Positions 1 to 64,000 of a stretch of 64,000 nucleotides of DNA are shown here, one piece after another; positions within the stretch are counted from its first letter, which is position 1, and each line of letters opens with the position of its first letter. The stretch is from Gammaproteobacteria bacterium (GTDB lineage: Bacteria; Pseudomonadota; Gammaproteobacteria; JBCCGL01), in the NCBI GenBank assembly GCA_965277715.1, contig OZ255836.1, positions 3,680,001 to 3,744,000 on the forward strand, given 5' to 3'. The notes under the pieces were generated by a model. The model saw only the letters and a list, made by a program, of their open reading frames with translations. It was not told the DNA's origin and made no database searches. The translations under genes and the position numbers were made by a program.

Positions 1-338
1 GTTTCGGCATTCCCCAGCGGCAATACACCAGAGACGGGCAGGAAAAATTGCTGCTTCGCCAATCCATGCACGGTATTATGCCCGATGAGGTATTGTATAA
101 CCGTCACCGTGGGTTAATAGCGGGTGATCTGGACAACTGGATGTGGACAAACCGAGCGGAAATAGTGGATATTCTCCAGCACCTGAAAAACTCCCCCACA
201 GTACGGCACTGGCTGGATTTAGGGCTTTTAAATGATGCGCTCCAGCACTGTGAGATCAGAGGTGTTGAGCATTTACACCAGGGAGTTATCACGCTGCGGG
301 GTATTCTAATCGGTCGTTTTCTTATGCAGTTTGACTAA
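1..338 (+). CDS. Asparagine synthetase-like protein, probable lasso peptide cyclase (C-terminal part, truncated by window start)
   Basis: Open from base 3: FGIPQRQYTRDGQEKLLLRQSMHGIMPDEVLYNRHRG matches the Asn-synthase C-terminal K.LLR.AM.G.LP.EV..R.K/RG pattern; lies directly upstream of a lasso precursor. Confidence 0.75.
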   Translation, partial: FGIPQRQYTRDGQEKLLLRQSMHGIMPDEVLYNRHRGLIAGDLDNWMWTNRAEIVDILQHLKNSPTVRHWLDLGLLNDALQHCEIRGVEHLHQGVITLRGILIGRFLMQFD

Positions 339-395
339 TGGAAAGAATACCATTAAATTTGCAACCGACAACGTTAACTCACTTAACAGGTAACT

Positions 396-548
396 ATGAT
401 GCAAGAAAAAACGCCAACACTAAACGCCACCCCTTCCGAAAAGAAAGCCTACCAAAGCCCGATAATGACGGATTTCGGTACGGTGAAGCAATATACTCAA
501 GGTACAAACGGGGGTAATACAAATGCTGAGGGTAACGGCAATTCCTGA
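396..548 (+). CDS. Lasso peptide precursor, 50 aa (MMQEKTPTLNATPSEKKAYQSPIMTDFGTVKQYTQ-GTNGGNTNAEGNGNS)
   Basis: Hand translation, below the ORF-track cutoff; SD-like CAGGT before the ATG; leader YQSPIMTDFGTVKQYT fits YxxPx(L/M)xxxGxxxxxT; core starts with Gly, contains Glu and ends in Ser. Confidence 0.85.
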   Translation: MMQEKTPTLNATPSEKKAYQSPIMTDFGTVKQYTQGTNGGNTNAEGNGNS

Positions 549-564
549 GTAAACACTTGACACC

Positions 565-1476
565 TTGGCGTGTAAGCCAAATAGTTGTTTTTCCACGGGT
601 GTGGCGAAACGGGGGGTTGAACGTTTTTTTCTGGTAGTAGGTATGCACCGCAGCGGAACCAGTTGTCTTGCTGGATGCCTGGCGAGAAGCGGTATGTATT
701 TAGGTCCAGCTCCAGGTTCCAACCAATTTAACGCACCAGGCTATGGTGAGCTTCGTTCAGTAAAATGGCTGCATGACCAGATATTGGCTTTAAACAGAGG
801 TGGGTGGTATAAACCGCCTGCCAATGTGGTAGTGCATGACTATCATCAAGCCGCTATGCGCCATATAGTCAACCAGCTTGCACGGAGACGCCTCTGTGGC
901 GTAAAAGACCCTCGAACGCTGCTCATGCTTGATGCTTGGGAAACGATTATTGGTTCTCGGTGCCACCTTATCGGCACTTTTCGCCATCCTCTCGCGGTGG
1001 CGGCTTCTCTTAACCAGCGTAACGGTATTCCAGTTGAACAAGGTCTCACGCTTTGGCGGCACTATAATCAGCGGTTGGTAGAGCGCCACCAAAAAACCTC
1101 TTTTCCGCTAGTGGAGTTCAACTTGCACGATGTCAATGCCTATTGTGGCGTAGTTACCGAAGTTGCCACGCAATCTGGGCTTAAACCCCACTTTATGCAA
1201 TTGCGCCGTTTCGTTCGCCAACCCCTGGAGCACCATAAACTGAAAAAACAAGACCTGCCTGTGGATTGTGCTGAAACTTACGCCTATTTGATGGATAACC
1301 GTAAAGGTGGTTCGCCTGAGAGGGTTGCCGCACCTTCATTCCCTGGCGATAGACGTTGGCAGTCTGTTCAAGCGTATGGCAAAGAAGTAATTTTTAGAAA
1401 CCGCGACTTTTTGACGGCTCTATCCGAGCGCCTGCGACCGAAATACACCAAGGGAACTGCCCATGTCACAACTTGA
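565..1476 (+). CDS. Sulfotransferase family protein (true start may be GTG 601)
   Basis: PAPS-binding loop VVGMHRSGTS, KDPR motif, and FRHPLAVAASL. Confidence 0.8.
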   Translation: MACKPNSCFSTGVAKRGVERFFLVVGMHRSGTSCLAGCLARSGMYLGPAPGSNQFNAPGYGELRSVKWLHDQILALNRGGWYKPPANVVVHDYHQAAMRHIVNQLARRRLCGVKDPRTLLMLDAWETIIGSRCHLIGTFRHPLAVAASLNQRNGIPVEQGLTLWRHYNQRLVERHQKTSFPLVEFNLHDVNAYCGVVTEVATQSGLKPHFMQLRRFVRQPLEHHKLKKQDLPVDCAETYAYLMDNRKGGSPERVAAPSFPGDRRWQSVQAYGKEVIFRNRDFLTALSERLRPKYTKGTAHVTT

Positions 1477-2269
1477 GGTGATCAAACGCGGCGAACGCTT
1501 TCTTTGCTCTGGCATCAAACCCAGAATCGCGACAGGTGAGTTGCGCAAGCAGTTCTCTGTGGCCGAACCATTCCCTCATTTAGTGCTGGACGACTTTCTT
1601 CCGACTGAGTTTATTCGTGCTATTGTCGATAATTTTCCTGCCAAAAGCGAAGCCAGCGTCTACCATACCGTCCCTCACCAGCAAGGCAAACGCGGTTACC
1701 GGCCACAGAATTTGGGTGACAACCCGTGCCGACATTATTTGCCACTCTTTAATTCACCACCCGTAGTAAAGTTTCTGGAAACGGTAACGGGGATAAAGCC
1801 CTTGCTTATCGACCCTTCTTTTCTGGGCGGAGGTCTGCATGAAATAGACCCCGGCGGTAAACTGGCCGTTCACTCAGACTTTAACCTGCATAAAGAGCTC
1901 AATCTGCAAAGACGCATTAATATGTTGATTTACCTCAACGAATCCTGGGAGGCGAACTACGCAGGCAATCTGGAGCTGTGGGACGGAGAATTGAGCCAGT
2001 GCGTAAAATCAATAGCACCCATTTTTAACCGTTGCGTAATCTTCGCCACAGACCTGAAGTCATTTCACGGGCATCCAGAAACCTTGTCCTGCCCTGAACA
2101 TATGACGCGCCGGTCAATCGCGCTATATTACTATACGGCTATTGAACCGGGAGACAAACTCAATACCACCAGCGTCTGGAGACCGCGGCCTGGTAGCCAC
2201 GATCTTGTGCCATCCGGCAGAAAATCGGTTGCCCGGCGGGTGTTTAACAAGCTTAAGCGTTGGAATTAA
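1463..2269 (+). CDS. 2OG-Fe(II) oxygenase
   Basis: PFPHLVLDDFL, HxD motif (VHSDF), distal His (SFHGHP) and RRSIALYYY; overlaps both neighbours. Confidence 0.85.
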   Translation: MSQLEVIKRGERFLCSGIKPRIATGELRKQFSVAEPFPHLVLDDFLPTEFIRAIVDNFPAKSEASVYHTVPHQQGKRGYRPQNLGDNPCRHYLPLFNSPPVVKFLETVTGIKPLLIDPSFLGGGLHEIDPGGKLAVHSDFNLHKELNLQRRINMLIYLNESWEANYAGNLELWDGELSQCVKSIAPIFNRCVIFATDLKSFHGHPETLSCPEHMTRRSIALYYYTAIEPGDKLNTTSVWRPRPGSHDLVPSGRKSVARRVFNKLKRWN

Positions 2270-3126
2270 ACTTGCCTGGATTAACGGCATTTCCAGGCCG
2301 TATCATATCGTACCTTCAAAGCTGGAGGCTGGCGTTTACCACTGACCTCAGCCGCCTGCAATACTATCTTATGCTCGTCGGCAACCCAAGCTCGGGAACT
2401 ACGTTAACACGCACGTTACTGAATGCGCACCCAGAAATCGTAGTAAGTGTTGAATTGAATATCCTGAAAGAGATCGAAGCGAACAAAAGCTGGCGTTCGA
2501 TAGTGGGGCGTATTTTGTATAACGCACAGCGCTTTGACAACAACCCTTTTTGGACCGGCATCAACTATCGGATAGCAAAACTCTCAGGGCGAGGTAAAAA
2601 GCCGTTGCGGGTTATTGGTGACAAACGCGCGGCAGATACGGCGGCATATCTGGCGCGAAATCCCGCGCTGTTATTCGCATTACACCAGTGGTCACCGGTA
2701 CCGGTGCGGTTTATCCACTGCGTGCGTCATCCCTGTGACGTAATCGCCACCAGAATCCGCCGTGGCAAGCTGGACCGCTACGGTAGGTTGGACGCGACGT
2801 ATAATCTGCACAAGTATGTCGAGCTGGAAAAAATCGCTGCGCAACTGTTTTCCGTATTGGGTGAACGCCGTTGTCTGCGGTTCTACCATGAAGAGCTAAT
2901 TGAGGATCCTATACCGGTATTGCAACAGTTGACCACTTTTCTGGGCGTGCAGGCAGGACAGGCCTATTTTGACGCCTGCCGCTCCCTTATCTATAAAAAG
3001 CCCAATAAAAGCCGTTTACAGCGACAATGGACTACGCAGGAGAGGCAAATGATCGAACGTGAAACCGCAAGTATTCCTCACCTGGCGCGTTATTTTGACA
3101 ATGGGCACCTATCCTTTGATGCATAA
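2260..3126 (+). CDS. Sulfotransferase family protein
   Basis: GNPSSGTTL...LNAHPEI, IGDK, and FIHCVRHPCDVIA; YHEELIEDP...LTTFLG tail. Confidence 0.8.
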   Translation: MELNLPGLTAFPGRIISYLQSWRLAFTTDLSRLQYYLMLVGNPSSGTTLTRTLLNAHPEIVVSVELNILKEIEANKSWRSIVGRILYNAQRFDNNPFWTGINYRIAKLSGRGKKPLRVIGDKRAADTAAYLARNPALLFALHQWSPVPVRFIHCVRHPCDVIATRIRRGKLDRYGRLDATYNLHKYVELEKIAAQLFSVLGERRCLRFYHEELIEDPIPVLQQLTTFLGVQAGQAYFDACRSLIYKKPNKSRLQRQWTTQERQMIERETASIPHLARYFDNGHLSFDA

Positions 3127-4204
3127 ACCAACCAAGCGCGCCCCGCTATTTGAAACGCTACAATTCACTATCATCTACACCCCCGGTACAGTTTATTTTC
3201 TTACCTGGATGGTGACCAGTCTGCTTAAGCATTCGCCCTGTTCGTTCCGTCTAGTGTCTAACGGGTGCATGGTGCCAGAGCAACGCTACCTGGAACATTT
3301 TTGCCGCCGGGATCAACGCCTGAGTTTTCTGGCGCTCTCTACCGATCACTACCTACCCCACGGTGAGATACTGGATTATCTGCAAGCCATCCATACCGAC
3401 GAATGGTTCTGCTTTTTGGACTCGGATATGTTTGCTACAGCGGACTTTCTGGCAGAGTTTACTGTCGATATCCCCCGCTACGCAGCCGTATTCTCTGGTG
3501 CGCCAGTCTGGGCGACCGCCTCAGATCAGATACTGCCGGAAAATTTCAAAATCATCAGCGGTCATCATACCGATAGTGACCGGCAACATTGCCTGGGCTG
3601 CACTTATTTTGCCGTATACAACAACGCCCTGCTGGGTGAACTGCGGTCCCGTACCGGGCTTAGCTTTAAAACTGCGTATTGGAACGACATCGCGGAACAA
3701 CATCAGCAAAAATTAATTGCCCTCGGCCTGAAAAAGAAATTCTACGATACTGCACGGCTACTGAATCTGATGCTGGTCTACGAAGGGCACGCACTGTGCT
3801 ATCAGGATTTACCTTCGCTGACCCATATAGGCGGGTTTAGTTATATCCCCGGCAGGGAATTCTCAAGTAGTTTGGCAGGTCGAATATACAGGGCTTTGTC
3901 GATAGTATTTCATCGTAACGTTTTGGTGAAAAAACTGGAAAAATGGCGTCGGCGTCGCAGTTACCGACACCTGCAACCTATCGATAACGAAGAATTGGAG
4001 GCGGTTATTGCGCAACGGATCGAGCAGCGCGACCCTGTGCGCAATTATTTTTACAGCTTGTTTAAAGCCTTGCCGACAAAATCACCTTTGCCACCATTAC
4101 CCAGGGTAAAAAACCGGGAAGTTGACCAACGTCTACGCACAGCGGCGTCTGCGGTACAGCTTCTATACCAGGAATACGAGACCGAGGGTCAGAAGAAAAC
4201 ATGA
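3119..4204 (+). CDS. Glycosyltransferase-like protein (GT-A fold)
   Basis: LVSNG followed by FCFLDSD (DxD motif) and a later HIGG; ATG 3119 overlaps the end of the upstream gene. Confidence 0.55.
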   Translation: MHKPTKRAPLFETLQFTIIYTPGTVYFLTWMVTSLLKHSPCSFRLVSNGCMVPEQRYLEHFCRRDQRLSFLALSTDHYLPHGEILDYLQAIHTDEWFCFLDSDMFATADFLAEFTVDIPRYAAVFSGAPVWATASDQILPENFKIISGHHTDSDRQHCLGCTYFAVYNNALLGELRSRTGLSFKTAYWNDIAEQHQQKLIALGLKKKFYDTARLLNLMLVYEGHALCYQDLPSLTHIGGFSYIPGREFSSSLAGRIYRALSIVFHRNVLVKKLEKWRRRRSYRHLQPIDNEELEAVIAQRIEQRDPVRNYFYSLFKALPTKSPLPPLPRVKNREVDQRLRTAASAVQLLYQEYETEGQKKT

Positions 4205-5220
4205 CAACACCAATTCACCGTTATACGGTTTACGGCATGCCCATTGAGGCCAATGCGCCAGTGCGGCATCTCAACACCAGCGATGAACCGGCTGTTGCGA
4301 CAAACCATGACATATTGGCACAACCGTTACAAATTACCTACCAGGGTTTGACGACGCCTCAGCTAACACCACCGGATGGTGAAATTTTATATAGCTCACC
4401 GGCTCAAACCAAAGAGGGTCGCGGCTTTTTTGAAGTGTGGAAACACGCCGGGGGGTTGTGGTTGTGTCATCACAACCACAACACAGATGACAGTGGTGTA
4501 CGCGCAGCTTATTTTGATGTCGACCCAAGTGGGCATACGCTGGATATAAGCTGGACTGCCGCGTTTAATGTCGACGATTTATCCGGGTATTTACTCGGCC
4601 CTGTACTCGGTTGCATTTTACGCACCCGGAGAGTAACACCACTACATGCTTCGGTATTAAATATCGGCGAAAAAGCGATCATCGTTACGGGTGCGAAAGG
4701 GGCTGGCAAATCAACCCTTGCGGCATTTTTCGCACGCAATGGCCACCGTGTTCTGGCGGACGATATTGCGTCACTGGTACGAAGAGAAAACAGCTATTGG
4801 GTGCATCCCGGCTACCCACACCTGCGTCTTTGGCGGGAAACGCTGGATGAATTGGGTTGTCGTGATGCACTACCGCCGGTATCAGTCGGCATTGACAAGC
4901 GATATCTGGCTTTGACCGGGTCAGCGGATCAAGCCACCGCAGGATTCCAGCGTAAAGCATTGCCGCTTGCCGGCATTTTCGTATTGGAAAATTTCAATGC
5001 AAGCTGTTCGGTTTCAATAACCCCTCTAGTACGTGCCGAAGGCCTTATAAATCTGGTCAGAAATACCTATGCTGATTACCTGTTGGATGCCACAGGGAGA
5101 GGCCGGGATTTTGATTTTCTGACTGGATTGCTGGCGGATACTGCCGTCTATAAAGTCTCCCGACCTCGGGATCTGGCCCTTCTGCCCGAGGTGATTGAGG
5201 CTATCGTCGGCATCTGCTAA
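4201..5220 (+). CDS. HPr kinase-like protein (lasso peptide kinase type)
   Basis: LHAS, Walker A GAKGAGKST and LADD motifs; ATGA overlap with the upstream gene. Confidence 0.8.
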   Translation: MTTPIHRYTVYGMPIEANAPVRHLNTSDEPAVATNHDILAQPLQITYQGLTTPQLTPPDGEILYSSPAQTKEGRGFFEVWKHAGGLWLCHHNHNTDDSGVRAAYFDVDPSGHTLDISWTAAFNVDDLSGYLLGPVLGCILRTRRVTPLHASVLNIGEKAIIVTGAKGAGKSTLAAFFARNGHRVLADDIASLVRRENSYWVHPGYPHLRLWRETLDELGCRDALPPVSVGIDKRYLALTGSADQATAGFQRKALPLAGIFVLENFNASCSVSITPLVRAEGLINLVRNTYADYLLDATGRGRDFDFLTGLLADTAVYKVSRPRDLALLPEVIEAIVGIC

Positions 5221-5271
5221 ATGAGGTGTTTTTTTGTGATAGAGGTCGTTCCACCCTATCAGCCCCTTCAA

Positions 5272-5434
5272 CCTAGAAAACGCAGTTGAGTGCGAAAAAG
5301 CTGTGCAAGGCATTGGTGTGCATGGGACCGTTAAAAAATGCGTGGTCACCTTATTGGCGATGAGCAATTTTTACACTTTTCCAGGTGCGCCAAGGGCTTG
5401 TGCAGACTTTCGTGAGGCAACTGCGGAATTTAGG
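5272..5434. mobile_element. MITE-like element, 163 bp, imperfect terminal IRs, 5-bp TSD TTCAA
   Basis: Left CCTAGAAAACGCAGTTG and right CAACTGCGGAATTTAGG; TTCAA at 5267-5271 and 5435-5439. Confidence 0.7.
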
Positions 5435-5506
5435 TTCAAATCTGGCTTTACTATAGAGACGCCAGTTTGCGATAGGCTTTTATCAGGGGCTGATAAAACC
5501 CTGTTG

Positions 5507-6256
5507 TTAACAGGTGTAGTTCATCGCCAGCCGACCACCGTCAATGTAAATAGTTTCACCGGATATATAGCTGGCTTTATCACTGGCCAGAAACGCCACC
5601 ACATCACCGACTTCCCGGGGTTTACCAATACGTTTAAGGGGGGTGCGTGACATAACCATTTTCATTGCCTCGGCATCGGGATTGACGCTCGCCATCATTG
5701 CTGTATCGATAGATCCCGGCCCCACCGCGTTAACGCGAATGCCATGTGTTGCCAATGCGACAGCAGCGGCTTTGGTCAATTGCATTACGCCGCCTTTCGA
5801 GGCGCAGTAGGGGGCGATAGAGGGGATGGCGACGCGCTCGTTAATGGATGACATGTTGACAATCGCGCCCTGAATGTTATGCGTTACCATGGATTTCGCT
5901 GCGCGCTGTAATGCCAGGAATGTCCCGGTCAAATTGACATTGATGACTGCCTGAAAGGTTTCCAGCGTGGTCTCCAAAAAATCACAGGGATAGGAAATAC
6001 CCGCGTTGTTGACCAAAATCGATACCGGGCCAAGTGTGCTTTCAATCTGATCGAACATTGCGTTGATTTGCACGGGGTCACCCATATCGCAGGTAATCGC
6101 CTGTGTTTTACTACCTAATCGATTCGCCGCCGCGTTAACATTTTCAGTATTGATATCCGCCAGGACAATGTGCGCGCCGTCTTCGGCAATGGCCTCGGCG
6201 CAAGCGTAGCCGATGCCCTGGGCGCCACCGGTAATTAAAGCGATAGGTTTATTCAT
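5507..6256 (-). CDS. SDR family oxidoreductase
   Basis: TGGAQGIG, NNAG and YCASK motifs. Confidence 0.9.
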   Translation of the reverse strand: MNKPIALITGGAQGIGYACAEAIAEDGAHIVLADINTENVNAAANRLGSKTQAITCDMGDPVQINAMFDQIESTLGPVSILVNNAGISYPCDFLETTLETFQAVINVNLTGTFLALQRAAKSMVTHNIQGAIVNMSSINERVAIPSIAPYCASKGGVMQLTKAAAVALATHGIRVNAVGPGSIDTAMMASVNPDAEAMKMVMSRTPLKRIGKPREVGDVVAFLASDKASYISGETIYIDGGRLAMNYTC

Positions 6257-6332
6257 ATCTGTTGGTTTCCGCAGTGTGTGGTCAGAGAATTATCAGTATC
6301 AAGATCGTTTTATAAAATAGAGCCCGGTGCCG

Positions 6333-7091
6333 TCACTGTCCATAATCCAGCGGATCGCGGTTCCACGATTTATAGATTAAATACCGGGCGTTGGTTTTAC
6401 CTATGGCGCCAAACCATTGGGCGCTATACGGCCCCATCCAAATAACATCATGTTTCTCTACGGGATACCAACGGTCATCCAGCCGGTAGATGCCACCACC
6501 AGCCAGCATAAGCAGCCCGTGCTCCATAAAATGCGTCTCTACATAGGGAAGTGATGCACCGGGTGAAAAATCCATCGTGTTTATCTGCAGGTCGTAGATG
6601 TCATCCTGCGGGATGAGTTTTTTAAGTTGGATGTCCTCGTCGCCATTCATTGCGACACTGTCAATACCCTGGGTGCTGCCGATGATAAAGGGGGGTGTAT
6701 CAGTAAGGTTTGGCAGTGGGGTGTATTGGCGCTCAAGCACTGAAATGCGAGCGCTTGTGTTGGTTTTAATCGTGTGGGGTGTACCCGCAGGTATATAGGC
6801 ATATCCTTCGTTACTGAGTACGCGGGGCTGATCTTCAATGGTCAGTGTTAGCTCCCCTTCAAGTATAAATATAAACCGTTCGATTGCCTTCACATAGGGC
6901 ATATCTCCCACACTTTGTGTCGATAAGGTAGCAAAGTATTGCGTGAACCCCGCGCCCATTTGCGGGGCGATAACAACGATAATTTCTGTGTTGCGCCAGT
7001 GCGGCAGTGTTGTTCGTTCAAAACTGTCGGGCGATACCAGCGCGTGGTTTCTCTGGATTGAAGACCGCGTTTCTCCAAGGTGGCGTCTCAT
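6333..7091 (-). CDS. allE: (S)-ureidoglycine aminohydrolase (bicupin)
   Basis: PGASLPYVETHFMEHGLLMLAGGGIYRL...WMGPY...YLIYK..NR; GAGG SD before ATG 7091. Confidence 0.8.
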   Translation of the reverse strand: MRRHLGETRSSIQRNHALVSPDSFERTTLPHWRNTEIIVVIAPQMGAGFTQYFATLSTQSVGDMPYVKAIERFIFILEGELTLTIEDQPRVLSNEGYAYIPAGTPHTIKTNTSARISVLERQYTPLPNLTDTPPFIIGSTQGIDSVAMNGDEDIQLKKLIPQDDIYDLQINTMDFSPGASLPYVETHFMEHGLLMLAGGGIYRLDDRWYPVEKHDVIWMGPYSAQWFGAIGKTNARYLIYKSWNRDPLDYGQ

Positions 7092-7158
7092 GGGTATTTT
7101 CCTCGATGGCTTTTTACGTTTTGGTGTGCGTTTCCACACACGGACACCCGATAAATCG

Positions 7159-8223
7159 TCACGATTTATCCACTAATGCCACTGCATCTGCAATAGCCGT
7201 CAAAAGTTGATCAATTTCTGCGATAGTCGTGTTCCAGGCGGTAACGAAGCGAGGTGGCGCTGTGCCGTCCAGCTCTCCCTCAGTCACGCTGAAACCACAC
7301 GCATTGAGCCTCTCTATCACTGCTTGGGGGAGGTGTACAAAAACCTCATTCGACTGTGTTGGGTAGGCCGGTTTTACTCCAGGAATCGATGCCAGCCCGT
7401 TGCTCAGGCGGGTGGCCATTGCATTGGCATGGCGGGCATTGCGCAGCCAGACATCATCTTTTATATACGCTTCAAGCTGTGCTGAGATAAACCGCATTTT
7501 GGAAATCAGTTGCCCGGAGCGTTTATGCAGGAAAGGAAAAGACTGAATAAGCGCCGGTTTAAAAAAAACCACTGCTTCCGCCACAAGGCAGCCATTTTTT
7601 GTGCCACCAAAAGATAAAACATCGACACCGGCTTTCCAGGTCATCTCTGCCGGACTGGTGTTCAGGGTAACAAGCGCATTGGCGAACCGGGCGCCATCCA
7701 TATGGACGTTTAACCCATGGCGATGGGCCGTTTCCCCGATGGCGGCTACTTCGCCCAGTGTGTACACAGTGCCCAGCTCGCACGATTGGGTAATGCTCAC
7801 TGTTGTGGGTTGCGCTGAATGTACATTGCCGGTGCCACGGATAACATCGCCAAGGCTTTCGGAGGTGATTTTGCCGTTATCACTGGCGATGGGGATAAGC
7901 TTGGCACCACCGGTAAAAAACTCGGGCGCGGCGCACTCATCGGTATTGATGTGTGACATTTCGTGGCAGAACACCTTGCCGAATCGCGGCGTTAATGCAG
8001 ACAGCGCCAAGGCGTTGGCTGCCGTGCCAGAGAGCACCGGAAAAACCTTCACCGCCGTTTCGAAGACATCAGAAAATATCGCGTCTAAATTAAGCGAGTG
8101 TGCATCGTCACCGTAGGACGAAGTGATGCCTGCATTTGCGGCGATAACAGCGTCCATTATTTCCGGGCAGGCGCACGAGGTGTTATCTGAAGCGAGGCTG
8201 TTTAACAGGGCATTTCCTGACAT
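7159..8223 (-). CDS. ltaE: Low-specificity L-threonine aldolase
   Basis: ASDN, GTAANAL, HMDGARFANA and SFGGTKNG (PLP lysine). Confidence 0.85.
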   Translation of the reverse strand: MSGNALLNSLASDNTSCACPEIMDAVIAANAGITSSYGDDAHSLNLDAIFSDVFETAVKVFPVLSGTAANALALSALTPRFGKVFCHEMSHINTDECAAPEFFTGGAKLIPIASDNGKITSESLGDVIRGTGNVHSAQPTTVSITQSCELGTVYTLGEVAAIGETAHRHGLNVHMDGARFANALVTLNTSPAEMTWKAGVDVLSFGGTKNGCLVAEAVVFFKPALIQSFPFLHKRSGQLISKMRFISAQLEAYIKDDVWLRNARHANAMATRLSNGLASIPGVKPAYPTQSNEVFVHLPQAVIERLNACGFSVTEGELDGTAPPRFVTAWNTTIAEIDQLLTAIADAVALVDKS

Positions 8224-8254
8224 TATTGTTACCTATTGAGGTTGTTTTGATCGG

Positions 8255-9439
8255 TTAATTGGGGATAGTGATTAATTCGCGGGCGACATGGCTCAAGCGC
8301 TCGCCACCGTGTTGTGTCACGACAAAAGGCTCTGAAATCGCCGCGCCAAAGTCATCCAGCCACATGCCGGACTGGAAATGAAAACACATACCTTCCTGGA
8401 GTACGGTGGTGTCTCCTGGGCGTAGGCTTGCTGTGCGCTCGCCCCAATCGGGTGGGTAGTTGAGGCCGATGGAATACCCGACCCGGCTGTCTTTGCTGTA
8501 ACCGTGGCGTTTGAGCACGCCTTGCCAGGTTGCCTCAACTGCTTCGCAGGTGACCCCCGGTTTGGCCATAGCGAGCGCTTTGTCTCCCCCTTCAATAATA
8601 ACATCGGCTAGCCGGGCAATTTCGTCTGGTGGCGTGCCGATGTACATCGTGCGGGTCAGTGGTGCGTGGTAGTGCCGCCGGGCGGCGCCGATTTCCATCA
8701 CCACCAGGCCACTCTTGGGCAGGGGTTCATCGGTCCAGGTTAAATGGGGTGTGCTGGTGCCTTCCCCTACCTGAATGAGTGGGCATAGGCTGGTGTAGTC
8801 ACCAAACTTATTATCACAGCCGGTAACCTGTGCATGGTAGACATCGGCGATCACTTCAAACTGGCGAACCCCCGGCTGGATTCTGGCGATGGCCGTGTTC
8901 ATGGTGTCGGTGATGATACGCCCCGCCTCGCGCATATAGACTAGCTCGGCGTCTGACTTTACCAGTCTGGCCCAGTTGACGATTTCATGGTTGTCGGCAA
9001 TGTGGGCATTGGGTAGGCCTTTTGTCAGGTGTTGATGCGCCCGTGCGGTGTAGTAATGGGCATCGAGCTCGACACCAATTCGCGATGCCCCCCAGCCCCG
9101 TGCAATCAACAGCGCGCATAGCTCATCGAAAGGGTGTTGGCTTGGGTGGTGTACCAGCGACTCAGAAAACCCGATGATATTGTCGTCGGGTATGTCGGTG
9201 GTAATGCGGGCTGACTTTGCATCCTGTGCGCGACCAAACCAGATGGGTGATGCTTCCTCCAGGTGTAAAATAACGGCCTGAGGGGTGTAGAAAGACCAAC
9301 CGTCAAACCCGGTCAGCCAGCCCATACTGGCGGGGTCCTGGCATACCAGCAGGTCGAACCCCGCCGCTACCATGCGCCTTTTTACTTTTTCGACACGTTG
9401 CGCGTATTCATATTTTTCAAAGGGTTTGTTGTAGTGCAT
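8255..9439 (-). CDS. M24 family peptidase, ectoine hydrolase DoeA/EutD-like
   Basis: DPASMGWLTGFDGWSFY, PHLTW and GYSIGLNYPPDWGERTASLR. Confidence 0.75.
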   Translation of the reverse strand: MHYNKPFEKYEYAQRVEKVKRRMVAAGFDLLVCQDPASMGWLTGFDGWSFYTPQAVILHLEEASPIWFGRAQDAKSARITTDIPDDNIIGFSESLVHHPSQHPFDELCALLIARGWGASRIGVELDAHYYTARAHQHLTKGLPNAHIADNHEIVNWARLVKSDAELVYMREAGRIITDTMNTAIARIQPGVRQFEVIADVYHAQVTGCDNKFGDYTSLCPLIQVGEGTSTPHLTWTDEPLPKSGLVVMEIGAARRHYHAPLTRTMYIGTPPDEIARLADVIIEGGDKALAMAKPGVTCEAVEATWQGVLKRHGYSKDSRVGYSIGLNYPPDWGERTASLRPGDTTVLQEGMCFHFQSGMWLDDFGAAISEPFVVTQHGGERLSHVARELITIPN

Positions 9440-9498
9440 GTTTCGCGTTCTCTTTCCGGTATTCTCTTCTTTGGCAATAAACGCCCCCTGGACATAAT

Positions 9499-9673
9499 CC
9501 TAAATTCCGCAGTTGAATCTACTGCGAGCACCTAGTGCACAGAATCTAAAGCGCTTTTACCAGCATTTCAGCTTCACCTGTAGAATCACTACAGGGTTGC
9601 TAAAATGCTGGTAAAAACACTTCATCTTCAGCACCTTAGACGCCCTCGCTACGATTCAACTGCGGAATTTAGG
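9499..9673. mobile_element. MITE-like fold-back element, 175 bp, perfect 21-bp TIR, 5-bp TSD ATAAT
   Basis: CCTAAATTCCGCAGTTGAATC ... GATTCAACTGCGGAATTTAGG; ATAAT at 9494-9498 and 9674-9678; nested internal IRs. Confidence 0.8.
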
Positions 9674-9712
9674 ATAATGCATGGGGTCCAGGCAAAGGGA
9701 GGCATTAGAAAA

Positions 9713-10234
9713 TCAATTGATGGCCTGTAACCTATCTGAATATATTTTTCGCTTGGCAATATAAGCATCGGCTGCATCGCGCAGCAATTGGGCCGCTGCC
9801 GGGCCAACAGCACGTTTAATTCTTGCCGGTGACCCCAGCACCATACTGCCATCGGGTACTTGCATGCCCTCGGTAACCAGTGCATTGGCACCGATAAGGC
9901 AGTCTTTACCGATTATGGCGCCATTGAGCACGACCGCGTTGATGCCGATCAGCGTGCCATCGCCAATGCGACAACCGTGCAGCATGGCTTTGTGGCCGAC
10001 GGTGACTCTTTTACCGATCACCATTGGCCAGCCGGGGTCGACGTGGAGTACGCACCCGTCCTGAATATTAGAACCGCGACCGATAATGATGCTGTCGTTA
10101 TCGGCGCGCACCACCGCCTGAAACCAGATAGATACCTCTGGCGCCAGTGTTACATTGCCAACCAGCGTGGCTGTGGGGGCAATATAACAATCTTCGGCAA
10201 TGTTGGGTGTGAGATTGTCCAGTTGATAGATCAC
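9713..10234 (-). CDS. Gamma carbonic anhydrase family protein (YrdA-like)
   Basis: Hexapeptide repeats, SNIQDGCVLH and GHKAMLHGC; probable GTG start at 10234. Confidence 0.85.
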   Translation of the reverse strand: MIYQLDNLTPNIAEDCYIAPTATLVGNVTLAPEVSIWFQAVVRADNDSIIIGRGSNIQDGCVLHVDPGWPMVIGKRVTVGHKAMLHGCRIGDGTLIGINAVVLNGAIIGKDCLIGANALVTEGMQVPDGSMVLGSPARIKRAVGPAAAQLLRDAADAYIAKRKIYSDRLQAIN

Positions 10235-10383
10235 GGTGGGGATTCCAGTCAGTGGTTGTTGGGTTGAGACTTGATCTGGCGATCGGTCGAATTGTAGCGG
10301 GAGTACATTAGACATTTGTAGTAGATTAGACGGATTATTAGGATAATACAGGTTAATTTCCAGAGACGAGAACAGGTGTAGCG

Positions 10384-10650
10384 ATGGCAGGTGGTTGGGC
10401 GCGTGATGGGGCGGTACAGGATCAAATCGATGCCAGTGTTGCGGATGCGGTAAAACGCGCCCGCAGCCAGCTACCACTCGGGGAGGGGTTAAGTGACTGT
10501 GAGGAATGTGGTGTGGAAATTCCTGAAGCGCGCCGCAATGCCATTCCCGGTGTCCGTTTATGCGTTAACTGCCAGGCCGAAGTGGATGAGCAGCAAAAGG
10601 CGCACAGCGGTTATAACCGCCGTGGCAGTAAAGACAGCCAGTTACGGTAA
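10384..10650 (+). CDS. DksA/TraR C4 zinc finger protein (YbiI-like)
   Basis: MAGGWARDGAVQDQID, CEEC...CVNC and NRRGSKDSQLR. Confidence 0.9.
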   Translation: MAGGWARDGAVQDQIDASVADAVKRARSQLPLGEGLSDCEECGVEIPEARRNAIPGVRLCVNCQAEVDEQQKAHSGYNRRGSKDSQLR

Positions 10651-10752
10651 ATTCTGAGTGAGCTGTGAACGCTTAATACAAGTAATGGTGCTTGCAGCAG
10701 TTACTTAATAAGCATTATGGTATACCTGTATACCGTATAAAGATTACTGTAA

Positions 10753-10863
10753 ATGAGTAAGCAGTACGTATTCCCGATAAAACTTACGCACGATTGTAGG
10801 CGCTGGCAGCACAAAGTGGTGCTTGTTGTACGCATTGGAAACCGATCAGGTATATACCAATAG
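10753..10863 (+). pseudogene. Possible toxin-antitoxin relic (36 aa, RelE-like C-terminus)
   Basis: MSKQYVFPIKLTHDCRRWQHKVVLVVRIGNRSGIYQ*; tail resembles RelE VLVVRIGHRREVY; GGTATAC/GTATACC palindrome upstream. Confidence 0.4.
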
Positions 10864-10898
10864 CCCCCTTTTCGCTTTATTTCTGAGCTCCCTTGTAA

Positions 10899-12071
10899 CT
10901 ATGGGTACGTTTTAACCGACGCTTTGGCGAGCAGGTGCACCACTGTTTCAAAATGATGGGTGCCTGGGAACATATCCATCAGGATTACACTTTCGATTGT
11001 AAAATGCTCGGTAAGTTGTGCCAGGTCACGCGCCAGGGTGGCCGGGGCGCAGCTTACGTAAACCATTTGCCTGGGGGTGAAGGCCCGCGCCCATTCGTGC
11101 AGGTTTTTGAACCCTTTGCGCGGTGGGTCGAGCAATAACAGGTCAAAGGAATTGCGCTGATGGTCTCTACGAAATTTTGTCAGCGCATTCTCTTTAAAGA
11201 GGTCGATCTGGACAAAATCGGCGTGCCTGCTCGCGGCAACCGAATCGATCATGATCCTTTTGCAATCCTGAGCGGTAGTATATTCCGACGATAAATTTCC
11301 ATCACCAGAAAACAAATCCAGCACCGACTTTGGTTTTGCGTCGTTGAGCAGTTTGTTCACATAAGTGCATAACAGCGCATTGATCTCTTCATGCACTTGG
11401 GTGAAACCACTGTGGGCATAGGGTTTATCCCATTCGATAGCGATCTCGCCCTGTTTAAAATAGAGCTCACAGTGGCCCTGGTCGTTGTGTGATTGTTGCC
11501 AATCGGGATGGGTATAGAGTGTGTCGAGCGCAGGGCGCAGTTCTTCGCGAATAATCTGGCAATGGGGGATTTCCACCAGCTTATCGTGCAGGCCATCGAC
11601 TAAACCAATCTGGCCGTTTCGGTAGTGAAGCTGGATACGGTTTCGGTAGGCGCTACGCTGTGGTGCCGGGACTACGCTGAGAGTCGTGGTGTCGAATGGC
11701 AGCTTTTGAAGGGCGCGCACCAGGGCGGTTTTTTTGTAGCTTAGCTCGCTGGCGTAATCGGTGTGCAGGTAGTGGCAGCCAGGGCATTGGTCGAAGTGTT
11801 CACAGAGTGGCTCTATGCGGTTTTCGGCAGGAGTGTCGAGTGATGCGAGCTGCGCAAATCGCACACCTTTTTTTGATTTTCGCAAGGTGGCGGTGCCACG
11901 CTCGCCCGGCAGGGTTTTTTCGATAAAAGTAATCGAGTCAGCCTGTTTGCAAACACCCTGACCTAGAGGGTCCATGTGTTGGATGTCGAAGTCGATGGGG
12001 GTATCGAGAAGCTGGGTACGTTTGCGTGCAGGTTTGATGATGTGTGCTCCGTTGACGATTGATGCGATCAA
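10899..12071 (-). CDS. RNA m5U methyltransferase, RlmD/TrmA family
   Basis: C..F..CPGC Fe-S motif, FTQV, LDPPRKG, YVSC..TLARD and DMFP.THHFE. Confidence 0.85.
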   Translation of the reverse strand: MIASIVNGAHIIKPARKRTQLLDTPIDFDIQHMDPLGQGVCKQADSITFIEKTLPGERGTATLRKSKKGVRFAQLASLDTPAENRIEPLCEHFDQCPGCHYLHTDYASELSYKKTALVRALQKLPFDTTTLSVVPAPQRSAYRNRIQLHYRNGQIGLVDGLHDKLVEIPHCQIIREELRPALDTLYTHPDWQQSHNDQGHCELYFKQGEIAIEWDKPYAHSGFTQVHEEINALLCTYVNKLLNDAKPKSVLDLFSGDGNLSSEYTTAQDCKRIMIDSVAASRHADFVQIDLFKENALTKFRRDHQRNSFDLLLLDPPRKGFKNLHEWARAFTPRQMVYVSCAPATLARDLAQLTEHFTIESVILMDMFPGTHHFETVVHLLAKASVKTYP

Positions 12072-12121
12072 CTAAGTGTAGGTAGCCGCGAAGTGTAACA
12101 TTTGTTTGCGGCTGTTTAGGG

Positions 12122-13450
12122 TTAACACACCAAATCGAGTAACCTGGCTGAGTTAAATGTGTCAGTGGTGACGGTGTGCACCATATGCTCAATGGCATCG
12201 GCACGCGCCTGGCCAAGCACCGGCACGGTAAACATCTGGTATTTATGGTGGATTTCCTCGTCGCTCAGTGGGTTATCCGGGTCACCTTTTGGGGTGCGTG
12301 GTGCCGATTGAATTTCCCGTCCGTCGTGTAAATACAGGGTGACATCGGCCCAGCGCGCTCCCTTGGATATGGCATTGTAATGCGCGGTTTCGACCAGTTC
12401 AGTGGCGTGGCTGAGGCGCAGGATCTCTTTATCTTGCAGTACTTCTTCACGCAATTCCTCTACGCCAATTTGTCCCCGCACGGCCATCATGGCCGCCGGG
12501 AAGGCGATGGCGTAGGTGAGTTCGTCGATATTTTTGGGTGCGTGCCCGGCCAGCCGGGTGGCTTCGTGGAATGTTTGAATGCGCATGCGCGCTATGTCGC
12601 TACTGGTTAGCTGGTGGGTTTTCATCAGGTCTTGAATTGCATCCAGTGATGAGTGCGCCCAGCGGCATACCGGATAGGCTTTGTAGTGGGTGCGCTCAAT
12701 TTCCCAGTGTTGGCCGAGTGTCTTGGCGTGTTCGGCTTCGATGGTGATGGCCGGTGCGCCGGTAAACCCCAGTTGCGCCATATAGGCCGCGCTGACGCCT
12801 GTGGGGGCGCCCCAGCCGACGCCATCGCGCAGCATAGTAGGGTGGTCGATGCAGCGCATCATTTGGCTGCGCGGGCCGTGGTATTCGGCGATACCCATCG
12901 CGTGCAGGGTTTGGCTTGCGTCGAGTTTTAACAGGCGTGCAGCGGCGGCGGCAATGCCAACGGCGGTCCAGGCGCCGGAGGTGTGGTAGTCGGCAACGGT
13001 GGCGTGCTGAGTCACCCCAGAACGGTAGGCAATTTCGTAGGCGACGGCCAGTGTTGTCAGCAGTTCTGTGCCAGAGATTGTGTGTCCTTCAGTGTTTAGC
13101 GCGTCGATAATGGCCAGCACCGAGGGCAGCACGGCTGAACCGGCGTGTCCTTTGCAGTCTGAATTGCCATCGTGGGCATCGATTGAATCGATGGTGAATG
13201 CACCGGCCATACTGGCGCCCATTGGACTGACGATTCGACCATCAAACAATAGACGCGATTTAGGGCCTGTCGCCGATGCGGCCATATGGCTGTTGGCAAA
13301 TTCACGCACAATCGATGAAATTTTGCTTTGGCTACCAATTGCAGCAACGCCAAGGGTGTCGAGTAAGCTGCGCTGCATAATATCCTTAACGGATTGTGGG
13401 AGTGCAGCGTAATCGAGCTGGTGGATAAAATGGATAAGGGTGTTTTGCAT
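12122..13450 (-). CDS. MmgE/PrpD family protein
   Basis: D.HD...GH, KAYPVCRWAH and PKGDPDNPLS. Confidence 0.85.
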   Translation of the reverse strand: MQNTLIHFIHQLDYAALPQSVKDIMQRSLLDTLGVAAIGSQSKISSIVREFANSHMAASATGPKSRLLFDGRIVSPMGASMAGAFTIDSIDAHDGNSDCKGHAGSAVLPSVLAIIDALNTEGHTISGTELLTTLAVAYEIAYRSGVTQHATVADYHTSGAWTAVGIAAAAARLLKLDASQTLHAMGIAEYHGPRSQMMRCIDHPTMLRDGVGWGAPTGVSAAYMAQLGFTGAPAITIEAEHAKTLGQHWEIERTHYKAYPVCRWAHSSLDAIQDLMKTHQLTSSDIARMRIQTFHEATRLAGHAPKNIDELTYAIAFPAAMMAVRGQIGVEELREEVLQDKEILRLSHATELVETAHYNAISKGARWADVTLYLHDGREIQSAPRTPKGDPDNPLSDEEIHHKYQMFTVPVLGQARADAIEHMVHTVTTDTFNSARLLDLVC

Positions 13451-13597
13451 GGCGCGCTAATGAGGAGGCCTGTGATGGGGGCATCTAAACAGTTTCAGTT
13501 ATCGCCGGGCTGCCTGGCTTCGTCGCGCCTTGTTCAACAGGCGGCAGGCATAGCCGCCTGTCTGTTTGGAGAAATGGTTTCGATAGAGCAAGGGCTG

Positions 13598-13627
13598 GCT
13601 CCCTCTCTTTTTATACAGAGAGGGAGC
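13598..13627. terminator. Hairpin immediately downstream of gltA
   Basis: GCTCCCTCTCT ... AGAGAGGGAGC inverted repeat. Confidence 0.55.
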
Positions 13628-13634
13628 GGGGTGT

Positions 13635-14921
13635 TTACGCCGGGTAGTCGCGGTGTGTCGGGCCGGTATAAATTTGTTGTGGCCGACCGATACGGGCCTC
13701 TGGATCCGTTTGCATTTCCAACCAGTGGGAGATCCAGCCAACGGTGCGCGCCATGGCAAAGATCACTGTGAACATATTCAGTGGCAACCCCATTGCACGC
13801 AGAATCAACCCCGAGTAGAAATCCACATTAGGGTACAGTTTGCGTTCTTGAAAATAATCGTCTTCAAGGGTTTTTTGCTCCAGCTCGACGGCCATTTCAA
13901 ACATGGGCTGGTCACCGCCCATTTCCGCCAGCAGTTCGTGGCACATTTCACGGATTATGGTGGCGCGGGGGTCAAAGTTTTTGTAAACGCGATGACCAAA
14001 ACCCATCAACCGGAAGGGATCGTTCTTATCCTTGGCGCGGGCGATGGTGCTGTCGATGGTTTCACCGGAAGCGGAGATAGCGTTGAGCATATGAATAACT
14101 GCTTCGTTGGCGCCGCCGTGTGCCGGCCCCCAGAGTGTGGCGACCCCGGCGGCAATGCAGGCAAATGGGTTGGCGCCAGAGCTACCCGCCAGGCGCACCG
14201 TCGAGGTCGAGGCGTTTTGCTCATGGTCGGCGTGCAGAATGAGGATAAGTTCAAGCGCTTTTGTCATGGTAGCTGAGGGTTGGTAATCCTTATCTGGGCG
14301 CACGCCAAACATCATATGCAGAAAGTTGGCCGAATAGTCGAGGTCGTTACGCGGGTACATAAACGGCTGACCGAGGTAATGTTTGTAGCAGTAGGCAGCC
14401 AGTGTTGGCATTTTGGCGATGAGCCGGTGGGCGGCGATTTTGCGGTGTTCGGGGTTATTGATGTCGAGCGAATCGTGGTAGAAGGATGACATGGCCCCAA
14501 CGACGCCGCATAACATCGACATTGGGTGGGCATCATAGTGAAAACCGTTGAAAAACTCTTTGATACCTTCGTGCACCATTGTGTGGTGGGTGATCGTATT
14601 GTCGAACCCTGACATTTGATCTTTATCCGGTAGCTCGCCGTAGAGCAACAGATAACACACTTCGAGGTAGGTGCTGTGTTTGGCGAGTTGTGCTATTGGG
14701 TAGCCACGGTATAACAGTTCCCCCTTATCACCATCGATGTAAGTGATGGCACTGCGACAACTGGCGGTTGATGCGTACCCCGGGTCGTAAGTAAAGTACC
14801 CCAGCCCGCTCTTGAGCTTGCGTACATCAATGGTAGGCGCCCCCAGAGAACCTTGTTCGACGGGTAATTCTACCTTCTTGTCGGCATTTTTATCGTGGAT
14901 CGTTATCGATTGCTTCGTCAT
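13635..14921 (-). CDS. gltA: Citrate synthase (type II)
   Basis: [27 protein letters not shown] and YPNVDFYSG; GGAG SD before ATG 14921. Confidence 0.97.
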
Positions 14922-14987
14922 GGTTTTTACTCCGAACAGAGGGTCTTGATGTGTTGCAAACAAATCATACAAGGCAGTTGTTTATCT

Positions 14988-15230
14988 TTACATAGCCTGT
15001 GTAAACGATTGATCTGGATCGGGTTGTGGCATTTTCATTGTGTTGTGCAGTATTAACCGGGCTGACTCGAACTCCGCTTTCGCCACTTTCAGCGCATACT
15101 CGTAAGGCCCCCGGTTAGGGATGCTGCGGTGCTTATTTTTTCTGTACAACGAAAGTGAACGCTTGAGAATAGCGAGGCGTTCTTCGTAGTGTTTGCGAGC
15201 GGACTCAAGCTCAACGGAGTGAACGGCCAT
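14988..15230 (-). CDS. Hypothetical protein
   Basis: 80-aa ORF filling the gap upstream of gltA; no motif recognised. Confidence 0.45.
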   Translation of the reverse strand: MAVHSVELESARKHYEERLAILKRSLSLYRKNKHRSIPNRGPYEYALKVAKAEFESARLILHNTMKMPQPDPDQSFTQAM

Positions 15231-15507
15231 CGTCTAATACTTTCGCAATTGAGGGGCTGGTAATGACATAGGCAAAAAAGGCAACCAGTTTCCAGTTATT
15301 TTATCTTTAGGAATATATCAAAAAAACAATGCGTTGGCGATTGCTCCAGCAGTTGGTATGCGCGGTATTTTGATGGCAAATCCAGCTCTTAATATATTAT
15401 ATATAGACAAAAAACGCTCAAAATAATAGCTAAATTTCGGCATATTTCGGTTTGTGGCGGTGGACTCTAGCGTAAAATACTTACCCTCCTGATCCACGGA
15501 GTTACCT

Positions 15508-16719
15508 ATGTCATCAATCAATAAAGTCGTGCTCGCCTATTCGGGTGGGCTGGATACGTCGATTATTCTCAAGTGGCTGCAAGATGAGTACCAGTGTGAG
15601 GTGGTTACTTTTACAGCGGATATTGGCCAGGGCGAAGAAGTAGAGCCCGCGCGCGCCAAAGCGACGGCGATGGGCGTTAGCGAGATTTATATCGATGATC
15701 TACGCGAGGAGTTTGTGCGTGATTTTGTGTTTCCGATGTTTCGCGCCAATACCCTGTACGAGGGCGAATACCTGCTGGGTACCTCGATTGCCAGACCATT
15801 GATTGCCAAGCGTCTTATTGACATTGCCAATCAGACAAATGCCGATGCCATTTCTCACGGCGCGACGGGTAAGGGTAACGACCAGGTGCGCTTTGAGCTG
15901 GGTGCCTACGCATTGCGGCCCGATATTCGCGTTATCGCCCCGTGGCGGGAGTGGGATATGAGCTCGCGTGAATCGCTAATGAGCTATGCCGAAAAACACC
16001 AGATTCCCATCGAAAAAAAGCAGGGCGGGAAGTCGCCGTATTCGATGGATGCCAATTTACTGCATATCTCTTACGAAGGCGGGGTGCTCGAAGACCCCTG
16101 GTGTGAAGGTGAGGAGGCCATGTGGCAGTGGACAGTCTCCCCGGAACTGGCCCCGGATACGCCGCGCTATATTGAGCTTGGCTATCTGAACGGTGATATT
16201 GTCACTATCGATGGCGAGGTGATGTCCCCTGCCACCGTATTGGAAACCCTTAATAAGGTCGGTGGGGAGCACGGTATTGGCCGTGCGGATATTGTCGAAA
16301 ACCGCTATGTTGGCATGAAGTCACGCGGTTGTTACGAGACACCGGGGGGGACCATTATGCTTAAAGCACACCGCGCAATGGAGTCGATAACGCTGGATCG
16401 CGAAGTGGTGCACCTCAAGGATGAACTGATGCCACGTTACGCAAAGGTTATCTACAATGGCTATTGGTGGAGCCCGGAGCGGCGCATGTTGCAGGCGGCG
16501 ATTGATCAATCGCAGGCGTATGTCAACGGTGTTGTGCGCTTGAAGTTGTACAAAGGCAGTGTGACCGTTGCCGGTCGTCATTCCGACGATTCACTGTTTG
16601 ATCAGAACATTGCCTCGTTCGAGGAAGACGATGGCGCCTATAACCAGGCCGATGCCGAAGGCTTTATCAAACTTAATGCATTGCGTTTGCGTATTGCCGC
16701 ACGTCGACGCAGTATGTAG
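15508..16719 (+). CDS. argG: Argininosuccinate synthase
   Basis: [24 protein letters not shown] and [10 protein letters not shown]. Confidence 0.98.
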
Positions 16720-16754
16720 GTTTACCCCCACCGATTTATATAGTAGAGATACCC

Positions 16755-17672
16755 ATGACCGAATTCAATTTACATGCCCGTGGCGAAAAGGGTAACACCC
16801 CAACATTGAGTGAGTGGGGCGCCGACAGTGATTACGGTGTATTGCGCGATATTTTACTGGGGCCAGTGGCGCATTATCAGTGGCTGAAAACCAGTTCGGT
16901 GTCGAAAAAGAGCATTCGTCGTGGCTATCAGTTTGACAGTGACGTGGCCTGCGCCCAGCATGCCGAGATGGTGGATGCCTACCGGTCGGCGGGGGTCAAT
17001 GTGCATTTTCTCGAAGCCGATCCGCAGTTGCCGTATCAGGTGTTTGCGCGGGATTCCTCGGTAATGACACCCTATGGTGCGTTTATTACCAACATGTCGC
17101 AGTGGTGGCGGCGAGGGGAAAATTTCCGCGCTATTGAGACGTACCAGAAATTAGGCATCCCCGTTTACGATTATGTGACCGCAGGTTGCTTTGAAGGGGG
17201 AGACTTCGACATTATCGAGCCGGGCTGTGTACTAATTGGTTGGGAAGGGGAAGAGGGGCGCTCGCAGGAATCAGCCGCGCTGCAAATCAAATCCTGGTTT
17301 GACCAGGAGGGTTGGGAGGTCAAGTTGATTGATATTGACCCCTTCTACGTGCATATCGATTTAATGGTAGTGATGGTTGCCCCCAAACTGGCAGCGGTTT
17401 GTCTGGAGTGCACCGACCCGGATGTGGTTCGTTGGTTGCGGGATAAAAATATCGAGATTATCCCCGTGCCGTTTCAGGATACGCTGGCCCTGGGGTGCAA
17501 TGTTGTCGCGCTGGGGAATGACCGTGTGTTATTACCGGCCAAAAGCCAGTATTTGAAAGAGCAACTGCGCGCACGCGGTTTTGAAATCTACGACCCGGAT
17601 GTCGAGATGATTACCTTTGGTGGCGGTGGTGTGCACTGTATGTGCCAGCCTTTGCGCCGGGACCCAGGGTAG
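16755..17672 (+). CDS. Amidinotransferase / dimethylarginine dimethylaminohydrolase family protein
   Basis: FARD, FEGGD, HID and C-terminal GGGVHCM. Confidence 0.85.
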   Translation: MTEFNLHARGEKGNTPTLSEWGADSDYGVLRDILLGPVAHYQWLKTSSVSKKSIRRGYQFDSDVACAQHAEMVDAYRSAGVNVHFLEADPQLPYQVFARDSSVMTPYGAFITNMSQWWRRGENFRAIETYQKLGIPVYDYVTAGCFEGGDFDIIEPGCVLIGWEGEEGRSQESAALQIKSWFDQEGWEVKLIDIDPFYVHIDLMVVMVAPKLAAVCLECTDPDVVRWLRDKNIEIIPVPFQDTLALGCNVVALGNDRVLLPAKSQYLKEQLRARGFEIYDPDVEMITFGGGGVHCMCQPLRRDPG

Positions 17673-17808
17673 AGGGTGAAGGGTGAAGGGTGAACTTTAA
17701 TGTAACGAACTAATAGCAATCCTCACCAAAATCTGCAAAAAACTAAAAGAAAAACGCAAATAACAGCCCCCCACCAAATATCACCCTTCACCCCTCACCC
17801 TTCACCCT
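17673..17808. repeat. Inverted blocks of 7-bp tandem repeats, (AGGGTGA)x3 ... (TCACCCY)x4
   Basis: 17673-17694 and 17781-17808 are complementary, with an A-rich spacer between them. Confidence 0.8.
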
Positions 17809-17841
17809 TTAAAATACCTACCCCAAAACAGAGTCACCGCA

Positions 17842-19125
17842 ATGCGTGCCGCCACTGAAGTAACCAATAACGACGTATACCATTACATGCAGAGGCTTGG
17901 CGCACGCGCACGCGTGGCCAGCCGTGCTATCGCCAGTGCCAGCACGGCAGATAAGAACGCTGCGTTATTGGCCATCGCCGAGGCTATCGAAAGTAACCGC
18001 GCAGTATTGCGCCGAGAAAATGCGCGTGATCTCGACACCGGGCGCCGCAATCAACTTGCGGCTGCGTTGCTGGATCGTCTGGAGCTGAACGATGCGCGCA
18101 TTGCGGGCATGGCCAATGGGTTGCGCCAGATTGCCCAGTTGCCTGATCCGGTGGGCCAAATCAGTGATATGAGCTACCGACCCTCGGGGTTGCAGGTGGG
18201 GCGTATGCGCGTACCGCTGGGCGTGATTGGTATTATTTATGAATCGCGGCCCAATGTTACCGCCGATGCGGCGGCGCTGTGTTTGAAATCGGGTAATGCG
18301 ACGATTCTGCGAGGGGGGTCTGAGGCCATTCACTCCAACCGCGCTATTGCCGCCTGTATTGGCGAGGGTTTGCAAAATGCCGGTTTGCCTGCCGACAGTG
18401 TGCAGGTGGTGGAAACCACCGAGCGCGCCGCAGTTGGTGAGTTGATTTCGATGAACGATTACATCGATATTATTATCCCGCGTGGCGGTAAAGGTTTGAT
18501 CGCACGGATTAGCCGCGAGGCCACCGTACCGGTGATCAAACACCTCGATGGTATCTGCCATGTTTATATCGATGCATATGCCGACCCGGAAAAAGCCGTG
18601 GCCGTCGCCGTTAACAGCAAAACCTATCGTTACGGCATTTGTGGTGCGATGGAGACGTTGCTGATCGATGGGGCCGTGGTCGAACAGGTATTGCCCGCCA
18701 TCGCCGAACAATTGCACGCGCTGGGTGTCGAGCTGCGAGGGTGTCAGCGCTGCTGTGCACTTATCGACGGTATGGTAAAGGCCGATGCGCAGGACTGGTG
18801 CACCGAGTACCTTGCACCCGTACTCTCGGTGCGGGTGGTCGACGGTATTGAGGCGGCGATGCAGCATATCGCGCAGTATGGCTCTGGACACACCGATGCC
18901 ATTATTACGGACAACCTCAACCAGGCGCAGCGGTTTATGCGGGAGGTGGATTCCAGTTCAGTGATGGTCAATGCCGCCACTTGCTTTGCCGATGGCTTCG
19001 AGTATGGTCTCGGTGCAGAAATAGGCATCAGTACCGATAAACTGCATGTGCGCGGCCCGGTAGGTGTCGAGGGTTTAACGACACAAAAATATATTGTGAT
19101 TGGCCAGGGCACGGTTCGCCGTTAA
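17842..19125 (+). CDS. proA: Gamma-glutamyl phosphate reductase
   Basis: [23 protein letters not shown] and [18 protein letters not shown]. Confidence 0.97.
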
Positions 19126-19198
19126 ACTAGGAATCCGACAGGCTCCTGGCAAGCAGTCAGTCGTTAATCTATTTACCTTACAGTTCAGGAGAGCTTTT

Positions 19199-19417
19199 AT
19201 GAGTACACAACAAAAACGCACCGCGCAGCAACGGCGGGAAGTATTGAACAGCCCCCTGTTGCGCAAGTCTGGTGTCCATCAAAAATCCCGAAAGGTAGTG
19301 CGCCGGGACGATAAAATGGCATTGCGACGTCAGTACTGCCCGCAAAGCACATGGCAGTGTGCTTTGCGGGCAGTATTGGTTTTGTTGGTGGTTACCGCGA
19401 GCCAAGCCCGCTTTTAA
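19199..19417 (+). CDS. Small basic protein (72 aa), candidate alternative ribosome-rescue factor
   Basis: AGGAG SD; K/R-rich N-terminus (SPLLRKSGVHQKSRK); internal 21-bp hairpin; hydrophobic tail. Confidence 0.55.
   Translation: MSTQQKRTAQQRREVLNSPLLRKSGVHQKSRKVVRRDDKMALRRQYCPQSTWQCALRAVLVLLVVTASQARF
19331..19378 (+). promoter_or_regulatory. 21-bp stem-loop inside the small ORF (RNase III site or terminator candidate)
   Basis: CAGTACTGCCCGCAAAGCACA-tggcag-TGTGCTTTGCGGGCAGTATTG (one G-U pair), followed by GTTTTGTT. Confidence 0.65.
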
Positions 19418-19418
19418 T

Positions 19419-20072
19419 ATGCCACTGCAACGTATTGGTGTGCTGGGGGGCACGTTCGATCCGGTGCATTTTGGCCATTTGCGTTTTGCGGTCGAGTTTC
19501 GCGATAGGCTTTTTGCCGATGGAGGCGACAGTTGTATCCACTTAATTCCCTGCCATATTCCACCGCACCGCGATCAACCTATCGCAACCGCACAGCAACG
19601 CCTGGAAATGTTGCGGCAGGCGATTGGTGGGCGGCCCGGTTTTCGTGTTGATTCACGCGAGCTGGATTCACAGCGACCCTCTTTCTCAATCGACACGCTG
19701 TTGTCATTGCGCAATGAATTTCCCGCTGCGCAGCTAATATTGGCGATTGGTATGGATGCGTTTGCCGGTTTTCGCCGCTGGCACCGCTGGCAGGATATTT
19801 TGCAGGTGGCCTGTTTGTTGGTGAGTACCCGGCCCGGCGTGCATGGGACGCTGGAGAATAGTGTGATCCGGGAGAATGAATGGGCGCGGCAGCGCCTGGT
19901 CGCACCAGAGCAACTGCACAAAGCGGGGCAGATTGCTGTACTGGAGATGACACCGCTGGCCATTTCATCGAGCGCAATCCGGTCTGTTATTGCAGCGAAC
20001 GGCTCGGTGGATTTTTTATTGCCGGCGTGTGTCGCCGCGTATATCACTGCACATAACCTTTATCGGTGTTGA
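19419..20072 (+). CDS. nadD: Nicotinate-nucleotide adenylyltransferase
   Basis: GGTFDPVHFGH, IGMDAF and ISSSAIR; gene context. Confidence 0.95.
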   Translation: MPLQRIGVLGGTFDPVHFGHLRFAVEFRDRLFADGGDSCIHLIPCHIPPHRDQPIATAQQRLEMLRQAIGGRPGFRVDSRELDSQRPSFSIDTLLSLRNEFPAAQLILAIGMDAFAGFRRWHRWQDILQVACLLVSTRPGVHGTLENSVIRENEWARQRLVAPEQLHKAGQIAVLEMTPLAISSSAIRSVIAANGSVDFLLPACVAAYITAHNLYRC

Positions 20073-20105
20073 TACAATGCCGGGAATCGTTACATCAAGG
20101 GCTTT

Positions 20106-20486
20106 ATGAACACAGAACAACTCACCTCACTCGCCAGGCAGGCGCTGGATGACCTCAAGGGGCTCGATATCAGTGTGCTGGATGTGCGCGAAAAAACCAG
20201 CGTTACGGACACGATGGTTATCTGTACAGGCAGCTCGGTACGCCATGTTAAATCGCTCGCCAACGAAGTGATCGTCAACTCCAAACAGGCCGGTTTTACC
20301 CCGCTGGGCAGTGAGGGCGAAGATCAGGGTGATTGGGTACTGGTCGATCTCGGCGATGTGGTGGTGCATGTGATGACAGAGAAAACGCGCAATTTCTACA
20401 GCCTGGAGAAACTGTGGAGTATCGGCGGCGACGATACTGATAACCAAAACGTATTGGAACCCAACCGCATACACCAGCAAAGATAA
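20106..20486 (+). CDS. rsfS: Ribosome silencing factor
   Basis: [20 protein letters not shown] and FYSLEKLW. Confidence 0.95.
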
Positions 20487-20636
20487 CCCCTAATGGAGGA
20501 TGCCTTAAAACCACTGCGCCCGGTGATGCGGCGTTGGGAATCGACAAAAAATGCGTATTTACTCCGTGTAAGCGGCGTTTTTTTGTCAATTTCCACCTCG
20601 CCTCACCTTCGCTCGTGACGTTTTAAGACACCCGCC

Positions 20637-21131
20637 ATGCGTGTGCACCTGCTGGCAGTCGGCCAAAAGATGCCCCGTTGGGTCAGTGATGGCTACCTCG
20701 GGTACGCCCGTCGGCTGCGCGGTGAGTTACAACTTGAGCTTAAAGAAATTGCACCGGGAAAGCGTACCCGTACTACCAGCGGTAACATGGTGTCACGCCT
20801 CGTTGAACAAGAGGGTGAGCGGCTGCTCAATGCGATTCCACGCCGTGCGCAGGTGATCGCGCTCGATGTCACGGGGCGCCACTGGTCTACCGAACAGTTG
20901 TCGCTGGAGGTGGCGCGCTGGTTGTCGAGTGGCAATGATACTGCGCTACTTGTCGGCGGGGCGGATGGCCTGTCACCCGCCTGCCTGGCACGGGCAGATG
21001 CCCGTTGGTCCTTGTCGGCGATGACATTTCCCCACCCGCTGGTGCGTGTGATTGTGGCTGAGCAACTCTACCGTGCGGTCAGTTTGTTGCACAACCATCC
21101 TTATCACAGGGCGGGTCACCGGGTGGATTGA
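20637..21131 (+). CDS. rlmH: 23S rRNA m3Psi1915 methyltransferase
   Basis: AVGQKMPRWV, GGADGL, TFPHPLVR..EQLYRA and HPYHR. Confidence 0.97.
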   Translation: MRVHLLAVGQKMPRWVSDGYLGYARRLRGELQLELKEIAPGKRTRTTSGNMVSRLVEQEGERLLNAIPRRAQVIALDVTGRHWSTEQLSLEVARWLSSGNDTALLVGGADGLSPACLARADARWSLSAMTFPHPLVRVIVAEQLYRAVSLLHNHPYHRAGHRVD

Positions 21132-21784
21132 TGGCACTGGTATTGGCTTCAGCGTCACCCCGACGACAGGCATTGTTGTCACAGCTTGGACTTAGCCATC
21201 GCGTATTGCCGGTCAATATTGACGAAACGGTCAACGACGGCGAAACCGCCGAGGTGTATACGCAGCGCCTGGCGCGTGAAAAGGCCCAGGCTGGTTTATC
21301 CCAGTTTAATTTATCCCGGGTTGATTTATCCCAGGTTGATTTATCCCGGGTTGATTTATCCCGGGCAGTTTCAGACAAGAACGATAATTGCGTGGTTATC
21401 GGTGCCGATACGGTGGTTTGCCTCGATGGTAATATTCTGGGTAAACCGGTGGATAAGGCGCACGCGTTAGCTATGCTGGGCGCACTTTCGGCCCGTAGAC
21501 ACTGTGTTATCACCGCGTTTACGGTCATTTCTGCGGTGCGTGAAATCAGCGGCTGTTGCAGTACAGATGTCTGGTTGGCAAATATAAGCCCTGCGCAACG
21601 CGAAGCGTATTGGTACAGTGGTGAACCTTGTGATAAAGCGGGTGCCTATGCGATACAGGGGCTTGGTGGCGTATTTGTCGAGCGTATTCAAGGTAGCTAT
21701 TCAAATGTCGTGGGCTTACCACTCCACGCGCTATCGACGGCATTGCAGGCTTTTGGGGTTGATGCACTGCGATCGAAACAATAA
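21131..21784 (+). CDS. maf: Maf family nucleotide pyrophosphatase (YhdE-like)
   Basis: LASASPRR, GADT, GKP, DKAGAYAIQG and NVVGLP. Confidence 0.93.
   Translation: MALVLASASPRRQALLSQLGLSHRVLPVNIDETVNDGETAEVYTQRLAREKAQAGLSQFNLSRVDLSQVDLSRVDLSRAVSDKNDNCVVIGADTVVCLDGNILGKPVDKAHALAMLGALSARRHCVITAFTVISAVREISGCCSTDVWLANISPAQREAYWYSGEPCDKAGAYAIQGLGGVFVERIQGSYSNVVGLPLHALSTALQAFGVDALRSKQ
21295..21365 (+). repeat. 15-bp in-frame tandem repeat (nearly 5 units) within maf
   Basis: TTTATCCCRGGTTGA units encoding LSQFN-LSRVD-LSQVD-LSRVD-LSR. Confidence 0.9.
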
Positions 21785-21800
21785 TTCTAATGGTTGAGTG

Positions 21801-23288
21801 ATGAGCGAAGAACTACTGATCAATGTAACACCCCAGGAAACGCGTGTGGCGACCGTCGAGAACGGTGTATTGCAAGAGGTGTGGGTTGAGCGTGCCAGTA
21901 AACGCGGCCTGGTTGGCAATGTATATAAAGGGAAGGTGGTGCGTGTACTGCCGGGGATGGATGCCGCTTTTATTGAAGTGGGCCTGGCACGTGCGGCATT
22001 TTTGCATGTTGCCGATATTGCCGATAAAGACAAATTTGACGTGGGTGAGAACGGCGAGCGACGGCAGAAACTGATTGGGGAAATTCTACGCACAGACCAG
22101 GAAGTGCTGGTGCAGGTGGTAAAAGACCCTCTTGGCACCAAAGGCGCCCGTTTGACTACGCACTTGACCATACCCTCGCGCTATCTGGTGTATATGCCCT
22201 ACGAAACGACACTGGGTGTCTCTGGCAAAATTGAAGGCAGCGTTGAGCGCGAACGCCTCAAGGCAATTTTGCACAGCGTGGTGGAAGCAGGCGAAGGGGG
22301 TTTTATTGTGCGTACTGCCGCAGAGGGGGTCGATGAGGCCGCGTTGAAACACGATATTACTTTTTTGCGCAAAATCTGGCGTTCACTGCAAAAAAGAGCC
22401 AACTGTACCTCGCCCGGAAAAGCGAAGACACCGGGGTATGTTGTGCATGAAGATCTGCCACTGGTGCTGCGCACCCTGCGCGATCTTGCGGGTGATGCCA
22501 TTGAGCGCATTCGTATTGACTCGCGTGAAAACTACCAAAAAGCACTGGCATTTTGCCACGACTTTTTACCGGGCATGAGCAGCACCATCGAACACTACCC
22601 CGGTGAGCGACCAATTTTTGATATCTACGCTATCGAAGATGAAATTCAAAAGGCACTGGGTAACAAGGTACAACTCAAATCCGGTGGTTACCTGATTATC
22701 GATCAAACCGAATCAATGACCACTATTGATGTCAATACGGGTGCTTTTGTGGGCTATAGCACCCTGGAAGAAACCATTTTTAAAACCAACCTCGAAGCGG
22801 CGCAAGCCATTGCGAGGCAGCTACGGCTGCGCAATCTCGGCGGTATTATTATCCTCGATTTTATCGATATGATCGAAGAGGGGCATAAGCAACAGGTATT
22901 GCGGGCGCTGGAAAAAGCCCTGGAACGGGACCGTGCACGCTTTCAGATTAGCCCGGTGTCTTCGTTGGGTCTGGTGGAAATGACCCGCAAGCGCACGCGT
23001 GAAAGCCTTGAACATGTGCTGTGTGAGGTGTGCAATGTATGCAGCGGGCGCGGCACAGTAAAAACCGCCGAGACCGTTTGCTATGAAATTCAGCGTGAAA
23101 TTATCCGCCAGGTGCGCCAGTTTGATGTGCGCTCGCTGACGGTTCTGGCCTCTCAGGAGGTTGTCGATATGTTGGTCGATGAACAGTCCACGGCGCTCGC
23201 TGAGCTGGAGGCGTTTATCGGAGTGCCGGTTCGCTTGCAGGGCGAGTATATGTATAACCAGGAACAGTACGACGTAGTGCTGGTCTGA
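21801..23288 (+). CDS. rng: Ribonuclease G
   Basis: S1 domain GNVYKGKV, TTIDVNTG and LRNLGGIIILDFIDM. Confidence 0.96.
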   Translation: MSEELLINVTPQETRVATVENGVLQEVWVERASKRGLVGNVYKGKVVRVLPGMDAAFIEVGLARAAFLHVADIADKDKFDVGENGERRQKLIGEILRTDQEVLVQVVKDPLGTKGARLTTHLTIPSRYLVYMPYETTLGVSGKIEGSVERERLKAILHSVVEAGEGGFIVRTAAEGVDEAALKHDITFLRKIWRSLQKRANCTSPGKAKTPGYVVHEDLPLVLRTLRDLAGDAIERIRIDSRENYQKALAFCHDFLPGMSSTIEHYPGERPIFDIYAIEDEIQKALGNKVQLKSGGYLIIDQTESMTTIDVNTGAFVGYSTLEETIFKTNLEAAQAIARQLRLRNLGGIIILDFIDMIEEGHKQQVLRALEKALERDRARFQISPVSSLGLVEMTRKRTRESLEHVLCEVCNVCSGRGTVKTAETVCYEIQREIIRQVRQFDVRSLTVLASQEVVDMLVDEQSTALAELEAFIGVPVRLQGEYMYNQEQYDVVLV

Positions 23289-23314
23289 TAACGTTATCGA
23301 TAACCCTCTCCCTT

Positions 23315-26300
23315 ATGTTGCGTAAATTCCGACAGGTTCTATGGCTGACCGCCGCCGTGTTGCTGATCGTGTTTGCAGCGGCGTTGGCGCTGGTGCGCCT
23401 GGCCTCGCCGCTGGTCTCCAATTACACCGCGCAGCTCGAAATGCTGGTAGCGGAAAACCTTGGTACGCCTGTGCGTATTGGTGAGATGACGGTTCAATGG
23501 CGCGGTTGGGCGCCGCGCATGAAGTTGCGCAATGTGGTCTTAACCGGGCCAACCGGCGAGGGGGAACTGCTGCGTTTAAAGGAAGTATTTTTCACAGTGC
23601 AGCTAAGTCGGCTATTGTCTGGTGAGCGTATGCAAATCGCCGATATTCGCTTCGATGGCCTTCACGTTGTTGTGCGGCGTGACCCCAATGGCCGTATTGC
23701 GGTGAGTGGGATATACACAGACACGCAGGTGGGCACTATTGCTCAAACACCCACTCAGGATGATGGGCTTGCCGATGTATTGAGCGCTCTGTTATTGCTC
23801 GGCCGCATCGATTTCACCAACGGGTCGATTGTGTTTAATGATGCGGTGCGTGGCATCGATTACACTTTCCCCAAGACGAATATTCACCTGCAAAACACAG
23901 GTGACCAACACCAGGTTTACGCCCATATCGCGTTGCCCCCCGCGTTGGGCGAACAACTGGATATTCACCTGGATTTGATCGGTGGTGGCACCGATTTCAA
24001 CCGTTGGCACGGTGCTGCGTATATCGCTGGGCGCGGGCTGCAATTGACCGAGTGGCTCGATGTTATCCCTGATAATCCGGTGGCGCTGCACAGCGGATCA
24101 TTGGACTTCTCACTGTGGGGCGACTGGCGTGAAGGTCAATTACAGTCAGTCCTTGGACAGTGGGATAGCGGGCAAATTGCCCTGGCTGCGGGAGACAGCC
24201 AGATGGACAACAGCCAAACGGGTAATGAACAAGCTGATCACAACGATAGCCGTGTAGCGCCCTGGCGTATCGACCAACTGACGGCATCGGCACATTGGCA
24301 GCGCAAGGCGTGGGGCTGGGACCTCGCCGTCAGTGATATTGCCGTTCAGCGTGAACAGCAGATATGGCCCCGCAACGCCATGCGTGTGGTAGCCAGAGAT
24401 AACGAAAAAGGCGAACAGGTGATAGAGGGCAACGGCCATTTTGTGCCTGTGGCTGATTCCGTTAGCCTGGTGTTGGCGACTGTGCTGAGTGATACCCCAC
24501 CAGCTCAGCAACTAAAGGCTATGCAACCCCAGGGGATGCTGAATAACTGGCAGTTTGAATACAACACGGCGCTGCCGGTAAAAACGGGGATAAAAATAGC
24601 CAGTGATTTTACCGGTGTAGGCTACCGGGCAGACGGGGATATTCCCGGTGTCGAAGGTTTACACGGGGTGTTTCGCGGTGTAGGTGAAACGCTGGAGCTG
24701 GATGTCGATAGCCGCAATGTCGTGGTTGACGCCCGCCCCCTGTTTCGCCATGTCATGCAGCTTGACACGCTCGCAGGCCTTACCCAGGTACGCCTGCTGG
24801 AAAAGGGGGTGAGAGTAATCGCTGAACACCTGGTGGTTGAAAACGCCGACCTCAAATCGAGCGCCCGATTTGATATTGACTACCGCGAGGGCGCACCGTT
24901 GCTAATGGATATACAGGCCAATTTTCACGATGGTCAGGGCCACAATGGCTACAAATACCTGCCCGTTGGCATTATGGATGACGAACTGGTCGAATGGATT
25001 GATACGGCGGTGGTCGGTGGTATGGTGACGCAAGGTTCACTATTGTTGCGGGGTAGTGCAGAAGACTTCCCCTATGCCAATGGCGAAGGTGTATTTGAGG
25101 TTGAGAGTGATGTGCAGGACGTAACACTGAACTATGACCCCGATTGGCCGATAGCGTCGGGTGTCGATGCCAAACTGCATTTTTCCGGCCCCTCATTCAG
25201 TGCCCAGATACGTAAAGGCCAGGTGCAGGAATCGTCTATCGATAATGTGCTGGGGTACATTGAAGATATGGAAAACCCCGTGGTTGAGGTCAAGGGCACA
25301 TTGAGTACACAGGTGCCCAAGCTAATCGATTTTGCGGTGACAGGCGCACTGTCAGACCACCTATACGCAACGTTTAACACCTTTAGTGGGAGTGGGCGCG
25401 CAGGTGTGGCGGTCGATATTAATTTGCCGATAGGGGAAGGCACACCCCCGGTCAGCGTTAAGGGTGGGGTTACCTTTGATGATGCACATTTTTATCTCAC
25501 GGGTATTGATACGAAACTTTCCGCCGTGAACGGCACGGTTAAATTTACGCAGAAAGGGGTGAGTGCAGAAAACCTTCAAGTGGTCGCTCTCGATACGCCG
25601 CTATCGGTCGATGCCGCATCACAGCCCCAGGCAAATGGGCAGCACAATACCCTGATCAGTATTCGCGGTGATATACCCGTAAGCCGTGTGCTGGAGAGGC
25701 TGGACATTCCATTTGGCCATTATTTTAAGGGGCGATCGGCGTGGTTGGTGGAATTGAATATCGCCCCGCCGCGCTCGCGAACTGAAGCGGGTGAAATCGA
25801 TTTGACGGTGCACAGTGACCTTGTTGGTACGCATATCGATTTACCGGCTCCGCTGTGGAAGCCGGTAAAACAAACCCGGCCATTTTCTTTGTCGGTGCGG
25901 GTTGCAGGGCCGCGTCGGCTTGAGCGCTGGCAGGCCCGTTACGCAGATATTCTCAGTGTTGCGGCGAAAACGCCCGCCGCACGGCCAACCCCCCAAAGTG
26001 TCATGCTTAACTTTGGTGGGGGTGAGGCCAAACTGCCCAAAACGGATGGCTATTATGCTAAGGGCAATGTCGATATAGTCGATTTTGACGCCTGGCGTGA
26101 CATGTTGTTCAAACTGGCAGAGGATAAGACTATGCCAGAGCGCGTATTTGGCGCATTGATCAATACGCAACTACACATTAACCGCCTGCACGTTTTTAAT
26201 TCACACATTAATGCTATCGATCTAACCATTGAGAGTGAAAGCAATGCCTGGCAGATCAATGCCAATAGCGATCTGTTGAGTGGTTACGCACGCCTGCCGC

Positions 26301-27232
26301 GCCCTTTCGATTCTGCCAATGCGTTCAAGGTTCACTTCTATAAGTTCGACTACGATGCACTGAAGGCCAATTATATTAATCCACTGGAAGAAGTGCCTTT
26401 ACTCGATCCGCGTACAATACCGCCGTTCAGTATCACCATGGACGAGCTGTTATGGCAGTCTTACCTGCTCAAACAAGTCAATATTGTCGCTCAACCACGC
26501 AAGAATGGCCTGTTGCTGTCCCCAATCAGTGTCGATAACGAGTACATGCATATGAGTGGAACGGGCTTGTGGTCTTATCAGCCAAAAGCCGATGAGCACA
26601 ATACGTTTTTGGGGTTGCGCTTCGGCAGCAAAAATATCGGCAAAGCGCTGGAAGAAATGGGTAAGGAATCAGTGATTGGTGAGGGGCATGGTTATATTAA
26701 GGTCGATCTTAACTGGCCAAATACGCTATACAGCCCAGATACGGAAAGCCTTATCGGATCACTGGATCTGCGCTTCAAAAAAGGCCGTGTTTTAACAGTC
26801 GACCCAGGGGCGGGCCGCCTGGTGGGTTTGCTGGCGCTCCAGGAACTGCCGCGCCGCCTTTTGTTCGACTTCAGTGATGCGACAGAAGAGGGTACTGAGT
26901 TTGATAACGTCGCTGGCGGTATGACAATCACTGCTGGCCAGGTGCGCACCGCGCTGGTGCGCATGCAAGGGCCTATTGGTGTAATTGATATGCGCGGCAG
27001 TTCCAACCTACTGGATAAAACCTATGATTACGATATTGCCGTTCTGCCGCAATTGGGATCTACCCTACCCGTGCTGGGAGCAATCGCAACGGGAGGGCTG
27101 GCGGCGGGTGTGACGGTATTCCTGACGGATAACCTGTTAAAAGGGCTGGGCATTAATATAGATGCGTTAATCAAGCGCGATTACACATTAACCGGGAGTT
27201 GGGATGCCCCTGTCTTTGAGAGAGTCGATTAG
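23315..27232 (+). CDS. yhdP: YhdP family AsmA-like phospholipid transporter
   Basis: 1305 aa, N-terminal TM helix, ELPRRLLFDFSD and Y.LTGSWDAP; follows rng. Confidence 0.9.
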   Translation: MLRKFRQVLWLTAAVLLIVFAAALALVRLASPLVSNYTAQLEMLVAENLGTPVRIGEMTVQWRGWAPRMKLRNVVLTGPTGEGELLRLKEVFFTVQLSRLLSGERMQIADIRFDGLHVVVRRDPNGRIAVSGIYTDTQVGTIAQTPTQDDGLADVLSALLLLGRIDFTNGSIVFNDAVRGIDYTFPKTNIHLQNTGDQHQVYAHIALPPALGEQLDIHLDLIGGGTDFNRWHGAAYIAGRGLQLTEWLDVIPDNPVALHSGSLDFSLWGDWREGQLQSVLGQWDSGQIALAAGDSQMDNSQTGNEQADHNDSRVAPWRIDQLTASAHWQRKAWGWDLAVSDIAVQREQQIWPRNAMRVVARDNEKGEQVIEGNGHFVPVADSVSLVLATVLSDTPPAQQLKAMQPQGMLNNWQFEYNTALPVKTGIKIASDFTGVGYRADGDIPGVEGLHGVFRGVGETLELDVDSRNVVVDARPLFRHVMQLDTLAGLTQVRLLEKGVRVIAEHLVVENADLKSSARFDIDYREGAPLLMDIQANFHDGQGHNGYKYLPVGIMDDELVEWIDTAVVGGMVTQGSLLLRGSAEDFPYANGEGVFEVESDVQDVTLNYDPDWPIASGVDAKLHFSGPSFSAQIRKGQVQESSIDNVLGYIEDMENPVVEVKGTLSTQVPKLIDFAVTGALSDHLYATFNTFSGSGRAGVAVDINLPIGEGTPPVSVKGGVTFDDAHFYLTGIDTKLSAVNGTVKFTQKGVSAENLQVVALDTPLSVDAASQPQANGQHNTLISIRGDIPVSRVLERLDIPFGHYFKGRSAWLVELNIAPPRSRTEAGEIDLTVHSDLVGTHIDLPAPLWKPVKQTRPFSLSVRVAGPRRLERWQARYADILSVAAKTPAARPTPQSVMLNFGGGEAKLPKTDGYYAKGNVDIVDFDAWRDMLFKLAEDKTMPERVFGALINTQLHINRLHVFNSHINAIDLTIESESNAWQINANSDLLSGYARLPRPFDSANAFKVHFYKFDYDALKANYINPLEEVPLLDPRTIPPFSITMDELLWQSYLLKQVNIVAQPRKNGLLLSPISVDNEYMHMSGTGLWSYQPKADEHNTFLGLRFGSKNIGKALEEMGKESVIGEGHGYIKVDLNWPNTLYSPDTESLIGSLDLRFKKGRVLTVDPGAGRLVGLLALQELPRRLLFDFSDATEEGTEFDNVAGGMTITAGQVRTALVRMQGPIGVIDMRGSSNLLDKTYDYDIAVLPQLGSTLPVLGAIATGGLAAGVTVFLTDNLLKGLGINIDALIKRDYTLTGSWDAPVFERVD

Positions 27233-27257
27233 GGGGCGCTTTCGCCCGTATTTTTTG

Positions 27258-27605
27258 ATGAAAAAGTCGATACAAAACCCCATTATTTGCCTGCTATTAT
27301 CCGGTGTACTTTGCCCTTTAGTCACGGCAGCAGATAGCTATACGCTGAGTGCGGATGAATGGGCGCGGCCACGCAGAGGTGATGTGGTGGTACAGTTACC
27401 CGCCGTTCGGCAAATGGTTGAAAAATGGATGCAAAGCGAACAGGCAGTGATTGATATTCGCTATCCGGGCGGTGAGGCGGGCAGTTTGTGGGCGTCTGAA
27501 CTGCACGACTGGCTGGTCGCGCTGGGTATACCGTCCAGTCTTATTACCTCGCAGGCGGGCAGCCCCAATGGTGATGAATTGATTATGCACATTGTGCAGA
27601 AGTGA
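27258..27605 (+). CDS. Hypothetical exported protein
   Basis: Signal-peptide-like N-terminus; WARPR and YPGGEAGSLWA. Confidence 0.6.
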   Translation: MKKSIQNPIICLLLSGVLCPLVTAADSYTLSADEWARPRRGDVVVQLPAVRQMVEKWMQSEQAVIDIRYPGGEAGSLWASELHDWLVALGIPSSLITSQAGSPNGDELIMHIVQK

Positions 27606-27733
27606 CTGTTCAGCGTGTTTGACTTATTTAGGGTTACACGATGGTAGTGAAACATAAGTATGAAAACGGTTCTTACAAGGTACACTGGCAGTCAAGTGAT
27701 CGGTGATTTATTTTATAGGGTGGATATAACTAA

Positions 27734-29182
27734 ATGGCAAATGTAGATGCAATGGCAGTGGCGAAGGCGCGTATCCTCGACCCGGCAGGGCTGGGTGAAG
27801 CTGAACTGAGCCGGGTGCTGGAGAGTATGCTGGCGTATAAGGTCGACGCAGGTGATATGTATTTCCAGCTTGGCCAGCATGAATCCTGGGTACTTGAAGA
27901 CGGCATTGTCAAAGAGGGTACCCACAGCATTGAGCAAGGTGTCGGTGTGCGCGCTGTCAGTGGAGAGAAGACGGGCTTTGCCTACTCGGATGAAATTGTC
28001 CTGCCCGCTTTGCTGAGCGCTGCAGAGTCGGCGCGTGCCATCAGTCGGGCGGGCCAGCAGGGGCAGGTGTGTGCCTGGCGTGCCTCACCGACAACCGGCT
28101 TGTATCAGCCTGTTGACCCAATAGGTAGCCTCAGTGCCGATGAAAAGGTGGCATTATTGCGGCGGGCCGATGCTGAAGCGCGCAAGCAGGATGTTCGGGT
28201 TAAACAAGTTATCGCGAGTATCTCCGCGAGCCACGATGTGATTTGTGTGGCCGCCACCGATGGCACGCTGGCCGCTGACGTACGCCCCTTAGTGCGCATC
28301 AATGTAATGGTGGTGGTTGAGGATGGCAACCATCGTGAACAGGCCAGCGCTGGCGGCGGCGGGCGCTATAGCCTGTCGGCGTTTAATGCCGATGACACTG
28401 TTGAAACCTACGCACGTGAGGCCGTGCGCCAGGCATTGGTTAACCTCGATGCGGTAGCGACCCCGGCGGGCACCATGAATGTCGTGCTCGGCCCCGGCTG
28501 GCCGGGGGTATTACTGCACGAGGCAATTGGTCACGGTCTGGAAGGGGATTTTAATCGCAAGGGCACCTCGGCATTCTCGGGTCGCATCGGCGACAAGGTT
28601 GCCTCTGAGCAATGCACCATTGTCGACGATGGGACGCTGGCGGATCGGCGCGGCTCGCTGACAATCGACGATGAAGGGGTTCCCGCAGAAAACACCGTAC
28701 TGATCGAAAACGGCAGGCTTAAAGGCTATATGCAGGACAAAATGAACGCACGTTTAATGGGGGGGCAATCGACTGGTAATGGTCGGCGCGAATCTTACGC
28801 CCACCTGCCGATGCCACGGATGACCAACACCTACATGCTCGCGGGCAAATACGACCCCGAAGAGATTATCGCCTCGGTTGATAAAGGCTTATACGCGGTT
28901 AATTTTGGCGGTGGCCAGGTCGACATTACGTCTGGAAAGTTCGTTTTTTCTACCTCTGAGGCGTATTTAATTGAAGGGGGTAAGATCACCCGGCCAGTTA
29001 AAGACGCCACGCTGGTGGGAAATGGCCCGGATGTACTGACCCGCGTATCGATGGTTGGCAATGACCTGGCCCTGGATACCGGTGTCGGTGTGTGCGGTAA
29101 GGAAGGGCAGAGTGTGCCGGTGGGTGTGGGCCAACCGACTTTGCGGGTGGATGGCTTGACGGTAGGTGGTACGGCGGCGTAA
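27734..29182 (+). CDS. tldD: Metalloprotease TldD
   Basis: [28 protein letters not shown] and [15 protein letters not shown]. Confidence 0.97.
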
Positions 29183-29200
29183 TGATCCTCGTTGTCAGGG

Positions 29201-29905
29201 CTATGCGAGATATTTCACCCATTCATCGGGTGTGGCGCGCTCTGTGATAAGCGCGTTTTCAATCGCTGCGCCATCTGCATAGCCCACTGCCAGCCCACAC
29301 ACAACCACCTCCTCTTCACTGAGCGACAGCACCTGGCGAATTGGCCGGTGAAAATCGGCCCAGGCTGCCTGTGGGCACGTGTGCAGCCCCTGCTCGCGTG
29401 CCAGCAACATCATATTCTGTAAAAACATCCCGTAGTCGAGCCAACTGCCGGTGGCAAGTGCGCGGTGAATCGTAAAAATCACCCCTACCGGCGCATCGAA
29501 AAATTGAAAATTGCGGCGGTGCTGGGCGTGCATCTTATCCCGTTCCGCTTTGCCGATGCCGAGTAAGCCGTACAAATCCCAACCCACTTTCCTGCGCCGT
29601 GAGATATACGGCTCAAACCACTTTTCAGGGTAGTAACGCTGCTCGCCCTGGTGCTGCCCCCGCTCGTTATCAAAGGCGTGACATACCGCCTCGCACAGCC
29701 GTTGCCGGGTATCACCTTTCACCACATAGGCCTGCCAGGGTTGCATATTCGTGCCGCTGGGCGCTCTTGCGGCTTTTTCCAGGAGTGATGCCAGTTGCTC
29801 ATCGCTGACGTCAGTCGGTAAAAATGCACGCAGTGAACGGCGTGTGATAACTGCCTCACTGACAGTTTCGGCGGCGGTGTAACTGATGGTGCCCGGTTGA
29901 CTCAT
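29201..29905 (-). CDS. Nitroreductase family protein
   Basis: RRSLRAF, APSGTNMQPW and FFDAP. Confidence 0.9.
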   Translation of the reverse strand: MSQPGTISYTAAETVSEAVITRRSLRAFLPTDVSDEQLASLLEKAARAPSGTNMQPWQAYVVKGDTRQRLCEAVCHAFDNERGQHQGEQRYYPEKWFEPYISRRRKVGWDLYGLLGIGKAERDKMHAQHRRNFQFFDAPVGVIFTIHRALATGSWLDYGMFLQNMMLLAREQGLHTCPQAAWADFHRPIRQVLSLSEEEVVVCGLAVGYADGAAIENALITERATPDEWVKYLA

Positions 29906-30060
29906 AGGTCTCTACTTTGCAGGAACTGGTGAACCGAAGAGTGCCAGAAGAATAACCATTCTGCCAATGGTTGTTGACAGCCCTGTCTATTGTCAACTGA
30001 AACTTGACAGCGTCGTCTGCCTCTAAGCCATTTTCAATGGCGGCTATAGTGATAAATACG

Positions 30061-31422
30061 ATGTTAAAAAAACCTTTGCAATTATGCCTATTACTCACAT
30101 TGCTACAGCCAGGTATCGCTGCTTTTGCGAGTGATGAGGAGGCTAAACGTGATTCCGCTCAGCAGTTTGTGCAGTTACTGTTTCTGCCGCAGAGCCTCTG
30201 GAACAATCGTTTTGCCGGTATATCAGACGACTGGCAGCCAGGCAATACACCCATGGCAATCGAAATGTTGTCATTGTCACATGATGATCTGGCTTACCAC
30301 TTTGTTGATCTTTTACAGAAAAAAACGGGCCAGGAGCTGGGTTATGACGTTAACCAGTGGTTTACCTGGTGGTGGAAACAGGATGAAAGCCTGTTACAGA
30401 ATTACCCACTGTTTAAATCAAAATTGTATGGATTAATTGATAAAACATTTGAGGGGTACTTCTCGGTTGAGCGCACAGCCCGCATCCGGCTCGATGAAGT
30501 GCGCTGGGGTGGGGTAAAGCAGGATGGCATTCCACCGTTGCGCCAGCCAAAGATGATTACTGCAAAGGAAGCCGACTACCTCGATGACGATAACATTGTG
30601 TTTGGTATTGAAATTAATGGTGACGCCCGCGCTTACCCCAAACGCATTCTCGCCTGGCACGAGATGTTTGTCGATCAAATCGGTGGTATCGATTTTGCCG
30701 GGGTTTACTGCACCTTGTGTGGCGCGGTTATTTTATACAAAACCCGGCATAACGGGGTGCACCACCACCTTGGTACGAGTGGTTTTTTATACCGCTCAAA
30801 CAAATTGATGTACGACAAGAATACCCAATCACTCTGGAACACTACATGGGGTGAGCCGGTTATTGGGCCACTGGCGGATAAAAATATTCGCCTCGAACGG
30901 AGTTATCTGGTGACAACCACCTGGGGGGAATGGAAGCGCCGACACCCCGATACAACGGTGTTATCACTGGATACCGGCCATCGGCGCGATTACGGTGAGG
31001 GCATTGCCTACAAGCAGTATTTTTCAAGCGACGAACTTATGTTCAGTATCTCGACATCAGACGACCGATTGCAAAATAAAGACGAGGTACTGGCGCTGAC
31101 GTTTCCACAGCACAGCGCAAAAACGATGGCTATTGCGGCAGATTTTTTGCGCAATAAACCGGTTTATAAACAAAAGCTGGGCGAATTGGCATTTGTTGTA
31201 TTAACCGATGCCAGTGGTGCAAACCGGGTTTTTGAAACCGGCGGTGTCGAGTTTGTCTCTTACGATCAAAATGTGACGGTAACAGACAGCCTGGGCAAGC
31301 AGTGGCATATGTCAGAAGACAGGTTGTCAACCGGGGATAATGCGCTTGCCCGGCTGCCCGCGCATCGTGCATTTTGGTTTGGCTGGCACTCGGCGTTTCC
31401 GGATACAGTGCTGATCAAATAG
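30061..31422 (+). CDS. DUF3179 domain exported protein
   Basis: GGVKQDGIPPL, AYP..IL.WHE, YCTLC, SGFLYRSN and FWFGW. Confidence 0.8.
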   Translation: MLKKPLQLCLLLTLLQPGIAAFASDEEAKRDSAQQFVQLLFLPQSLWNNRFAGISDDWQPGNTPMAIEMLSLSHDDLAYHFVDLLQKKTGQELGYDVNQWFTWWWKQDESLLQNYPLFKSKLYGLIDKTFEGYFSVERTARIRLDEVRWGGVKQDGIPPLRQPKMITAKEADYLDDDNIVFGIEINGDARAYPKRILAWHEMFVDQIGGIDFAGVYCTLCGAVILYKTRHNGVHHHLGTSGFLYRSNKLMYDKNTQSLWNTTWGEPVIGPLADKNIRLERSYLVTTTWGEWKRRHPDTTVLSLDTGHRRDYGEGIAYKQYFSSDELMFSISTSDDRLQNKDEVLALTFPQHSAKTMAIAADFLRNKPVYKQKLGELAFVVLTDASGANRVFETGGVEFVSYDQNVTVTDSLGKQWHMSEDRLSTGDNALARLPAHRAFWFGWHSAFPDTVLIK

Positions 31423-31519
31423 CCAAAGAGGGAGTGGGGGTGTTTGGCAGCAAAGCCACAAAGCCAAACACCGCCGCTTTCCCCCGGTAGTTTTCCGGCA
31501 CCTTTCAAATGGAAAGCTG

Positions 31520-32119
31520 TTATTCAATAATAATTACCTGGCCGGTAATCACCCCTTCCACACTTTTGCAGTAGGCGAGCCCGACCCTCTCTGAAGAAAC
31601 AGGTTCGTGGCCGGGGAAAAAGCCATCGTAGCGATCAACAGAAGCCTGTAGTAGCCCAGGGCTGACAGCATTGATGCGAATACCTCTGGGCATATCGACC
31701 GCAGCACCGATGATAAATCCGTCGAGCGCGCCGTTGGCGGCCGCTGCGCAGGCACCGCCTTTAATCGGGTCGCGGTTTAACACGCCGCTGGTCAGTGTAA
31801 ATGAACCGCCGTCATTCATATGCTGAATGCCTGCTAATACCAGGTTTACCTGTGGCAGTACTTTGTGGTCGATGCCTTTCATAAATTGTTCGCCGGTCAT
31901 GGTGTCGACAGGGCCAAAATGCCCGTGCCCTACGGCGCTTACCACTGCGTCGACTTTGCCAACTTGTTGATACATGGTGCGAACGCTCTCAATATCTTCG
32001 ATATCAATCTGGATATCGCCGCTGTTGCGGCCCACACGAATAATGTCGTGCCGGTCAGCCAGTGCGTTGATCGCTGTTTGGCCTACGGCACCACTTGCGC
32101 CTATAACAATAATTTTCAT
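31520..32119 (-). CDS. Short-chain dehydrogenase
   Basis: IGASGAVG, GGSFTLTSG and RINAVSPG. Confidence 0.85.
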   Translation of the reverse strand: MKIIVIGASGAVGQTAINALADRHDIIRVGRNSGDIQIDIEDIESVRTMYQQVGKVDAVVSAVGHGHFGPVDTMTGEQFMKGIDHKVLPQVNLVLAGIQHMNDGGSFTLTSGVLNRDPIKGGACAAAANGALDGFIIGAAVDMPRGIRINAVSPGLLQASVDRYDGFFPGHEPVSSERVGLAYCKSVEGVITGQVIIIE

Positions 32120-32318
32120 TTTATCTTTCTCAGTTTGTGAATGTCTTTATCGAAATGACTGTATATCACTACCTTCCTGGCGTGCACGAGTGAACAGTAA
32201 AGCATCCGTTATAAATAATATAGTAGCGGCTCAGGATATATTGCCTCGATAGCGTTTACTTATTTCACGTCTGCTACAATCACTCAATTTTTAGCAGGCA
32301 ATAGGCAGCCACACTCTG

Positions 32319-33263
32319 ATGAATCAACTCGAACAACTGCAACAGTTCACTACACTGGTCGCCGATACGGGTGATATAGAGGCAATCCGCCAATACACAC
32401 CAGAGGATGCGACTACCAATCCCTCGCTGCTGTTAAAAGCCGTGAACCTGCCTCACTACGCAATACAATTGCAGCACGCTCAGCACTATGCGAAAACACA
32501 GGGGGGCGATACACAGACACAGTTGGCAAATGCCACCGATAAGCTGGCTGTGCTGATTGGTCAGGAGATTTTGCGCATTATACCTGGCCGCGTTTCCACC
32601 GAGGTGGATGCCCGTTTATCGTTTGATCGGCAGGCCAGTATTGATAAGGCACGAAAATTAATCGATTTGTACGAGCGCGATGGCGTTGAGCGCCAGCGCA
32701 TCCTGATTAAAATTGCCGCCACCTGGGAAGGTATCCAGGCGGCTGCACAACTGGAAAAGGAAGGTATCAATTGCAACCTGACGTTATTGTTTAGCTTTGC
32801 GCAGGCACAGGCATGTGCCTGCGCGGGGGTCTTTTTAATTTCCCCCTTTGTGGGGCGTATTTACGATTGGTATAAAAAAGCCGAAGGTGTCGATGGCTAT
32901 GCACCCACACAAGACCCGGGTGTGCTATCGGTACAGCGCATTTTCAGTTACTACAAAACCCACGGTTTTCATACAGTCGTCATGGGGGCGAGCTTTCGCA
33001 ACACCGATCAAATCCGCCAGTTATCCGGTTGCGACCGGCTGACTATTAGCCCGGCGCTGATGCAGTCGCTGGCAGAAGCGGATGCACCTGTGCCTCGTGT
33101 GCTCAATGCGGCAAACGCATCATCTGTGGATAATCGCTGTGCGCTCGATGAAAATGCGTTTCGCTGGGGACACAATGATGATGCCATGGCCACTGAAAAA
33201 CTGGCTGAGGGAATCCGTTTGTTTGCGGCGGATCAGGTGAAACTTGAGTCTGTACTGTCCTGA
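32319..33263 (+). CDS. tal: Transaldolase
   Basis: [25 protein letters not shown] and ISPFVGRI. Confidence 0.97.
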
Positions 33264-33457
33264 AAGGGCTTATCAATTGCCGAGTGTATACAGAGAGTCT
33301 GTATCGCCTGCCCTGCCGGAAAATGGCAATTTGCGTCGAATTAATAGTGAGTTAATGCCTTGTCTGGCGCAGGATACCCGGTAACCTATGGGTGTTCGTA
33401 TTCCGACAGGATTGTCTGTCCACTGTTATTTAATCTCTGTTGATGGAGGGTGAATCA

Positions 33458-34498
33458 ATGAAATTTCAACTCGTAATTAATATGGAGCGTTTCAGCCCCA
33501 GCGATGATATGCGCCAGTTAGAGCGCGATATCCTTGAAATGGTACAGCTCGCCGACACGGGTGGCTTTGAGGTGGTCTGGGCCGCTGAACACCATGCCTT
33601 GGAGTTGACTATTGCCCCCAACCCCTTTCAGCAGCTTACCTGGTGGGCGGCACACACTGATCGCGTCAAGCTGGGTACAGCGGTGGTGGTGGCGCCCTAT
33701 TGGCATCCCATCAGATTGGCGGGTGAAGCGGCCTTGTGCGATTTATACAGCGGTGGTCGTTTGCAGCTAGGCATCGGCTCGGGGGCTTACCAGCGTGAGT
33801 TTGACCGTATGACCAGTGGCCTTTTGCAGAGCGAAGGCTATAAATATATGCACGAGATGCTGCCTGTGTTAAAAGCACTCTGGCAGGGCGATTATGCACA
33901 CGATGGCGAGTACTGGCAGTTCCCAACCTCAACCTCTGTACCCAAGCCGGTTCAAGACCCCCATCCACCTATCTGGGTGGCTGCGCGTGCACCGATTACC
34001 TTCGACTGGGCAGTGGAGAATAGCTGCAATATTATGACCTGGGCATTAACCCGCCCCTTTGCAGAAGTGGAGACTTATCTGCAGCGTTTTGCCGATGCTC
34101 TGGCAAAAGCGCCAGACAAACCGCGCCCCGCTTTCTCGACCATGCGCTATACCTGTGTCGTCGAAAACGAGCGGGATGTGCAGATACCGCTGGATGCCAC
34201 GCTGGCACAAACGGGCCGCTTTGAAAACCTGTTTAAAAATCTGGGTGATGTTAAGCAGGGGTTTGCCGAGGGAATTGACCTGGCGACACTAAAAAGCCGG
34301 GAGGAATTTGACTCTGAGGCGATACTGGAAAACCTGATTTTTGGTACACCTGAGCAGGTTATTGGCAAATTGTGTCGCTATCAGGACGCGGGCATTGATC
34401 AGTTTATCTATAACAGCAGTTACGGTTTGGGCATTGCCCACCAAAAGAAATCGTTGAAATTGTTTGTCGATGAAGTGATGCCTGCATTTGCCGGGTAA
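33458..34498 (+). CDS. LLM class flavin-dependent oxidoreductase
   Basis: WAAEHH, HPIRLA, SGGRL.LGIG.G and PKPVQ.PHPPIW. Confidence 0.9.
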   Translation: MKFQLVINMERFSPSDDMRQLERDILEMVQLADTGGFEVVWAAEHHALELTIAPNPFQQLTWWAAHTDRVKLGTAVVVAPYWHPIRLAGEAALCDLYSGGRLQLGIGSGAYQREFDRMTSGLLQSEGYKYMHEMLPVLKALWQGDYAHDGEYWQFPTSTSVPKPVQDPHPPIWVAARAPITFDWAVENSCNIMTWALTRPFAEVETYLQRFADALAKAPDKPRPAFSTMRYTCVVENERDVQIPLDATLAQTGRFENLFKNLGDVKQGFAEGIDLATLKSREEFDSEAILENLIFGTPEQVIGKLCRYQDAGIDQFIYNSSYGLGIAHQKKSLKLFVDEVMPAFAG

Positions 34499-34508
34499 CC
34501 GTTATCCA

Positions 34509-34550
34509 GACCCCATGTATTAACTTGCACACAAGCTAATACATGGGGGT
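34509..34550. repeat. REP-like hairpin after the LLM gene
   Basis: CCCCATGTATTA-ACTTGCACACAAGC-TAATACATGGGG; same family as 52566-52605. Confidence 0.6.
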
Positions 34551-34816
34551 TAGCCAATGGCAAGGGTTTAACGGCGCGGCTGGGTCTAGAGAGCAGATTT
34601 TTGCGCCTGCAAATCGTGCACTTCCACCTTCTATACCTCTCAATCTGTTAGCAAAACGATGAACCAATAGTAAAATCGTCTGAAGTGGTTTTGAATATCT
34701 GTGCTGGCCCGCAGAATGAACCTAGGGTCGAGGGCTTTTCGGCGTGAAAGGAAAGAAAGGGCTTATACCACAGTGTGAATCGACTGACGCGTATCTGGCA
34801 TAATGCGCACTTTTGA

Positions 34817-35392
34817 GTGCGGCCAGCCGTGAAGACAAAAGACATCGTTTATATCGCTCTGTTTGCCGCATTAACCGCCGCGCTTGGCTTGTTTCCACCG
34901 ATTACCGTACCGATTGCGGCGGGCGTGCCGATTACGGCGCAATCGATGGGGGTGATGCTGGCGGGCGGTATCCTCGGTGCGCGGCGCGGCGCGTTGGCCA
35001 TGCTGCTATTTTTGGCGCTGCTTGCGATTGGTCTGCCGCTGCTCGCCGGTGGGCGGGGTGGTCTGGGTATCTTCGCCGGGCCGAGTGGGGGGTTTCTGTT
35101 CGGCTGGGTATTGGCGGCTGGGGTCGTCGGTTGGCTCACCGGGTGCTTTTGGGCAAAGCTCAACCTGGCTTATGCGTGTCTGTTTAACACCATCGGGGGT
35201 ATTGGTGTGGTGTATGCCCTCGGTATTCCCTGGCTGCATTTTGCCACTGAAATGACACTGATTGATGCCGCTACCGCCGCCGCTGTCTTTATACCTGGTG
35301 ATATAGTAAAGGCCCTGGTGGCGGCGATGGTGATTGTCACGGTGAAGCGCGCTTACCCTTTATTTAACTTAAAACCCGTATCGCCAAACTGA
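34817..35392 (+). CDS. bioY: Biotin transporter S component
   Basis: VPITAQS, GLPLLAGGRGG, GPSGGFL and FIPGD..KA. Confidence 0.9.
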   Translation: MRPAVKTKDIVYIALFAALTAALGLFPPITVPIAAGVPITAQSMGVMLAGGILGARRGALAMLLFLALLAIGLPLLAGGRGGLGIFAGPSGGFLFGWVLAAGVVGWLTGCFWAKLNLAYACLFNTIGGIGVVYALGIPWLHFATEMTLIDAATAAAVFIPGDIVKALVAAMVIVTVKRAYPLFNLKPVSPN

Positions 35393-35422
35393 TGTTGAAA
35401 ACGCACGCTGATGGAGTAGCCG

Positions 35423-36106
35423 GTGAATAAACAACCGGTTATCGAGCTACGCGACGTCCAGTTTTTGGTTGACGATAAACCGCTCCTGCAAGACATTACC
35501 CTGAACCTGCACGAGCGGCGCATCGCCCTGATCGGTGCCAATGGCTCTGGTAAAAGCACCTTTGCCCGCCTGCTCAATGGTCTGTTAGTCCCCACTCAGG
35601 GAGACGTATTGGTCGATGGCCTGAACACCCGCCAGCACGGCAGGGCGGTGCGCCAAAAAGTCGGCTTTGTGTTTCAAAACCCGGATAACCAAATCGTCTT
35701 TCCCAGTGTTGAGGAAGACCTGGCGTTTGGTTTGAAAAACCTCAACCTGGAAAAAGCTGATATCGAACAGCGCATCGACGCGATACTGGCGCGCTGTGGC
35801 CTAAGCGGTTTTCGCCAGCGCCTGATTCACTCGTTAAGTGGCGGTGAAAAACAATTAATCGCCGTGGCCGGTGTGCTGGTGATGGCACCGCATACCATCG
35901 TGCTCGATGAACCGACCACCCTGCTCGATTTGCGCAATACCCGGCGCATTGCCGAAATGCTCGCCGCCCTTGAACAGCAGGTGATTCTGGTGACCCACGA
36001 TCTGGATTTGATCGGTGAATTTGACCGCGTGCTGTGTTTTGCCGATGGCCGCATCGTGCGGGATGGCCCCCCCGGCAGCGTTATCGATGACTACCGCCGC
36101 CAATGA
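35423..36106 (+). CDS. ECF transporter ATPase (BioM-like)
   Basis: [21 protein letters not shown] and DEPT. Confidence 0.9.
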
Positions 36107-36744
36107 ACAGTGGCTTTTACCACCCCGGTGTATCGCCGCTGCACCAGTGCTTCCCCGGCCTGAAAATACTGGCTTTACTCCTGGTGTGCTGCGCTGTGTT
36201 TATCGTCGATCACATCGTCGTTATTGCCTTGGTCGCAGTGCTCGTATGCGCCTTGTACTGCATGGCAAAAATACCCCTATCGGTTGCGCTCCGGCAAATA
36301 CGCCCGGTATTGGTGTTTTTGGGTATTATTTTTATCTTGCAGGGCGTGTTGGTCGATTGGCCGGTCGCGATTAAGGTTGTGGTGCGTTTTGGTACGCTGA
36401 TTTTTGCGGCAGCACTGCTTACCCTAACCACCCGCTCTGCGGATATGCTCGACGCCCTGGAGCTCGGTTTAAAACCACTGGCGTGGCTGGGGTTAAACAC
36501 CGGTAAAATAAGCCTGGCGCTGTCACTGGCGATTCGCTTTATCCCAATCATTGCTGGAGTAACCCAGGAAGTGCGCGAGGCGCAACGGGTGCGGGGGCGT
36601 GAACGCAGCGTCTTCGCGGTGGCAGTGCCGACCCTGATACGCACCCTGAAAATGGCAGATGACATTGCCGATGCCATTGATGCGCGGGGCTATGACCCTG
36701 ATCGCTCTAATAATCCCGTGGCCAGTAAGCCGCGTGGCGGGTAA
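36103..36744 (+). CDS. ECF transporter T component (BioN/CbiQ-like)
   Basis: Hydrophobic; LAIRFIP, EAQRVRG and AIDARG. Confidence 0.88.
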
Positions 36745-36749
36745 ATCCA

Positions 36750-38204
36750 GTGGCAGATAGATACGACAACCTGGCACTGGTATTCGAGTCACACAACATC
36801 ACCCGGGATGAACTGGAAAAACAGCTCAACCGCCTGTCCGCCTGGTTGCGCATACGCGTCAATACAGGGGCACAAATCGCCCTATACCTGCCCAATTCAC
36901 CCGCACTGGTGCTATTTTTTCTGGCGGGTGTGCGGGCCGGGTGTGAAATGCAGGTGTTTGACCACCAATGGCCAGCGGCCACGGTATCGGGCCTGTTGGC
37001 AAAGCTCTCCCCGGCGCTGTTAATCACCGATCAGGCAATCGGTGGCGATCAGGCAATCGTTGTGTGTGATGCGCCTTATCAGGGATTTAATGATATAGCT
37101 AATCAAGTGGGCGCTGCACAGCAGGCCACGCCGCAACCAGCCCCAGCACCCAATACCGTGTTTTATACCGGCTTCACCTCCGGTTCTACCGGCACGCCAA
37201 AAGGCTTCCGGCGCACCTACGCCTCCTGGCTGGCCAGCTTTAAACATGACCAGGCCGAATGCCCTCTGTACGCCGACGACCGCATCATCGCCCCCGGTGC
37301 GCTTTCGCATTCACTGTTTCTATACGCCCTGCTACGCGGCGTACATGCAGGCATCCCCGTTATCATCTGCCGACGGTTTTCAGCGCACAATGTCGCACGG
37401 GTCATCGCGCTTCACGGCGCTACGGTGTTATATAGCGTGCCCGCACAAATAGGCACATTGATCCAGTTGCCCGCCACCCATTACACCTCTGTACGACGGG
37501 TATTTTCCTCCGGGGCGAAGTGGCCCCCGCAGTGGCGGGCGGTATTCGATAAGGTTTTTTGTCACGCCGAATTGTGCGAGTTTTACGGTGCTTCAGAATT
37601 GAGCTTTGTGGCGATTGCCAAAGCCTCAGAATCTCCCCCGGCACAATCCGTTGGGCGGGCTTTTCGGGGCGTGACGATACGTATCAAAGATGCCCGTGGC
37701 AACGACTTGCCCGCAGGGGAAACCGGGCAGGTGTTTGTCGAGAGCGATATGGTATTTTTGGGGTATGCCGGTGAGCGCTGTGTTGATGGTGTACACACAG
37801 CGCTGACGGTGGGGGATAGGGGGTATCTGGATAACAGAGGTTTCCTGTTTTTACATGGGCGGGTGGACCGGATGATCGTCTCCTCGGGTAAGAATATATA
37901 CCCGGAGGAGATCGAGCAGGTGTTGCTGGTGCATCCCGGTATCGATTGTGCGGCGGTGATTGGCGTTGACGATGACAAGCGAGGGCAGCGTTTGGTCGCC
38001 GTGGTCAAGGGCAAATCGGAAACCAGAATTTGCCGGGCAGATTTACTGACACATTGTCGTAATTCATTACCGCCTTATAAAGTGCCGAGGGTTTATGCTG
38101 TTTGTGAAACCTGGCCACTTACGCGGTCTGGGAAGACAGACAACCTGAAAATCACTGAGGCCTGGCATAACAATAAAACATCACTGTTGAAATTGATGGT
38201 ATGA
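36750..38204 (+). CDS. AMP-binding acyl-CoA ligase
   Basis: FTSGSTGTPKG, FYGASE, GD.G, GKNIYPEEIE and TRSGK. Confidence 0.9.
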   Translation: MADRYDNLALVFESHNITRDELEKQLNRLSAWLRIRVNTGAQIALYLPNSPALVLFFLAGVRAGCEMQVFDHQWPAATVSGLLAKLSPALLITDQAIGGDQAIVVCDAPYQGFNDIANQVGAAQQATPQPAPAPNTVFYTGFTSGSTGTPKGFRRTYASWLASFKHDQAECPLYADDRIIAPGALSHSLFLYALLRGVHAGIPVIICRRFSAHNVARVIALHGATVLYSVPAQIGTLIQLPATHYTSVRRVFSSGAKWPPQWRAVFDKVFCHAELCEFYGASELSFVAIAKASESPPAQSVGRAFRGVTIRIKDARGNDLPAGETGQVFVESDMVFLGYAGERCVDGVHTALTVGDRGYLDNRGFLFLHGRVDRMIVSSGKNIYPEEIEQVLLVHPGIDCAAVIGVDDDKRGQRLVAVVKGKSETRICRADLLTHCRNSLPPYKVPRVYAVCETWPLTRSGKTDNLKITEAWHNNKTSLLKLMV

Positions 38205-39334
38205 ACAAAGCCTACATCGTTGCCGCCAAGCGCACCCCCGTCGCCTCGCGCAACGGCGCGCTCGCCCACTACCCGGTGATTGAACTGGGTGCACGGGTCA
38301 TTGATGCCGCCATACAACAGGCGGGCTTATCCGCCGGGCAAGTGGATAGCGTGATCATGGGTAACGCCCTCTACGCGGGCGGCAATCCCGCCCGCCTGGC
38401 CGCGTTGTCGGCGGGTATTCCCGCGTGTGCCGCTGCGATGACCATCGACACCCAGTGCTGCTCTGGGCTGGATGCCATTAACACCGCCTGCCAGATGGTG
38501 CAATCCGGCGCGGCACACGTCGTCGTTGCCGGTGGTCTGGAGAGCTACAGCCGCGCCCCGATAAGGCAAACCCGCCCATTAAATAAACACGACACCCCTA
38601 TTACTTACCAGCGCCCGCCTTTCACCCCCTGGCCAGCGCGTGATCCAGATATGCTCGACGCCGCTGCCGGGCTGGCCCGGCAGCGGCGTATCTCTCGCCA
38701 GGCGCAGGAGTGCTTTGCGGTGGATAGTCATGCAAAGGCGCGGCGGGTGGGTGCCCGAGAAGGTGAATTGGTGGCATTCGATGAACTGTCGGCAGACAGC
38801 TTTACCCGCAACCTGAATGAAAAAGTCTGCGCACGGGCGCCGGTGATCCGAGGTGATACATTGAGTGGGCTGACACCGACCACCGTAGCGGTGGAAGCCG
38901 ATGCGGCGGCAGTGGTGGTAGTGGTGAGTGAATCGATGTTGCCACAGATTCGTGGTGTGGTTCGCCCGGTAAGCGCACTGCCTGGTTTTTCTGTCGGCGC
39001 TGACCCGGAAATGCCCTCACTTGCGCCGATTGCAGCAGTTGAAAAAGTGTTATTACAACAAATGGTTGCGCCAGATGAATTGGTTGCTGTGGAAGTAATG
39101 GAAGCTTTTGCCGTGCAGGCGATGGTGTGTATTGATGCGTGTGGGTTTGATCGGGCTGTGGTTAATCGTGGGGGTGGAGCCTTGGCGCGGGGGCATCCCG
39201 TCGGGGCTTCCGGGGCGGTTTTGGCAGTGCGGTTGTGGTGGGAATTACAGCGGGAAGCTGTTGGAGGGTATGGATTGGCGACTATTGCGGCGGCTGGGGG
39301 GCTGGGGTCGGCTTTGCTGTGGCGGGTGGTTTAA
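38201..39334 (+). CDS. Thiolase family protein
   Basis: QCCSGL, EAFA and GGALARGHPVGASG. Confidence 0.9.
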   Translation: MNKAYIVAAKRTPVASRNGALAHYPVIELGARVIDAAIQQAGLSAGQVDSVIMGNALYAGGNPARLAALSAGIPACAAAMTIDTQCCSGLDAINTACQMVQSGAAHVVVAGGLESYSRAPIRQTRPLNKHDTPITYQRPPFTPWPARDPDMLDAAAGLARQRRISRQAQECFAVDSHAKARRVGAREGELVAFDELSADSFTRNLNEKVCARAPVIRGDTLSGLTPTTVAVEADAAAVVVVVSESMLPQIRGVVRPVSALPGFSVGADPEMPSLAPIAAVEKVLLQQMVAPDELVAVEVMEAFAVQAMVCIDACGFDRAVVNRGGGALARGHPVGASGAVLAVRLWWELQREAVGGYGLATIAAAGGLGSALLWRVV

Positions 39335-39363
39335 TTGTAATTTAATGTAACAAATCCATAAAC

Positions 39364-39453
39364 CTAACAGGCTGCCTGCGTGCGATCTTCTATCACATCC
39401 AATACACGCCTTGCATCGATATCATTGATGAGCGTCACATAGTCATAGTTTCT
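39364..39453 (-). pseudogene. ISL3-like transposase fragment
   Basis: Minus strand reads RNYDYVTLINDIDARRVLDVIEDRTQAAC*, resembling the ISL3 Y.T...D....RVL.V.EGR segment. Confidence 0.5.
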
Positions 39454-39585
39454 CACTTAAATTGCGTACAAGTTATTCAATAAGATGCCGGTCGAAGAGA
39501 TTGACACTGTAATGTATGATTTTGACAAAATGTGTCATTTTTCTGTAGCATAGGATTGTTTTTTTCTCCTGAGATGAAAACCCTT

Positions 39586-39882
39586 ATGGCATCAACAAAA
39601 AAGCGGCTTGTTTTAGAGCTTGACCCGAGCGAACACAATGCGATCAAAGCCCAGGCCTCCCTGGTGGGAGTGCCCATGCGGCAATATGTGTTGGATTGCA
39701 TACGAATGAAAGATCGACGTTTTATGCCGGATAATCAGCATTCCGTTCCGCCAGTAAGCCGGAAGATTGACCGGGAAAAAGTGGATAGGTACTGCCAGGT
39801 TCTCCGCGAGTCTATGGAAAAAGAGGCGACCTCTACCGATCATGGGGATTTACTCTATGACGAGTTTGGACTTTCAAAATGA
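39586..39882 (+). CDS. Antitoxin (VapB-like)
   Basis: RHH-like N-terminus, C-terminal LLYDEFGL, ATGA overlap with the PIN toxin. Confidence 0.75.
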   Translation: MASTKKRLVLELDPSEHNAIKAQASLVGVPMRQYVLDCIRMKDRRFMPDNQHSVPPVSRKIDREKVDRYCQVLRESMEKEATSTDHGDLLYDEFGLSK

Positions 39883-40289
39883 TTGTCGATACCTCTGTGC
39901 TTTTGGCGGTGGTGCTCGGTGAAGAGGAAAAGGATGTATTTCTGCAGGCGTTTGAAAATAATGCACATACCAAAATGTCTGTGGCTTCATACTTAGAGGT
40001 GCACCTACGCATACTGCGTGATGATAGCCCTGTGCTCAAAGAAACACTCCAAAACCTTGTCTCCAGCCTCTCTATTGAGCTTGAACCGGTAACCATTGAG
40101 CAGATAAACATGGCTATCGATGCCTTTAATCGATATGGCAAGGGGCGCGGCCATCCGGCGCAGTTGAATTATGGCGATTGTTTTACCTATGCGCTTGCCA
40201 AGTCATACAGTAAACCGCTTTTGTTTAAAGGAAATGATTTTTCCCATACGGATTTATGGCTGCATGAAGCGTCGTCTCATCGACGATAA
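39879..40289 (+). CDS. vapC: PIN domain toxin
   Basis: MIVDTSVLLA, GKGRGHPAQLNYGDCFTYA and LLFKGNDF. Confidence 0.92.
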   Translation: MIVDTSVLLAVVLGEEEKDVFLQAFENNAHTKMSVASYLEVHLRILRDDSPVLKETLQNLVSSLSIELEPVTIEQINMAIDAFNRYGKGRGHPAQLNYGDCFTYALAKSYSKPLLFKGNDFSHTDLWLHEASSHRR

Positions 40290-40506
40290 GCCCATCATTT
40301 TTCTACTTAGGCATCGACGAAGCGGTTCGATTGTTGAAAAATACACGTTCTGCCTTTACCAGCGAGGCGCTTGGCAACGCCATTTAGCAGTATCGCAAGG
40401 GGTATCAAAAAAGGCCGGTTACGGATAATGCGTTGTCACTCTGGGAAGAGGGTGCCTGAAAATATTTGAGTGTTGATCAGTTAACTGAAATTTTTAGAGT
40501 AACTAA

Positions 40507-41625
40507 GTGACGAATGAAAAACTCAGTGTCGCCTTAATTAAGGGCGATGGTATTGGCATCGATGTCAGTGATGCCACGGTCGCGGTTGTCGATGCCGCGT
40601 TGAGCGCCTGTGGTGCTGGTGCGCTGCACTACCGTGAAATACAGGCCGGCGCGGGCCTGTTCGATGAAACGGGGCGTGATATTGAACCCGGTGGTGAGCA
40701 AGCCGCAGGCGAGGCTGATGCGATCTTTTTGGGTGCGATAGGCCTGCCCAGCGTGCGTTATGCCGACGGCACGGAAATTTCACCGCACCTGCGTCTGCGT
40801 GAACGCTACCAGCTCTATGCGGGTGTGCGACCAGTGAGGGCTTACCCTAACGCACCGCAGCCGCTGGCTGATGCCCGGTCTGCCGATATTGATTTCGTTG
40901 TTTTGCGTGAATCGACCGAAGGGCTGTTTTATTCGGCGGCGGTGCATAAGCGCGATTTGATTGCCAACGATAAGGAAGTGCGCGATGAGTTGCGCATTAC
41001 CCGCTCGACCACCGAGAAACTTCACCACTTTGGTTTTCGTCTGGCGGAAAAGCGCCAATCCCGAGGTGGCCCAGGTCGATTGACCTGTGTGGATAAGGCC
41101 AATGTGTTTCGCTCGATGGCGTTTTTTCGGCAGATATTTGATGAAGTTGCCCAGCAGTATCCGCAGATTGAAACACGCTATAACTACGTCGATGCACAGG
41201 CGCTGGATCTTATTCGCAAACCCTGGGAGTGCGATGTGCTGGTGATGGAAAATATGTTTGGCGATATCCTGTCTGACCTGGCGGGTGCTTTGGTAGGGGG
41301 TATGGGTATGGCGGCCTGTGCAGAAATTGGTGATGACACCGGCTTGTTCCAGCCCGCTCACGGCAGCGCGCCGGATATTATGGGGCAGGATAAAGCCAAC
41401 CCGCTGGCCGCTATTTTGAGTGGTGCTTTGATGCTCGACTATTTGGCGGAGAAAACCGCTAAGCCTTTACTTGCCGAGGCCAGCACGTTGATCGATGATG
41501 CCGTGTACCGGGGCTTCTCCGAGGGGCGTATCAGGCCCATGGAGTTCGGCGGTGATATGGGGACATTGGCAGTGGCTGAGGCAGTGCGCAATCTGGTGCT
41601 CGACACCAATACCCGACGGGGGTGA
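40507..41625 (+). CDS. Isocitrate/isopropylmalate/tartrate dehydrogenase family protein
   Basis: GDGIG, RESTEG, VDKANV, ENMFGDILSDL and HGSAPDI. Confidence 0.9.
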   Translation: MTNEKLSVALIKGDGIGIDVSDATVAVVDAALSACGAGALHYREIQAGAGLFDETGRDIEPGGEQAAGEADAIFLGAIGLPSVRYADGTEISPHLRLRERYQLYAGVRPVRAYPNAPQPLADARSADIDFVVLRESTEGLFYSAAVHKRDLIANDKEVRDELRITRSTTEKLHHFGFRLAEKRQSRGGPGRLTCVDKANVFRSMAFFRQIFDEVAQQYPQIETRYNYVDAQALDLIRKPWECDVLVMENMFGDILSDLAGALVGGMGMAACAEIGDDTGLFQPAHGSAPDIMGQDKANPLAAILSGALMLDYLAEKTAKPLLAEASTLIDDAVYRGFSEGRIRPMEFGGDMGTLAVAEAVRNLVLDTNTRRG

Positions 41626-41628
41626 TGT

Positions 41629-41913
41629 ATGTATGTTGTATTAGTTGAATTTTCGGTACACAAAGAAAAGCACCTGGATTTTCTTCAACGTGTGCGACAG
41701 CAGGCGCGGGATTCATTGGCGCTAGAGGCGGCCTGCCAGGTCTTTGATGTGTGCCACGATCCGCACGACGATAGCCGCGTGGTGCTCTACGAAGTGTACG
41801 ACAATGAAGCGGCGTTTAAGCTGCACTTACAGAGTGACCACTTCAAGGCGTTTGACGCGGATGTGCGCGATTGGATCGTGAATAAAGTGGTGTCCTTGTT
41901 GCAGCGAGACTAG
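41629..41913 (+). CDS. ABM/putative quinol monooxygenase (LsrG-like)
   Basis: E..C..FDV, LYEVY...AF..H..S.HF. Confidence 0.85.
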   Translation: MYVVLVEFSVHKEKHLDFLQRVRQQARDSLALEAACQVFDVCHDPHDDSRVVLYEVYDNEAAFKLHLQSDHFKAFDADVRDWIVNKVVSLLQRD

Positions 41914-41936
41914 TGGGTTACACCCCTTGAGTAAGC

Positions 41937-42407
41937 GTGGCTGACATGCCTATTACCCTATCAACACCCCAACAACTCAGCTCACTCTGCGGGCGGGCAA
42001 TCCCCACTGAGATGACCATTCCCATCACACAAACACTGATCGATGGTTTTTGTGCCATTAGCGGTGACCACCAGGCTATCCACAAAGCCACCGGTGAAGT
42101 CGGCTTATCTATCGCACCGGGCAATTTGCTGGTCACCTTGATTCCCCGCCTGGTGCAGAGTGCATTCACCGTGCAGACGTATGAAAAATGCCTTATCGCG
42201 AAGTACCGTTCGGTGCGTTTTTTGCGCCCGGTGTTTGTCGGTGAGTCGATTGGTATGCGCCTGTTTGTCGATAAAGTAAAAACCCTGAATGACAAGACCT
42301 GGGTGGAAATAACTTGTCATCTCAATAGCGATAACATTACAGTAGCGACCGCAACGCTAAGTGATATTTACTATCACACCCAACCCATCGGCACCAATCT
42401 GGAGTGA
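41937..42407 (+). CDS. MaoC/hotdog fold dehydratase
   Basis: F..ISGDHQAIH and VRFLRPV. Confidence 0.75.
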   Translation: MADMPITLSTPQQLSSLCGRAIPTEMTIPITQTLIDGFCAISGDHQAIHKATGEVGLSIAPGNLLVTLIPRLVQSAFTVQTYEKCLIAKYRSVRFLRPVFVGESIGMRLFVDKVKTLNDKTWVEITCHLNSDNITVATATLSDIYYHTQPIGTNLE

Positions 42408-43171
42408 CCACCTTGAAAACAATTATTACCGCACTGTTCCTATCATTCACTTTAGTGAGTATGACGCATGCAGGTGGTTTGAGTGATTTGTTAAACAGCG
42501 ATGTATTAAGCAAAGGCAAAGAGCTGCTTAATAAGGTTGAGAGTGGCACGGGCGGTAGCCTCGGCGGTGACCTCGACCCGGCAACGGTGGCCAATGGCCT
42601 AAAAGAGGCATTGCAAAAAGGCGCTGAAAAAGCGGTGTCACTGGCCGGTATTCAGGACGGTTACTTTAAAAACCCCGAGATTAAAATCCCACTGCCGGAG
42701 AGTACGCAAAAGGTCACTAAAACTCTAAAAAAACTGGGCTTGGGTAAATATATTGACCGTTTTGACGAGTCGATCAACCGCGCCGCAGAAAAGGCGGCAC
42801 CCGTGGCGATTGATTATTTTACGACGGCACTAAAGGGCATGAGTATCGAAGACGCCTACAAAATCCTGCGTGGCCCGGATAACGCCGCCACCCAGTACTT
42901 TAAAGACAAAACCATCAGCAAGCTGACCAGCGCATTTCGCCCGTCTATCGATGCGAGTCTGTCGAAAGTCGGTGCAGTCAAGGCGTATAAGAAAGTGCAG
43001 GAGCGTGCGGGTAAAGTTGGGCTGGGCAGCCAGGTGGATTTCGATATGTCTGATTACGTGACGGGCAAGGCGCTGGATGGTTTGTTTCAACTGGTCGCCA
43101 ACGAGGAGAAAAACATCCGGGAAAACCCGGTGGCGCGCACCAGTGAGCTGTTGCAGCAGGTGTTTAAGTAG
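42404..43171 (+). CDS. DUF4197 family exported protein
   Basis: GLKEAL, NRAAE.A, AAT.YF and EEKNIRENP.ART.LL..VF. Confidence 0.85.
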   Translation: MTTLKTIITALFLSFTLVSMTHAGGLSDLLNSDVLSKGKELLNKVESGTGGSLGGDLDPATVANGLKEALQKGAEKAVSLAGIQDGYFKNPEIKIPLPESTQKVTKTLKKLGLGKYIDRFDESINRAAEKAAPVAIDYFTTALKGMSIEDAYKILRGPDNAATQYFKDKTISKLTSAFRPSIDASLSKVGAVKAYKKVQERAGKVGLGSQVDFDMSDYVTGKALDGLFQLVANEEKNIRENPVARTSELLQQVFK

Positions 43172-43172
43172 G

Positions 43173-43634
43173 TTATCCCCCCTCGCTACAAAACAGAGCG
43201 CCAAAATACCGGGCCGCTTTTTGTGGCCCCAATAACTTCAAGGTACTGGGGTCACCCCGCGCCGCTACCACTAAAGGCTTAATACCAGGGCGAACCAGTA
43301 CCAGGCCCACCGTTTCTGGCCAGGTGGTGGGTAAGATTATCGTGTGTGACACCACGGCCTGGTCGCTTGCCTGGCTAATGGCAAGTGTGCCTGCAAAGGT
43401 TGTTTCCTGTACGGCATTAATCCCCGATCTACCCAAACACTGCAAGGTTCTGAATACCGCCTGGCCTAGCTGCTCTAGCGTGTCCGTCGTTTGCGCATCG
43501 GGCGCCGCCAGTTTGTTTTGCATGGAGGGTGGCAGGTAGGCAATGACTAGAGGGGTATTGTCATTGAAGCGGTCGGTTGCCAGCGCTACAGCGGAAAAAC
43601 CGACCAGGCATAGGCAAAAAACCAACCACCTCAT
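43173..43634 (-). CDS. Hypothetical exported protein
   Basis: Signal-like N-terminus; overlaps the GMC gene stop. Confidence 0.55.
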   Translation of the reverse strand: MRWLVFCLCLVGFSAVALATDRFNDNTPLVIAYLPPSMQNKLAAPDAQTTDTLEQLGQAVFRTLQCLGRSGINAVQETTFAGTLAISQASDQAVVSHTIILPTTWPETVGLVLVRPGIKPLVVAARGDPSTLKLLGPQKAARYFGALFCSEGG

Positions 43635-45244
43635 GTATCGGCTAACACCAGGTCAGCACCTTTTTCCCCAACCATAATCGAGGGTGCATTGGTATTGCCC
43701 GAGGTGATATTGGGGAATATCGAGGCGTCGATCACGCGCAGATTATCGACACCGTGCACTTTTAAAGTGCTGTCGACCACGTTGGTTTTGTTGTTTTCGC
43801 CCATCCGGCAGGTGCAGCTAGGGTGGAAGATGGTCGTGGCGCGCTGGCGAAAGTCCTCTAAAAAGTCATCGTCGCTGGCGGTCTGCACGCCGGGTTTGAA
43901 TTCCTCAGTGATAATATCCGCAAATGCCGGAGAGGCGGCGATCTTGCGCATTAATTTTGCCCCGGCAATCGCCTCTTGCCGGTCGTGTTTGGTCGCCAGG
44001 TAATTGGGCCGGATAGCCGGGTGCTCAAACGGGTCGGCGCTGCGGATAGTGATCTCGCCACGGCTGCTGGGGCGGCAGGCGTTATAGCCGAGTAAAAACG
44101 CCTCAAACGGATCTAACTCAACCATGGGGCGGGTGCCCACTTTAGCCGTCGAATAACTGGCGGGCACATAATAGAGTTGCAGATTAGGCTGGGTTAAGTC
44201 AGGGGATGATTTGACGAACCCACCGCCCTGATTAACCCCCAATGACAATGGTCCACCGCGTGTTAACGCATAGCGCAACCCCGCCCACAGCTTGCCCCGC
44301 CACCCGGCGAATTCACCGTTTAGTGTACGCAGCCGGGTTTTGTAGTAGTGGCTGGTGCCGATATGGTCTTGTAGGTTTTGCCCCACAGCCGGGCTATCGA
44401 CCACCACCTCAACCCCGTGTGCGCGCAACAGCGCCGCCGGGCCGACACCAGACAACTGCAACAACTGCGGCGAATTGACCGCACCGCCGGATAAAATCAC
44501 CTCGCGCCCGGCGCGCACCTGATGGGTTTTACCGTTTTGTTGGTACTCAACCCCGCTTGCCTTATTCCCTTCAAACAACAAGCGGGTGACATGCGCCCGC
44601 GTTTCCAGGTGGAGATTGTGGCGTTTGAGCACCGGGTGTAAATAAGACCGCGCCGTCGAGGCGCGCCGCCCGTTTTTTGTCGTGATCTGATAGACACCAA
44701 CGCCTTCAAACTGCGCGCCGTTGAAATCTTCCGTGTAACGCAACCCCGCCTGTTTGCAGGCTTCGATATAAGCCTGGCAGGTGGGGTGGTAGTAAGCGCT
44801 GACGTCAGCGGCGTGCTGTGGGCCGCCTGCGTTGTGGTATTCGCTGCCGCCCCAATCGTGGTCTTCCATTTTTTTGAAGTAGGGGAGCACATCATGCCAA
44901 CCCCAGCCGGGGTTACCCGCTGCCTGCCAGTCGTCAAAATCGCGTTGTTGGCCACGGATATACACCATTGCGTTAATGCTGCTGGAACCGCCCAGGACTT
45001 TACCGCGTGGCCAGTAACTCACGCGGTTATGGGTGCCGGGGTCTGGTTCTGAGTGGTATTTCCAGTTGACGCTGGCATCGTAGAACGTTTTGGCGTAACC
45101 GATGGGGATTTGTACCCAGAAGCGTTTGTCTGATCCGCCTGCCTCCAGTAGCAATACCTGGAAACGGCCATTTTCACTGAGCCGGTTGGCGAGTACGCAA
45201 CCGGCGGAACCGGCGCCGATGATGATGTAGTCGTAGCTTGGCAT
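43631..45244 (-). CDS. GMC oxidoreductase (choline dehydrogenase-like)
   Basis: GAGSAG, RGKVLGGSSSINAM, G.NLQDH and GNTNAP. Confidence 0.92.
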   Translation of the reverse strand: MPSYDYIIIGAGSAGCVLANRLSENGRFQVLLLEAGGSDKRFWVQIPIGYAKTFYDASVNWKYHSEPDPGTHNRVSYWPRGKVLGGSSSINAMVYIRGQQRDFDDWQAAGNPGWGWHDVLPYFKKMEDHDWGGSEYHNAGGPQHAADVSAYYHPTCQAYIEACKQAGLRYTEDFNGAQFEGVGVYQITTKNGRRASTARSYLHPVLKRHNLHLETRAHVTRLLFEGNKASGVEYQQNGKTHQVRAGREVILSGGAVNSPQLLQLSGVGPAALLRAHGVEVVVDSPAVGQNLQDHIGTSHYYKTRLRTLNGEFAGWRGKLWAGLRYALTRGGPLSLGVNQGGGFVKSSPDLTQPNLQLYYVPASYSTAKVGTRPMVELDPFEAFLLGYNACRPSSRGEITIRSADPFEHPAIRPNYLATKHDRQEAIAGAKLMRKIAASPAFADIITEEFKPGVQTASDDDFLEDFRQRATTIFHPSCTCRMGENNKTNVVDSTLKVHGVDNLRVIDASIFPNITSGNTNAPSIMVGEKGADLVLADT

Positions 45245-45574
45245 AAGAGGGTGATTATCTGGTAGTTTTATTTCGGGATTCTTGCAGATGATGAGGGTGG
45301 TGACAAATGGTGTTTGCATTGGGTGGTTGTGTAACCATTGGTTGTTTTATGTAACTAAAAGTTGTTTTGTTTTGGTATGGTCGATGAGGTGGTTGATCCG
45401 GTTTTTATTTTTATGCTGGGTGTGTGGGTGTTATGGGGTTTCACCTGCGGTGCTTTGGTGTTTTTCTCTGTCCTTTTACAGGCGGGTGAAACCCACCACC
45501 TAAATAAACCATTCCCCTATGCAAACCCCCGGTAAATTGGTAAAAAGACCACTACAAACACCAGGAATTTCCCC

Positions 45575-47839
45575 ATGCCAGCCAGGAACCCCCCATCAAG
45601 AAAAAACCAAACCCCAAAAGAGGAACTAAAACAACGCTTGGAAAAACTGGCAGTGAAAGACCGGGAAGCCCTCGCGGTATTTGCCGGTCGCTGTGCTTTG
45701 CGGGTGATGCCCTGGTTGGCAACTGATAAAGGGTTGACGTATTGGGGGGATAATCAGGTAAAGCATTTGCTGGCAGTAGAAGCCGCCAGCATATCGGCTT
45801 TGTTATATAATCTTAATGCCGCCGCCTATGCCGCCTACGCCGCCGCCGCCGCCGCCGCCGCTGCCGCCAACGCCTACGCCGCCACCGCCGCCTACGCCGC
45901 CACCGACGCCGCCTACGCCGCCAACGCCGCCAACGCCGCCAACGCCGCCAACGCCGCCTACGCCGACGCCAACACCGTCGCCTACGCCGCTATAAAAAAC
46001 GACCTCAACCTACTAGAAAAAGGCCAAACCCAAACCGTCAGAGAACACCCACTATGGCCCAACCATTCCCCACCTAAAAGCTTCCCAAAGCGACTCAAAC
46101 AATTCGAAGAAACCCTCCAAAACCTAAACCAACACGACCTCCTAAACCGCTACCAAGCCCTACTAAAAGGCGGCACTGACCCCGCCGCAATCTATAAAGG
46201 CGTTTTAGAAAGCTGGCTCGAAACCAAAGACACTGACCCCGATAACACGGCTAAAACCACTCCACCCCAATACATAGCCACCACCCGCACAGCCGCCGAA
46301 AAACCCGGTCAACAAGATCACCTAAACCGCACTCACCTGGCCCAGGCGCTCAGCCGCTTCCTACTCGATAAAGACAACATCGAACACCAAACCATCGGCC
46401 TGCTGGGCGATTGGGGCGTAGGCAAAACCACGTTTATCAACCTGTTAAAAAAAGCACTGAGCGCCGATAAACAAGGCGTAAAATTTTTGTGCGGCGACTA
46501 CAACGCCTGGGAGTTTGAGCACACCAGCAACCAACAGGCAGGTATGGCCCAAAAGGCGATTAAAGGCTTAACCGATGACCTGAACTGGTGGCGCAAGCGG
46601 TGCCTGGCGTTTCGCCTGAGCCGAAAGAACAAACCGGTATTGACCGTGCTGATACCGATGGTACTTATCGCCTTGGCGCTATTGTTTTCAGATTTAACAC
46701 CCGTGCCAAATATGCTGCGCTGGGCGGTGGAGGCGTATCTTCCCGAGTCGGTTTTCACCAGTTTGTATAAAGCACACCCTATATTGATCAATGCTCTGCC
46801 GGTTTTTCTGGCGCTGTCTCTGCTGTCCTGGCAGTTTTTGTTTCGTATGCCGGACTTACTGCGTAGCCCCACCCACAAGTACTGGTCGACGTTTCTCAGC
46901 TTGCCGAATTTTGAAAAAGACCTCGGCACTATTCCGGTGATGCGTCGACAGATCGAAGACCTGGCCCAATTGCGGCTCAGTGAAAACCGGCCCGTCAAAC
47001 AGCGGTTTTTATTTGTCGTCGATGATCTCGACCGCTGTGGTGATGAGGCGATTGTGCGGGTGCTGGAGGCGGTGCGGCTGGTGATGGATATTCAGGGTGT
47101 GGTGGTGCTGATCGCTATCGACCACCGGGTGGCGCTGGCGTCGCTGGCTCTGCGTTACCAGGAAATGGCGAAGTACCACGAAAACCGTGACGCCAATGCG
47201 ATTGGCCGCGACTACCTGGCCAAGCTGATTCACCTGCCGATTCAGCTACAGCAGCCAGATAGTGGATCGGTGGAGGGTTATCTCGTCTCGCTGTGGGGAG
47301 ACGCAGCCGATGATGACCCGGCGCCCTCGGCTTCACCCAACACCGATAAACCCGATACGGCCAAGCAAGCGGCAGCGGCTCGGGAACAACAGGCCGATAC
47401 GCCGGATGCAGCGCCCGCGCCCCGGCGGCTGGAAACCGTGGCGTCGAAAACAGCCAACGCCCTGGATAAAGGTAAAGAAATGGGCATGAGCGCCGAACAA
47501 AAATCAGTGTTTATCCATTGGTGTCACTACTTTGATATCGCCAATCCCCGGCAGGTTAAGCGCCTGTACAATACTTACAATCTGTTGCGGCATTACTATG
47601 TTGAGGCGTCAATGGCGCCAGCGCAGGTGCAGGCAAGTTGGGAAAACTACCCGGTGTTGGCGGTGTTGTTTGTCTTGGAATATGCATTTCATCACCAGGT
47701 CAATATTGATGAACCGATTGATAATGCGGTTATTGCCGGGAAGTTGCGGGAAGTGAAGGTGCCGATGGATGCAGATTTTGATGAAGTGCGGGAGAAGATA
47801 GCGCCGTTTGTTTTACCTGCTTCTGGGCGGGTTATGTAG
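45575..47839 (+). CDS. KAP family P-loop NTPase with Ala-rich N-terminal domain
   Basis: GDWGVGKT, YNAW, two TM helices, VVDDLDRC, YLAKLIHLP and NPRQVKRL. Confidence 0.9.
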   Translation: MPARNPPSRKNQTPKEELKQRLEKLAVKDREALAVFAGRCALRVMPWLATDKGLTYWGDNQVKHLLAVEAASISALLYNLNAAAYAAYAAAAAAAAAANAYAATAAYAATDAAYAANAANAANAANAAYADANTVAYAAIKNDLNLLEKGQTQTVREHPLWPNHSPPKSFPKRLKQFEETLQNLNQHDLLNRYQALLKGGTDPAAIYKGVLESWLETKDTDPDNTAKTTPPQYIATTRTAAEKPGQQDHLNRTHLAQALSRFLLDKDNIEHQTIGLLGDWGVGKTTFINLLKKALSADKQGVKFLCGDYNAWEFEHTSNQQAGMAQKAIKGLTDDLNWWRKRCLAFRLSRKNKPVLTVLIPMVLIALALLFSDLTPVPNMLRWAVEAYLPESVFTSLYKAHPILINALPVFLALSLLSWQFLFRMPDLLRSPTHKYWSTFLSLPNFEKDLGTIPVMRRQIEDLAQLRLSENRPVKQRFLFVVDDLDRCGDEAIVRVLEAVRLVMDIQGVVVLIAIDHRVALASLALRYQEMAKYHENRDANAIGRDYLAKLIHLPIQLQQPDSGSVEGYLVSLWGDAADDDPAPSASPNTDKPDTAKQAAAAREQQADTPDAAPAPRRLETVASKTANALDKGKEMGMSAEQKSVFIHWCHYFDIANPRQVKRLYNTYNLLRHYYVEASMAPAQVQASWENYPVLAVLFVLEYAFHHQVNIDEPIDNAVIAGKLREVKVPMDADFDEVREKIAPFVLPASGRVM
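45817..45990 (+). repeat. GCC/AAC/TAC low-complexity tract encoding poly-Ala with Y, N, T and D
   Basis: Runs of GCC and repeated GCCAACGCC units. Confidence 0.85.
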
Positions 47840-48134
47840 CGGGATGTGCGAGAATATCTGATAATCCGGCAACAGATCACCCAGATGGTGAATGCCTTTG
47901 TTGAGGCTGAGCAGCTAAAGGTGGTGGTGGGTTACTCCCGTGATCGGTGATACAGCATTGAAAATCGGTCAAAAATGTATATTTATTCTGTGTAAGCTGT
48001 GTTTTTTGGCCGGTTTCCGCTTTGCCTCGCCTTCGCTAGGGTATTTACAGCGCGGCTACCTGGCAAAAAAGTCCTTTTTTATCTTCATAATCAAGCCGGG
48101 GCAATTGCCCCGGCCCGTTAAACAATGATAGTAA

Positions 48135-49181
48135 TTACTGCAATACTTTGGTCCACACCCGGTCGTACAATTTGATCGATTTTGAACTACAGGTCTGGCT
48201 GAAGTGCACTGGCACGCCTGGGTCGATGTTGATTTCAGGTGCTTTGCCCAGTGCCGGGTCGATGTACGCTGAAATGGCATCTGCATCCAGTGGTGATGCA
48301 TAGCGGTTGAAGTTGGAGATGTCCGCGCCGTTTTTTGCATCCATCATAAAGTTGATGAATTTTTCAGCATTGGCTTTGTTCGGTGCGCCTTTTGGCACAA
48401 CGAGGCTATCAAACCAACCGATGATGCCCTCTTTAGGGTGCACGAATTTAAGTTTGCCAACACCATTTTCGGTGCGGTTTTTCATTGAATAACCATCCCA
48501 GTGGCTGCTCACTAACACTTCACCGCTGGCGAGGTTGGCCACCATGGTTTCTGAATTGTAGGTTTTTACGTGCGGTTTTTGTTTGAGCAATAAAGCCTGG
48601 ACTTCTTTCATGTCTTTTGGGTCTTCGTTGCATTGTTCGTGACCCAGGTACATGAGGGCCAGCGGGATGACTTCATCCGGGGTGCGAAAGACCTGTACTT
48701 TGCCAGAGACGGAATCGTTCGGCTCGAAGAATTCTTTTAGAGAGTCACCCGGGCCGTCGTAGCCGTCCATGTTGATCGAGAAGGAGGTTGATCCCATTTG
48801 CCAGGGGGCTGTGTAGTCCTGGGTGGGGTCCCACGGTGGGTTCTGCCAGCGGCTATCGACGTTGCTGTAGTTGGCCATGCCTTTTACATCGATTTTTTCC
48901 AGCATACCTTCTTCGATCATGATGGTGACGAAGTTTTGGCTGGGAATGGCTATGTCATAACCGGCGGCACCGGATTTGAGTTTGGCTAACAGGGTTTCGT
49001 TGGAGTCATATGTGTCGACGTTGACTTTGATGCCCGTTTCTTTTTCAAACTTGGCAATCAGCTCAGGCGGGGTGTAGTCGACCCAGTTGTACAGGTTTAG
49101 CTCACCGCTGGCGGCGGCTGTAGCGCTAAACAGGGATGCGGCGAGCAGAACACCCGCTCGCTTGCTGATATTAGTGACCAT
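48135..49181 (-). CDS. Polyamine ABC transporter substrate-binding protein (PotD/PotF-like)
   Basis: LNLYNW.DY, FEKETGIKV, YDSNE.LLAKL and PKEG. Confidence 0.9.
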   Translation of the reverse strand: MVTNISKRAGVLLAASLFSATAAASGELNLYNWVDYTPPELIAKFEKETGIKVNVDTYDSNETLLAKLKSGAAGYDIAIPSQNFVTIMIEEGMLEKIDVKGMANYSNVDSRWQNPPWDPTQDYTAPWQMGSTSFSINMDGYDGPGDSLKEFFEPNDSVSGKVQVFRTPDEVIPLALMYLGHEQCNEDPKDMKEVQALLLKQKPHVKTYNSETMVANLASGEVLVSSHWDGYSMKNRTENGVGKLKFVHPKEGIIGWFDSLVVPKGAPNKANAEKFINFMMDAKNGADISNFNRYASPLDADAISAYIDPALGKAPEINIDPGVPVHFSQTCSSKSIKLYDRVWTKVLQ

Positions 49182-49995
49182 AACTTCTTTCCTCACTTTG
49201 CTTTGATATAAACCAGTATGTCGCGACAAGCACTAATGAAACCAGGAACAAGACGGTCGATACTGCATTGATTTCAGGTGAAACACCTAAACGGATCATG
49301 CCGTAAATGTATAACGGCAGGGTTGTGGCGCCAGCACCGGCCACCATTAATGAAATAATAAAATCGTCGATTGAAATAATAAACGCCAAAATACCCCCGG
49401 CAAAAATGCCGGGCTTGAGTTGCGGCAGGATGATGTACCACAGCACTTTGACATCGTTGGCGTAAAGGTCTTTGCCCGCTTCACGCAGGGTTTCATCCAT
49501 GCCCGCCAGGCGGGCGCGAATCGGCATAAACGCAAACGGAATGCAGAAGGTGATGTGCGCGACGATAATCGAACTCAAACCCAGTGGGAACTCGATTGCG
49601 GCAAAGAAACTCAAGGTCGCGACGGCCGTGGCAATCTCCGGCACCAGCAGCGGCAGGCTGATAATGCCCAGGCTCAGCCCCTGGCCCTTAAACACCCCAC
49701 GCGAGAGCACCAGGGCGGCCATGGTGGCAAACAATGTGGCGCACACGGTCGCGATGCTGGCGACGATTAAGCTGTTCCAGATGGCACTTTGGATGCTCTC
49801 ATTGGAAAATGCCTTCACGTACCATTTGAGGCTAAATGATGTCCATACCTGGGCGATACGGTTATCGTTAAACGAGAAACCAATCAACACAGCAATCGGC
49901 GCGTACAAATACACAAAGAACACACACGCCCAACCCTTCAGCCACGCCGTTTGCCCCTTACCACTCGCCATCGACTTACCCGTATTACCCGCCAC
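49171..49995 (-). CDS. Polyamine ABC permease (PotC-like)
   Basis: YLYAPI...SFN, EAG.DL.A and TTLPL.IY. Confidence 0.88.
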   Translation of the reverse strand: MAGNTGKSMASGKGQTAWLKGWACVFFVYLYAPIAVLIGFSFNDNRIAQVWTSFSLKWYVKAFSNESIQSAIWNSLIVASIATVCATLFATMAALVLSRGVFKGQGLSLGIISLPLLVPEIATAVATLSFFAAIEFPLGLSSIIVAHITFCIPFAFMPIRARLAGMDETLREAGKDLYANDVKVLWYIILPQLKPGIFAGGILAFIISIDDFIISLMVAGAGATTLPLYIYGMIRLGVSPEINAVSTVLFLVSLVLVATYWFISKQSEERSYGH

Positions 49996-50036
49996 GCCGA
50001 TGCCTCCGCCACACTTTACCCATCACCTTTCACCTC

Positions 50037-50942
50037 TCACCTCTCACTCTTTTCATCCACCTGCGCCCGTGAGACCCGAATATAAAAATACGAGCCCACC
50101 GCCACCATCATCAACAGCAGCATGGTCAGGGCGCCGCCAAATGGCCAGTTTCTGGCCGAGGAAAACTGAAACTGAATCAGATTGGAGAGCATCATTTTCT
50201 TGCCGCCACCGAGTACCGAGGGCGAGATAAAATCACCCAGGCTCAAGACAAATACCAGAATGCACCCGGCGATAATGCCCGGCAGGCACAGCGGGATAAC
50301 AATTTGCCGGATGACTGTCCAGCGGTTGGCGTACAGGTCGTGCCCGGCTTCAACCAGGTTAAAGTCGAGTTTTTCCAGGCTGGCGTAAATCGGCAGGATC
50401 ATCAGCGGGATGTAGCTGTACACCAGGCCAACGGCGATGGCCAGGTTGCCGTACATCAGTTGTAGCGACTCGTCGATCAGGCCCAGTGCCAGCAGCGGTT
50501 GCTCGATCATGCCGTCTTTGCCGAGGATGAGTATCCACGAATAGGCGCGCACCAGCAGGTTTGTCCAGAAGGGGATGGTGACTAGCAGCAGCAATATATC
50601 CCGCACCGCAGGCCGTTGCTGCACGATGTACCAGGCCACCGGAAAACCGATGATAAATGACAGGCTGGTGCCCAGGATGGCCAGTACCACCGAGCGCCAG
50701 ATGATTTGCAGGTACACGGGTTCAAAAATCAACGAATCGTCGAGGTCGCGTTCAAAAAACAGTTGCAGCCAGGCCTCCATGCTGAAGCCCGGCTCCACGC
50801 CACCGTAGGAGTCTGCCGGTTTAAACGAATACACGCCCAGCAGGATGATGGGTATTGCCATAAAGACGATGATAATCAGCAGCGAGGGGGTCAGGCCCAG
50901 CCAGCGGCGGGCCAGTGGGTTTTGCGGTAAATTGATGTTCAT
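50037..50942 (-). CDS. Polyamine ABC permease (PotB-like)
   Basis: PFWTNLLVRAYSW, LPIYASLEKLD and NWPFG.A. Confidence 0.88.
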   Translation of the reverse strand: MNINLPQNPLARRWLGLTPSLLIIIVFMAIPIILLGVYSFKPADSYGGVEPGFSMEAWLQLFFERDLDDSLIFEPVYLQIIWRSVVLAILGTSLSFIIGFPVAWYIVQQRPAVRDILLLLVTIPFWTNLLVRAYSWILILGKDGMIEQPLLALGLIDESLQLMYGNLAIAVGLVYSYIPLMILPIYASLEKLDFNLVEAGHDLYANRWTVIRQIVIPLCLPGIIAGCILVFVLSLGDFISPSVLGGGKKMMLSNLIQFQFSSARNWPFGGALTMLLLMMVAVGSYFYIRVSRAQVDEKSER

Positions 50943-50951
50943 TGGTGTGGC

Positions 50952-52040
50952 TCAGTCGACCAGTGCAGCGGCCGAACCCTCGGCGATGTGGATGCCAATC
51001 CGGTCGCCCACGGCAGGCATTTCTTCGCCTACAACCGTGTTTTGACAGCGCACTTCAAAGGTGTTTTGCGTGTCGATGCGCACGCTTAGCAGGGTGTCAG
51101 TGCCCATGTAGATAACGCTTTCCACATGGCCTGAGGCGCTGGCTTCATTGAGCGGCACCAGGGTGATTTTCTCTGGCCGGATCGCCAGGGTGATGTCTGC
51201 ACCCACGCTGGTGCTGTGTACCTGGTGGAGGGTGAATTGCAGGTCACCGTGGCGGCAGATGATATGGCCTGGCTGGTGGGATTCGACGCGGGCATCCAGC
51301 AGGTTGCTGTCGCCGATAAAGTTGGCCACAAAGCGGTTGACCGGGCGCTCGTAAATCGCCTTGGGGGCGCCGAGCTGTTGTACCTTGCCCTGTGACATGA
51401 CGGCGATGCGGTCACTCATGGCCATCGCCTCTTCCTGATCGTGGGTGACGAAGACGAAGGTAATACCGGTTTCACCCTGGATGCGTTTCAGCTCGCTACG
51501 CATGGCCTGGCGGAGCTTTAAATCGAGTGCGGAAAGCGGCTCATCGAGCAGTAGTACCTGGGGTTTTGGCGCCAGCGCACGGGCCAGGGCGATGCGTTGT
51601 TGTTGGCCACCGGAGAGTTGGTGTGGCTTGCGCCTGCCGTATTCTTCCATCTTGATCAGCGCCAGCATTTCCGCGACGACCCGGTCGATTTCCGCCTGGG
51701 GTTTCTTCAGCATTTTCAGCGAGAAACCGACGTTTTCCGCAATGGTCATATGCGGGAACAGGGAGTAGTGCTGGAATACGGTATTGACCGGGCGTTGATC
51801 GGGTGGCAGGTGGTCGATTTCCTCGCCGTGCAGCACGATACGCCCGTCGCTGACGTCTTCAAAACCGGCGATGCAGCGCAGCAGGGTGGTTTTGCCGCAG
51901 CCGGACGGCCCCAGTAAGGTAAAGAATTCATTGTCGCGAATATCCAGCGAAATGCTTTCCAGGGCGACGAAGCCGTTGTCGTAAACCTTGCGCACGGCGT
52001 CTATGTGCACCGCTACTGATGCCTTGTTGTTATCTGTCAT
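50952..52040 (-). CDS. Polyamine ABC ATPase (PotA-like)
   Basis: GPSGCGKTT, LSGGQQQR and VTHDQEEA. Confidence 0.92.
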   Translation of the reverse strand: MTDNNKASVAVHIDAVRKVYDNGFVALESISLDIRDNEFFTLLGPSGCGKTTLLRCIAGFEDVSDGRIVLHGEEIDHLPPDQRPVNTVFQHYSLFPHMTIAENVGFSLKMLKKPQAEIDRVVAEMLALIKMEEYGRRKPHQLSGGQQQRIALARALAPKPQVLLLDEPLSALDLKLRQAMRSELKRIQGETGITFVFVTHDQEEAMAMSDRIAVMSQGKVQQLGAPKAIYERPVNRFVANFIGDSNLLDARVESHQPGHIICRHGDLQFTLHQVHSTSVGADITLAIRPEKITLVPLNEASASGHVESVIYMGTDTLLSVRIDTQNTFEVRCQNTVVGEEMPAVGDRIGIHIAEGSAAALVD

Positions 52041-52079
52041 TATTGGGTCATTATTGGGTCATTGTTGGGTCATTGTTGG
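52036..52079. repeat. Four copies of an 11-bp tandem repeat overlapping the potA start
   Basis: GTCATTRTTGG x4. Confidence 0.85.
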
Positions 52080-52244
52080 CAATGTGTCTGGCTACAGCTC
52101 TGTAAAGGTTAACGTTAACCGATTGTGGGGGTACAGTGAAGTATTCATAATTAACCGCTGTGTGTCTATTGTTGCGAAAGCCCTCAGTTATTCTGGCTGA
52201 AAGCGCTTGTGGGCAATCGTTTGCAATGCGGTAAATACTGCGAT

Positions 52245-52430
52245 ACGGGTATCACTTTTGTCTTCGTCGCCCACGATCAGGAGGAGGCGCTAACCATGTC
52301 TGACCGGGTGGCGGTGATGAACTACGGCACGATTCTCCAGATACCGCGCTGGCCAAAGTGCGCGCCGGTGGCCACGGCTTTGATATAGCCGTGCCTTCAC
52401 ACAGCCACCTGCCGATCTGGGTATCTGAGG
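52245..52430 (+). pseudogene. Deletion relic of a second polyamine ABC operon (potA fragment joined to potD fragment)
   Basis: [32 protein letters not shown], then in another frame [20 protein letters not shown]. Confidence 0.75.
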
Positions 52431-52565
52431 TGAATGATGCCAACAACCACGCAACGCCCACCCTGCCCAAGCCCCCAAACCAATCCCCCGTGAGTCCTGG
52501 GATCATGCCCCCTGGAACCGCTGGACGTTTCAGATGCGGAATTTAGGATGATTAACTCTACGGCT

Positions 52566-52605
52566 CTGGACCCCATTGACTTGTGTGCAAGTCAATGGGG
52601 TCCAG
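52566..52605. repeat. REP-like perfect hairpin
   Basis: CTGGACCCCATTGACTTG-tgtg-CAAGTCAATGGGGTCCAG. Confidence 0.75.
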
Positions 52606-52724
52606 GTCATTCATCCACGAACGCCTAAGCCCGACAGGCGCCCAGAGGTTGTTTTCCCTGTACACGAAGATGAAAAATCGCGTAACAATAACCTCTGGGC
52701 CAAACCAGCGGGAATTACTGCTGA

Positions 52725-55598
52725 TTAATCAGATTCAATATAACTATCCAACGGCGGACAGGAACAGATCAGGTTTTTATCTCCCCAGGCGTTGTCGACA
52801 CGCCCTACCGGCGGCCAGTATTTGGCAATGTGTTGGTTGTCAGCGTAGGGGTAGGCGGCCATTCGACGGCTATAGGGTCTGTCCCAGTCATCGCTGAGCA
52901 GGTCTTCGGCGGTGTGGGGTGCGTTGCGCAAGGGGTTGTTTTCGGTGTCAAACTCGCCTTGTTCCACTTTGCTGAATTCGGCGTGGATGGACAGCATGGC
53001 TTCGCAGAAACGATCCAGTTCGTTTTGCGATTCGCTTTCTGTCGGTTCGATCATCAGGGTGCCAGGGACGGGAAAAGACATGGTGGGCGCGTGGAAGCCA
53101 TAGTCCATCAAACGCTTGGCGATGTCGTCTACGGTGATGCCGGCACGGTCTTTGAGTGGCCGTGTATCGAGAATACATTCGTGTGCCACCAGGCCGTTTT
53201 CACCTGTGTAGAGAATGCTGTAGTGTTGGCTGAGCCGGTGGGCGATGTAGTTGGCACTGAGTATTGCCACTTGCGTGGCTCGCTTTAAGCCCGCACCACC
53301 CATCATGCGCAGGTACATCCAGGTGATGGGCAGGATGCCCGCGCTACCCCACGGGGCCGCGCTGACGGCACCGCCACTGCGGGCACCATTGAGCAGTTGA
53401 TGCCCCGGCAGGAAGGGGGCGAGGTGTTTGCCGACACCAATTGGCCCGATACCGGGGCCACCCCCCCCGTGGGGGATGCTGAAGGTTTTGTGCAGGTTTA
53501 AATGCGAGACGTCGCCACCAAATTTACCGGGCGCTGTTACCCCCAGCATGGCGTTGAGGTTTGCCCCGTCGATATAGACCTGCCCACCTGTGGCGTGGAC
53601 GCGTTCACAGGCGTCGACGATGCCCGATTCGAATACCCCGTGGGTTGAGGGGTAGGTGATCATTACGGCGGCGATGCGGTCAGGGTATTGGTCAATTTTT
53701 GCCTGTAGATCGTCGAGGTCGATGTTGCCGTGTTCATCGCAGGCGGTGACGATGACGTTCATGCCCGCCATTTGTGCACTGGCCGGGTTGGTGCCGTGCG
53801 CAGAGGCGGGGATAAGACAAATGTCGCGGCCATGTTCACCCCGGCTTTCGTGGTAGCGTTTGATCGCCAGCAGGCCAGCGTACTCACCCTGGCTACCGGC
53901 GTTGGGCTGTAGTGACATGGCGTCGTAACCCGTGCACGCACAGAGCATGGCTTCCAGTTCATCAGCCATTTGCTGGTAGCCACGGCGTTGGTCGGCGGGG
54001 GCAAAAGGGTGCATATCGGCGAATTCCGGCCAACCCACGGGGGCCATTTCTGCGGCGGCATTGAGTTTCATGGTGCATGAGCCCAGCGGGATCATGGCGC
54101 GGTCCAGTGCGATGTCTTTGTCTGCCAGGTTGCGCAGGTAGCGCATCATCTCGGTTTCTGAGTGGTAGGTATTAAATGCCGGCTGGGTGAGGAAGGTATC
54201 GTTGCGGGTGTGGCTTGCAGGCAGGTTGGCGGCGGCGAGGGCTGTGGCGGGTGATAGGTGGCCACCAAATTCAGGCACAATGATGGCGGCAAGGGTGTTG
54301 ATGTCATCAAGTGTGCAGGTTTGATCGAGGGCAATACACACGCAGTGATCGCTATGGCGTTGTAGGTTGTAGCCCGCGCTGGCGGCGGCGCTTATCAGTG
54401 TATCGGTTTTGTCGTGGCTGTCGATGGCCACGGTGTCGAAATAGTGTGTGTGCCGCAGTGTGATGCCGTGCCCACTCAGCAGTTGGGCGAGGGTTGCCGC
54501 CAACTGGTGAGTTTGCCAGGCGATGGCCTGTAGGCCCTGGCGCCCGTGGTAGCAGGCAAATAAGGTCGCCAGTACCGCCAGTAATGCCTGGGCTGTGCAG
54601 ATATTTGATGTCGCTTTTTCCCGGCGGATATGTTGCTCGCGGGTTTGCAGCGCAAGCCGGTAGGCGGGGCGGCCCGCGCTATCCACGGACTCGCCGATGA
54701 GACGGCCTGGCATATTGCGTTTGAATTTGTCCCGGGTGGCAAAAAATGCAGCGTGCGGACCACCAAACCCCAGTGGAACGCCAAAGCGCTGTGAGTTGCC
54801 GACGACGACATCGGCGCCCAGTTTGCCGGGTGGTGTCAGTACGGTGAGTGCGAGAATATCGGCGGCCATAATCACCATTGCGCCATTGGCGTGGGCGCTG
54901 TCAATCAGGGGCTGGAAGTCGGTGACTGCACCATCGCACCCTGGGTATTGCAGCAGCACGGCAAAGGTGTCACCCCATTCTATATCGGTGCCCGTACTGG
55001 CCATTGGGTTCAGGTTTTCTATGTCTATATCAATGGGTGCAGCGCGGGTATTTAAAATATCGCGTGTTTGTGGCAGGCAGTTTGCGTCGACCAGCAAGCG
55101 CCGCCGTTTGCCACGCAGGGCGCGGTGGCACAGGGCCATTGCCTCTGCCGCTGCTGTGCCCTCGTCGAGCATTGAGGCGTTGGCGATGTCCATCCCGGTC
55201 AGTTCGGTGATGAGTGTCTGGAAGTAAAACAGTACTTCCAGGCGGCCTTGCGAGATTTCCGGTTGGTAGGGGGTGTAGGCAGTATACCAGCCAGGGTTTT
55301 CGAGTACGTTGCGTTTGATTACCTGGGGCACGTAGCAGCCGCTATAGCCCTGGCCAATCAGTGGCTTTTTGAGGGTATTCTGTTCGGCGATGGCACGCAG
55401 TGCCGCCAGCGCAGCCTCTTCGGATAAGCCCGCCGGTAAATCGAGCGGTTCTGGCTGGGCAATGTTTTGTGGAACCACCGCATCGCTGAGGGCATCGAGC
55501 GAATCGTAGCCAAGCGTGGCGAGCATGGCATCGATTTGTTGTTGGTTGGGGCCGATATGACGGGCAACAAAAGGGGACAACACAGCTTCAGCGGACAT
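52725..55598 (-). CDS. gcvP: Glycine dehydrogenase (P protein)
   Basis: [36 protein letters not shown] and HLNLHKTF. Confidence 0.98.
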
Positions 55599-55796
55599 TC
55601 AGTTCCTCCAGGGGTAACCCATAGTAGTGTTTGGGTTAGTTTTTTTAATGGGCAGTGGTTTGCGGGTATTCTCAAGCACACGCGTTATGCGTCAGTTGGT
55701 GATTGCATCAGATTAAATCCGGCAAGCTAAACCGGGAAAACACTGTTTTCCCGATTTATACCGGTGAGTAAAGGTCTCTCTAATTTTGGTGATGCA

Positions 55797-56186
55797 CTAT
55801 TCTTCTGAGGCGACAAAGTCCTCGTAGGCGTCGGCATCCATCAATGTTTCGACTTGGGTGCCATCGTCTGGTTCCATGCTGTAGATCCAACCGGTATCGT
55901 AGGGGTCTGTGTTGATCAGTTCTGGCTCATCGGTCAGCTCTCCGTTGGCATCGACGATTTTACCCCCCATCGGGGCGTAAATATCTGAGGCGGCTTTGAC
56001 TGATTCGACAACACCCAGTGCCTCACCGGCGGCAAATGTTGCGTCGATTTCGGGGGTTTCGACAAATACCAGATCGCCAAGCTGCTCTTGCGCGTGCTCG
56101 GTAATGCCGATGGTGATGGTGCCGTCGTCGTTGGCGCGCACCCATTCGTGTGATTGTGTGTAACGTAAATCGGATGGATAAGACAT
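55797..56186 (-). CDS. gcvH: Glycine cleavage system H protein
   Basis: SHEW and VESVKAASDIYAP (lipoyl lysine). Confidence 0.97.
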   Translation of the reverse strand: MSYPSDLRYTQSHEWVRANDDGTITIGITEHAQEQLGDLVFVETPEIDATFAAGEALGVVESVKAASDIYAPMGGKIVDANGELTDEPELINTDPYDTGWIYSMEPDDGTQVETLMDADAYEDFVASEE

Positions 56187-56235
56187 TTTCTCTCCCAGTT
56201 ATAGTGGACCCGTTATAAAATTCCGGGCTGTAAGG

Positions 56236-57321
56236 TCAGACGCATGCCCGACCATTTTTGACAAACGGATAATTGACCACGCGTGCCGCTATTGGTTTAC
56301 CGCGAATATCCACTGCGCAGTGGTGTTCGACGGCTGTATCGACCCGCGCCAGGGCAATTGTGGCGCCCAGCGTGGGTGAAAAGGTGCCACTGGTGACCTC
56401 ACCCGCCGGGGCGCCATTAAGCAGTACAGCCTGATGGCTGCGCAATACTCCCCGGCCTTCGAGCATCAAACCTACCAGCTTTTTGTCGATGCCTTGATCG
56501 AGCTGCGCCTGTAGTGCTGCCCGGCCAGTGAACAGGCGCGTTGCTGGTTGCATGGCGACTGTCCAGCTTAGCCCTGAGATCAGTGGTGAGGTTTGCTCGT
56601 CCAGGTCGTTGCCGTACAGTGCCATTCCGGCCTCCAGACGCAGGGTGTCACGGGCGCCGAGGCCAATAGGGGCCACTCCGAGCGCAGCGAGTTTTTGCCA
56701 TATGTCGACTACTTCGGTTTCTGGTATCACCAGTTCATAGCCGTCTTCACCTGTGTAACCTGTGCGTGCGACAAACCAATTGCCCTGTGCTGCGGCTGAG
56801 AACCGGGTGAGTTGCTGTACTGGGTCAAGTAGCGCTTGCGGGATGAGCTTTTGTGTCAGTGCGCAGGCTTGAGGCCCTTGCACAGCAATCATGGCAACGC
56901 CGGTTTTCTGCTGGGCGTTGACGTCAAATGTGGCGGATTGTTGCGCGATCCAGGCGAGGTCTTTGGCGCGGGTGGCGGCGTTGACGATGAGGCGGTACTG
57001 GTTGTCGGCCATAAAATAGACGATCAGGTCATCGATAACACCACCGGTTTCATTGAGCATGCAGCTATACAGCGCCTTGCCAGGCACAGTGAGTTTGCCA
57101 ATGTCATTGGCCAGCAGTTGGCGAAGGAAGTCGGCGGCCTGGGGGCCGTGTATATCGACCACGGTCATATGTGACACATCGAACATGCCGGCATGGCGGC
57201 GTACAGCATGGTGTTCTTCTATTTGGGAGCCGTAGTGAACGGGCATATCCCAGCCTGAAAAGTCCACCATCTTTGCCCCCATTTCCCGGTGGGCCTGGTT
57301 GAGTGGTGTTTGTTGGGTCAT
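56236..57321 (-). CDS. gcvT: Aminomethyltransferase (T protein)
   Basis: GMFDVSHM, RTGYTGEDGYE and GLGARDTLRLEAG. Confidence 0.97.
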   Translation of the reverse strand: MTQQTPLNQAHREMGAKMVDFSGWDMPVHYGSQIEEHHAVRRHAGMFDVSHMTVVDIHGPQAADFLRQLLANDIGKLTVPGKALYSCMLNETGGVIDDLIVYFMADNQYRLIVNAATRAKDLAWIAQQSATFDVNAQQKTGVAMIAVQGPQACALTQKLIPQALLDPVQQLTRFSAAAQGNWFVARTGYTGEDGYELVIPETEVVDIWQKLAALGVAPIGLGARDTLRLEAGMALYGNDLDEQTSPLISGLSWTVAMQPATRLFTGRAALQAQLDQGIDKKLVGLMLEGRGVLRSHQAVLLNGAPAGEVTSGTFSPTLGATIALARVDTAVEHHCAVDIRGKPIAARVVNYPFVKNGRACV

Positions 57322-57371
57322 TGGTTTATCAGCTCCGCAATACAAAAGTTAGCCACCAACGAAAGCTGGCG

Positions 57372-57568
57372 GCGCCCCTCTGTCCGGTTACCTGAGAGAT
57401 TGAGACAGGTAGCCTGTCTTTTCCCCGTTGGCGGACACTGTCGTGCCACTCTCCAGAGCCGACGATACTGTTGATGGTCCATTTGCCTGAGCGTTTCCGG
57501 GCGGGTTGCGCCTTCGGCGTTCTGATGTGCGCAATAAGCGTTTTTCAGAAACTCTCCCATCAAGTATC
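57372..57568 (-). ncRNA. Tandem glycine riboswitch
   Basis: Two aptamers on the minus strand upstream of gcvT: GGGAGAG...GCCGAAGGCGCAA...CTCAGG and CTCTGGAGAG...CTCTCAGGT..GGACAGAGGGG. Confidence 0.93.
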
Positions 57569-57644
57569 AATGTCGAGGCGTATAATATAATCTAGTCTTC
57601 GATAAATACCAAGCTTGACCGCCTGGTACAGGCATAGAAATATT

Positions 57645-58976
57645 ATGATAAAACGAATACTTGCCACTTTAAATCTCATGGTGCTGGGTCTCGCCATTGC
57701 ATTACAGCCTGCGCAGGCGTCAGGTTTACAATTTACCCTGCACAAACTGCAGTCGGGAAAGCCGGGGCCGACGCTATTGGTTATTGGTGGAATACAGGGT
57801 GATGAGCCGGGTGGGTTTACGGCGGCTTCTCTGTTGGTCACCGACTACCGCGCACAGTCCGGTGAAGTATGGGTTGTGCCCAATTTGAATTTTGAGAGCA
57901 TTATTAAACGCTCACGGGGCGTGCATGGCGATATGAATAGGAAGTTCTCTTCCATTTCAGCCAAAGACCCGGAATACCAGACGATAGAAAAAATCAAATC
58001 GATTATTACTCACCCGCAGGTGGATTTGATATTGAATCTTCACGATGGTAGTGGTTTTTATAATCCCCGCTATATTGATAAACAGGAAAACGCCAGGCGG
58101 TGGGGTCAGTGCATTGTTATTGACCAGGAATCGATAAAGGCAGAAAAACACGGTGATATGGCGCAGCTCGCCCGGCGTGCAATGGCTAAGGTCAACCGAC
58201 ACACTAACGATTCAAAGATGCAGTTTGCTTTGAAAAATACCCACACCAGTGATGGCAATAAAGAAATGGAAAAGACGTTAACGTATTTTGCTATCAAAAA
58301 TGGTAAACCGGCGATGGGTGTCGAGGCGAGCAAAAAATATCCAACACATCAACGTACACTGCAACATCTGCTCATTGTCGAGTCGATAATGGATGAGATC
58401 GGTATTGCGTATTCGAGAAATTTTCAGTTGAGCGGTAAGACGATTAAAGCCAAGTTGGGTAAGGATATACAGTTGGCGTTATATGATAAGAAAGTGTTAT
58501 TTGATTTGGGTGTGCCGCGTAAAAAAATCCGTTTTGTGCCGATGAAAAAGCGTTCGCCGGTTGAGTTTACCGCTAACAATCCTCTGGTGGCTTTGGTGGG
58601 GGGAGGCTCGCGTTATAAAGTTCGGTACGGTAATCGCAGTGTGACTACGCTGGACCCAGAGTATTTTGATTATGACGATTCGCTGCAAAAGGTGACGTTT
58701 ACTATCGATGGGGAGCAGCGGAGGGTGCCGCTTGGTACGGTGGTTGATGTGCATGAGAGTTTTTCCGTGGCGCCATTGCCCGGTCGGCGGGTGAATGTTA
58801 TCGGGTATAAACACGCCACTCTGCGTAATGAGGTGGGGGTTACTATCCGCCAACATCAAATTAGTGCGCGGTTTTCGGTTGATAAGCAGGCCAGTCGTTA
58901 TCGGGTTGAGTTTTATAAGGGTAAGCGGTATAGCGGTATGGTGTTGGTTAATTTTCCGAGTAAGCAGAATGTTTGA
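57645..58976 (+). CDS. M14/M99 family metallo-carboxypeptidase (Csd4/Pgp1-like)
   Basis: GGIQGDEPGG, VPNLN, GDMNRKF, NLHDGSGFY, WGQ..VIDQ and EASK. Confidence 0.8.
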   Translation: MIKRILATLNLMVLGLAIALQPAQASGLQFTLHKLQSGKPGPTLLVIGGIQGDEPGGFTAASLLVTDYRAQSGEVWVVPNLNFESIIKRSRGVHGDMNRKFSSISAKDPEYQTIEKIKSIITHPQVDLILNLHDGSGFYNPRYIDKQENARRWGQCIVIDQESIKAEKHGDMAQLARRAMAKVNRHTNDSKMQFALKNTHTSDGNKEMEKTLTYFAIKNGKPAMGVEASKKYPTHQRTLQHLLIVESIMDEIGIAYSRNFQLSGKTIKAKLGKDIQLALYDKKVLFDLGVPRKKIRFVPMKKRSPVEFTANNPLVALVGGGSRYKVRYGNRSVTTLDPEYFDYDDSLQKVTFTIDGEQRRVPLGTVVDVHESFSVAPLPGRRVNVIGYKHATLRNEVGVTIRQHQISARFSVDKQASRYRVEFYKGKRYSGMVLVNFPSKQNV

Positions 58977-59072
58977 TACGGTAGTACGCCAACTGTTTCT
59001 GTGGAATGCAGATTGACGCTAATTGCTGATGCACGTGGTTATATCTCTGATGGATTGCTTAAGGGGAGGGGG

Positions 59073-60689
59073 TTACAATTTTTCCACATACGGTGTCATT
59101 GCACGCCAGTTAAACAGGGGTGATGCCGCACGAATGACGGTGCTTTGCCGGGTGAATTTTTCGGCCAGGGCTCGCGGGGCAGTGTCGGGGCCACCGAATG
59201 CCGCAAACATTTCGTATTCAGAACCAGCGCTTTTTTCACCGCCAATAAATACGGAACCAGATGCCTCGCAGAGGGTGTGTAGTGTGCGTAAGAATTGGTC
59301 GCGCTGTTTGTGAATGTACTCGACAGTGCGCACGTAAAGTGCCTCATCGTCACAGGCAAATGTGATGCGGTTGTGGGGGTCGACCCCAACGGGGTTGAGG
59401 TGGCCGTATACTAAAATTTCACCGTGTAAACCGGCTGTTTCGGCAAAGAAGGCCTGTACTGAGTCGACATAGTGTTGGTTGGCTTTCCATAACGCTCTCA
59501 TTGTGTTTTCGACACATTCAGGGTTTAAGCGAATGTTGGCATCGGTATGCCCTTTGTATACGTGCGCGCCCTGGGGCGCCTGGGTGCGCGCCGCAAATGG
59601 AACGCCCTCGCGCACGGCGCGCATTTGCCCGGGGTCGTTAAAAATTTCAGTGTGTTCGAGGTTGATGCCCGCGATGGTGTATTCCTCTGTGTCAGTATCG
59701 TCGACTAGGTTGAGTAAAAAGGCATCAGCGGGCAGGTCACTGTAGCCGTTGACGAAGATCAATCCGTCGGCCCCCGCCGCTTCGCAGTTGTGCAGTAGTT
59801 GTACAGCGTGCCGGGTCAATGCGTTGTCACCACTGCGCAGAAACGGCTGCATTGAAGCGATGGTGATGTGTTCCAATCCGAGGATTAGATCCCTGCCACC
59901 TGTGTGAGACAGCACGTCGCCATCTTGGCATTGCAGGTAGGCATAAGGCGAGAAGTGCTGTAACAGGCGCGCCAGGCTGGCGGGAGCGTTGTTTACCGGG
60001 ATGGCAAAGGCAATTTCGACGGCGGGTAGCGCTATATATTCACACTTAACTGCCGACACTAACCCTGTCCAGCCGTAAGTGCCCGCGTAAGCGTCGAGTG
60101 ATGCACCTTGGATGCGGGTCGTTTTTTCGCCGTCGTGTAGCGCGATTTCACGCACACTATCACTGAAATAACGCCTTTGCGGACCCATACCGCCTGTCAT
60201 AAAGGTCGCGCCGACTTGCGCGTAGGTGTAACTGGTCAGGTCTGCGCCCAGTACTTTGAACTGTGCGCCGAGTGCGTTGGCGAGTGCCTGGTTAAGTTGG
60301 TCCAGTGTAATGGCGCTACCGGCGTAGATGTGTTTTTGCTGTTCATCGATAACAATTTCATCCAATGACAAGCAGGTAATATCGGGGGCGCTGGCATGTC
60401 GGATGCGCGGCTTGGGAGTGGCGCTGAGGTGTACGCCGACGATAGGGCTGTTTGCAGGGGCGTCTACCTGGAATACGCCCGCACCACCGGATGTTCCCGA
60501 TAAAGGTAACAGGCGGGTATTGGGGCCGTGGAGGTGTTTTATGCCGGCAATTGTGTCGGCCAGTGCATCGCCCTTTAATGCATAGGCGCAATCGAGTGTG
60601 ATGGGGTTGTTTTCGCCGTCGACGATGTGCGTGTTCAGGGGGTGTAGTTTTGCGGGCAAGGTGACTGTTCTCTCAGGGTCTGTTTGCAC
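59073..60689 (-). CDS. FAD-binding oxidoreductase (VAO/PCMH-like)
   Basis: AQVGATFMTGG, GTYGWTGLV, YGH and C-terminal GGEK. Confidence 0.6.
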   Translation of the reverse strand: MQTDPERTVTLPAKLHPLNTHIVDGENNPITLDCAYALKGDALADTIAGIKHLHGPNTRLLPLSGTSGGAGVFQVDAPANSPIVGVHLSATPKPRIRHASAPDITCLSLDEIVIDEQQKHIYAGSAITLDQLNQALANALGAQFKVLGADLTSYTYAQVGATFMTGGMGPQRRYFSDSVREIALHDGEKTTRIQGASLDAYAGTYGWTGLVSAVKCEYIALPAVEIAFAIPVNNAPASLARLLQHFSPYAYLQCQDGDVLSHTGGRDLILGLEHITIASMQPFLRSGDNALTRHAVQLLHNCEAAGADGLIFVNGYSDLPADAFLLNLVDDTDTEEYTIAGINLEHTEIFNDPGQMRAVREGVPFAARTQAPQGAHVYKGHTDANIRLNPECVENTMRALWKANQHYVDSVQAFFAETAGLHGEILVYGHLNPVGVDPHNRITFACDDEALYVRTVEYIHKQRDQFLRTLHTLCEASGSVFIGGEKSAGSEYEMFAAFGGPDTAPRALAEKFTRQSTVIRAASPLFNWRAMTPYVEKL

Positions 60690-60738
60690 TAATGTTGATG
60701 GGTAAAAATAGTAAAGGTGTATTACTCTTCGCTTCGGC

Positions 60739-61062
60739 TTAACTGACTTCCACCAGGCTGGATATCCCTGTTTTTTGATGCGCCAGTATATGGCAGTGGA
60801 ACATCCACTTTCCAGGGGTATCGGTGACCAGCCCTATCTCAATCACTTCTTCAGGTGAGGTGATAACGGTATCCTTATATTCACCGTAGGGGCTGGGCTT
60901 GCCATTGCGGCTGAGTACGTGAAAGTAGTGGCTGTGAAGGTGCATGGGGTGTCGAAACCGGCTGCGGTTGTGTAGGTGTAGAATATAAGATTGGTTTCTC
61001 TTCAACCGCAAAATGGGCGGCATTGCATGTGTATCACTCACCACGTCATTGATCGCCCACAT
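60739..61062 (-). pseudogene. Multicopper oxidase C-terminal fragment
   Basis: HPMHLHSH and PGKWMFHCHILAH copper motifs; N-terminal domains absent. Confidence 0.75.
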
Positions 61063-61155
61063 TTTCCCTTGCTGAATAAGGTTGCGAATAGTGGTTTGCT
61101 AATATCGGTTGATTGGGGGTGGACGATGTATGCTGAATAGATTACTTAGGTCGAA

Positions 61156-62010
61156 ATGAACAGAGATAACCCGGTAGATCCGGTATTAGAGAAAGGCTAT
61201 AACGTGCGGTTGTTGCGCGACGATTTCCCCCAGATCGCCGAAGGCTGGGCAGCGCGTAGTGCGGCATTGCGGGCGCATGTCGATGCGCAGTTGGATTGTG
61301 TGTACGGCGCAGGCCCGTGTGACAAGCTCGATGTGTTTCGCTGTGGCGAAGTCGATGCACCGTTGTTTGTTTTTATTCATGGAGGATATTGGCAGCGTGG
61401 GGATAAGTCGATGTATAGCTTTATTGCCGAAGCATTTATCGATAGCGGCGTCGATGTGGCATTAATTGGTTATCCATTGTGTCCGGATATCAGTATGAGC
61501 TCGCTGGTAGAGAGGATACGTACAGCGATTAGCTGGTTGTATCGCAATGCGGTGCGGCTGGGCGTGTCTGCGCAGCGTATCAATGTGTCCGGCCATTCGG
61601 CAGGTGGGCATTTGACCGCCATGATGCTCGTCACTCAGTGGCGTGGTATTGCACAAGATTTACCGGGTGATTTGGTTAAATCGGGCATACCGATTAGTGG
61701 TTTATACCGGCTGGCACCGCTGTGCCAAACGACAATTAATGATGCGTTGGGGATGGATACCAGCGAGGCGCAGGCGATTAGTCCGCAGTTTTTACTCCCT
61801 GGGGGAAATGCGCCAGTACTGGCGGTGTTGGGGGGTGCCGAGACGTTGCAGTTTCACCAGCAGACGGATCAATTTGTCGATCAGTGGCGGGATTATATAA
61901 TGCCGTTGGAAAAATATATTGAGCCGGGGGTCGATCACTTCGATGTGATTAATCGTCTGTCTTGTGTCGATAGTGATGTTTTTACAAAAGTACGTGAGTG
62001 GTTGTGTTAA
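61156..62010 (+). CDS. Alpha/beta hydrolase (arylformamidase-like)
   Basis: FIHGGYWQ, GHSAGGHL and DHF. Confidence 0.85.
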   Translation: MNRDNPVDPVLEKGYNVRLLRDDFPQIAEGWAARSAALRAHVDAQLDCVYGAGPCDKLDVFRCGEVDAPLFVFIHGGYWQRGDKSMYSFIAEAFIDSGVDVALIGYPLCPDISMSSLVERIRTAISWLYRNAVRLGVSAQRINVSGHSAGGHLTAMMLVTQWRGIAQDLPGDLVKSGIPISGLYRLAPLCQTTINDALGMDTSEAQAISPQFLLPGGNAPVLAVLGGAETLQFHQQTDQFVDQWRDYIMPLEKYIEPGVDHFDVINRLSCVDSDVFTKVREWLC

Positions 62011-62147
62011 TGCCACGAGGAAATCTCTACTGCTCCATCAGCTTTTAACCTAAATTCCGCAGTAGATTCAACTAGGGTGAAAAAGGGTCGCTATCGGTTC
62101 GTTTACGGTGATTAAGAATACCTTTCCTGGAGCGCACTGAACTATCA

Positions 62148-63134
62148 TTAAGTGCCGACTCCCTTGGTGGCATTTTCAGTATTGTTCACTGTTGTGTTAT
62201 GCCTATTCAAATTGGGTATTACTAATACCATCGCCAGCGCTGAACAGATCAATACTAATGAGGCAAATTCCCGCCAACCCACTGCCTCTGATAGCAATAG
62301 GCTACTGGAATAAATGCCGATTACCGGCACCATTAATGTACCAATTGCGGCAATCGCTGCGGGAAAAAGGTGCACTACTTTTAGATAAGCCCACTGGCAG
62401 AATGTCATCGGGAAAATATAGACATAGGCGAGCGCAAGCCATACGGGGTCGCTGAAGGTGGAGATGGCGGGAAAGGGTTCCAGTAATACGGCGCCTATCG
62501 ACAAAGGCACTGCACCGATAAGTAATTGCCAGCCAATATTGCTGGCAACCGGGATATCCCAGCTGCCGCGTTTGAATAATACTGTGCCCAGCGCCCAGCC
62601 CAATGCGGCAATTAACATGCACAGTGGCCCCAGAGGTGTTTGTTTTAATATGAGTAAATCAGGCCCAATCAGTACTGCCAGACCCAACAATCCCATTAAT
62701 AACGCGCACACTTTGGTATAAGTAATCGATTCGTTGAGTAGCCAGGCGGAGAATAGTGTTGCCCATACTGGCATGGTAAAGGCGATGATTGAGGCGCGAC
62801 CGGCGGGCATAAGTGAGACGCCGTAGGCGGAAAATATTTGCCAACAGCACACGTTAAATAAGGCGCAGACAACAATGGGCCATATTTCTTTTGTGTGCAT
62901 ACGCCAGCGGTTACCAGCGGTGGTCGATAACACCAGTAGTGCCACGCCACCAAAAACCAGGCAGGATGCGCGAAACCACCATACGGGGACTTCCGATACG
63001 ATAATTTTCATACCGGGCCAGTTCAGTCCCCAAAAGAGTGAAATTGCCGCGAGTAGTAAAAAGCCGGTTTTTGGTAGGGTTGTCGATGCAGTGCTGATAA
63101 GGTAACTCCTCTGTGGTGATCGTATGGCAGGCAT
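62148..63134 (-). CDS. DMT/EamA family transporter
   Basis: FWGLNWP and about ten hydrophobic segments. Confidence 0.88.
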   Translation of the reverse strand: MPAIRSPQRSYLISTASTTLPKTGFLLLAAISLFWGLNWPGMKIIVSEVPVWWFRASCLVFGGVALLVLSTTAGNRWRMHTKEIWPIVVCALFNVCCWQIFSAYGVSLMPAGRASIIAFTMPVWATLFSAWLLNESITYTKVCALLMGLLGLAVLIGPDLLILKQTPLGPLCMLIAALGWALGTVLFKRGSWDIPVASNIGWQLLIGAVPLSIGAVLLEPFPAISTFSDPVWLALAYVYIFPMTFCQWAYLKVVHLFPAAIAAIGTLMVPVIGIYSSSLLLSEAVGWREFASLVLICSALAMVLVIPNLNRHNTTVNNTENATKGVGT

Positions 63135-63506
63135 TAGTGCCCCGTCAACGTTGAATTGATGGGGTATTCGTTTTAATCAATTGGCTTTGGTGGCCTTGCA
63201 GGTAGTGTAGGGTTTTATGAGTTTCACTCGTGATGTTTCAGTGTATTTCTTTACCCTTTCACAGGCGGGTGAGTTACTTTTTTCTGGCGCAAAAAAAACA
63301 ACCAAAAATGCGCTTAGGCTGAACTTTTAGCCAAGGTGTTTAAAACCCAGTGCGCTTTAAATCAATGTTCTTACCAACATTTTCTATGCGCACTGCAAGT
63401 GACACCTAATCAGGTTCATATATCGCCTTGACTACCCTGGGCTTCTTTAGGGCTGCAAATGAGTGCGGTACAGGCTACGAGAATGCCTTGCTAATTAATA
63501 CAGGTA

Positions 63507-63630
63507 TCGGCAACTGCTCCTGCGTTGCTCTATCTCCTGTATCCATACAGTCGTACGCCAACTGTTTCTGTGGAAAGCAGGCTGATGCTAATTGCTGATA
63601 ACATGAGGCTGTGCTTCTGGTGTATTGCCT
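63507..63630. repeat. Dispersed repeat; its 3' part is similar to 58977-59062
   Basis: GTACGCCAACTGTTTCTGTGGAA.GCAG..TGA.GCTAATTGCTGAT shared by both sites. Confidence 0.7.
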
Positions 63631-63830
63631 ACTTATCTGGTAAATCTGATTTAATCAATCTAAATTTGGGAAGTACTCAGTGCTATTCTCAACCCCCGTG
63701 GATGGGCGATTGTAGTTCTTTTCTGTGCTGGCTGTGTTGCAATTTGTGTAATAGAACTACAATTACGCCTCATTTTTGCGCTACTCTATCGACCAATTTA
63801 ATTGACCAACACCCTCTAAGAGAGAATACA

Positions 63831-64000
63831 GTGAAATTTATTTACCGCGTCCTGGCCGTTGTGGCATATGTGTGTGTTTCAAGTGCACAGTTATTGGCAG
63901 AAGAGTCTCTTATAGGGTACAAAACGGTGGATGCGGCCTATCAGGCATTGGAATCTGACGCCAGTGCAGCGGTTACTCACTATGAAGGTTGGGTGATTTT
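63831..64000 (+). CDS. Exported hypothetical protein (5' part, runs off the window)
   Basis: GTG start after AGAGAG; signal-like KFIYRVLAVVAYVCVSSAQLLA; open to the window end. Confidence 0.55.
   Translation, partial: MKFIYRVLAVVAYVCVSSAQLLAEESLIGYKTVDAAYQALESDASAAVTHYEGWVI

Follow-up and report, generated by a model that had tools for sequence, protein, structure and literature searches.

A probable kinase-tailored lasso peptide cluster in a bacterium from sponge metagenomes, with the only acidic residue of the predicted precursor core at position 10

Lasso peptides are both defined and searched for in genomes by means of two rules, namely a ring of 7–9 residues and the presence of bulky residues acting as plugs. 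The first rule is stated for natural lasso rings in PMC9266682 and PMC8498205, and it had been quoted in an earlier note on the DNA described here. A 9-residue ring closed on Asp counts 28 atoms, and altering the size of the ring by a single residue usually leads to strongly reduced production (PMC13352647). Ten-residue macrolactams are within the reach of a lasso cyclase, as known from an analogue engineered with the fusilassin/fuscanodin enzymes (DiCaprio 2019; Koos and Link 2019; as reported in PMC8498205 and PMC13352647); however, this analogue was obtained in vitro by varying a 9-residue ring, whereas the spacing discussed in the following is genome-encoded and corresponds to 8 in the homologous precursors. 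In open-access papers and bioRxiv, searched without supplements, no natural ten-residue lasso ring was found, no sulfated lasso peptide (from 2019 onward) and no lasso peptide from a sponge symbiont.

Among the described systems, the closest are the kinase-tailored lasso peptides of Zhu et al. 2016, i.e. paeninodin (PadeK), ThcoA/ThcoK and SyanA/SyanK of Sphingobium yanoikuyae. According to PMC8498205 and PMC9266682, through which they are cited, PadeK, ThcoK and SyanK act on the precursor while it is linear, and not on the folded lasso, and (poly)phosphorylate its terminal Ser. These clusters share with the present one an HPr-kinase homologue, a precursor ending in Ser, a lasso leader and an Asn-synthase-like cyclase, but their ring acceptor is found at position 7–9, whereas here the candidate acceptor is at position 10 of a core with no bulky residue; furthermore, two sulfotransferases, a prolyl-4-hydroxylase-like oxygenase and a GT-A-like protein, all encoded here, are not described for them. 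Pseudomycoidin (PsmK/PsmN), a phospho-glycosylated lasso peptide, offers a parallel for decoration placed on a phosphorylated C-terminal Ser, leading to a bulky anionic tail end, but no PF14907 nucleotidyltransferase is found in the visible part of the present cluster, which contains sulfotransferases and an oxygenase instead. A 2OG oxygenase in a lasso cluster is known from canucin A, where CanE carries out the Fe/2OG-dependent beta-hydroxylation of the linear precursor (PMC9266682); unlike CanE, the present oxygenase is prolyl-4-hydroxylase-like and faces a core with neither Pro nor Asp; Asn as its target would be a guess. Finally, the system of the linear polyphosphorylated peptides (LPP), as described in PMC13381572, resembles the present one in its HprK-type kinase and RRE-dependent leader recognition, but differs in its leader motif (YxxPxVLxHQxIxFETxxS), to which the present leader fits only as far as YxxPx, in its SipW-like peptidase, no signal peptidase being found in the visible part of the cluster, and in having no cyclase, for which a gene is present here.

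The window, i.e. the whole stretch of 64 000 nucleotides that was analysed, contains at positions 396–548 of the + strand an ATG-started ORF for a product of 50 residues, MMQEKTPTLNATPSEKKAYQSPIMTDFGTVKQYTQGTNGGNTNAEGNGNS, which is also found in the protein collection as a called protein (P0001) and is very probably the real precursor of a lasso-type RiPP cluster of the kinase-tailored kind. The leader peptide would comprise residues 1–35 (396–500, + strand) and the core peptide residues 36–50 (501–545, + strand). Counted from Gly36, Tyr19 is found at −17, Pro22 at −14, Met24 at −12, Gly28 at −8 and Thr34 at −2, so that both an RRE-binding leader motif and the Thr at −2 of lasso precursors are present. 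With its Met at −12 the leader departs conservatively from the motif [Y/W]xxPx[L/V/I/F/A], as quoted in PMC13381572, and in the two homologous precursors Leu is found at this place. Among the NCBIfam models, lasso_cyano (E 4.5e-4) and lasso_leader_L3 (E 0.054) match the leader weakly, neither of them reaching its cut-off. Across the six frames of the window the strict leader motif is found three times, to be compared with a mean of 0.23 (maximum 2) in 100 codon-block shuffles used as the chance control, and only the occurrence in 396–548 belongs to a stand-alone ORF; the other two, at 18168 (+) and 61258 (−), are off-frame or antisense within large ORFs.

In the predicted core the only Asp or Glu residue is Glu45, at core position 10 (codon GAG, 528–530), while position 8 is taken by Asn (AAT, 522–524). 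Beyond Glu10 the tail is G-N-G-N-S, the precursor ending with Ser50 (core position 15; TCC, 543–545), which is followed by the stop codon TGA at 546–548; a terminal Ser is what characterizes precursors of kinase-tailored clusters. The core contains five Asn, two Thr and the single terminal Ser, and neither aromatic residues nor Pro, Tyr, Lys, Arg, Met or Cys; an acidic residue at core position 7, 8 or 9, bulky plug residues and disulfides are all missing. The translation, thus, bears out the anatomy that the earlier note had read from the letters, namely a YxxPxMxxxGxxxxxT leader with Thr34 at −2 and the same core, a single acidic residue at position 10, a GNGNS tail devoid of aromatic or bulky locks, and the count of Asn, Thr and terminal Ser as candidate modification sites.

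The precursor starts 58 nt 3′ of the end of an ORF (3–338, + strand) that runs off the 5′ end of the window and encodes the C-terminal 111 residues of an Asn-synthase-like protein, presumed to be the lasso cyclase. An Asn-synthase-homologous cyclase beside the precursor is indicated by the match of this fragment to PF00733 (Asn_synthase; E 1.4e-6, 28.7 bits with a cut-off of 21, profile positions 252–329 of 354). The top NCBIfam match is the lasso cyclase NF033535 (E 0.0023), far under its cut-off, the weak score being explained by the gene being cut by the window edge; a PDB sequence search with the fragment gave no match, and over 71 residues it is 30% identical to the ORF directly upstream of the precursors of a related locus (L028). 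The precursor ORF is located in a gap of 305 nt between the end of the cyclase ORF (338) and the probable start of the first tailoring gene (643). Promoter-like hexamers (TTGACT, 17 nt, TAAATT; 331–359, + strand) match the consensus at 9/12 positions, and since nine such sites are found in the region against 6.3 ± 2.4 in shuffles, they receive weak support. With respect to a terminator 3′ of the precursor, folding of 540–645 gave z = 0.22, and a weak consensus match is found at 565–580.

The 3′ end of the cyclase gene, the precursor and five tailoring genes share a strand, neighbouring genes being closely spaced or overlapping. The first of the five encodes a probable sulfotransferase (ST1; 643–1476, + strand), whose ORF is listed from a TTG at 565, the ATG at 643 being the likelier start. 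Its match to PF13469 (Sulfotransfer_3) is sub-threshold (E 0.0078, 16.9 bits), and in the Atlas feature search it scores 0.97 to clusters named as sulfotransferases, in which PF13469 is present in 11–66% of members; searches gave no PDB match and no detectable similarity to the second sulfotransferase. Next comes a prolyl-4-hydroxylase-type 2OG-Fe(II) oxygenase (1463–2269, + strand; PF13640, E 4e-17), to which OGFOD1 and PHD/EGLN come closest among solved structures (E 1e-4 to 8e-3), with a weak NCBIfam match, below cut-off, to the RiPP oxygenase YhhC (E 1e-5). An H-x-D…H pattern is visible in its translation, which we take to be the motif of this enzyme type. The second sulfotransferase (ST2; 2260–3126, + strand) is clearer, matching PF13469 with E 4.2e-14 and also PF00685, and among solved structures it is nearest to protein-tyrosine sulfotransferase 2 (E 4e-7) and to CurM sulfotransferase. 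For the 381-residue protein encoded at 3059–4204 (+ strand; likely start ATG 3101) Pfam, NCBIfam and PDB searches gave no match and an AlphaFold model built from the sequence alone had too low a pLDDT (38.9) to be of use, but its Atlas matches (0.97–0.99) include one cluster in which 76% of members carry PF00535 (Glycos_transf_2), a lead from the Atlas by which it would possibly be a GT-A-type glycosyltransferase.

The last gene of the series (4201–5220, + strand) encodes an HPr-kinase-like peptide kinase, i.e. the enzyme by which kinase-tailored clusters are recognized, with matches to PF07475 (Hpr_kinase_C, E 1.6e-6), TIGR04352 (HprK_rel_A, E 3e-12) and HPr kinase structures (E 1e-3). It has 236 homologues, one of them named serine/threonine protein kinase, and the top non-self match is 43% identical, P0003–P0007 being at 41–43%. 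His149, Lys170, Asp187 and Asp188 are invariant in alignment A2 and appear to correspond to the published His-Lys-Asp-Asp motif (PMC9266682). Within 1–5220 neither a PqqD-like RRE (B1) nor a transglutaminase-like peptidase (B2) is found; the cluster extends upstream of the window, where the N-terminal part of the cyclase, B1, B2 and any exporter or additional precursor genes would be located. Most probably, judging from its gene content, this is a kinase-tailored lasso cluster with a precursor ending in Ser and a new set of tailoring enzymes.

The whole 5.3-kb stretch is present in contigs of four studies, although in run X7 it is split into several pieces that leave small parts uncovered; the contig of run X1 reaches 8,179 nt upstream of the window start. 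One run is identical to the window and may be its source, whereas three runs labelled sponge metagenome differ from it, and in the two sponge runs with the stretch in one piece 32 and 36 differences are found in 5,300 nt (0.6–0.7%). Within 396–548 the sole difference listed is the synonymous 413 G>A (Thr6), a comparison that is incomplete for run X5, with eleven differences outside those listed, and the X7 contig across 1–678 carries exactly two differences, at 316 and 413. As the strains are about 0.6% apart and the peptide is short, little can be concluded from a single synonymous change as to selection acting on the peptide. Over the cluster, 23 synonymous and 17 non-synonymous codon changes (1237 and 4004 sites, respectively) lead to a pN/pS of about 0.23, in a count where one position falls in two overlapping frames and positions 613 and 616 in a doubtful 5′ extension; this ratio indicates that the cluster is under constraint, and it appears to be maintained. 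Among the runs listed as containing the stretch, none is of RNA. In three studies the bacterium was recovered as a whole assembly from sponge metagenome runs, the word depth being high in one of these runs, and on these grounds the product may be relevant to symbiosis.

Homologues of the precursor were sought by word index among 5.8 billion sequences and by a full HMMER scan among 1.84 billion representatives, and only two were found, namely P0123 (54 residues, 48% identity, E 5.5e-4 against 1.84e9 proteins) and P0124 (55 residues, 49% identity to the window precursor); a word search with the window precursor alone retrieved only itself (1/1 candidates). A third candidate, P0122, is a repeat protein of 529 residues that matches via a recurring M-T-D-L-G-T-V and was set aside as a chance or compositional match. 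Across the window precursor and the two homologues 18 columns are invariant, among them the T-Q|G junction and a block ahead of the Tyr to which the generic motif does not extend. Because the shared columns exceed the generic motif, the relation is one of homology rather than of motif convergence. The homologues have in common with the window precursor the extended leader, the T-Q|G junction and a core of 15–16 residues starting with G-S/T, but in them the acceptor is Asp8, the tail contains Lys/Met and a terminal Ser is missing. This Asp8 aligns without gaps with Asn8 of the window core (the codons AAT and GAT are one base apart), and Glu10 is present in neither. The homologues that the earlier note had proposed to align, thus, keep the leader motif but not the Glu, which touches on what the note itself had named as refuting. 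As both of them carry Asp8 and not Glu10, the latter is a lineage-specific trait and not one of the family, and a 10-residue ring, with its acceptor not conserved, rests on a single sequence. Glu10 would then be either an acceptor that has moved or an accident beside an acceptor that has been lost.

A wider frame is given by the related loci, at least six in genomes and at least eight in metagenomes, that were collected via an alignment of ten kinase sequences. Among the matches listed, 13 of the 18 motif-bearing peptides have their acceptor at position 7–9; in one (L008) the first acidic residue is at position 10, being at 9 in its three relatives; and four have no acidic residue within ten residues, three of them in L001 and one in L058. 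Also among the matches listed, L008, L009 and L058 show the cyclase–precursor–kinase gene order of the window, and no homologue of either sulfotransferase, of the oxygenase or of the 381-residue protein occurs. In the Nostoc locus L001, B1, B2, the kinase and glycosyltransferases are present and a cyclase is absent within 21 kb; the presence of the acceptor, therefore, tracks that of the cyclase in this locus, its three acceptor-less cores having none, which suggests that acceptor-less peptides can accompany cyclase loss. In L058 a full-length cyclase, carrying clear GATase domains, is found directly before a precursor whose sole acidic residue is at position 17. Cyclase-adjacent precursors outside the 7–9 rule, thus, occur more than once in the kinase-linked group.

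How the window core is to be read depends on the site of leader cleavage, which is probably after Gln35, with Thr34 at −2. Among the matches listed, all ten kinase-adjacent precursors have five residues between G(−8) and T(−2), where the pattern used allowed 4–6. This spacing is not universal across lasso families, since in PbaA, of the paeninodin type, the numbering is W-15/P-12/L-10 (PMC13381572), but a PbaA-like shift would imply an earlier cut, not a later one. Cleavage at a later site, i.e. after Asn38 (with Thr37 as the −2 residue), after Gly36 or after Thr37, would lead to a Gly1-Glu7, Asn1-Glu8 or Thr1-Glu9 ring with the five-residue tail unchanged. Such a shift is suggested by a second T-x-G triplet (T37-N38-G39) immediately after the first, by the 7-residue Gly-to-Glu ring of the xanthomonins (PMC13352647) and by the predicted cores of L007–L010, which, among the matches listed, begin with Ala, Thr, Asn or Ile, so that position 1 is not restricted to Gly. 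However, the canonical register (−17/−14/−12/−8/−2) fits the first site exactly, Gly36 and the T-Q|G junction are kept by all three members of the family, a second T-x-G is missing from the homologues, and none of the precursors listed as matches has eight residues between G(−8) and the Thr at −2. The cut after Thr37-Asn38, which the earlier note had offered as an alternative giving G1…E7, is accordingly disfavoured by the junction and spacing kept in P0123 and P0124, and a later cut at any of the three sites is improbable. A more radical doubt, namely that 396–548 is a chance open frame that is not translated, could lean on the two chance occurrences of the strict motif elsewhere in the window and on NCBIfam matches under cut-off; nevertheless a stand-alone frame that lies in a 305-nt gap, that has two homologues sharing an extended leader, whose terminal Ser fits the kinase of the cluster and which follows the cyclase gene as in L008, L009 and L058 makes this the least credible of the readings considered.

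With the cut after Gln35, the reading that fits best is a 10-residue macrolactam between Gly1 and Glu10 with a (poly)phosphorylated Ser15, to which we assign a probability of roughly 0.45; that the Gly1-Glu10 bond is actually formed is, thus, put at somewhat short of even odds. Among the parts of the earlier note that stood is that, given the canonical cut, Glu10 is the only acceptor available for such a ring, while its absence from both homologues speaks against it. A serious rival is a peptide that is acceptor-less or decayed, i.e. an uncyclised derivative (Asp8 to Asn) of a family with a canonical 8-residue ring, being either a decaying extra copy whose functional siblings are encoded upstream of the window, or a product of the B1/B2/kinase machinery that stays linear and carries phosphate, sulfate or sugar groups. 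The gap-free alignment of Asn8 with the Asp8 of the homologues is what such a loss would leave behind, the three acceptor-less cores of L001, where 21 kb contain B1, B2, the kinase and glycosyltransferases and no cyclase is found, would be a precedent, and PMC13381572 describes linear polyphosphorylated peptides relying on the same logic of kinase and RRE; moreover, part of the cluster is hidden upstream of the window. On the other hand, a cyclase gene on the same strand ends only 58 nt upstream, Glu10 is present in the core, the leader is of the lasso pattern and not of the LPP motif, the pN/pS of the cluster is about 0.23, and the similar arrangement in L058, with its cyclase directly before a precursor that has no 7–9 acceptor, suggests that such pairs may be functional. 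Taken together, an uncyclised product is unlikely, though it deserves serious weight. The alignment of Asn8 with Asp8 could also be accommodated by conversion of Asn8 to Asp, enzymatic or spontaneous, which would restore the usual Gly1-Asp8 ring of the family; the origin of lasso cyclases from an enzyme that contains an amidotransferase, and the GATase domains of the L058 cyclase, may be quoted in its favour, as conjecture only. Spontaneous deamidation of Asn is favoured by a following Gly or Ser, whereas Asn8 precedes Ala, and to our knowledge no Asn-to-Asp step is known for lasso peptides, which leaves very little probability for this route.

For the preferred reading, with the Gly1-Glu10 ring and the (poly)phosphorylated Ser15, the sequence of events may be pictured as follows; the anatomy of the sequence, the neighbouring genes and the leader homology are observed, whereas every chemical step, the cut site and the ring are inferred. 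The RRE (B1) would bind the leader via the YxxPxM motif, and the HPr-kinase homologue would then (poly)phosphorylate the hydroxyl of the terminal Ser15 on the linear peptide. The oxygenase, the two sulfotransferases and the glycosyltransferase-like protein would attach further polar groups, candidate sites being Thr2, Thr7, the five Asn and the phospho-Ser. As the core contains neither Tyr nor Pro, despite ST2 and the prolyl-4-hydroxylase-like oxygenase, the targets would be other hydroxyls, presumably on Thr2, Thr7 or Ser15, on a sugar, or on an Asn that has first been hydroxylated. The B2 peptidase would cleave after Gln35, the Asn-synthase-like cyclase would adenylate Glu10, the sole side-chain carboxylate, and attack by the amine of Gly1 on the activated Glu10 would yield the 10-residue ring and a five-residue G-N-G-N-S tail. 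By extrapolation from the 28 atoms of the 9-residue Asp ring, such a ring would count about 32 atoms.

Since no side chain of the tail can serve as a plug, the product would be either unthreaded (branched-cyclic) or held by the group on Ser15. In the threaded case, a bulky anionic group on Ser15, put on before ring closure, would hold the tail. That the peptide is a natural lasso of this kind, with a Gly1-Glu10 ring and a small polar tail retained by an enzymatically added stopper, seems doubtful at best; the stopper would be a (poly)phosphate bearing a sugar and/or a sulfate on Ser15, installed before closure, possibly assisted by hydroxylated or sulfated Asn or Thr residues above the ring, and the maker of such a peptide would be an abundant sponge symbiont.

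What makes the locus of interest is that the only visible precursor breaks both rules of the class yet keeps the leader, the cyclase and the constraint on the cluster, so that it may serve to test whether these rules reflect chemistry or sampling. Formation of the Gly1-Glu10 ring would provide the first natural lasso ring of 10 residues in the literature searched, and one would then have to ask whether steric-lock residues can be replaced by post-translational groups. If, instead, the peptide is linear, it would show a lasso pathway losing cyclisation via a single moved or lost residue. In addition, sulfotransferases acting on a core devoid of Tyr and a prolyl-4-hydroxylase-type oxygenase on one devoid of Pro point to modifications that are undescribed for the class in the literature searched.

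The distribution of the family was also considered at the level of genomes. In 400 genomes evenly drawn from the class of G001, tallies that include three genomes flagged as unpublished (G300, G044 and G145), the precursor profile retrieved no family leader, the best match (E 9.4e-5) having a different leader, and the best match of the kinase profile, in G027, is only 30% identical to the kinase of the window. The kinase used as a single query against genome contigs gave 58 pattern matches, none of which was confirmed. The nearest genome compared, G266, which has 85% identity in RNase G and is the sole member of its order in the collection, gave no match to the kinase or precursor profile and showed no synteny around the cluster. 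The gene order in the rest of the window, which contains rng-yhdP-tldD, gcvP and a type I citrate synthase, suggests a gammaproteobacterium; from position 5507 onward housekeeping-like genes are found on the opposite strand.

The acceptor Asp or Glu of natural lasso rings lies at core position 7, 8 or 9, and the precursor in the window (396-548, +), with Glu10 as the only acidic core residue, departs from this rule. Among the loci fetched through their HprK-like kinase, a complete cluster, L058 (G182:C1:2381000-2399000), carries a precursor near 8640-8840 of the locus which, as judged from its predicted core, is a further cyclase-adjacent case outside the 7-9 rule: a T-Q|G junction is present, and the sole acidic residue of the core is at position 17. 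The neighbouring cyclase contains clear GATase domains, and the gene order is B2, cyclase, precursor, HprK-like kinase, radical SAM/SPASM protein, PqqD, NTP_transf_5, ABC transporter and a second NTP_transf_5.

A metagenome contig, L008 (1-4024), in which the order is cyclase, precursor (near 890-1040), kinase, PRMT-like methyltransferase and NTP_transf_5, has its first acidic residue at position 10 of the predicted core, whereas in all three of its relatives (L007, L009 and L010) this residue is found at position 9. In the Nostoc linckia NIES-25 locus, L001 (7300-18650), three tandem peptides have lasso-type leaders, and none of the three cores has Asp or Glu within the first 10 residues. Their neighbours include PqqD and a B2-like peptidase, an HprK-like kinase, a GT1 and two GT2s, as well as an epimerase, NTP_transf_5 and an ABC transporter; a Pfam scan of 11 ORFs in the 21-kb locus detected no Asn_synthase gene. 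The product would seem to be a RiPP that stays linear, is glycosylated or phosphorylated, and is built with lasso B1/B2 parts.

With regard to the tailoring enzymes of the window, the closest solved structures to the sulfotransferase (2260-3126) are protein-tyrosine sulfotransferases, and Tyr is absent from the core peptide; those closest to the 2OG oxygenase (1463-2269) are prolyl hydroxylases, and Pro is likewise absent. The strict lasso leader pattern is also matched at two other places in the window, 18168 (+) and 61258 (-); both sites are off-frame or antisense inside large ORFs and were regarded as chance.

The bacterium of the window seems to occur repeatedly in association with sponges. 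Contigs from runs of four studies cover window 1-5300 whole, and three of the runs providing them are labelled as sponge metagenome; two sponge metagenome runs hold this region in a single piece, 0.6-0.7% different, and its word depth reaches about 1180 in one run. In the nearest genome of the collection searched (G266), the only representative of its order there, housekeeping genes share 68-79% DNA identity with those of the window, but these counterparts are spread across different contigs, so that synteny around the cluster is lacking.

Elsewhere in the window, a 754-aa protein (45575-47839, +) matches part of QatA, the ATPase of the Qat anti-phage system, at E 1.2e-23, a score well short of the cut-off. 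A glycine riboswitch aptamer (57465-57569, -; RF00504, 61.8 bits) stands upstream of a minus-strand ORF (56236-57345) and, on the same strand, of gcvP (52725-55598).
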